Shown piece by piece: positions 1 to 29,171 of a stretch of DNA of 29,171 nucleotides. Below the pieces are notes generated by a model that worked only from the letters and a program-made list of their open reading frames with translations, was not told the origin of the DNA and did no database searches. The stretch comes from a virus. The number at the start of each line of letters is the position of its first letter. Position 1 is the stretch's first letter. Made by a program: the position numbers and the translations under genes. The stretch is taken from positions 1-29,171 of the IMG/VR virus record IMGVR_UViG_3300045988_155594. One strand, given 5' to 3'.

Positions 1-163
1 AATGAACTTTTGGTTATATTATTAACTAATTTTGTTTTGTAAATATTTATTAATATTTTGCATTTTTCATTACTCTTTTTAAAATGTGATGTTATTATTC
101 ATGTGTACATGATAAATATTTTAGGCTTTTTTCTATTTCCTCAAGAAAAGATTAGCAGAGAAA

Positions 164-213
164 GAAAAACAGATAGTGGTGTTGAGCAGCATACACTATC
201 TGTTTTTCTTTTT
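164..213. terminator. Perfect 15-bp stem-loop with a T-run on the plus strand; it encloses the stop codon of minus-strand ORF 196-369
   Basis: GAAAAACAGATAGTG (164-178) is the exact reverse complement of CACTATCTGTTTTTC (194-208). The loop is 15 nt and TTTTT follows at 209-213. On the minus strand the trailing run is only UUUCUCU. Confidence 0.45.
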
Positions 214-369
214 GTATTCTTTCATAACTTGTTTAATATCTTCACCAACTATATTCCAATCATTAGATAATGATATATAGTCGTCATAAAACGATCCTAT
301 TTTAATCTCAACCTTTGGAAACAAGTTTATATTTTTAAGTCCTTTTATTACATAATCTATTATCTTCAT
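196..369 (-). CDS. Hypothetical small protein, 57 aa (below the ORF-track length cut-off)
   Basis: ATG at 369 is preceded by GAGGTG about 4 nt upstream. My translation is MKIIDYVIKGLKNINLFPKVEIKIGSFYDDYISLSNDWNIVGEDIKQVMKEYKKKNR, with TAG at 196-198. The ORF lies directly downstream of terminator 400-428. Confidence 0.4.
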   Translation of the reverse strand: MKIIDYVIKGLKNINLFPKVEIKIGSFYDDYISLSNDWNIVGEDIKQVMKEYKKKNR

Positions 370-399
370 ACACACCTCTAACTATTTTAGTTTATAAAC

Positions 400-428
400 A
401 AAAAAAGACCTTGTCAAATGACAAGATC
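400..428 (-). terminator. Rho-independent terminator
   Basis: The minus-strand RNA reads GAUCUUGUC-AUUU-GACAAGGUC, a 9-bp stem with one G.U pair, followed by U7 (plus-strand A-run 400-406). Confidence 0.75.
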
Positions 429-821
429 CGATTCAGTGACATCCGCTTTTGCGTTGCCAAGGTAAATTAATCAATGGTATACAACTATGTTGCTACCAAG
501 GTTCATTTTGTGTATATGATGGGGCGATAGTTCCCACATCTCATCAGAATTTACATTCCTACCCTTGACACTTTCGTGCGCGATAGCCATCTTTCTATCC
601 TCACATACACAATCAGAATGTTTTCTTTCAGTCAACAGACCTATCCAACTTGAGGTAAACACATACAACCCTACGGAAGCTATAAACACTATGCATTCTG
701 GAACACAATGTTTAATCATAGCTTAACAGAATCAAATCTGTAAAAGTCTCAATCACCACATATTCCCTTATAAATGGGTGCTAGTTAAGACCTATTTATA
801 TTAACATTATTTGTGTCACAT

Positions 822-1919
822 TTACAACAACTTATTCATCATATCTACAATACTCTTATCTTTTGTATCAAACCAGTGTGCATATGTATTGTGCAATGTT
901 TCAACCGTATCTCCTAAGCGTTTGGCTATATCAAAATCTGAGAATCCAGCTCCCGCCATGTTATTAATTAGAAATGATGCATGTGAATGTCTAAAATCAT
1001 GAATTCTTATTTTAGGCAATCCATCATCTTTTTCTTTTGCCTTATTATATGCATCATCAAATCTTCTTTGTACTGTCTGAGGTGATATTGGTTTATAATA
1101 TCCAAACACAAATTTATCTTTTGTGAAATCATCCCATTTAGAACATTCTAAAAACCATTCTCGAAGCATTTTAGACAATGTATTAGGCATTGTGATAGTT
1201 CTATAGCTATTGTTTGTTTTTGGCGGTGTAAGCCATTTATTAGGGTCTTTTTCTTTGTATCTATATGTTTTGTTGATGTCTATCGTTTGCTTTCTAAAAT
1301 CAATGTCCTTCCATTGTAGGGCCATGGCTTCACCTTTTCGTAATCCCATATAGAATAAAACAGAATAAAAGCATTTCATCATTTGTTCATCTACTTCTTC
1401 AATGAATAAATCAAAATTATATTGCTGCCATATTGTCATTTCTTCTTTTCTTTCATTCAATCTAAGATCACGTTTCACATATGTCATTGGATTTGATTGG
1501 ATGTATTCAGAAGTAACACCAAATTTATATAGCTTATTTAAAAAGAAATATATTCTTGATACATATGCCTTTGAATATTTATCATCAAATTTGTTGATCA
1601 AGTTTTGCATTTGCCTTTTATCTAGAAAATCAATATCTTTCATTTCCTTAGAAAGAACATTGTACAAATATTCATCTGATTTTAGCGTTGATTCTTTTAC
1701 ATACTTTTTATTATATTCTTTAAAAGCTTTATATAGTCTGTCAAAATTCATATCTGATGGAAGCATAAAGAAATCTTTTCTGAATTCAACCTCAGCTTTT
1801 TGTGCTTCCCATTTAGAATCAAAACCACGCTTACGATATCTCTTTATACATTTACCATCCTTATATATTTTTCCAGCAAACATATATTTTCCTGTTTTCT
1901 TATCTAATTCAACTGTCAT
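822..1919 (-). CDS. int: Tyrosine recombinase / phage integrase
   Basis: 365-aa ORF. Catalytic motifs are visible: GLRKGEAMAL (Arg), IHDFRHSHASF (His-x-x-Arg) and LGDTVETLHNTYAH (His..Tyr). The N-terminus is basic and looks like an arm-binding segment. AAGAGGG SD lies 8 nt upstream of the ATG. Confidence 0.93.
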   Translation of the reverse strand: MTVELDKKTGKYMFAGKIYKDGKCIKRYRKRGFDSKWEAQKAEVEFRKDFFMLPSDMNFDRLYKAFKEYNKKYVKESTLKSDEYLYNVLSKEMKDIDFLDKRQMQNLINKFDDKYSKAYVSRIYFFLNKLYKFGVTSEYIQSNPMTYVKRDLRLNERKEEMTIWQQYNFDLFIEEVDEQMMKCFYSVLFYMGLRKGEAMALQWKDIDFRKQTIDINKTYRYKEKDPNKWLTPPKTNNSYRTITMPNTLSKMLREWFLECSKWDDFTKDKFVFGYYKPISPQTVQRRFDDAYNKAKEKDDGLPKIRIHDFRHSHASFLINNMAGAGFSDFDIAKRLGDTVETLHNTYAHWFDTKDKSIVDMMNKLL

Positions 1920-1942
1920 TTTTTGTGCCCTCTTATATGTCC

Positions 1943-1971
1943 ATAATATGCAAAAAAGGGGTATAATTCAA
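1943..1971 (-). promoter_or_regulatory. Candidate sigma-A promoter of the integrase gene
   Basis: The minus strand reads TTGAAT (1971-1966), a 17-nt spacer, then TATTAT (1948-1943), about 24 nt upstream of the integrase ATG. It overlaps the left arm of the GGGGTATAATT palindrome. Confidence 0.5.
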
Positions 1972-2007
1972 TATTTTAATATCAAATTATACCCCAATAT
2001 ACCCCAA
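1958..2007. repeat. Three copies of TATACCCC: an 11-bp inverted pair plus a perfect tandem 10-mer
   Basis: GGGGTATAATT (1958-1968) is the reverse complement of AATTATACCCC (1985-1995). TATACCCCAA is tandemly duplicated at 1988-1997 and 1998-2007. Candidate integrase arm-type or regulatory sites. Confidence 0.6.
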
Positions 2008-2010
2008 GAC

Positions 2011-2038
2011 AAATAAAAAAGCCTTTAAATAAAGGCTT
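2011..2038 (-). terminator. Rho-independent terminator between the lysis genes and the integrase promoter
   Basis: AAGCCTTTA (2019-2027) pairs with TAAAGGCTT (2030-2038). The minus strand then reads UUUUUUAUUU (plus-strand A-run 2011-2020). Confidence 0.7.
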
Positions 2039-2047
2039 AAATTTCAA

Positions 2048-2066
2048 TGGAGCAGATGAGGGGATT
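2048..2066 (-). other. Candidate attP core: a 19-mer resembling the 3' end of a tRNA gene
   Basis: The minus strand reads AAT-CCCCT-CATCTGC-T-CCA. This parses as T-loop end, 3' T-stem strand, 3' acceptor strand, discriminator and CCA. The upstream sequence does not continue a cloverleaf. A terminator follows 9 nt later and the repeats and int lie beyond it. Confidence 0.35.
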
Positions 2067-2233
2067 ATATAAATACCTCATATCTATTGATATTTGATGT
2101 TATTTACATCATAATCTACGTGTTTTGATAGCACTTTGTTGTTTTGTACCCCAAAATGTACCTCACTGCTTCACGCAAGAAAGATAATACAGTATAAACC
2201 ATATTATGTCAAACATTTTTTTGTTTTTTTATT

Positions 2234-3310
2234 TTATTCAATTTCTGTTAACGGTGTTGGATCAACCCAAACACCACCAATCTTGACAATATTCTTTTGA
2301 ACATTCACTGCATCGACTCTGATTCTAGATACGTAGACTACTGCATTTGTGGTATGCAATACATTGTCATTATATCCATCTGAATTTGGTACTTTATCGA
2401 CTAAGCGAATTGGAAACCAACCACCTAATTTAGACAAGTAGCAGCATAAATCATCGCCAATTTTCTTCAAGCCTTGATTGCCAATTTTCATATGTACAGA
2501 TGTAACATAGCTTCCTTCATGCAAGATTTGGTCGATAGCTTCTGCGCTAGACTGTGTAGCGCCTACTGGTGTATGGGGATCTGTATCAATACCCGCATCA
2601 TCCGTCCATCCAATCGCTACCCCATTACGATCAACACGATATGGATATTTTGTTCCTTTAATTACTCTACCAATGACACCTGACCAATCACCTTTTTTAA
2701 CTGTAGAAGTTCCGTAGCAATTCACACTCAATGTGTTTGTACAGATAGGTAAATTAACTGAATATTTTTCTCCACTTGGAGTTGTAGGTTTTGGTGTTTC
2801 AACCTTTCCATCTAACTTTGCATTTACTTCATTAGCCAATTGTGGCATACGTGCTTCCAACCATGCTCCAGGGCATGATGTAGCCGCAAACATTTTGTGC
2901 ATAGTCAATGATCCGCTAGAATTTCCTGTATAGTTCAATCTAAATCCATATCGTTTACAAATATCAACACATAGATTCACCAAGCTATCCCAAGTAGCTT
3001 GCGTCATTTCTCCAGTTGCGTTATTAATGTTTCCACATTCAATTGTAATTGATTGAGAATCATTCAACCAATTTGAACTTGTCCATGCAGCATTTTCTTC
3101 ATCAACACTGCATGCAATGTCTCCATTAATTCCAATACAATAATTGGAAGATGCTTGACGAGTATTTCGTGCAAAATAATCTGCACATTGTTTACCACTC
3201 CATGCCGCAGCCATGTAGTGTGGAGTGATTTTACAAACCTTATATCCAAAACGACCATTATAATGTTGTGATGTTCTGTTACAATATGTTGCTAATCCGG
3301 AATATGACAT
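2234..3310 (-). CDS. Endolysin: N-acetylmuramoyl-L-alanine amidase (Amidase_2/PGRP type) with a putative C-terminal wall-binding region
   Basis: 358-aa ORF next to the holin. The N-terminal ~165 aa carry ITPHYMAA, SNYCIGINGDI..VDEENAAW, SITIECGN and MHKMFAATSCPG. A TPKPTTPSGE linker follows, then about 190 aa of beta-rich C-terminus. Confidence 0.88.
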   Translation of the reverse strand: MSYSGLATYCNRTSQHYNGRFGYKVCKITPHYMAAAWSGKQCADYFARNTRQASSNYCIGINGDIACSVDEENAAWTSSNWLNDSQSITIECGNINNATGEMTQATWDSLVNLCVDICKRYGFRLNYTGNSSGSLTMHKMFAATSCPGAWLEARMPQLANEVNAKLDGKVETPKPTTPSGEKYSVNLPICTNTLSVNCYGTSTVKKGDWSGVIGRVIKGTKYPYRVDRNGVAIGWTDDAGIDTDPHTPVGATQSSAEAIDQILHEGSYVTSVHMKIGNQGLKKIGDDLCCYLSKLGGWFPIRLVDKVPNSDGYNDNVLHTTNAVVYVSRIRVDAVNVQKNIVKIGGVWVDPTPLTEIE

Positions 3311-3405
3311 TCTTCATCTACACCTTCTTCCTTGCCATTGCTTAATTCTTCTTTTGCTTCTTCTGATAGATTCTCATAATCTACTACTTTTTCTTCATCA
3401 TTCAT
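3292..3405 (-). CDS. Possible 37-aa acidic peptide bridging the holin-endolysin junction
   Basis: The ATG at 3405 lies 2 nt after the holin stop, and a GGAGGA sits inside the holin 3' end. My translation is MNDEEKVVDYENLSEEAKEELSNGKEEGVDEECHIPD. It overlaps the endolysin start in another frame and is too short to judge. Confidence 0.2.
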   Translation of the reverse strand: MNDEEKVVDYENLSEEAKEELSNGKEEGVDEECHIPD

Positions 3406-3407
3406 TA

Positions 3408-3635
3408 TTATTCCTCCGGTACACTAATTTCAGGTAATCCGCCAATACTAGTCAGCAACGAGACGATGCCTGACAAAACCGCTGACGAAATTACAACTCG
3501 CCAATCAACGGCTTCCAATAATGCAGATGCTCCGATAACACCAACAGCAGTTTGAGCAATTGTCTTTAATGCTCTAATACTTGCGTAATAGCCATATTGA
3601 ATCCACCATTCTTTACTATATTTTTTCATTTTCAA
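3408..3635 (-). CDS. Holin (two predicted transmembrane helices, Dp-1/LL-H-like pattern)
   Basis: 75 aa, immediately upstream of the endolysin. The N-terminus is basic. Hydrophobic segments are LKTIAQTAVGVIGASALL and VVISSAVLSGIVSLLTSIGG. The C-terminal tail is acidic. GGATAGGAGG SD. Confidence 0.75.
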   Translation of the reverse strand: MKMKKYSKEWWIQYGYYASIRALKTIAQTAVGVIGASALLEAVDWRVVISSAVLSGIVSLLTSIGGLPEISVPEE

Positions 3636-3669
3636 ATACCTCCTATCCTAATGATAGTATTTAAATTGA

Positions 3670-3687
3670 TTGTACACTGTACAAAAT
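3670..3687. promoter_or_regulatory. 18-nt near-palindrome TTGTACACTGTACAAAAT, copy 1, upstream of the holin
   Basis: Identical 18-mer at 25608-25625. The half-sites TTGTACA / TGTACAA are inverted around a central C. The centre is about 43 nt upstream of the holin ATG. Confidence 0.5.
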
Positions 3688-3708
3688 AAAAGACCGTATT
3701 TAACGGCC
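3682..3708 (-). terminator. Terminator closing the cargo operon
   Basis: The minus-strand RNA reads GGCCGU-UAAAU-ACGGUC (6 bp with one G.U) followed by UUUUAUUUU. It starts immediately after the stop codon at 3709-3711. Confidence 0.55.
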
Positions 3709-4182
3709 TTATTGATACATATTAAACATGTCTCGTATATGTGTCTTAATCATTGTTTTTTCTTCATCTGAATCAACGCATCCATGAATCATAGTTACGA
3801 TTTGTTGCATACATTTCATAGTCTTATCTAATTCACGATGAGACTTTTCCAAATCCATCTCACCTTTTGTACGCGTATATTCTTCTTTGAACGCTTTATA
3901 TTTTTTCAAATGTTCTGCAAGTTTATAAACAATATCTTCTGTTTCTGGATCATGAATATTATATCCATCATTATCTTCTTTTAATCGGGCTACAGTTGAA
4001 ACTCCATCTTTTCCTATCTCAATTTGATATTTATTTCTCATTGCTTCTATAGTTTCAATGTCTTTGATATTATCTAAAGCTTGAGATAATGCATGGAAAT
4101 AAGATTCTGCATATCCATATTTCTCTAACATGTTTACTGACTCATGCATTATCTTTTCATTAACTTCCATTGCTTTATGCAT
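3709..4182 (-). CDS. Hypothetical acidic, helical protein (cargo operon gene 5)
   Basis: Open frame with the start moved to ATG 4182 (AGGTGA SD 6 nt upstream) instead of the track's GTG at 4191. I recognise no motif. Confidence 0.7.
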   Translation of the reverse strand: MHKAMEVNEKIMHESVNMLEKYGYAESYFHALSQALDNIKDIETIEAMRNKYQIEIGKDGVSTVARLKEDNDGYNIHDPETEDIVYKLAEHLKKYKAFKEEYTRTKGEMDLEKSHRELDKTMKCMQQIVTMIHGCVDSDEEKTMIKTHIRDMFNMYQ

Positions 4183-4191
4183 ACTTTTCAC

Positions 4192-4611
4192 CTACGCAAT
4201 CTTCTTAATAATGATGTTTGCATTTTGAACAGATAAATCTAAGCCACTGTTATTTGCTAATGCAATTGTATAAGATGCACCACATGGAACTTGAATTAGA
4301 GTGTCTCCACTTACATTTCCATACGCACTTGCAGTTGCAACAGTATAAATAGATTGTGTTCCACCAATTGCTTCTCCGTTTAGTTCAAGCACTAGAGAAG
4401 CTTGTCCTGCCGCTGCACTCGTAATATCCGCAGTATAAGTTACTTCATAGATACCTGGCTTTGTTAGTGTAAACAATCCACTTCCTAGATCGTGTGCCAA
4501 CCATCCTTTACATGGACACTGGCATGATTTTGATCTTACACGATCTGTAGGAAACAAAACATTATTTGAATTATCGACTGTCTGAACAGCCGTAGCAATA
4601 CTATTAATCAT
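4192..4611 (-). CDS. BclA C-terminal-domain / C1q-TNF-like jelly-roll protein (cargo operon gene 4)
   Basis: 139 aa with an AGGAGG SD. The pattern NVLFP...G.FTLTKPGIYEVTYTADITSAAAGQASLVLELNGEAIGGT...GDTLIQV..GASYTIALANNSG..L.V.NANIIIKKI matches the recurring beta-strand pattern of BclA-C-like exosporium domains. This is from memory only. Confidence 0.55.
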   Translation of the reverse strand: MINSIATAVQTVDNSNNVLFPTDRVRSKSCQCPCKGWLAHDLGSGLFTLTKPGIYEVTYTADITSAAAGQASLVLELNGEAIGGTQSIYTVATASAYGNVSGDTLIQVPCGASYTIALANNSGLDLSVQNANIIIKKIA

Positions 4612-4698
4612 TTCTTTTATCCTCCTATTAAAATAGGGATAGCCTTTCGACTATCCCATTAAATCCAAAGGCAATTGCCTAATCACATATGTGCTAGA

Positions 4699-5322
4699 TT
4701 ATAAGTTGTTGTAGCCATTACATCCACATAAGTTGTTATAAGCGTAATATGGTGAACATGTAATGTAAGCTGGTTTTGGTGTTGGTTGCAAAGTATTAAT
4801 GATGTTTGCTGATTGTGCCTGTTGGCTTAATTGGAAATTAGCTGTTAATAAATCGCGGTCACGATCAGCTAAACGATCACGTAACTCTTGCATAGTATTT
4901 GCGTTAATCAACGCACGTGTTGCTTCACCTTCTGAATGAATTGCTGTTGTAATGTCACAAGTGTTTTTGAAACTTTGAGCATTTACATTATCAATTGCTC
5001 GTTGAGTGTTGCAGCAACATTCTTGTTGCTGAGCTTGCAAGTTTTGAAGTCCTAACTGATTAGTATAGCGACTTTCTAATACATCACGTTGAGTTTGACA
5101 ACCTGTTTGAGATACATTTGTGTTTGTGTTAAAAATATCTCGTTTAATGAATTCTTCATTTAATAAAGAATCATTTGTTAGGTTTCCGTTGCCATATCCT
5201 CCATATCCAAATAATACGAAGATTAGCAAGATCCAAATCCACCAACCTCCTCCGTCTCCAAAGCCGTCATTTCTTTCGGCTAAGTTGTAAGTTGGTTGAA
5301 TTCCCATTCCGTTTTCCATCAT
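4699..5322 (-). CDS. Single-pass membrane protein with a Gly/aromatic YjcZ-like N-terminus and a Cys-rich, Q/N-rich C-terminal domain (cargo operon gene 3)
   Basis: 207 aa with an AAAGGAG SD. GFGDGGGWWIWILLIFVLFGYGGYGNGN forms the only hydrophobic helix. All 8 Cys lie C-terminal to it (GC, ECCC, TC, TC, LCGC). Confidence 0.7.
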   Translation of the reverse strand: MMENGMGIQPTYNLAERNDGFGDGGGWWIWILLIFVLFGYGGYGNGNLTNDSLLNEEFIKRDIFNTNTNVSQTGCQTQRDVLESRYTNQLGLQNLQAQQQECCCNTQRAIDNVNAQSFKNTCDITTAIHSEGEATRALINANTMQELRDRLADRDRDLLTANFQLSQQAQSANIINTLQPTPKPAYITCSPYYAYNNLCGCNGYNNL

Positions 5323-5363
5323 ATATGTTCTCCTTTCTTTCTATAATAACGGTTTAGCCGTTG

Positions 5364-5606
5364 TTACCTGATTCCAAACTGTTTTGCCATTTGTTGCAGT
5401 TGTTGCTTTTGTTGCGGATTTAAATTACCCATCATCTGATTTAAAATCATTTGTGGATTTTGACCACTGTTCATAAGCATTTGAAATTGTTGAAATGCTT
5501 GTGGATTTTTCTGTGATAGCATATTCATTAACATTTGTTGGGGATTTCCCATATTCATCATATTCATTGGATTCATATTTCCCATAATACTTTTTAAAGG
5601 ATTCAT
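5364..5606 (-). CDS. Low-complexity Met/Gln/Asn-rich 80-aa protein (cargo operon gene 2)
   Basis: The ATG overlaps the upstream stop (ATGA at 5603-5606), and AAGGAG lies 9 nt upstream. Sequence: MNPLKSIMGNMNPMNMMNMGNPQQMLMNMLSQKNPQAFQQFQMLMNSGQNPQMILNQMMGNLNPQQKQQLQQMAKQFGIR. Confidence 0.6.
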   Translation of the reverse strand: MNPLKSIMGNMNPMNMMNMGNPQQMLMNMLSQKNPQAFQQFQMLMNSGQNPQMILNQMMGNLNPQQKQQLQQMAKQFGIR

Positions 5607-6043
5607 TTTGTTTGTGCTCCTTTCTTTGGTTGTTCATTAGCTTGTTTTGGTGGCTTGCTTAATGCACATATCAAATCATCTAATTTCTTTTCGATTCCAT
5701 TTACACGATTTTCAATACTGTTAGAATTATCTTCCGTGATTTCTTCAAATTTGAACTTTTTAAATGTTCCGTCTAAAGCCTTCATATAGAAAATAGATTT
5801 GTTATTATCGAATAAAATCGTAGGTAGATTTGCGTTCGCAAAGTTTTTAGCTTCCTGTTCGTCATTCACCCATTTTCCATTAAAATCAAAATTACCTTGT
5901 TGTTGTGGTGTAATCTGATTATTAATATTGATAGGTGGAATATTTGCATACTGTTGTACTTGCTGAATTTGTTGATCTATCATTTGTCTTTGCTGCATCA
6001 AACTGTCAATTCGTGCTTGTGCTGGATTATAATTGTTATACAT
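5603..6043 (-). CDS. Hypothetical protein with a Q-rich N-terminal half (cargo operon gene 1)
   Basis: Start taken at ATG 6043 (AAGAGGTGG SD) rather than the track's GTG at 6052. The N-terminal half is Q/N-rich (QQRQMIDQQIQQVQQY). The C-terminal half is a mixed-charge globular-looking segment with a basic tail. Confidence 0.7.
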   Translation of the reverse strand: MYNNYNPAQARIDSLMQQRQMIDQQIQQVQQYANIPPININNQITPQQQGNFDFNGKWVNDEQEAKNFANANLPTILFDNNKSIFYMKALDGTFKKFKFEEITEDNSNSIENRVNGIEKKLDDLICALSKPPKQANEQPKKGAQTK

Positions 6044-6066
6044 TTCAACCACCTCTTTACGCTTTA

Positions 6067-6095
6067 ATTATATGTTTACGTAATAAATAATTTAA
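6067..6095 (-). promoter_or_regulatory. Candidate promoter of the cargo operon
   Basis: The minus strand reads TTAAAT (6095-6090), a 17-nt spacer, then consensus TATAAT (6072-6067). It lies between terminator 6123-6155 and the SD of ORF 5603-6043. Confidence 0.45.
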
Positions 6096-6122
6096 TACTC
6101 GAATAATACTCATAAAATACCC

Positions 6123-6155
6123 AAAATAAAATGAGCAACCATTATAGATTGCTCA
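6123..6155 (-). terminator. Terminator after the sigma-region-4-like gene
   Basis: TGAGCAA (6132-6138) pairs with TTGCTCA (6149-6155). The 10-nt loop contains the stop codon. The minus strand then reads UUUUAUUUU (6131-6123). Confidence 0.6.
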
Positions 6156-6375
6156 CATATTTATCGAACATTTTTCTTGCTTTGCATACTCTGTTCCTTA
6201 TGGTTTGTACTTCCACACATAATGCATCTGCAATTTCGGTACATGACATATCATACACGTATCTCATAATCAAAACCTGTTCATATTTCTTTCTTAATCC
6301 AACAGATTTGATAAGTATTAATGCATCATTAGGACGTATTTCTTTTAATCTGTTAGCTTTGTTAATATAAACCAC
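6142..6375 (-). CDS. Small sigma-70 region-4-like HTH protein (77 aa; no regions 2 or 3)
   Basis: LRKKYEQVLIMRYVYDMSCTEIADALCVEVQTIRNRVCKARKMF fits the region 4.2 pattern L..r...vl.lry..g.s..EIA..l.....tV..r..rAr..l. The start is uncertain because the GTG at 6375 abuts the AAGGCGG motif. Confidence 0.65.
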   Translation of the reverse strand: MVYINKANRLKEIRPNDALILIKSVGLRKKYEQVLIMRYVYDMSCTEIADALCVEVQTIRNRVCKARKMFDKYVSNL

Positions 6376-6383
6376 CGCCTTAA

Positions 6384-6617
6384 TTAAATTCGTTGGTTTG
6401 AATTAGCTTCGCAAGAACAATTATTCACATGATCATCTTTCCAATAACCACGACAAACAATAGTAGAATAAAGAACAATAATCACTAAAACCAATACTGT
6501 AATAATCGTTCTACTTGTTTTATAGTTTCGATCAATTAATTTTGAACAAAAACCATAAATGTTATCTACTTTTTCTTCTACATTTTGAAGTTTCTTGTTT
6601 GCATCTTTAATATCCAT
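6384..6617 (-). CDS. Small bitopic membrane protein with an N-terminal coiled coil and a C-terminal TM helix (XhlA-like architecture)
   Basis: 77 aa. KKLQNVEEKVDNIY is coiled-coil-like, and the TM helix is IITVLVLVIIVLYSTIV. A short Cys-containing tail follows. It overlaps the upstream ORF by 11 nt. Confidence 0.6.
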   Translation of the reverse strand: MDIKDANKKLQNVEEKVDNIYGFCSKLIDRNYKTSRTIITVLVLVIIVLYSTIVCRGYWKDDHVNNCSCEANSNQRI

Positions 6618-6900
6618 TTTTATTACGTTCCTCCAACGCTTCTACACGATTAAACAAAGTTTTTATTTGTTGTTTTAGTTCTGAAAGCTCCACTTCCATT
6701 GAATTGCTTCCTTTTTTTATTTCTGAAATTGAATCTTTAATATCACCTAAATCCGATTTAATATGTTCCAATTCATTCTTCAAAAATGCCATATTGGATA
6801 TTTGCTCTCCATCCATCTTTCGTGTGCCACGATTATACGTAATAAATGCAATTACAAGCATGCATGCAGAAATAATAACACTAAGATATTCTCCACTCAT
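6607..6900 (-). CDS. Small bitopic membrane protein with an N-terminal TM helix and a C-terminal coiled coil (BhlA/UviB-like architecture)
   Basis: 97 aa with an AAAGGA SD. The TM helix is YLSVIISACMLVIAFITY. A long heptad-like charged segment follows (ELEHIKSDLGDIKDSISEIKK...ELKQQIKTLFNRVEALEE). Confidence 0.6.
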   Translation of the reverse strand: MSGEYLSVIISACMLVIAFITYNRGTRKMDGEQISNMAFLKNELEHIKSDLGDIKDSISEIKKGSNSMEVELSELKQQIKTLFNRVEALEERNKNGY

Positions 6901-6963
6901 ATTCGTTTTCCTTTCAAGTTTTCATCCTATTTAAATGCAACAATTCACTAATTTCTTATTTAG

Positions 6964-8964
6964 TTAGTTTGCATTTCCGAATCTTGTTATATTTTTTGAG
7001 CCTTGTATAGTATCATAGATACAATTAATTGCAATTAATTTGTAGTAATCAGATATAATCATATCCTTATTATAATTGTTTTTACAAACACAATTACTTA
7101 GAATAATATTTCCTCTATCTGTAGTTGCTGAATCATTACCTGCATATATTCCCACATTATTGTCATGGCAGTATACATTGCTAATATTTATTTTAGCACC
7201 ATGAGTAGGAGTTGCAACTCCGCCTTTTCCACAGTTATACCACTCACCACCATTAACAACACCACAGCAGGCATCATGATGTGAAATACCGTCATCTTCA
7301 CAATTCCATGCGGAACAGTTTATAAAATTTGTTGTTCCTGTGTAATGGATATTAAATCCGTCGCAATGGTATTTTTGATTTCCTTTTTTTGTTGTTCCTA
7401 TATTGTATGCAATACAATTGTATACATCAGCATCAATATATTGAAAAGCAAATCCACCAACAGAATTGCTTGGCGAAATAATTCCAATATCGTGAACAAT
7501 GCAATCGTTAAATGTTATTTTTTGACATCTACTTGCATACACTCCATTAATATAACAATTTTTTATTTCAAAATCAGAAAATGAGCAATTGATGCTGTCG
7601 TAAATACTAATTCCTTTTTCAATTTCTTTTAGTGAACCATCAATAATAATTTTAGGATTATCTTCATCTTTGCCAGCAGAAAAAGAATCATAATATCTGT
7701 CAAGTGCAATATGAATACCTGATTTTCCACTTATAGATATTCCATCTGTATAGATTCCTTCTTTAACAAATATATTTTTTATACCACTGTCTATAGCTTT
7801 TTGAATTGTTTTAAATGGTGTTGAACGAGAAAAGCCATCATTTAAATCTGACCCTTCAGCTGATACGTATCCAATATTTTTCTTTCTTTCTGATTGTAAT
7901 ATTTTTTCTCTAGCTACAAAATCATTTGCAGTTATATGTGGAATATATTCGTAAGGATGTGTACCATTACTATCTTCAATTTGTAATTTTATAGTGGTGC
8001 GTTCTCCATAATCAACACCACCATATCTACCTATAGACCATACAATAGATGTTGATAAATCATTTATTTTGATAGTTTTTCTTTTTATATTTCCTGCAAT
8101 CATTTCTGTCTGCAATGTACTTCCATCACTATTAAATGTCCTGATATAACCGTTAATTTGTTTATCAGAAAATACATAAAATGTATAAGTTTTTCCCGCT
8201 ACTAAAGGAAGTGGTTGGCTATATTTAGAAAATGAATTATTGCTCATTCCACTAAAAATATATTCATTATTTTTTATTTTAGCTGAAACTCCATTAAAGT
8301 TTTCATAAACAGGCATTTTATTAATGTCTAAAATGTTTTTAGTTATTGATGTTAAACTACCTATTTCTTCTATTAGCGAATTAATTCGTGCTTGTAAATG
8401 TGTATTTCCTTCATCTATTTTTTTGTTTAAATCATCATTTTGCTTATTTATCATCTTTGATAATTCGTTATAGATTTGTGCAATTTTATCTTCTTCCTCA
8501 CTACTAGGTGTATAGGATTTAATATAAATTCCATCAGGTGTAATTACAGATGCAATTTGTGTAGACCATCTTTGATCAATTACACTTGAACTATTTTTAG
8601 TCACAACTGCATTCATTGCAAAATGTAATGCTCCTGAATTTTTCAAAGCATCAAACGGTACTTTCCACGCAAATTCACAAATATCATTATTAATTGTTTT
8701 GTTAATCGCAATTGACTGACCCTTAACTCCCTTAGAATCAATCCAATTTATATAAACAATTGAATCTTGCATTTTTTGAATATCAGATAACTTGTTTCTG
8801 ATTCTAAATTTAATCAGTTTAGAATTTCCATCATATTGTACTCCAAACAATCTAGATACATTATTAATATTAATAGTATGTGTATCTGTATCAATCGTAA
8901 GATATTCATCATCATAATCATAAGCAACCGCATCAAAGCTTAGTCTTGCTTTCAATCCATCCAT
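6964..8964 (-). CDS. Tailspike / receptor-binding protein: BppU-like N-terminus, coiled coil, and a C-terminal right-handed beta-helix (pectate-lyase-like depolymerase) domain
   Basis: 666 aa. The N-terminal pattern is YDGNSKLIKFRI...ALHFAMNAV. The helix-domain start is GYVSAEGSDLNDGFSRSTPFKTIQKAID. Repeated NC-x coils follow (IKNCYINGV, FNDCIVHDIG, VYNCIAYNIG, FINCSAWNCEDDGISHH, VYCHDNNVGIYAG, LSNCVCKNN). Confidence 0.75.
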   Translation of the reverse strand: MDGLKARLSFDAVAYDYDDEYLTIDTDTHTININNVSRLFGVQYDGNSKLIKFRIRNKLSDIQKMQDSIVYINWIDSKGVKGQSIAINKTINNDICEFAWKVPFDALKNSGALHFAMNAVVTKNSSSVIDQRWSTQIASVITPDGIYIKSYTPSSEEEDKIAQIYNELSKMINKQNDDLNKKIDEGNTHLQARINSLIEEIGSLTSITKNILDINKMPVYENFNGVSAKIKNNEYIFSGMSNNSFSKYSQPLPLVAGKTYTFYVFSDKQINGYIRTFNSDGSTLQTEMIAGNIKRKTIKINDLSTSIVWSIGRYGGVDYGERTTIKLQIEDSNGTHPYEYIPHITANDFVAREKILQSERKKNIGYVSAEGSDLNDGFSRSTPFKTIQKAIDSGIKNIFVKEGIYTDGISISGKSGIHIALDRYYDSFSAGKDEDNPKIIIDGSLKEIEKGISIYDSINCSFSDFEIKNCYINGVYASRCQKITFNDCIVHDIGIISPSNSVGGFAFQYIDADVYNCIAYNIGTTKKGNQKYHCDGFNIHYTGTTNFINCSAWNCEDDGISHHDACCGVVNGGEWYNCGKGGVATPTHGAKINISNVYCHDNNVGIYAGNDSATTDRGNIILSNCVCKNNYNKDMIISDYYKLIAINCIYDTIQGSKNITRFGNAN

Positions 8965-8966
8965 AT

Positions 8967-9260
8967 CTAAACTCCTTTCACTTGAAGGACACCTTTTAAT
9001 GGTGTTTCTTTAATTCCGTTCACATCAATACGAACCATCCAATTATAAACACCAACAGAAAGTTCATCTGTTTGGCAAATTACCTTCAAAGATTCATCAA
9101 TAGGAATTTTAATAAGTTCTTTGCCATCTTTATAAATAATGAACTCTAATGAATCATCCTTGCCAGGAATAAATACTTGTCCATTCTTATACTTAATTAA
9201 AATATCTGTATAGATGGTATCTCCTTGATTTATGAAAATATGATCTCTTTTAATTTCCAT
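8967..9260 (-). CDS. Hypothetical small baseplate-region protein
   Basis: Start taken at ATG 9260 (GGAGAGG SD), 2 nt after the upstream stop. 97 aa with beta-rich composition. Confidence 0.6.
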   Translation of the reverse strand: MEIKRDHIFINQGDTIYTDILIKYKNGQVFIPGKDDSLEFIIYKDGKELIKIPIDESLKVICQTDELSVGVYNWMVRIDVNGIKETPLKGVLQVKGV

Positions 9261-9262
9261 TT

Positions 9263-10309
9263 TTAATCCTCTCCATATCTTTTTGCGCCTTTCCATTCAA
9301 GTCCTGTATCACAATAAAGTCTACATTTCTCAAATGTTTTTCCATCACTACTCAAAACAAGTGATTTTCCTTTTTTCCAATTATTCCCATCAAACACCCA
9401 TACTTCTCTATAAGCGGCAGATGCAATGATAAAAAAGTAAAACATATCACTCGTTCTTCCTAAAGTATCTGTTACATAAACAAGCATTCTATACTCATTC
9501 CCATTCTGCACTTTAAATTCTTTTGTAAGATTATCTGAAGTTAAATCACTTCCCATACCATCATAATCCCAATGACTCTTTGTAACATGTGCATCATCCG
9601 TTGTATGTGCAACACACACTGCTTTATCATACTTATCATCAATATGAGATATAGTTACATCTACACTCGTTACAGATATCTTTTTATAGTCTTCTAACGT
9701 TGTTGCTTCTAATACTGTTTGAAGTAAATACGATCCCGAACAGTCGGCCATAAACGGTTCGATATGAAATTCATAATTTGTCGAACCTTTCAATCCACTT
9801 ACAACATGTGTACCATTTAATTTGTCCACAATAAATTTTTTTGTTGCACTTGAATAAATACGCAAAGTATACAAATTGTAAGGATTTGTTTTTAGCCTTC
9901 CATAAATAGAAATTGAGGTACTATTAATATCTGATATCTCTGCTTCATACGTTGGCAGTTCAATCTCAGGTGTAGTCAATGTTGCTGTTCCTTTTAAATT
10001 AGGCCATCCTTGACAACTCGCATACCATTCAAAATGCCGTTGCCTATTGCAGTACATAGGATCATTAATTTGTCCTAGATAATACCATCCTGAATCTTGG
10101 ATATAGTTTAAATCCCATCTTGAAATAGTTTTAGAAAGTCCTCCAAGAGTAACAACATTGGTTGCTTGGATTTTGAAGTTTCCGGTAAATTTAAACCTTA
10201 CATCCGCTTTAAATTTTAAATTAGGATATGACCCTTCATATCTTTCATTGTAGGATTCAAATGTAAGTATTAAATACGGATTATAGGGTAATGTTGCTAA
10301 AATAGTCAT
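9263..10309 (-). CDS. Baseplate/tail accessory structural protein (possible FN3-like segment)
   Basis: 348-aa ORF in the baseplate block. The segment ISDINSTSISIYGRLKTN..YTLRIYSS...VVSGLKGSTNYEFHIEPF looks like a fibronectin-III repeat. Confidence 0.55.
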   Translation of the reverse strand: MTILATLPYNPYLILTFESYNERYEGSYPNLKFKADVRFKFTGNFKIQATNVVTLGGLSKTISRWDLNYIQDSGWYYLGQINDPMYCNRQRHFEWYASCQGWPNLKGTATLTTPEIELPTYEAEISDINSTSISIYGRLKTNPYNLYTLRIYSSATKKFIVDKLNGTHVVSGLKGSTNYEFHIEPFMADCSGSYLLQTVLEATTLEDYKKISVTSVDVTISHIDDKYDKAVCVAHTTDDAHVTKSHWDYDGMGSDLTSDNLTKEFKVQNGNEYRMLVYVTDTLGRTSDMFYFFIIASAAYREVWVFDGNNWKKGKSLVLSSDGKTFEKCRLYCDTGLEWKGAKRYGED

Positions 10310-10312
10310 ACG

Positions 10313-10909
10313 CTATTCCTCATATTTGATATAGATATCTCCAGCTTTATCGCCATCTTGTACAACAGGATCTGAAGTACCATATCTAACATTAACTTTT
10401 AATTTCAGTTGATCTTTAAATTGAGCCACATAATTTTCTAATTCATTTTTATATGCATTTACTTTTGCAATCAATTCCATCATAGATTTGTATTCTTCAG
10501 TCGATTCTAACGATTCCTGCGTTGCAAGATTATCAACAACCTTAATCTTAAAATTAAAAGTTGTGACAAATGTTCCACTAGATTCTAATGTCACCTGGCA
10601 TTCACAAATTCCTAATTCTGCTAAGATATTTTGAAAAGCTTCTGTATCTGAGAATTCAATTTCGTATGCATTTGAGTTTTCAAGCCTTGATACAGATGTA
10701 GAACCAATGCTAACCATTAATCCACTCGGCTTTTTAGTCCATAAAATCGCATGCAAAGATTCATCAACATTTGAGCTATTACTAGTAATCACATCATCAC
10801 TCACAAAAATTCTTAATCCTCGCCCCGAATCAGCTCTTACCATTTCAACAATCAAGTTGTCGTTTGGCTTCGTTAAACTAACGGTCAAATCATTATATAC
10901 AATTGCCAT
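10313..10909 (-). CDS. BppU-N-like baseplate upper protein
   Basis: Start taken at ATG 10909 (GTGAGGT SD), 1 nt after the Tal stop. The pattern RADSGRGLRIFVSDD...ILWTKKPSG...CECQVTLESSG..VTTFNFKIKV resembles the N-terminus of the tailspike ORF. Confidence 0.5.
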   Translation of the reverse strand: MAIVYNDLTVSLTKPNDNLIVEMVRADSGRGLRIFVSDDVITSNSSNVDESLHAILWTKKPSGLMVSIGSTSVSRLENSNAYEIEFSDTEAFQNILAELGICECQVTLESSGTFVTTFNFKIKVVDNLATQESLESTEEYKSMMELIAKVNAYKNELENYVAQFKDQLKLKVNVRYGTSDPVVQDGDKAGDIYIKYEE

Positions 10910-10910
10910 G

Positions 10911-12500
10911 TTATACCTCACTTTCTAATACAAGATCTAAATCCTCAGGCCTTTCCGTAATCAAGTTATAGGTCAATTTGTTTAAATAAAATCTTTCTCG
11001 TTTTCCAAAATCAGTCTCTACAAAAATTGAATCATTTATTTTTAACGCCTGTGCATTCGGCACATTGTATGGAAATAATTCTTCAAATTTAACAGAAGTT
11101 TCTGTTTTTGGTTCTTGCAGTTCTTTCTCCAAAGATTTTTTAGCTTGTATTCTAAGATAGTTTCTTAGGTTCGTTTCATTTGTAAATACGCCCAATGTTG
11201 TTTTCTTTGCTTGTGAATCATCCGCCATCAATTTGATATCGGAATATTCTTTTACATCAATTCTATGAATTTCATCTGTATCCCAATTACTAGCCTTGAT
11301 AATCTCGTGATTTGGTAAAATGCGTCCATTGTACGCTTTAGGTATGATTCCTGTAACTACATTTTCCATTGATTTTTTCTGAGTATATTCTGACATTTCT
11401 TTATTACTTATAAAGAAATCATTTGGCTTCAAATTGGAAGCATAATAATCTGGATTTCCAAAGTAGCAGTCATAATTGTTAAACATCGAAACATATCTGT
11501 TATTTTCACATTCAGGCCATCTGTTCATCATAGAATTTTCTTCTGTGCCAAACAAACATTGAATCAGATTATATCGAACCCAATATGCCGTTTGTGTAGA
11601 ATCCACATCTTCAATCATCCATTTACACGCATTTCCAACTTCGGAAGTACCTCTATCAGCAACAATAACTTTGTTTCCGTTGCCAATACTCGGTGAACTA
11701 GGATAAATGCCATAATATATGTTTCCATATGGTGCAATTTCGTAACTAGATTCATTGTTAATGAACCACCATTTCTCAGAATTATCTGATGGACTTTCAG
11801 ATAGGCTGCCTAACACAACCTTTCCTGAATCCAATTTAAGCCATCTACATGAACATAAAGATAAAATTCCATATATATCTCCATATCTATCTGAGCCTAC
11901 TTTTTTCAACATGAAAGTCTGTGCAGAGGTTCTGTTTCTCTGATATGTCTGTAATTGTATAGATGCATCTTCACTTGCGCTTGGAACATCCAAACAATAC
12001 CCACTATTTTGAACATTTCGGAAATAAACGATTTTTTCATCTTTTGCATTAATGTTGGCATAATTTGCGTATTCCCCATGTCCATAAATTTTATAAGGAT
12101 AATTTGGTCGAGACTTTGTGATAATATCATTTGCGGTATTTATCGCATCTTGCCACGTACCACTCATAGTACGATCATCAAACACAAACACTTCTTTTTG
12201 CGAATCAAAGAACACATGTGTTGCATAGCATGTATATGTATCGCTTTGTTTGTTGTATTTTGGATACACAATTCTATATAACTGTGGTTCTTCAAAATTT
12301 ATGTCAACTTTAAACACGGATTCATCACTGATTTCCATACCCATCAAATCACTTTTTGGGAATTCTATTTCTACGTACCAAATAGAATTTCTTTCAAATA
12401 CTGCCTTAGCACTAACACAATGTTTTAAAATCACATCTCCATTACGTTCTTTCATTTGTGCATATGTTGTTTTTTTTCTAGAAAAGAATAAATGAATCAT
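10911..12500 (-). CDS. Tail-associated tip protein (Tal / prophage-tail family) with an internal ricin-type beta-trefoil lectin insert
   Basis: 529 aa directly after Dit. The N-terminal ~130 aa follow the typical Tal pattern. Residues ~155-300 carry three lectin-like repeats (GYCLDVPSASEDASIQLQTY...AQTFML; ...SEKWWFI; ...NACKWMI). Confidence 0.7.
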   Translation of the reverse strand: MIHLFFSRKKTTYAQMKERNGDVILKHCVSAKAVFERNSIWYVEIEFPKSDLMGMEISDESVFKVDINFEEPQLYRIVYPKYNKQSDTYTCYATHVFFDSQKEVFVFDDRTMSGTWQDAINTANDIITKSRPNYPYKIYGHGEYANYANINAKDEKIVYFRNVQNSGYCLDVPSASEDASIQLQTYQRNRTSAQTFMLKKVGSDRYGDIYGILSLCSCRWLKLDSGKVVLGSLSESPSDNSEKWWFINNESSYEIAPYGNIYYGIYPSSPSIGNGNKVIVADRGTSEVGNACKWMIEDVDSTQTAYWVRYNLIQCLFGTEENSMMNRWPECENNRYVSMFNNYDCYFGNPDYYASNLKPNDFFISNKEMSEYTQKKSMENVVTGIIPKAYNGRILPNHEIIKASNWDTDEIHRIDVKEYSDIKLMADDSQAKKTTLGVFTNETNLRNYLRIQAKKSLEKELQEPKTETSVKFEELFPYNVPNAQALKINDSIFVETDFGKRERFYLNKLTYNLITERPEDLDLVLESEV

Positions 12501-12502
12501 CT

Positions 12503-13285
12503 TTATTTCTCCCTATAATTACGTATAATTTCTGCACGAATAGCACCAATATCTGTTGTGATCAATACATTATTTGAACCATAATTAAATTTAAGTCCGT
12601 CAAAAGATCCACTTGTTTTCAATGTGTCATATTTATACGTTCCTTTTTTATAGTATGTTTTCATATAAGAATTTTCCGTATTGATTTCAACATAAGAAAT
12701 ATCCGATGTACCGTTAAAAGGATTTGTGATCGTAAAATTGTTTCCATTACAATTGATCGTAATGTTTTTCGCATTCATAGAAGTGTTATATAAACGATAG
12801 ATTGGATATGCTGTTTCATAATAATTCGCAAGTTCTACCTTTTTTCCACTTACAATATCATATGGTCTTGAATACTTATTTACGTATCTGTAAGGTTCAC
12901 AAATAAATGTGATTGTAAATTCGCTACCTCGTCCAAAATCTCTTGAATCCATATCAAACGTTACATTTTTTACCTTCCAATAATGTTCTCTATCATCACT
13001 AGTTAACTCCAATATTCCTTTATTTCCATTAAAATATTGTTGGATTTTATAGATACGATCTAGATATTCTTTCTTGCTATTTAAAACAAAGTTGCATTTA
13101 ATAGGAATTTTACGATCTTGATATACACCTGTATGACGATACGATGTAGTACCGTCACCAAGTGTAGATGTTTCTACAATTTCCTCTGCCATAGGAATAA
13201 CAGGGCGCTCACTTACCTTTAATAAATACATAATATTTTGCGTATAACGCAGTTTATTTTCAGGTGTAAATCTAAAATGATACAT
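12503..13285 (-). CDS. Distal tail protein (Dit, siphovirus tail family)
   Basis: Start taken at ATG 13285 (GGAGG 8 nt upstream), 1 nt after the tape-measure stop. The position and the pattern YWKVKNVTFDMDSRDFGRGSEFTITFICEPYRY support the call. Confidence 0.72.
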   Translation of the reverse strand: MYHFRFTPENKLRYTQNIMYLLKVSERPVIPMAEEIVETSTLGDGTTSYRHTGVYQDRKIPIKCNFVLNSKKEYLDRIYKIQQYFNGNKGILELTSDDREHYWKVKNVTFDMDSRDFGRGSEFTITFICEPYRYVNKYSRPYDIVSGKKVELANYYETAYPIYRLYNTSMNAKNITINCNGNNFTITNPFNGTSDISYVEINTENSYMKTYYKKGTYKYDTLKTSGSFDGLKFNYGSNNVLITTDIGAIRAEIIRNYREK

Positions 13286-13286
13286 T

Positions 13287-16200
13287 CTATGAACCTCCAT
13301 TTCCCCATGATTTCAACATATCTCGAATTGATATAATTTCTTGTACAGTATCTGTAACAACATTTCCATCCAATTGCATAGGTTGTAGATTGATTGTTAG
13401 ATCACAATTTCCAATCGCATTAATCATTTGATCCAATCTATTTGTGATTGCACTCAAATTTATATTACCAACGCTTCCATAGCTTCGTGATGTAGTTCCA
13501 CCCATAATAGCTGTTGTAGCATTCGCAACAGATGCATATGGACTGATATCTGAATATGTAGCAATCTTATCCGCATCCATTGGCATTATATCCGTGTCAA
13601 CTACAGGTTTATCCGCATTAAACAAAGATTGTGGGAAATATTTTTTATTGTCATCACCTTCAACAACTCTTGTCTTTTTTATAGTTGTATGTGTAACCGT
13701 GATAGGATGACTGTCTGCATAACTTTGAGCTTTATCAATATTTGATTTAATATCTGAATAAGCTTTAGCAGAGCTTGTAACCATACCGTATAAGTGAGGT
13801 TGCAGTGATTTTTCCATCTTTCCGCCCATACTTCCAACAGCAGCTGATGTAGTTCCGTCATTCGCAAATGCATCCGCAATACCAGTGATTGATTTGTCAG
13901 CTTGTTTTTTCATCTTTTCACCGGCTTCTTTCATTTTCGGATCTGTGTCTTGCATCATTTTAGTTACCGCATCTCCAACAGACATTTGTCCACTAGCAAC
14001 TTTTTCAGCTACATCAGCAGGAATTTGTTGTCCTTCAATACCAGCAGTTTGAACTGCCTGTGCCAATGTAATTAAATTGTTCATGGCATTGGTTGCTTCT
14101 GTGATACTTCCACAATTTGCAAGAATACTATTGGCTACACTCATAGGAATAGAACCACCGATCATACCGGCTTGATCTACAAGTTGTTGAAAATTCATCA
14201 AACTAGCCATATAGTTAGCTGCTTCTACCGCATTTGCAGTTCCATTTGTAATACCTTCTTGAATACCAATAGGAATGCGAATACCTGCTTGAGCTGCCTG
14301 TGCTGCAATATCAGTCAACTGTGCCTTCATAGTCGTTCCCATCTGTTCAAACGACTGTGTTTCTAAGTAGTTAGATTGAAGAATGGATTGTGTCTGCGTT
14401 TCGTGCAATTTCGTATAAGAATCCGCTAAATCCGTACATAATGTATTGATTGAATCCCTCAATGCACTTGATTGATTCATGTAATCTTGCATCGAAATAT
14501 GGCCTGCTGCATATTCTGCACTTAATTTTCTTAATGAATCCGTTGTACTATTAATGCTTTCCGTAAGCTCAGCATTCTTTAATTCCGCTTTCAATTGAGC
14601 AGCGGCATTTTTCTTTGCGATACTTGCCAACGCTTCTTGTTTTGCTTCTTCTTGAATCTGAGTGATTCTTTCTTTGATTGCATCAATACTTTTATAGTGC
14701 GCATCATCATTAAGATTTAGTTTGCCAGTATTCTCGTCAATTTCTACTCCTAAATCAGGATAAAGTTGATTTAACTCCCTAACTGCTTCTGCAAGCATAG
14801 TCTTTTGTGTAGCATTTAAAGATTCTTTTGCGTTAAGATCTTCAATTGTTTGCATCAAATGACTTGCGGTTTTGTTGTTTTGCATATATTGAGTTACAAT
14901 TTCACCCATGCTTGTCTTAGTTTTAGACATTGACTTTGCATACTTCTCATAACCATCAATAACTTTTAATGTAACTGCATAATCTGTATCTTTATATGCA
15001 AGCTCTTTATTTGCAGTTTCCATCGCTTCCTTGCGTTTTTTATCGGCCCAAACAACAGCACCTGCGAAAGCACCAAGTGCAACTGTAACTGCCGTAATTG
15101 CTGGATGTGTTAATACAAAACCTTTTCCTAACGAAACGATAGAAGTACTTGCTGCTTCTCCTTCTTTTGCAGCAATTCCAAATCCATCCGCTACCTTTTG
15201 TAAGCTTGGATGTGCTTTAGTAAAGAATCCAACAGCACTTTGCGTTGCACCAGCTACTTTACTTACACCTTTTGCAGTTGGATAAGCGGCTGCCGTCAAC
15301 AATAACATCTTTGCGATTGTCTGTTGCGTTCCTTCATCTAAATTAGAGAATGCATTAGCTGCCTTTTTTACTATCTTTAATAGATCCGTTAAAGTAGGTG
15401 TAAATGCCTGACCTAATTCATTACCAGCTTGTTTAATTGCTTCCCATGTTTGAGATAGTTGTGATTTCAATGTCGCATAACGCTTTTCTGCTTCGTTTGC
15501 CATGGCCGTATTGTCATTCCATGCATTTTTAGAAACATTTAATGCACTAGCCAATACATCCGAACTTTGTGCCAAAGCACCCATTGACTGTGCTTGTCGT
15601 ACTTCCTTAATGCCTAATTCATCCAATGTTTTTGTAACATCCGCCGATTTACCAATACCTTCTACAAACTTTAAGAATGTTCCCGCTGCATCTTCTCCCC
15701 AAGCTTTTTGAAATTGTTGAGAAGTCATACCAGATACTTCTGCAAACTTTTGTAGTTTCTTATCTCCCGTAGAAACAGATAGATCAATTGTCTTTAACAT
15801 TTTAGAGACAGAACTACCACCAGCAGCGGCTTCAATACCTAATGAAGATAATGCAGTTGATAACCCTAATACTTCATTAGAGTTAAAGCCTACCATCTTA
15901 CCTGCAACACCTAATCTAGTAGCCATATTCATAATATCTGCTTCAGTTGTAGAGAATTTATTTCCTAAGTCTACGATTGTAGAACCTAAACGAGAATAAT
16001 ATGTATTCGTCTTTTTAGACTGCGAAACCATTACGTTTGAGAACTTGGCAATACTTTGTGCTGCTTCTTCACCAACAAGATTTGTAGTATCCCCCAATTC
16101 TGTAATAGTTTTAGTAAATCCAACAATAGCATCTGTAGGGATACCCATTTGTCCTGCAAGTTCTGCATAATGTGCAATGTCTTGATATGTACTCGATGTA

Positions 16201-17060
16201 TTTTGTGCTAGATCTTTTAAGCCTGCATTGATTTTTTCAAACTGTTGAGGTGTTGCATTTACTGTTTTTGTAACACCAGTCCATGCATCTTCAAAATCGA
16301 TTGCAGTTTTTGTAGCGGCTGCAATACCTGCAAAAGATAACATAGACAATGGTTTTACTGCGTTCGCAAACTGTTCTGCTTTTGAGCTTACTTTTCCTAA
16401 CGTATCATACAGTCTTAACAGTGTTTCATTCGTTGAAATGAATGATTTTGACATACCTGCCAATTCATTTTTAAGTCCTAAAGCACCTGCTTTTAAACCT
16501 AAATATGTGCGTTGAGAATCTTCGTATGTACTGCCTAAATCAACCAATGATTTTTTTTGTTCGGCAATACCTGAAGTACAATCATCCATTGCTTCTTTTA
16601 AAGTGACATTTCGTGAAGCTAATCTTTGGATAGCATTTTCACCTTGTTCTGCCGAACGCGTACCGTTCGCAATTGCTTCTTTCCATGCACTTATTTGTTT
16701 GTTGTTGTCTGCATATTCTTTATTCAAAGAATTAAACGTATGAGTGTAATTATCAACAGACTTAGTAGCAGAAGAAACCGCATCGGACCACTGCTTCTGT
16801 GTCTTTGGATAATTCATCAGTTTCTTGTTATAGACTTCCAATTGCTTAGTTGTGCTTTTGATTTTATCTTGTAACAAGTTCTGATATGTCGCAAAGGACT
16901 GAAAATCTCCTTCGTTGAATTTCATAGAAGATTTCAGTTTTGACATTGTTTTATCTAATCCTGCTGTTTCGGATTTTATTTTATTAATTGCTTTTTGAAA
17001 GCCTGTAGTATCTCCATCAATTTTTACGGAGATACCTCTTACTTGACTGTAACCTGACAA
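13287..17060 (-). CDS. Tail tape measure protein
   Basis: 1257-aa Ala/Gln/Lys-rich helical ORF after the G/GT chaperone. A TP901-type core is visible (AQNTSSTYQDIAHYAELAGQMGIPTD...EEAAQSIAKFSNVM). TTG start with AGGAGG 8 nt upstream. Confidence 0.95.
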   Translation of the reverse strand: MSGYSQVRGISVKIDGDTTGFQKAINKIKSETAGLDKTMSKLKSSMKFNEGDFQSFATYQNLLQDKIKSTTKQLEVYNKKLMNYPKTQKQWSDAVSSATKSVDNYTHTFNSLNKEYADNNKQISAWKEAIANGTRSAEQGENAIQRLASRNVTLKEAMDDCTSGIAEQKKSLVDLGSTYEDSQRTYLGLKAGALGLKNELAGMSKSFISTNETLLRLYDTLGKVSSKAEQFANAVKPLSMLSFAGIAAATKTAIDFEDAWTGVTKTVNATPQQFEKINAGLKDLAQNTSSTYQDIAHYAELAGQMGIPTDAIVGFTKTITELGDTTNLVGEEAAQSIAKFSNVMVSQSKKTNTYYSRLGSTIVDLGNKFSTTEADIMNMATRLGVAGKMVGFNSNEVLGLSTALSSLGIEAAAGGSSVSKMLKTIDLSVSTGDKKLQKFAEVSGMTSQQFQKAWGEDAAGTFLKFVEGIGKSADVTKTLDELGIKEVRQAQSMGALAQSSDVLASALNVSKNAWNDNTAMANEAEKRYATLKSQLSQTWEAIKQAGNELGQAFTPTLTDLLKIVKKAANAFSNLDEGTQQTIAKMLLLTAAAYPTAKGVSKVAGATQSAVGFFTKAHPSLQKVADGFGIAAKEGEAASTSIVSLGKGFVLTHPAITAVTVALGAFAGAVVWADKKRKEAMETANKELAYKDTDYAVTLKVIDGYEKYAKSMSKTKTSMGEIVTQYMQNNKTASHLMQTIEDLNAKESLNATQKTMLAEAVRELNQLYPDLGVEIDENTGKLNLNDDAHYKSIDAIKERITQIQEEAKQEALASIAKKNAAAQLKAELKNAELTESINSTTDSLRKLSAEYAAGHISMQDYMNQSSALRDSINTLCTDLADSYTKLHETQTQSILQSNYLETQSFEQMGTTMKAQLTDIAAQAAQAGIRIPIGIQEGITNGTANAVEAANYMASLMNFQQLVDQAGMIGGSIPMSVANSILANCGSITEATNAMNNLITLAQAVQTAGIEGQQIPADVAEKVASGQMSVGDAVTKMMQDTDPKMKEAGEKMKKQADKSITGIADAFANDGTTSAAVGSMGGKMEKSLQPHLYGMVTSSAKAYSDIKSNIDKAQSYADSHPITVTHTTIKKTRVVEGDDNKKYFPQSLFNADKPVVDTDIMPMDADKIATYSDISPYASVANATTAIMGGTTSRSYGSVGNINLSAITNRLDQMINAIGNCDLTINLQPMQLDGNVVTDTVQEIISIRDMLKSWGNGGS

Positions 17061-17072
17061 TTTTAGTACCTC

Positions 17073-17689
17073 CTAAAATCTGTCAAAGTCGCTTTGGATT
17101 GCTTTACGAATACGAATTTTGTTTTTTGAATTATTTACTTTGGACTGCATATTTCCACGTGCAATAATCAAATCAAACAATCTTCCTATGCCCATATCCT
17201 CTATTTCATCTATTTTTAATCCTAAATTTAATCCACCTAATACTAAATCAGTGTAGCTTACGCTTCTTTTTTTTTATCATCTGAAACCACTTCATCGGAT
17301 TCATCTTTTACCGTTGCTTTATTTGCATTGATAATTTGTTCTAGAATAACAACTCCGCTCATTACATAGGTTTGATAATCTTCAATTTCATCAACAAAAT
17401 CTTGGAACGCTTTTGTTTCTTTTCCATGATATGTGTCATACGTCTTGATACATACCCAAACTAATCTTTCAAAAAATAAAGATCCGTTTGCTTGTAATAA
17501 AGTGAAATAAGGATCTCGATCAGGATTTCCTTCACGAACATTTTTTTCGATAGCTTCACCAAATTTGATTTGCACTTCCTGAATGTCCACTAACAAATCT
17601 CTGTTGAAACAATCTCTATAAATGCTAGCCGTTTTGCCTTTATACAATAAATTATATTTTTTACCATCAATACTTAGTGTCTGTTCCAT
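17073..17689 (-). CDS. Tail assembly chaperone -1 frameshift fusion (gpGT-like)
   Basis: The A9 slippery run lies at 17267-17275. The -1 frame stays open for 64 further codons (RSVSYTDLVLGGLNLGLKIDEIEDMGIGRLFDLIIARGNMQSK...DFDRF). It stops at TAG 17073-17075, just before the tape-measure SD. Confidence 0.75.
17258..17689 (-). CDS. Tail assembly chaperone (gpG-like, zero-frame product)
   Basis: 143-aa acidic ORF between the major tail and tape-measure genes. It ends DDKKKEA on an A9 tract. Confidence 0.8.
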   Translation of the reverse strand: MEQTLSIDGKKYNLLYKGKTASIYRDCFNRDLLVDIQEVQIKFGEAIEKNVREGNPDRDPYFTLLQANGSLFFERLVWVCIKTYDTYHGKETKAFQDFVDEIEDYQTYVMSGVVILEQIINANKATVKDESDEVVSDDKKKEA

Positions 17690-17700
17690 ATAACCTCACA

Positions 17701-17720
17701 AAGAGGGGGTTGCCCCTCTT
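17701..17720 (-). promoter_or_regulatory. GC-rich intercistronic hairpin after the major tail gene
   Basis: AAGAGGGG (17701-17708) pairs with CCCCTCTT (17713-17720) around a 4-nt loop, overlapping the major-tail stop codon. No U-tract follows, so it is more likely an attenuator or stability element. Confidence 0.5.
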
Positions 17721-18363
17721 ATAATGTGCTCACTTCCTTGCCATTATCACTTTGTACAACTACCGGTGTACCTTCTTCCTGGCTCATTTCACTAGCTTTT
17801 GGAGTAGGTAATGTTGGAGCAGTTGTAAAGAAACTCTCATAATTTGTGTCACCTTTACGACATTTTGCCTTTACCCATTGATGATCATCTTTCTCAACAG
17901 GAACAGCCGTAATATCCATTGATGTAGTAGCAGGATCAGTGCTCTCTTCTTTTGTTTCACCTTCTACATTTGGTCGTGCAAATACAACCTTATAGAAGAT
18001 GTGTTTAGTAGCACTTACATCACCTTCAAATTGGAACATAAGCGCAACGTTATTAGGCAATACGTTTGCATCTTCTGCTAAGTTACCTTCTTCTGTTGTC
18101 ACTGTATTGAAAATCATTTTTTCAATTTCTTCAGGAATCTCAGACATTTCCAAACTTCCTGAATATCCATTGTTTGTATTCGTTGTAAAATACGCAGTGT
18201 TATCTGCATAATATGTATTTGTATCTCCTTCTGGATCTAGAGTTAATGATTTAGCACCTTTCCACGCAGTAGGCGCACCATATGTAATTGATCCTGCACT
18301 TTCTGTAATAGAACATACATGTACATTTTTTAGACCGAATCGTACTTTGTTTTTATTTGTCAT
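17719..18363 (-). CDS. Major tail protein (phi13-like)
   Basis: 214 aa in the canonical position. The pattern is FGLKNVHV..I...G..TYGAP.AW.GAKSLTLDPEGDTNTYYADN.AYF......GYSGSLEMSEIPEE. Confidence 0.85.
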   Translation of the reverse strand: MTNKNKVRFGLKNVHVCSITESAGSITYGAPTAWKGAKSLTLDPEGDTNTYYADNTAYFTTNTNNGYSGSLEMSEIPEEIEKMIFNTVTTEEGNLAEDANVLPNNVALMFQFEGDVSATKHIFYKVVFARPNVEGETKEESTDPATTSMDITAVPVEKDDHQWVKAKCRKGDTNYESFFTTAPTLPTPKASEMSQEEGTPVVVQSDNGKEVSTL

Positions 18364-18368
18364 AGTTT

Positions 18369-18779
18369 TTATCCTTTCAAATATTTTTCGATTAAACTTG
18401 GCAGTTCCTTGATTGCGTTTGTTTCTCCATCTTTCCAGTGCTTAAATGCACGTGTACGTCTAGGAGAATTCCATAAATTATGTCCGTTTTCTAGTAAATG
18501 AGTTAATGAGTATTCGTGGCCACTCGCATAAATAACACCGCGTGTATGAGCTAATTCACGTTCTATCTTGTATGTTATAGACCTTTTATACTTACCTTTT
18601 CTACGCGTGTTTCTATGGTCTACATTGGCCTTAGCTTTAACAATGTCTTTAGAATCTTTTGTAGTTTCTTCTACTGCTCTATCAATCTGCGCCAAAGAAT
18701 GCTCTTTATATTCTTGAATAATCTTTCTGATTTCAGGCCCAAGCTGAGAAATATCGCAGTATACATCATTGACGGCCAA
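18369..18779 (-). CDS. Tail completion protein, HK97 gp10-like
   Basis: 136 aa with a TTG start (GGTGA SD). The motif RGVIYASGHEYSLTHLLENGH and the position just upstream of the major tail gene support the call. Confidence 0.65.
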   Translation of the reverse strand: MAVNDVYCDISQLGPEIRKIIQEYKEHSLAQIDRAVEETTKDSKDIVKAKANVDHRNTRRKGKYKRSITYKIERELAHTRGVIYASGHEYSLTHLLENGHNLWNSPRRTRAFKHWKDGETNAIKELPSLIEKYLKG

Positions 18780-19104
18780 CTAATGTCACCGTCCATTCTG
18801 TACAGTGTACTTTTTGAGCTTTTATATCTTCATCTGTGATGGTTTGGTATGGTATTTCTAGTTCATCAAACATATCTTCGATTTTAGCTTCTAATTCAAA
18901 ATCTTTTTGATCAGTCACTAATCTATATATGTAAGTTCCAATCTTACAATACGTTCTATTGTCTGCAAAGTAATTATTTGTATAATCCAATGCATAATTC
19001 CCATAGGGGGTATGGGGTTTTGATTTGAAACTGCCATATACAAATTGTCCTTCACCTAAAAGTTCAGTGAATTTAGCTACAATCTGTTGTCTTACTGTTT
19101 CCAT
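18766..19104 (-). CDS. Head-tail joining module protein (function inferred from position)
   Basis: 112-aa ORF overlapping both neighbours within the connector block. Confidence 0.55.
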   Translation of the reverse strand: METVRQQIVAKFTELLGEGQFVYGSFKSKPHTPYGNYALDYTNNYFADNRTYCKIGTYIYRLVTDQKDFELEAKIEDMFDELEIPYQTITDEDIKAQKVHCTEWTVTLVGRQ

Positions 19105-19427
19105 TCTCCAGCATCCTGTTGAACATATAGTTCAATCGTATCTCCGGATGGGAATGTACGATAAACCGCATACTTTTTGTCGTTGTATTTCACTGTCGTT
19201 TCATCATTGTAATCAATAGTAGGAATAACAAGCTTATACGCTAACTGTATGCCTGCCTGGTAGGCTTCATTAAATTCTTTTGAATAAATTCCACCAACTC
19301 GACAAAACACTTCCTTCTCAGTTTCATTAACACGTTCCACACCATCTGCATCCACATATCTTTCTTTTTCAATCAGATATGCCACATCGTAGTAAAGATT
19401 ATTCTCACGAGTATATTCATATGCCAT
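19092..19427 (-). CDS. Head closure / head-tail adaptor protein
   Basis: 111 aa with an AAGGTGA SD. The pattern FCRVGGIYSKEF.EA......AYKLVIPTIDY....TVKYNDKKYAVYR is typical of SPP1 gp16/HK97 gp8-like adaptors. Confidence 0.6.
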   Translation of the reverse strand: MAYEYTRENNLYYDVAYLIEKERYVDADGVERVNETEKEVFCRVGGIYSKEFNEAYQAGIQLAYKLVIPTIDYNDETTVKYNDKKYAVYRTFPSGDTIELYVQQDAGEWKQ

Positions 19428-19428
19428 A

Positions 19429-19731
19429 CTATTTCACCTTCTTATGAGATTTATCTGTCATAAGAATCTGACGTAAATCCTCATATGTTTTAGCCATTGA
19501 TTCTTTATTTGAAGCATCCGTTGTACCAAATTTTGACATTACATATGCTATTACCGCTACTACAATTTCATCTTCTAAATCATCTTCATCAAATAAGATA
19601 TTTAATCTATCCAAATCGTATAAACATGCATTGATATACGTTTTGATTTCATCATCATAAGCATGTGATTTAGCTCTTGTAGCAGCAGTTCTAACACGTT
19701 CTAGAAGGCTTTCAGAAATATTGAACACCAT
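19429..19731 (-). CDS. gp6-like head-tail connector (DNA-packaging QLRG-type)
   Basis: 100 aa, the first gene after the capsid. A helical acidic pattern (DDEIKTYINACLYDLDRLNI) is present. Confidence 0.6.
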   Translation of the reverse strand: MVFNISESLLERVRTAATRAKSHAYDDEIKTYINACLYDLDRLNILFDEDDLEDEIVVAVIAYVMSKFGTTDASNKESMAKTYEDLRQILMTDKSHKKVK

Positions 19732-19887
19732 TATCTATCACCTAAGCTTTCTTCGCACTGCTTTTTCGAGTAGTTTTCTTAGGCTCATCATCTAATAAAA
19801 TAGGTTCATCATCAGTTCCAACAGGTTCTTCATCATTTAATGATTGTGTTCCTGTTTGACTTTCATCTTTTGTAACATCTCCATTGC

Positions 19888-21204
19888 TTAAGCTACTTTT
19901 TTTTTTAACAAGAAGATGTATTGAGGATCTAATACTTTACCATCATTGATAACCAATGCTTGAGTTACTTCCTCATTCTTTTCATAATCCCAGTACTTCT
20001 TCACACCAAACTGCATATTTGAGTTGATCGCATAGGCTTCTTTTCCAACCCAATACATTCCGAAATATTCACCGTTTTTTGCTTCATCAAAATCTTTGAA
20101 TGTATCATTTTCAACGAAATTAACTGTTCTAGCTTTGAATGTTGCACGTTCTGCACCATCAATAGGATTATATGTTTCTGCATAAACAGGACGATTATTA
20201 TCGTCGGCCAACGTTTTAATGTTTGCTTCATATGTAGCAGGAGTCATAACAAACTCTGGCTTTAATTTACGCATTGATAAAGGAATCTTTGCGAACAATT
20301 TTGTTTGCCATGATTTCCAATCTTTCATTTCTGCTTCCGTAAATTCAATAATATGATCGGCTTTAATACGACTACCTGATACTTTATTAGCTTCTGTTAA
20401 AATACCTTCACATTCATTATTTGTAGAGTCACCTGTTAAAATTTCACGATCCATAGCTTCCAAATAAGCTTCTACAATAACTTTTGCTAATTCAGTTTCA
20501 AATGCATTTACAGTCAATACAGTTTGTAGTAATGTACGTGCTAAACGAATTTCACCAATCAAATATCCAAATTGTACAAATTCTGTAACAGAACCGGCCT
20601 TTTGACGATCAGATACTGTTGTTTCTGTGATACGTTTAAATGTAGCCTTGAATGAACCGATAGGATATTTAACACCACCACGGAAATTTGTATGTAATAC
20701 TGCATTGTATAAGTAACCACGTGATTTACTTAATTCAGTCATTACTTTCTGCACAATTGTTTCAGGAATTAAAATACCTAGATCAGCTGCCACACCTGCT
20801 TCTGCACTACGTTGTCTTAAGATTTCTGACTGTTTTCCTTTTTGAACGAATTCCATGAATGCACTACGATACTCCATATCGTCTTCCATTCCTTTTTTAC
20901 GTTCTGATAAGTTTGTAGGCATTGATGGATGTGCTTTGCTACGAGCTTGTTCCTGTTGTGTAACAAAAGCACCTTCTTCATCTACAATAGATTTTGCCAT
21001 AGTATCTAAGAACGCTTTACGTTGTGCTACCTTGCCTTGTAACTCTTTGTCACGTTTTTGCAAGATATCAAATTCCGCCTGTAACATTTCCAAGTTTGTA
21101 TTAGGATCGTTTTTGTTGACCTCATCTTGAATTTCTTTAAATCTTTTTTGAATCTGTTCGTGATTCATTGCATTGAATGCTGCTAGTTGTTGCTCTGTAA
21201 ACAT
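19888..21204 (-). CDS. Major capsid protein, HK97 fold
   Basis: 438 aa after the prohead protease. It has an N-terminal coiled-coil delta domain (EIQDEVNK...LQKRDKELQGKVAQRKAFLD) followed by a globular domain. AAGGAGG SD. TAATG junction with the protease gene. Confidence 0.92.
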   Translation of the reverse strand: MFTEQQLAAFNAMNHEQIQKRFKEIQDEVNKNDPNTNLEMLQAEFDILQKRDKELQGKVAQRKAFLDTMAKSIVDEEGAFVTQQEQARSKAHPSMPTNLSERKKGMEDDMEYRSAFMEFVQKGKQSEILRQRSAEAGVAADLGILIPETIVQKVMTELSKSRGYLYNAVLHTNFRGGVKYPIGSFKATFKRITETTVSDRQKAGSVTEFVQFGYLIGEIRLARTLLQTVLTVNAFETELAKVIVEAYLEAMDREILTGDSTNNECEGILTEANKVSGSRIKADHIIEFTEAEMKDWKSWQTKLFAKIPLSMRKLKPEFVMTPATYEANIKTLADDNNRPVYAETYNPIDGAERATFKARTVNFVENDTFKDFDEAKNGEYFGMYWVGKEAYAINSNMQFGVKKYWDYEKNEEVTQALVINDGKVLDPQYIFLLKKKVA

Positions 21205-21815
21205 TAATTAATAGCCTCCTTAATCTGCAACAACAAACTCAGTCTTTCTCGTTTTTTTTCATTTTCTTTTTTAGTCCGTTCTTCATCCATTAAAGACTTT
21301 GCCCTTGCTTCAATAGATGTTTGATCATTTGCAGGAATCGACACTGCCGAAACATCATAAATTTTTGATACTTTACGTGTTGTCCACATCTTTTTAGATC
21401 TATCATATGATTCCTCATCCACCATGTATCGCCATGACATCTGAGTAACCATTCCTGCCTGAATACTGTCGTACAAGCGTTTTGCAGCTTCTGTTCTTCC
21501 TAAATCTGCTGCAACAAACAATCCATGTTCATCTACTTCAACGATGAGTGAACCATTGCTTGTACGTGCATATACCATTCCTCCATGATCAAATTGGAAG
21601 ATGATATCACTCATATCAGCGTTGTCCAAACTTGAACGCTCAATCAACTCATATACATCATTACCTTCGTAATCTCGATAAAGAACGTAAGGTTCAAATG
21701 TTGTAGCATATCCTTCAACATAGTACTGAGTATCAATCCGTTTGTTTTCCGTCACCGGGTTCATTTGGAACGGGATCGAGCGCATTTGGATTTTGCTGTG
21801 GTTCGGTTTCCCCAT
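21204..21815 (-). CDS. Prohead maturation protease (HK97 / S78 family)
   Basis: VEGYATTFEPY...FQFDHGGMVYARTSNGSL...DEHGLFVAADL...MSWRY pattern. Start taken at ATG 21815 (AAGGAGG 11 nt upstream). It overlaps the portal 3' end. Confidence 0.85.
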   Translation of the reverse strand: MGKPNHSKIQMRSIPFQMNPVTENKRIDTQYYVEGYATTFEPYVLYRDYEGNDVYELIERSSLDNADMSDIIFQFDHGGMVYARTSNGSLIVEVDEHGLFVAADLGRTEAAKRLYDSIQAGMVTQMSWRYMVDEESYDRSKKMWTTRKVSKIYDVSAVSIPANDQTSIEARAKSLMDEERTKKENEKKRERLSLLLQIKEAIN

Positions 21816-23016
21816 TGTAACCAATTCCTCCTTGATTCGATTTAGTTACCTGGATATATTCACCTCGAATAAAACGTTTCTTACCTTCATCATCTGGTAA
21901 AGGCGCTTTGTTCATAATATTTAATGCCCCGTTTGTATCAATCATTCCTCTATCGAACATTTGAGTCGCAACATTCAATTTTGTTTGTGTCGAATCATAC
22001 TGTAAACGATCACTTGTAAGAATGATTTCACTACCATTCATAATCTGATTTACGGAATATAACATTCCACTCAATACTTCTCCAACTTCAATAAAAAATG
22101 GTTCGATAATTGATTCATAAAATGCATTCCATTCATCAGGTTTATATTTATTTTGTAAAATAGCTTCACTAATTCCAAAATAGCTATATACACTATTTTC
22201 AATTGCTTGCTTCTGCTTGGCATCCACTAATAGTGGTTTACTTTCAATCGGTTTTACTTCATCAAAACGATTATCAACAAGGAATACACCTGTTTCATTC
22301 TTGTTCAGGTTATTTCTTAAGATCATGTTTTGTTGTTCTTTATAATCCTCATCATCGTCAATTGGTGTTGAAATTTTAGCTAAGAATCGAACAATAGAAC
22401 TAGACTTGATCGCATTGATTGCTCCTTCTTCCTGAGCAAGCATCAATTTAGCTGTTGTATCAAATGCATCATTCGTATCACCAAAGTAATCATTTTTATA
22501 CTGCATTTGCCTTAAATGTCCTACTTTGCTGTATTCAATCAATTTTGTTTCGCCATAGATGAAATTAAAATAAATATAAACTACACCATTGATTTCTTTT
22601 AACTGACACTGACTTGGAACAGCAGGCCACAATCCCTTTATCATTCCATATTCATCTTCAATTGGAATAATGAAAGCATTGTTTTCTGCAAAATATATGG
22701 TTGCCAATCTTTTATAAAATTGACTAGCTGTCATATAAGGATTTGGCTTTTTCTTAACCAAATAGTTATATATCTTGCTTTTGTAGTCTTTGTTTGTCAG
22801 TTCAGGTGAAGCTTTTCCACATGATGTGGCAATTCGATTGATACATGCTCTGCAAAGTCCAATCTCATATATTCCACCATCATATGATGAATACACCGGT
22901 GAATATCCACCTAAGCTTGCAAACATTGAGTGTAATTGATTTTGTTTAGGTGCTGGCTTATTTAGTCCTAATAGACTTCCTAGCAAACCAAATCTTTTTC
23001 TTCTGCTTTTAGCCAC
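21733..23016 (-). CDS. Portal protein (HK97 family)
   Basis: 427 aa between TerL and the protease. GTG start overlaps the TerL stop by 1 nt, with a GGAAGGTG SD. Confidence 0.9.
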   Translation of the reverse strand: MAKSRRKRFGLLGSLLGLNKPAPKQNQLHSMFASLGGYSPVYSSYDGGIYEIGLCRACINRIATSCGKASPELTNKDYKSKIYNYLVKKKPNPYMTASQFYKRLATIYFAENNAFIIPIEDEYGMIKGLWPAVPSQCQLKEINGVVYIYFNFIYGETKLIEYSKVGHLRQMQYKNDYFGDTNDAFDTTAKLMLAQEEGAINAIKSSSIVRFLAKISTPIDDDEDYKEQQNMILRNNLNKNETGVFLVDNRFDEVKPIESKPLLVDAKQKQAIENSVYSYFGISEAILQNKYKPDEWNAFYESIIEPFFIEVGEVLSGMLYSVNQIMNGSEIILTSDRLQYDSTQTKLNVATQMFDRGMIDTNGALNIMNKAPLPDDEGKKRFIRGEYIQVTKSNQGGIGYNGETEPQQNPNALDPVPNEPGDGKQTD

Positions 23017-24674
23017 TAATTCACCTTCCTTTTCTTGTTTTCAAGGCGGTACTTGAATGTATCCCACCATTTTTGTCTTACTGTATATGCATCAATAACA
23101 GATGCATACCCATCAATATGTTTTCTTGGATCAGTTTTAATCATGCGTACACGATTGTCCTCCGCAACTTTCTTTAATGCCACACTAGACATATGTGCTT
23201 GTAAAAGTCCATTTGTTCCTGTATGAACAAATCCATCTCTTACGTATCCCGTAAATTCATTAATAACCGGTGTAAGGTTAGTACCCTGAATGACATCATC
23301 CATCTTGTATCCGTATTTCTTCATATCATCCACAAGATACTGAGCCGAATAACGGTCATATCCAACGACCACACAATAGATCTTGTATTTCTTACGTAGC
23401 ATTTCAAACCATTCCGTAACATCTTCATACCGTACAAAGTTTTCCCCACTTGGGCTTAAATATCCCAATTGAATAAACTTCGTATATGGTATTTTGTCTC
23501 TTTCTTCTAGCTCCTTGATTTTTAATGTTGGAAGCCAAAAATGAGTAAATATGTAGTCCTGTTCTTGAATTCGTATAACAACAGATGCGGCTGTTAAATC
23601 GGTTGTTTGTGACAAATCAATTCCACCAACTGCATATGTATGTGCAAAATCTTCAAATCTAAGTTCTTCACCTTTAACTTTGTTAATATCTTCTGCACTA
23701 AATAATGCTTCTGTTGAATTCTGTTTGATATTCGCATATTTTGTTATAAACTCCGCCTTATATGTAGGTGAGCTATGTGCTTTTAAAATTTCATTCTGCA
23801 AATATTCATAAGAAACCGATATCCCAAGGTTTGGCATTGCTTTTCTTAATTCAATAGGATCATCCCATTTTTGAATATCATCAATCATATAAAAGAAAGG
23901 CAACATTTGTTTTTCATCAGACGTACCAAGTAAAACAGATGTTCCACGAACAAATAGTTCATCATATAATCCTTCATCAATATAGTTTGCGGTACTTACA
24001 GGAATATAAAGTGGATCTGGTCTTGCACCACCTGCCGACAACATAACGTTGTACATTTTCATACCCGCTTCACCTTCCCAGGCTGCAAACTCATCAAAGA
24101 TTGTCAAATATGGGTTGAATCCGTCTGACTTTTTAGATGCAAAGGCAATTGGCTCCCATCTACAGTTGTTCTGTTTCATGTAGATATCTGTTCTACGTTT
24201 TTTTACTCTTTGACTCAATGCTTTAGAGTGTTCCATCATTTGATACAGAACATTGTAAATGATCTGCGCTTGTTTTAACTTTGGCGCTATATTGTATATC
24301 TGCATACCTGCTTCATCAGATGTAAATCCAACATCAAGTTCAATACCTGCACAAAGAAATGATTTTCCTTGTTTTCGGCCCATGACCGTAGGTATTTCAC
24401 GAAACTGCCTTTTTCCATTCTTATCAACAAGTCCGAATATGCACGCAATATAGTATTTTTGCCAAGGCTCAAGCTTCACTTTTGTTGTTTTTCCTTCTAC
24501 GTGATGACAAAACGTTTCAATAAACGCTATATGCATTTCCGCTTTTTTCTCATCATAGAAGAAATCTCCATTTGCTAAACCTCTTTCAACATATTGAAGA
24601 TTAAGCTTTATCCACTTACCGACTACATCTTCACCCGATTTAATACGTTCTTTATAAATGTCTAGATATTTCAT
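23016..24674 (-). CDS. terL: Terminase large subunit (Terminase_1 type)
   Basis: 552 aa. A Walker-A-like MGRKQGKS is present, with an acidic DEFAAWEG (Walker B/coupling) motif. The C-terminal half is nuclease-like. ATGA overlap with terS. Confidence 0.93.
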   Translation of the reverse strand: MKYLDIYKERIKSGEDVVGKWIKLNLQYVERGLANGDFFYDEKKAEMHIAFIETFCHHVEGKTTKVKLEPWQKYYIACIFGLVDKNGKRQFREIPTVMGRKQGKSFLCAGIELDVGFTSDEAGMQIYNIAPKLKQAQIIYNVLYQMMEHSKALSQRVKKRRTDIYMKQNNCRWEPIAFASKKSDGFNPYLTIFDEFAAWEGEAGMKMYNVMLSAGGARPDPLYIPVSTANYIDEGLYDELFVRGTSVLLGTSDEKQMLPFFYMIDDIQKWDDPIELRKAMPNLGISVSYEYLQNEILKAHSSPTYKAEFITKYANIKQNSTEALFSAEDINKVKGEELRFEDFAHTYAVGGIDLSQTTDLTAASVVIRIQEQDYIFTHFWLPTLKIKELEERDKIPYTKFIQLGYLSPSGENFVRYEDVTEWFEMLRKKYKIYCVVVGYDRYSAQYLVDDMKKYGYKMDDVIQGTNLTPVINEFTGYVRDGFVHTGTNGLLQAHMSSVALKKVAEDNRVRMIKTDPRKHIDGYASVIDAYTVRQKWWDTFKYRLENKKRKVN

Positions 24675-25045
24675 TTAAATCTGCTCATGAACTCATCCAA
24701 TTCATCACCCTTTTTTCCGGATACTTCTGTTGTTTTTGAAAGTGAAGTAGGTGACAAGCCAAGTTCTTTGCAGTATTTCATGATCTGATCACGTAATTGA
24801 ACGGTAATAATGTAGTATGGTGAGCGTGATAAATTCGTTGCACCACCCTTGTTCGTATATTCAACAACCATCTGTAGTGATTTGTAGCCATTTGCTTTAC
24901 TCGAATCTCTCCATTGTTTCATTGTTGAATCATATTGGGCCAATGCATCTGCGAGTGAATCAATCGCAACCGAATATTCAGGGGAATATGTACCTAAATT
25001 TTCTAGTTGAGAATTTATTCTTTTTTTCCATGCTCCTTTTTGCAT
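24671..25045 (-). CDS. terS: Terminase small subunit (P27 family)
   Basis: 124 aa with GGGAGG 7 nt upstream. The C-terminal pattern CKELGLSPTSLSK is typical of P27-type TerS. It lies directly upstream of terL. Confidence 0.85.
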   Translation of the reverse strand: MQKGAWKKRINSQLENLGTYSPEYSVAIDSLADALAQYDSTMKQWRDSSKANGYKSLQMVVEYTNKGGATNLSRSPYYIITVQLRDQIMKYCKELGLSPTSLSKTTEVSGKKGDELDEFMSRFK

Positions 25046-25446
25046 TCATCATCCTCCCTTCCACATCCTATAAGCATTCCGTTCTCATCAAATTCAAAAG
25101 ATGGTTTACGTTTGGAATGTTCTTCAGCATGGCATAAGTCACACAACGCTTCCAAATTAGAATCGCCAAATAGAATGTGTATATCTCTATAGTTATCCTG
25201 GTCAATGTGCACTTTGTGGTGTACGCAAGTTGACCTGGTATAGATACCTTTTTTTAAACATCTTTCACAAAGTGGGTGTACCTTTCTATACGCTTTGCTT
25301 TTCTTTTCCCAAGCTTTGCTTGAGTAAAATTTTCTAGCATAATTTCTAGCACCTGTTTTTGTTGCTTCTGAACCATAATATTTTTTCATATCGCTACATT
25401 CAAAGTTTTGACCATAACTACAGTTAACAGATTTAAAGGACGACAA
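25015..25446 (-). CDS. HNH endonuclease (cos-packaging accessory)
   Basis: YSSKAWEKKSKAYRK.HPLCERC...VHHKVHI...NLEALCDLCHAEEH motifs. The 5' end is uncertain: TTG at 25446 per the track, or ATG at 25389, and neither has a good SD. Confidence 0.85.
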   Translation of the reverse strand: MSSFKSVNCSYGQNFECSDMKKYYGSEATKTGARNYARKFYSSKAWEKKSKAYRKVHPLCERCLKKGIYTRSTCVHHKVHIDQDNYRDIHILFGDSNLEALCDLCHAEEHSKRKPSFEFDENGMLIGCGREDDECKKEHGKKE

Positions 25447-25607
25447 AAACTAACAGTAAATACTTTGAATGCAGTGATATGAAAAAGACCCATGTTTCCA
25501 CAGGTCTTTTTCAACGGGCACGAAATAATGAAACAATCCAAGAACTACCTTGTTTGTTCAGAAGATGTTTTCCAATCTTCACGACTACAGAATATCACGG
25601 TTTTTCT

Positions 25608-25625
25608 TTGTACACTGTACAAAAT
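25608..25625. promoter_or_regulatory. 18-nt near-palindrome TTGTACACTGTACAAAAT, copy 2, upstream of the late operon
   Basis: Identical to 3670-3687. It lies 160-230 nt upstream of the possible HNH start codons. Confidence 0.5.
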
Positions 25626-25639
25626 GAAGAAATCCAGAT

Positions 25640-25780
25640 TTTACCCCCTCTCATGCACCCATGACCCAGTTTTTTTGAACTCCCCACACCGTTCCCCGAA
25701 ACGCAAAAAACTTCCGAAAGATAGGGGGGTCTATGCTGATCTGATCCCAGCCCTAGGCGCTTTCAGGGTTAAAAATCAAA
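25640..25780. other. Candidate cos region (the GC-richest part of the non-coding block upstream of HNH/terS)
   Basis: C-tracts (ACCCCCTCTC at 25643-25652, CTCCCC, GTTCCCC) face an inverted G6 tract (GATAGGGGGGTC at 25720-25731). The HNH + P27 TerS + HK97 head combination is typical of cos-type packaging. The exact cut site cannot be read from sequence. Confidence 0.3.
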
Positions 25781-26043
25781 CCTATGCAGCTACCACCACA
25801 CAACCACGTTCACGGCTTCAATCATATGACATTCATATATTTATTATTGTGTTGAAAGATGTTTCAACATGACTTGTTGAAAGCGTATTTACACATCATA
25901 GCCATGACTACATTAATAGAACGCGTGCGCACGTTCTTATATATGCAATAAGTCTTGCATCACTCCAATACATTGAATCATGCGCACCCGTTCCATATGT
26001 TCAAGCGTGTTACTTGTCTTTCTGGAACTGAAGCAAACCCCAC

Positions 26044-26069
26044 AAAAAAAAGGACGTTCACAACGTCCA
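26044..26069 (-). terminator. Strong rho-independent terminator
   Basis: The minus-strand RNA reads GGACGUU-GUGA-AACGUCC (7 bp) followed by U8 (plus-strand A-run 26044-26051). Confidence 0.78.
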
Positions 26070-26282
26070 TACATGTATATATTTAATAGTCTGTTAACTA
26101 TATGTTATAAGACAAGAACCGAACACACCAAAAAGCCTTTTAAATAGGCGCTTGCGTGCACGTTTGCGAAACTAAAAGCTTTTTAAAAAAATGAGCGTAA
26201 AAAAATAAGTTTAGACATAAAAAAAGGGCGCTTACTCATAAACATAAAAGTCAATGAATAGCGTCACTAAATAAGCAAATAA

Positions 26283-26311
26283 ATTATAGCGTCGTTTGTT
26301 TAAATAATCAA
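26283..26311 (-). promoter_or_regulatory. Near-consensus sigma-A promoter pointing toward the cos/late operon
   Basis: The minus strand reads TTGATT (26311-26306), a 17-nt spacer, then TATAAT (26288-26283). It sits immediately downstream of the repressor-gene terminator. Confidence 0.55.
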
Positions 26312-26333
26312 GTCTAGGGGTGTAAACATAGAA

Positions 26334-26364
26334 GAAAAAAGACACGCAAAAATTGAGCGTGTCT
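26334..26364 (-). terminator. Terminator of the XRE-type gene
   Basis: AGACACGC (26340-26347) pairs with GCGTGTCT (26357-26364) around a 9-nt loop, overlapping the stop codon. The minus strand then reads UUUUUUCUUC. Confidence 0.7.
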
Positions 26365-26605
26365 AGTCTTTATTTTCTTGTATATCATTTATATTTAATT
26401 CAATTATTTTTTCTTTTGTTGCCTTGTCGATTATATTTATTTCCAACCCCATCCAATCGCATAACTTTATAAACTCACCTAAATTTATTCTATTGTTTGA
26501 AATCGTATTACTTAACGATTGACGTGTGCGATTTATATGTTTTGCGTATTCTATTTGTGTTTTGTTTCGCATCGTGAACAAAGCTTTTAGTTTCTCTTTT
26601 AACAT
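26363..26605 (-). CDS. XRE-family helix-turn-helix regulator (candidate immunity repressor)
   Basis: 80 aa. RNKTQIEYAKHINRTRQSLSNTISNNR is an HTH_3-like motif. The gene is divergently placed from the early operon across an operator-rich spacer. Confidence 0.8.
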   Translation of the reverse strand: MLKEKLKALFTMRNKTQIEYAKHINRTRQSLSNTISNNRINLGEFIKLCDWMGLEINIIDKATKEKIIELNINDIQENKD

Positions 26606-26631
26606 TTTTTTGCCGTCCTTTCTTTATATGT

Positions 26632-26660
26632 ATATTATCATATTTACTTTGTAAATTCAA
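26632..26660 (-). promoter_or_regulatory. Candidate promoter of the XRE-type gene
   Basis: The minus strand reads TTGAAT (26660-26655), a 17-nt spacer ending TGA (extended -10 TG), then TAATAT (26637-26632). Confidence 0.5.
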
Positions 26661-26733
26661 ATTATAACGTTGTAAATAAAAAATATTACATTTTATTATT
26701 GACAACGTAACATTTATGATGTACATTGTAAAT
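26646..26733. promoter_or_regulatory. Three direct operator-like repeats AC-N-TTGTAAAT
   Basis: ACTTTGTAAAT at 26646-26656, ACGTTGTAAAT at 26667-26677 and ACATTGTAAAT at 26723-26733. The first overlaps the minus promoter and the third overlaps the -10 of the plus promoter. Confidence 0.55.
26699..26727 (+). promoter_or_regulatory. Candidate early promoter
   Basis: Consensus TTGACA (26699-26704), a 17-nt spacer, then TACATT (26722-26727), about 45 nt upstream of the GTG at 26771. Confidence 0.55.
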
Positions 26734-26770
26734 GTCTTAAGAGACAAGCCACACGAAAGGAGGTGCAAAC

Positions 26771-26938
26771 GTGGCAAAGTATAAACGTAGCAAACCGATG
26801 AAACGTCGCGATAGAAAAAAGTGCGAAAAAAAAGAGCGCATGATTTCGTACCTATCCAAAACGTTCGAAATTATATACACGCTCTTAATCGGTGAAGCCC
26901 TCAAGCTTCTTGCTAAATATCTAAGTGACTTATTTTAG
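26771..26938 (+). CDS. Hypothetical 55-aa basic protein, first early ORF (below the ORF-track cut-off)
   Basis: GTG start with a GAAAGGAGGTG SD. My translation is MAKYKRSKPMKRRDRKKCEKKERMISYLSKTFEIIYTLLIGEALKLLAKYLSDLF. The 9-bp inverted repeat CTAAGTGAC/GTCACTTAG (26921-26946) spans the stop codon. Confidence 0.5.
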   Translation: MAKYKRSKPMKRRDRKKCEKKERMISYLSKTFEIIYTLLIGEALKLLAKYLSDLF

Positions 26939-27065
26939 TCACTTAGGTACTTATATTATACCACGTTTTAAAAAATGGAACTACTAAAAATAGCGTTATT
27001 ACTATCGTTAGCATTCAATGCATATCTTTTAAAAAAAATGATTGAAAAGTAAGGAGGTAAAGATT

Positions 27066-27566
27066 ATGTGTGAAATGAAAGCTTATATTACAAATTTAGG
27101 TAAATACAATGAGGGTTGTTTAGTTGGTAAATGGATTGATTTTCCTATCGATGAGGATGATTTTACAAGCGAACTTGAAAGCATTGGAGTGAAAGAAAAC
27201 ACAATGTATGAAGAGTGGTTTATCACTGATTATGATTGTTCATTGTTTGATATGTATGATGCATTTGGTGAATATCCAAACATTGACGATATTAATGAAG
27301 TGGCTGAAGCATTAGAAGACAATGAAAGTGAATTCACTGCATTAATGGAAGTATGCAGCTATACGGATGCATTAAAATACTTAAAAAGTGAAAACTACAC
27401 TTTTTATGAAGGCATGACATTGGAAGATGTAGCTTATGAACTTGTAGAAGAATGTTATGAGCTTCCAGAAATTGCGCAAAGATATTTTGATTATAAAGCG
27501 TTCGCGCGTGATCTTGGCTATGATGGATATTGTGAAACTTCAACCGGAGTTATTTACACATGCTAA
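27066..27566 (+). CDS. ardA: Anti-restriction protein ArdA (DNA mimic)
   Basis: Start taken at ATG 27066 (AAGGAGG 8 nt upstream). The N-terminus YITNLGKYNEGCLVGKWIDFPIDEDD and the C-terminus YFDYKAFARDLGYDGYCETSTGVIY closely parallel Tn916-type ArdA as I recall it. The composition is very acidic. Confidence 0.85.
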   Translation: MCEMKAYITNLGKYNEGCLVGKWIDFPIDEDDFTSELESIGVKENTMYEEWFITDYDCSLFDMYDAFGEYPNIDDINEVAEALEDNESEFTALMEVCSYTDALKYLKSENYTFYEGMTLEDVAYELVEECYELPEIAQRYFDYKAFARDLGYDGYCETSTGVIYTC

Positions 27567-27709
27567 CACGTAAAAAACTTGACAATATGAGCGCCGTCCA
27601 GGTGCTCATACTTGCGTTGTTAAAATTATATTTAGCAGCGTGCACATCTACATTGATCATGGGTATAATATTGGGCCTTTTAAATATCATGTTACCACTT
27701 ATTTATTAA
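27560..27709 (+). CDS. Possible 49-aa hydrophobic membrane peptide
   Basis: The ATG overlaps the ardA 3' end. My translation is MLTRKKLDNMSAVQVLILALLKLYLAACTSTLIMGIILGLLNIMLPLIY. No separate SD, so translation would have to be coupled. Confidence 0.35.
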   Translation: MLTRKKLDNMSAVQVLILALLKLYLAACTSTLIMGIILGLLNIMLPLIY

Positions 27710-27726
27710 TTGCAGGAGGTTAAACA

Positions 27727-27999
27727 ATGGAACTTTTAGAAATTAAATTATTGCATAAATATGCAAGAATAAGATCATATATGAATGATCTTATTTCTGG
27801 TAATTTTGTTATATATGATTTTCTTTATGAATGTCTTGCGGATCATATTAAATCATTTATTTATGATCTTGCTTATATCGAAAATGAAAAAGTTATACGC
27901 GTTTATTATGATCAACTTTTAGTTGATTCTAAACAAGTAAGCAAAGAACTTTATACACTTGTTATAACTATTTTTGAAGATAATGAATGGAGGTTTTAA
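27727..27999 (+). CDS. Hypothetical early protein (90 aa)
   Basis: GCAGGAGG SD, open frame, no recognisable motif. Confidence 0.7.
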   Translation: MELLEIKLLHKYARIRSYMNDLISGNFVIYDFLYECLADHIKSFIYDLAYIENEKVIRVYYDQLLVDSKQVSKELYTLVITIFEDNEWRF

Positions 28000-28001
28000 A
28001 A

Positions 28002-28232
28002 ATGAATAATAAAGAATATATTGAGTTTACAGAAAAAAAACTAGATCGACTAAATGGATCTAGCTGCAAGCCTTACACAATTACAAAACATTTAAATGGT
28101 TTATATGATCTTAACTATGGTTTAGATACCATTGCATGGATGCTTGAACCGCGCGAGCTTTGGCTGCTTGTAAACACATTATATACATTGGATATTTTAG
28201 GAGGGCTAAAAAATGACAATGTGGAAGCGTGA
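28002..28232 (+). CDS. Hypothetical early protein (76 aa)
   Basis: Start taken at ATG 28002 (GGAGG 9 nt upstream) rather than the track start at 27987. Confidence 0.65.
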   Translation: MNNKEYIEFTEKKLDRLNGSSCKPYTITKHLNGLYDLNYGLDTIAWMLEPRELWLLVNTLYTLDILGGLKNDNVEA

Positions 28233-28791
28233 ACGAAACCATTTTAATTATTATGTTACAAACGAAAGAAAACAACCACACATTTATGTTGAAGCGTTAG
28301 GAACTCCAAGCGCTTCAACTGAAAAAGTTTTAAAAGATCATGGTTTTAAATTTGATCATAATAAATGTATGTATGCAGCAGCTCAAACAAATGACTTAAG
28401 GCTTTTTGTCGCTCATGATCTTGACAAGCTTTTCAATTATGATATTCAAATATATTTCAATACAGAAGCTAAAAAAGAACTTTTTGCGCCTGATATCCAA
28501 GAAATAAAAGATATCTGTTATTTCTTCAAAATTTATAAATGCTGTGTTGATATTTTAAACAAGGATCTTTTTAAAATCTGTAAACCAGGTTCAAAAAGCT
28601 TGCTAGCAACTTATAACACTAGCTTTAAAACTATAGATGTTTTTAATAGAAACAAGCTTATAGAAAGCTATGTGTATAATAATGGTAAAATCGAAAAAAT
28701 GAGCGTTGAAAAAGCTGCACCAAAAAAGAAGAAGAAAGCAGCACCAGAACAACAAAAGATCAATATGGAAGAGTTTGAGTTTCCGTTTTAG
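28213..28791 (+). CDS. Hypothetical early protein with a Lys/Pro linker and an acidic-aromatic C-terminal tip (EEFEFPF)
   Basis: AGGAGGG SD 7 nt upstream. 192 aa. The C-terminus reads KAAPKKKKKAAPEQQKINMEEFEFPF. Confidence 0.7.
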   Translation: MTMWKRERNHFNYYVTNERKQPHIYVEALGTPSASTEKVLKDHGFKFDHNKCMYAAAQTNDLRLFVAHDLDKLFNYDIQIYFNTEAKKELFAPDIQEIKDICYFFKIYKCCVDILNKDLFKICKPGSKSLLATYNTSFKTIDVFNRNKLIESYVYNNGKIEKMSVEKAAPKKKKKAAPEQQKINMEEFEFPF

Positions 28792-28804
28792 GAGGTAAAA
28801 ATAT

Positions 28805-29171
28805 ATGGGATATATTGGCAATAAAATGAGCGTGCGCGCTTATGAAGCTTATGAAAGTGGTGAAAAGCCACTTTCAAAATGGACTAAAAACGATATTATA
28901 GAATGCGTTTTAAATGTTAGAAATGACTTTCAAGAAAAAGAATTAAAAATTTATAGCAAAGAAGTTTTAAAAGCTTTTCTAATCTGTAGCTCTTGGCATC
29001 ATACGGGATCATATTTCAATGAAACTAATTTCTATAGTTTAGATCTTGATTTTATTGAACTATCAAAAATTGAAATAATCCAGGTACTTGAAAAGAAGAA
29101 AAAAGATCTTGAAAAAGAGAAAGAAGAAAAAAAGATTTTAAAACTTCAAAAATGCAAATTTAAATATATTG
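28805..29171 (+). CDS. Hypothetical early protein, 5' partial (runs off the window end)
   Basis: AGGAGG lies 9 nt upstream of ATG 28805. I read 122 codons with no stop (MGYIGNKMSVRAYEAYESGEKPLSKWTKNDII...). It is absent from the ORF track because no stop is reached. Confidence 0.7.
   Translation, partial: MGYIGNKMSVRAYEAYESGEKPLSKWTKNDIIECVLNVRNDFQEKELKIYSKEVLKAFLICSSWHHTGSYFNETNFYSLDLDFIELSKIEIIQVLEKKKKDLEKEKEEKKILKLQKCKFKYI

Follow-up and report, generated by a model that had tools for sequence, protein, structure and literature searches.

What does a compact block of small genes do for a phage that carries it between its tailspike and lysis genes? The block in question lies at positions 3709–6375 of a 29,171-nucleotide stretch of viral DNA (IMG/VR record IMGVR_UViG_3300045988_155594, hereafter the window), and since no protein of the five-gene cassette within it has a characterised homologue, the function has to be read from context alone. 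A first-pass annotation had taken it for cargo with its own regulation, in a combination of genes unlike any described system and with no product resembling a virion, lysis or DNA-metabolism protein. Family searches (Pfam, PHROG, NCBIfam and PADLOC) bear this out, as they placed no cassette product in a family with a characterised role in virions, lysis, DNA metabolism or defence, and in the literature we found no account of this gene combination.

All genes discussed here lie on the minus strand. The first gene past the tailspike is orfA (6607–6900; 97 aa, N-terminal TM and coiled-coil), followed by orfB (6384–6617; 77 aa, single TM, 4 Cys) and a sigma-70 region-4-type HTH gene (6142–6375; 77 aa). 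The cassette itself comprises ORF1 (5603–6043; 146 aa from an ATG start, with a GTG present at 6052), ORF2 (5364–5606; 80 aa), ORF3 (4699–5322; 207 aa), ORF4 (4192–4611; 139 aa) and ORF5 (3709–4182, alternatively from a GTG at 4191; 157 aa), beyond which lie an r1t-type holin (3408–3635; Pfam Phage_r1t_holin, 1.9e-11; phrog_443) and an Amidase_2 endolysin (2234–3310; Pfam, 6.7e-17). An intrinsic-terminator-like hairpin with a T-run follows the HTH gene (6121–6156, 6156–6131 in the scan; 10-bp stem), and the terminator scan places another, kept in the related phage L010, at the end of the cassette (3680–3710, 3710–3690 in the scan); ten sites of this type were counted in the region 2000–9500, compared with 2.3 ± 1.5 in shuffled sequence. 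The five ORFs, the 77-aa HTH gene and both terminators are thus present as first annotated, and all six are real genes, given dN/dS values of 0.03–0.24 against close relatives that indicate purifying selection (0.08–0.24 for the HTH gene). The six genes together form a module that is conserved and exchanged horizontally: the gene for a small HTH protein of sigma-region-4 type, and a bipartite operon in which a conserved core, ORF1-ORF2-ORF3, is followed by a terminator-like hairpin and then by two exchangeable genes, which in the window encode a jelly roll of BclA-C/TNF type (ORF4) and an acidic protein (ORF5). Its own regulator, predicted promoter region and predicted terminators support the earlier view of a discrete, self-regulated transcription unit.

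Many Bacillota phages share the arrangement of HTH gene, ORF1-ORF2-ORF3 core, hairpin and a pair of variable genes, and the unit recurs in hundreds of gut phages, some with very different hosts, so that it is no one-off insertion between tailspike and holin. Gene order is kept in the distant phages L010, L075, L066, L078, L011, L012, L008, CPD1, Dulem virus 33 and Ceridwen, and the cassette was present in all close relatives fetched except one (about 50 distinct contigs, after de-duplicating loci from two scans), which speaks against a sporadic 'moron'; one variant lacks the stretch from the HTH C-terminus to the ORF4 N-terminus. Nucleotide sequences of the window and L075 are 70% identical over 6073–4189 only, a stretch that begins just upstream of the -10 and stops at the ORF4 stop codon; the flanks are unrelated. 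Similarity to L010 extends from the HTH gene to the start of ORF5. These boundaries support the view that the cassette moves as a unit between otherwise unrelated phages. Its carriers include crAss-like phages and plaque-isolated phages, which counts against lysogen-only roles.

The two Q/N/M-rich proteins recognised in the first pass are ORF1 (26% Q+N) and ORF2 (57% Q+N+M, with no acidic residues). ORF1 consists of a Q-rich N-terminal helix, an invariant PPININN linker, a small alpha/beta domain and a C-terminal helix, and none of its 99 homologues bears a functional name. Its AF2 model (mean pLDDT 71.7, ∼90 over residues 57–98) found no match in a fold search against the PDB, and the 13 BFVD matches at E ≤ 1e-3 all come from uncultured phages, whose contigs are sipho-, podo- and myovirus-like, and none has a characterised function. 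ORF2, which an ATGA overlap couples translationally to ORF1, has small Q/M-rich counterparts in the same slot of L010, L075, L011, L012, CPD1, Ceridwen and L008. The hallmark protein of the cassette is ORF3, its sole product with a hydrophobic segment (residues 24–43, Gly/Trp-flanked), followed by a long Q-rich helix, an invariant CCC motif, a PxPxPAY-TCSPY motif and a GCGC-type C-terminus. The description of ORF3 as a Cys-rich protein with one membrane segment stands (8 Cys), but 'YjcZ-like' is a mere resemblance, no NCBIfam model matching. At least 4,875 protein clusters are homologous, and among the 120 listed none has a functional name or Pfam domain; PHROG matches are to phrog_16490 and phrog_9288. 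Its AF2 model is unusable (pLDDT 46.7), and positive-inside counts are weak, leaning slightly to a cytoplasmic C-terminal domain.

A hairpin with T-run also stands at the ORF3/ORF4 junction (4627–4657, 4657–4636 in the scan; 9-bp stem, 5 G-C pairs), a feature not in the first-pass annotation. It is found in 10/10 versions examined, with compensatory stem changes among the window, L010 and L075 and unrelated sequences in more distant versions. The BclA-C-like assignment of ORF4 is upheld by Pfam BclA_C (41 bits against a cut-off of 38), alongside phrog_20016 at 1e-18 and weak best PDB sequence matches to BclA; the protein is a stand-alone C1q/TNF-like jelly-roll domain without signal peptide, collagen repeats or BclA N-terminal region. 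In CPD1, L008 and crAss-like phages the slot holds a non-homologous beta-rich protein of 118–146 aa. ORF5 is acidic, as first described (net charge -8), and has only 16 representatives among 1.84 billion proteins; at 34% identity to its L075 counterpart, against 85% for ORF4, it is the fastest-evolving member of the cassette. L008 fills the ORF5 slot with a DUF7841 protein, to which ORF5 is not related.

How the unit might be switched on is suggested by the regulator and the DNA downstream of its gene. The HTH protein matches Pfam Sigma70_r4_2 at 35.9 bits (cut-off 25.7; E=5.8e-9), and the Pfam search found no sigma region 2. A small HTH gene also lies directly upstream of ORF1 in L010, L075, L011 and L012, and in L066 the HTH in this slot forms the C-terminus of an AgrB-like membrane protein; of these, the L010 HTH alone is clearly homologous (79% identity), those of L075 and L012 falling below the Sigma70_r4_2 cut-off and that of L011 giving no region-4 match. 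Since the terminator scan found no terminator-like site between the late tail genes and the HTH gene, the latter is probably co-transcribed with them and cassette expression is most likely late-lytic, contrary to a 'moron' in the sense of a lysogen-expressed insertion; no strong independent promoter for the HTH gene was found. Behind the gene upstream of the cassette, L010, L075, L066, L078, L011, L012 and CPD1 have a hairpin equivalent to that at 6121–6156 in the window; L002 and L008 do not. Next to the window's hairpin lie three direct repeats with 11-bp phasing (6093–6122), GGGTATTT, GAGTATTA and GAGTATTA, which the first-pass annotation does not mention; the last overlaps the -35, and the octamer GAGTATTA occurs nowhere else in the 29-kb window. 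The same succession of terminator and phased repeats precedes ORF1 in L010, L075, L066, L078, L011 and L012, the repeats themselves differing (TAGTAT three times in L010, TTGACAT twice in L075, GATACT twice in L066/L078 and TTCCCGCG twice in L011) and varying together with the HTH. We propose that the repeats are the HTH operator and that the HTH protein is a dedicated activator of the cassette.

The promoter candidate read directly from the sequence in the first pass, TTAAAT-17-TATAAT, lies exactly at 6095–6067. Its -35 has only 3/6 consensus bases, which leaves it under the threshold of the consensus scan and fits activator dependence, and promoter-like sites are not enriched in this AT-rich DNA (37 found, 43.5 expected). 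A TATAAT -10 follows the repeats in the window, L010 and L075; the two relatives also keep the following TAAAGCGTAAAGAGGTG RBS region, the spacer diverging. The predicted promoter is therefore backed by conservation upstream of ORF1 in divergent relatives, not by consensus match, and the operator and the attenuator are likewise predictions. Small sigma-like DNA-binding proteins that switch on a lysis-linked late unit are also found in the RinA/ArpU/LtrC/DUF1492 superfamily of late transcriptional activators of Gram-positive phages (Quiles-Puchalt et al. 2013, PMC3753634). The genes of those activators precede terS, and the entire operon from packaging to lysis is under their control, whereas the HTH gene is at the end of the late operon and its candidate operator stands only before the five-gene cassette; no Pfam match of the HTH protein to the RinA, ArpU, LtrC or DUF1492 families was found.

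The cassette usually lies inside or adjoining the lysis genes. In the window it is placed between the holin and orfA, XhlA-like in architecture (hydrophobic segment at residues 3–23; weak PHROG matches to the 'hemolysin' families phrog_937 and phrog_1193, and to phrog_1863 at 4e-7), which travels with the block in close relatives; orfB, with its hydrophobic segment at residues 34–58, gave no family match in Pfam or PHROG. The L075 group has the order holin (Phage_holin_4_1), HTH, cassette and GH25 endolysin, ORF5 overlapping the endolysin start by 4 nt, the crAss-like cr53_1, cr4_1 and cr1_1 have the cassette next to the holin, and in L011 and L012 it comes directly after an XhlA-like gene and holin. 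The L012 prophage ends with the cassette, beyond which lies a RimM-like ORF of the host, and in L011 no phage-like ORF was recognised after it. C. perfringens phages carry it ∼3.5 kb downstream of the holin, not beside lysis genes, with an antirepressor/KilA gene ahead of it and Gam/recombinase genes behind, and Bacteroides phage C3_41T2LP has it among recombination genes. Unrelated cargo is known to gather where the lysis genes meet the prophage end, so that a lysis role draws little support from position by itself. Immediately upstream of the window's holin, as also in L010, is a 15-bp perfect palindrome, TTGTACA-N-TGTACAA (3670–3684), with an exact second copy upstream of the HNH-TerS-TerL late operon (25608–25622); both positions are kept in all relatives compared. 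Holin and terminase promoter regions have this palindrome in common; the cassette promoter has no copy.

A prophage end beside host genes is the classic site of conversion genes, and with the cassette so placed in L012, an integrase nearby in the window and Dulem virus 33, a self-contained promoter region between terminators, a membrane protein in ORF3, and a variant lacking HTH C-terminus through ORF4 N-terminus to suggest that the cassette may be dispensable, one could think of a moron for lysogenic conversion or superinfection exclusion, expressed from the prophage, in which ORF3 and its partners alter the surface or block phage DNA. We consider this unlikely, as no terminator separates the HTH gene, itself without a strong promoter, from the late tail genes, the L075 group couples the cassette to the endolysin behind the holin, crAss-like phages carry it, PADLOC gave no match, and its five genes exceed the one or two usual in known exclusion systems. 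A virion-associated fibre or decoration, with ORF3 as coiled-coil shaft, ORF4 as exchangeable jelly-roll head and ORF1, ORF2 and ORF5 as assembly chaperones, seems to us rather improbable: the purely hydrophobic, Gly-flanked segment is kept in ORF3, a terminator insulates the cassette from the structural operon, PHROG gave no structural match, carriers range over sipho-, podo-, myovirus-like and crAss-like phages with very different particles, and C. perfringens and Bacteroides phages place it among early or recombination genes. Such a structure would nevertheless account for the position directly downstream of tail fibre/tailspike genes in the window, L008 and vir335, for a conserved 'stalk' with non-homologous 'heads' (ORF4A and ORF4B) like those of receptor-binding modules, for the names 'viral fiber' or 'spike' given to ORF3 homologues by crAss annotators, and for one contig (P0068 and L089) that fuses a tail-fibre N-terminus to ORF3.

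Neither a membrane segment nor a hydrophobic N-terminus is present in four of the five products, which we take to mean that they lack an export signal. Made late beside the holin, they might leave the cell at lysis and act on other cells. Rival bacteria could be the target, or the animal gut, with the C1q/TNF-like ORF4 as one possible route. In lambdoid phages stx lies between Q/pR' and S-R-Rz as late-expressed cargo at the lysis cassette, and the likeness extends to non-structural genes beside lysis genes, expression in the lytic cycle only and an export or effect tied to lysis; the endolysin coupling in L075, the BclA-C/C1q-TNF-like fold family of ORF4 and the animal gut or rumen origin of all sources with a stated origin would agree. 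Such release has a slim chance of being right: the best-conserved component, ORF3, is membrane-anchored, many versions have an unrelated protein instead of ORF4, Pfam and NCBIfam found no toxin or enzyme domain, and gut-only distribution may mirror database sampling. Unlike stx, the cassette has five genes including a membrane anchor, uses its own activator and terminators rather than antitermination, and is conserved in phages of different phyla. The readings first offered were remodelling of the spore or exosporium surface and a sigma-plus-holin release locus of TcdR/TcdE or UviA/UviB type. They draw on the BclA_C match, the coat-protein-like Gly/Tyr/Cys-rich ORF3, a sigma-region-4 domain adjoining a holin, and hosts such as C. 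perfringens and the Oscillospiraceae and Lachnospiraceae, groups that include spore formers. Host distribution and domain content largely refute both, and we give them very little credence. ORF3 homologues occur in phages of Bacteroides, crAss-like phages, a phage of Butyrivibrio and viruses assigned to archaea (methanogenic; Methanomassiliicoccales), with a near-identical copy in a MAG labelled Solobacterium; spore-surface remodelling finds no support because these hosts include non-sporulating ones such as Bacteroides. ORF4, encoded also by phages of such hosts, corresponds to the C-terminal domain alone of BclA, the exosporium glycoprotein of the Bacillus cereus group, without collagen-like GXX repeats or the N-terminal exosporium-targeting region, and no YjcZ model matched ORF3. 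Group-5 sigma factors contain regions 2 and 4 in ∼180 aa, whereas the regulator, with 77 aa and region 4 alone, is ruled out as a sigma factor. The clostridial analogy is left with a sigma-related regulator and signal-less proteins made beside a holin; in the window this is just the regular lysis holin of the phage, of r1t type, no cassette protein has a holin-family match (Pfam, PHROG), and a toxin or bacteriocin gene is absent.

We tentatively favour, at a probability of roughly 45%, an accessory module that is centred on the membrane, expressed late under the control of an activator and linked to lysis or egress; the cassette is probably neither a spore-coat modifier nor a lysogen-expressed conversion factor. 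From anatomy and comparison we infer the following switching scheme. As last gene of the late tail transcript, from which a terminator would insulate the cassette, the HTH gene would supply a protein that binds the three helically phased direct repeats overlapping the weak -35 and switches on a 'later-than-late' promoter. Through the hairpin downstream of ORF3, ORF4 and ORF5 would be made at a lower dose than ORF1-3, and holin and endolysin would be controlled separately, via the palindrome in common with the terminase operon. T4-type class III holins have one N-terminal TM and a large extracytoplasmic domain, and ORF3 resembles these and two-component spanins in its hydrophobic anchor at the N-terminus, its long coiled-coil region with Cys residues and its location in the lysis cassette. 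No sequence relationship to either was detected, most hosts of cassette phages are monoderm, a lipoprotein partner is absent and crAss-like phages with ORF3 have a separate LysB/FtsL-like gene. As the only membrane-inserting product, ORF3 is proposed to nucleate a complex at the cytoplasmic membrane with the signal-less soluble ORF1 and ORF2 and the trimer-type jelly roll ORF4, the Met/Gln-rich ORF2 being a candidate chaperone for its hydrophobic segment. With low confidence, we suggest that this complex would act at holin triggering or just afterwards, assisting lysis or egress or else influencing what becomes of the membrane and the progeny once the cell has lysed.

The window derives from a Bacillota siphovirus-type phage or prophage whose minus-strand late genes begin with an HNH endonuclease, TerS and TerL (25446-23016), run through the head and tail genes to a β-helix tailspike (8964-6964) upstream of the cassette region and, past the cassette, reach an r1t-type holin (3635-3408), an Amidase_2 endolysin (3310-2234) and an integrase (1919-822). 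A 99% identical copy is present in a MAG labelled Solobacterium and a further copy in a 100-kb metagenome contig, beside radC, mreC and polA; among GenBank phages the top TerL match is 48% identical. Just 3' of the integrase gene, adjacent skipping-rope and drum RNAs, both orphan structured RNAs, are encoded on the minus strand (511-609, 53.7 bits against an Rfam cut-off of 36.7, and 613-724, 82.2 bits against 43, respectively). The start of the late operon also has a strong hairpin (GAAAAAGACC...GGTCTTTTTC, 25480-25512), located after the upstream palindrome and before the HNH gene; it may act as an antitermination-controlled terminator or belong to the packaging site.

The cassette is preceded by orfA (6607-6900, XhlA-like) and orfB (6384-6617), and comprises the gene for a 77-residue σ70 region 4-type protein (HTH, 6142-6375) together with ORF1 (5603-6043), ORF2 (5364-5606), ORF3 (4699-5322), ORF4 (4192-4611) and ORF5 (3709-4182). 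The first-pass annotation described this block as moron cargo with its own promoter and terminators. The five ORFs are present with the ends it gave, ORF1 and ORF2 do share an ATGA overlap, and its two terminators (6156-6131 and 3710-3690) rank second and third among the terminator-like sites of the minus strand. Between 2000 and 9500 there are 10 such sites against 2.3 expected from shuffles, and the top-ranked one, at the ORF3/ORF4 junction (4657-4636), had been overlooked. The promoter candidate lies at 6095-6067 as proposed, but its -35 matches at only 3 of 6 positions and this AT-rich DNA shows no excess of promoter-like matches, so on its own the candidate is weak. Terminators and a conserved promoter region are present as the moron reading expects, although all are predicted sites. 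Against close relatives, dN/dS values of 0.03–0.24 for the HTH gene and ORF1-5 indicate that all six genes are under purifying selection.

The HTH protein does match σ region 4, the HTH type that recognises the -35 element (Sigma70_r4_2, 35.9 bits against a cut-off of 25.7), and its matches are of region 4 type only, NCBIfam σ models aligning just by their final ~50 positions. Pfam gave no match to the RinA, ArpU, LtrC or DUF1492 late-activator families and, whereas Ltr activators are encoded upstream of terS, the HTH gene sits ~19 kb away from it, where the late operon ends. Since only 8 nt separate it from orfB and no terminator-like site separates it from the tail genes, the HTH protein is most likely made from the late transcript. 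In one lineage (L066, 2744-3316; L089, 4938-5528) the regulator upstream of the cassette is a 190-196-residue protein whose C-terminal HTH is joined to a membrane domain resembling AgrB (Pfam AgrB, 4.6e-11, above threshold); such a membrane-bound regulator would permit signal-dependent control.

Comparison of the region upstream of ORF1 across ten cassette versions revealed a terminator hairpin after the preceding gene in eight (missing in L002 and L008) and, in seven, two or three direct repeats spaced by roughly one turn of the helix. A diverged spacer of 20-33 nt lies between the repeats and the -10, which is TATAAT in the window, the Waltera prophage L010 and L075, and is followed by a conserved RBS region. 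The window repeats (6122-6093) are GGGTATTT, GAGTATTA and GAGTATTA, the last overlapping the -35, and within the window the octamer is confined to this site. Versions with a different HTH carry a different repeat (TAGTAT, TTGACAT, GATACT or TTCCCGCG), and nucleotide similarity between the window and L075 starts between the repeats and the -10, suggesting regulator and operator are swapped together, separately from the cargo. This covariation is the hallmark of a promoter that depends on an activator of its own, the repeats being the predicted operator.

The hairpin and T-run at the ORF3/ORF4 junction recur in all ten versions examined, with compensatory stem changes among the window, L010 and L075 and unrelated sequences in more distant versions; this conservation and the compensatory changes argue for a putative attenuator that would set the ratio of ORF1-3 to ORF4-5. 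Rfam searches returned nothing inside the cassette. An exact 15-bp palindrome, TTGTACACTGTACAA, stands upstream of the holin (3670-3684) and of the HNH-TerS-TerL operon (25608-25622). This phage group accounts for 60 of its 118 exact IMG/VR matches, always at the same two places; both positions are kept in every IMG/VR relative, and the holin copy also in L010, making the palindrome a candidate shared late operator. As an operator of the cassette it was rejected, being absent upstream of ORF1 and shared instead with the terminase operon. Three late units can be told apart by these predicted signals, namely a packaging-to-tail operon ending in the HTH gene, the HTH-dependent cassette and a palindrome-associated lysis pair, and the anatomy argues for late-lytic expression of the cassette.

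The cassette is widespread. ORF3 has 4,875 homologous clusters in a large protein collection (thousands of 90%-identity clusters), with no functional name or Pfam domain among the 120 matches listed, and two short peptide patterns alone recovered 347 IMG/VR loci; no ORF3 was found on plasmids. In 49 close relatives the orfA-to-holin block is 92-100% identical to the window, while the tailspike C-terminus and endolysin are exchanged. Across loci L017-L065, with that same block identity, the tailspike is conserved only over its first ~30% and the endolysins are 37% to 99% identical to the window Amidase_2, some aligning over only 30%; the close relative L004 has a CHAP-type lysin. These swaps amount to rapid exchange of modules to either side of the cassette. 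The L075 group, a second lineage of ~37-kb phages, has flanks unrelated to the window, in the order tape measure, Dit, tail, Phage_holin_4_1 holin, 88-residue HTH, ORF1-5, GH25 endolysin and integrase; its ORF1 to ORF5 are 53%, 65%, 78%, 85% and 34% identical to those of the window, and its ORF5 and the start of the endolysin gene share 4 nt.

Elsewhere, the shared order is a small HTH, ORF1-like, ORF2-like and ORF3-like proteins, a small β-rich protein and a helical protein, as in C. perfringens phage CPD1 and relatives, Dulem virus 33 and Butyrivibrio phage Ceridwen, and in prophage-like loci of Oscillospiraceae and Faecivicinus MAGs the cassette directly follows an XhlA-like gene and an r1t holin. 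The fourth slot holds a BclA_C-type protein or an unrelated protein of 118-146 residues, and the fifth an ORF5-type protein, another helical type or DUF7841, which leaves ORF1, ORF2 and ORF3 as the conserved core, followed by two exchangeable positions. Divergent homology within these slots was rejected, with hhalign probabilities of 1% for the BclA_C-type against the β-rich fourth protein and 0.1% for ORF5 against DUF7841. A protein encoded on one 44-kb contig (P0068) has the first ~80 residues of a tail-fibre N-terminal domain joined to ORF3 from about residue 17, and in L089 (5869-6918), which has no ORF1 or ORF2, a tail-fibre gene abuts ORF3; either recombination or misassembly may have produced these junctions.

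Outside Bacillota, ORF3 homologues occur in Bacteroides phage C3_41T2LP, in Methanomassiliicoccales-assigned viruses and, beside the holin, in Suoliviridae crAss-like phages, and keep the GGWW hydrophobic segment, CCC, LSxQQAQ(T/S)ANI, PxPxPAYLTC(S/N)PY and the GCGC end. The phages that carry ORF3-type proteins infect hosts of at least two bacterial phyla. Existing annotations of members are generic or misleading ('Phosphoprotein' among them), and the crAss-like homologues are called 'spike protein/glycoprotein' or 'outer capsid protein/viral fiber'. In cr53_1 (L014) and cr4_1 (L215) the gene beside the ORF3 homologue strongly matches DUF7841 (1.9e-42) and is annotated 'RNA polymerase sigma factor/ubiquitin-like protein'. 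Both sets of names seem artefactual, the product of weak coiled-coil matches. In-frame TAG codons in cr53_1 genes point to stop-codon recoding.

None of the cassette products matched a known family of defence, toxin, enzyme or structural proteins in Pfam, PHROG, NCBIfam or PADLOC. NCBIfam returned nothing for the five cargo proteins beyond a noise match of ORF3 to ribosomal protein S1 (E 0.0078), and PADLOC only coiled-coil noise on orfA (LmuB/PbeC models) and JetA on ORF1 (E 0.0083). The AF2 model of ORF1 (pLDDT 71.7, ~90 over residues 57-98) starts with a helix, continues through a disordered linker bearing the invariant PPININN motif into a small α/β domain and ends in a C-terminal helix; it matched nothing in the PDB (best E 0.4), and its BFVD matches were confined to uncharacterised, machine-named proteins from uncultured phages of sipho-, podo- and myovirus-like type. 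ORF2 is Q/N/M-rich (57% Q+N+M) and ORF5 acidic, as described. ORF3 has a hydrophobic segment and eight cysteines. Its YjcZ label found no profile match in NCBIfam; the likeness to YjcZ/tiny-TM sporulation proteins is confined to a Gly/aromatic-flanked hydrophobic segment. Flanking charges give no clear topology and the AF2 model (pLDDT 46.7) is unusable. ORF1, ORF2, ORF4 and ORF5 have no hydrophobic segment of the export-signal or membrane-anchor kind, leaving that of ORF3 as the sole one in the cassette. Holin-family profiles matched the neighbouring r1t gene (3408-3635) and neither ORF3 nor the other cassette proteins, and PDB profile searches with ORF1, ORF3, both fourth-slot proteins and ORF5 gave noise, except for weak matches of the single ORF4 sequence to BclA.

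Two roles had been proposed for the block. Remodelling of the spore surface drew on the BclA-C call, which is just past threshold (41 bits against 38), and fails on host range and domain content: the 139-residue ORF4 has 38 residues before its BclA_C domain, with neither collagen-like GXX repeats nor an N-terminal exosporium-targeting sequence, and BclA_C-type ORF4 is found in Butyrivibrio phage Ceridwen and, near-identical, in the MAG labelled Solobacterium, rather than being tied to spore-forming hosts. A TcdR/UviA-type release locus fails on the regulator, since a 77-residue protein lacking region 2, which serves core binding and -10 recognition, is not a group 5 σ factor of the TcdR/UviA/BotR kind (~180 residues or more). 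As to a moron in the Juhala/Hendrix sense, the signs are mixed: the block is sporadic across phage lineages, being absent from Butyrivibrio phages Arawn and Idris and present in Ceridwen, but all but one of the close relatives fetched carry it; its GC content equals that of the flanks, but its GC skew differs. In the exception, L146 (IMGVR_UViG_3300045988_089490, 6595-7029), everything between the C-terminal part of the HTH and the N-terminal part of ORF4 is missing, both parts and ORF1-3 included, and the junction carries a 42-nt fragment of a plus-strand gene (window 27225-27266, two mismatches). This may be a natural deletion or rearrangement in a (defective) prophage or a chimeric assembly, and so is little guide to the dispensability of the cassette.

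These comparisons give good support to a conserved module that is mobile, encodes a regulator of its own and has an anatomy indicative of late expression. We infer a membrane-related function linked to lysis or egress, from its repeated placement at three lysis-cassette junctions (between XhlA-like gene and holin, between holin and endolysin, and after the holin), its translational coupling to the endolysin in one lineage and the crAss-like holin adjacency. Against this link, C. perfringens and Bacteroides phages carry the cassette amid early or recombination genes, L012 has it at the prophage end, and cargo is known to accumulate around the lysis genes and attachment site. We put at about one in four the chance that the cassette is a previously unrecognised late-acting membrane machine of Bacillota and Bacteroidota phages and methanogen-assigned viruses, acting during or after lysis on the cytoplasmic membrane, the sole envelope layer common to all these hosts and its proposed target; we are equally tentative about the module as a new functional class. 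In such a machine an ORF3-anchored, Cys-rich coiled-coil complex would bear exchangeable jelly-roll heads, with soluble ORF1, ORF2, ORF4 and ORF5 joining ORF3 at the membrane's cytoplasmic face or, alternatively, reaching an external ORF3 domain only after the holin opens the membrane. Possible roles include membrane remodelling or vesiculation, an egress step, or keeping progeny from being lost to debris by re-adsorption.

No description of the module was found in the literature, in agreement with the first-pass annotation. Its regulatory logic, a late activator combined with cargo beside the lysis genes, is of a familiar type; its effector set is not. The HTH and direct-repeat pairs offer ready-made, apparently orthogonal late promoters for Bacillota phage engineering, and cultured carriers (C. 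perfringens phages CPD1, HMD-PC1 and 17DYC, Butyrivibrio phage Ceridwen and Bacteroides phage C3_41T2LP) make the module testable. If the membrane-machine reading is true, it would represent a new functional class of phage lysis or egress genes with a dedicated transcriptional switch. That a five-gene unit with a dedicated regulator is so widespread, so strongly constrained by purifying selection and so often found inside lysis cassettes suggests a step in the life cycle of gut phages that lies outside current models of lysis and assembly.
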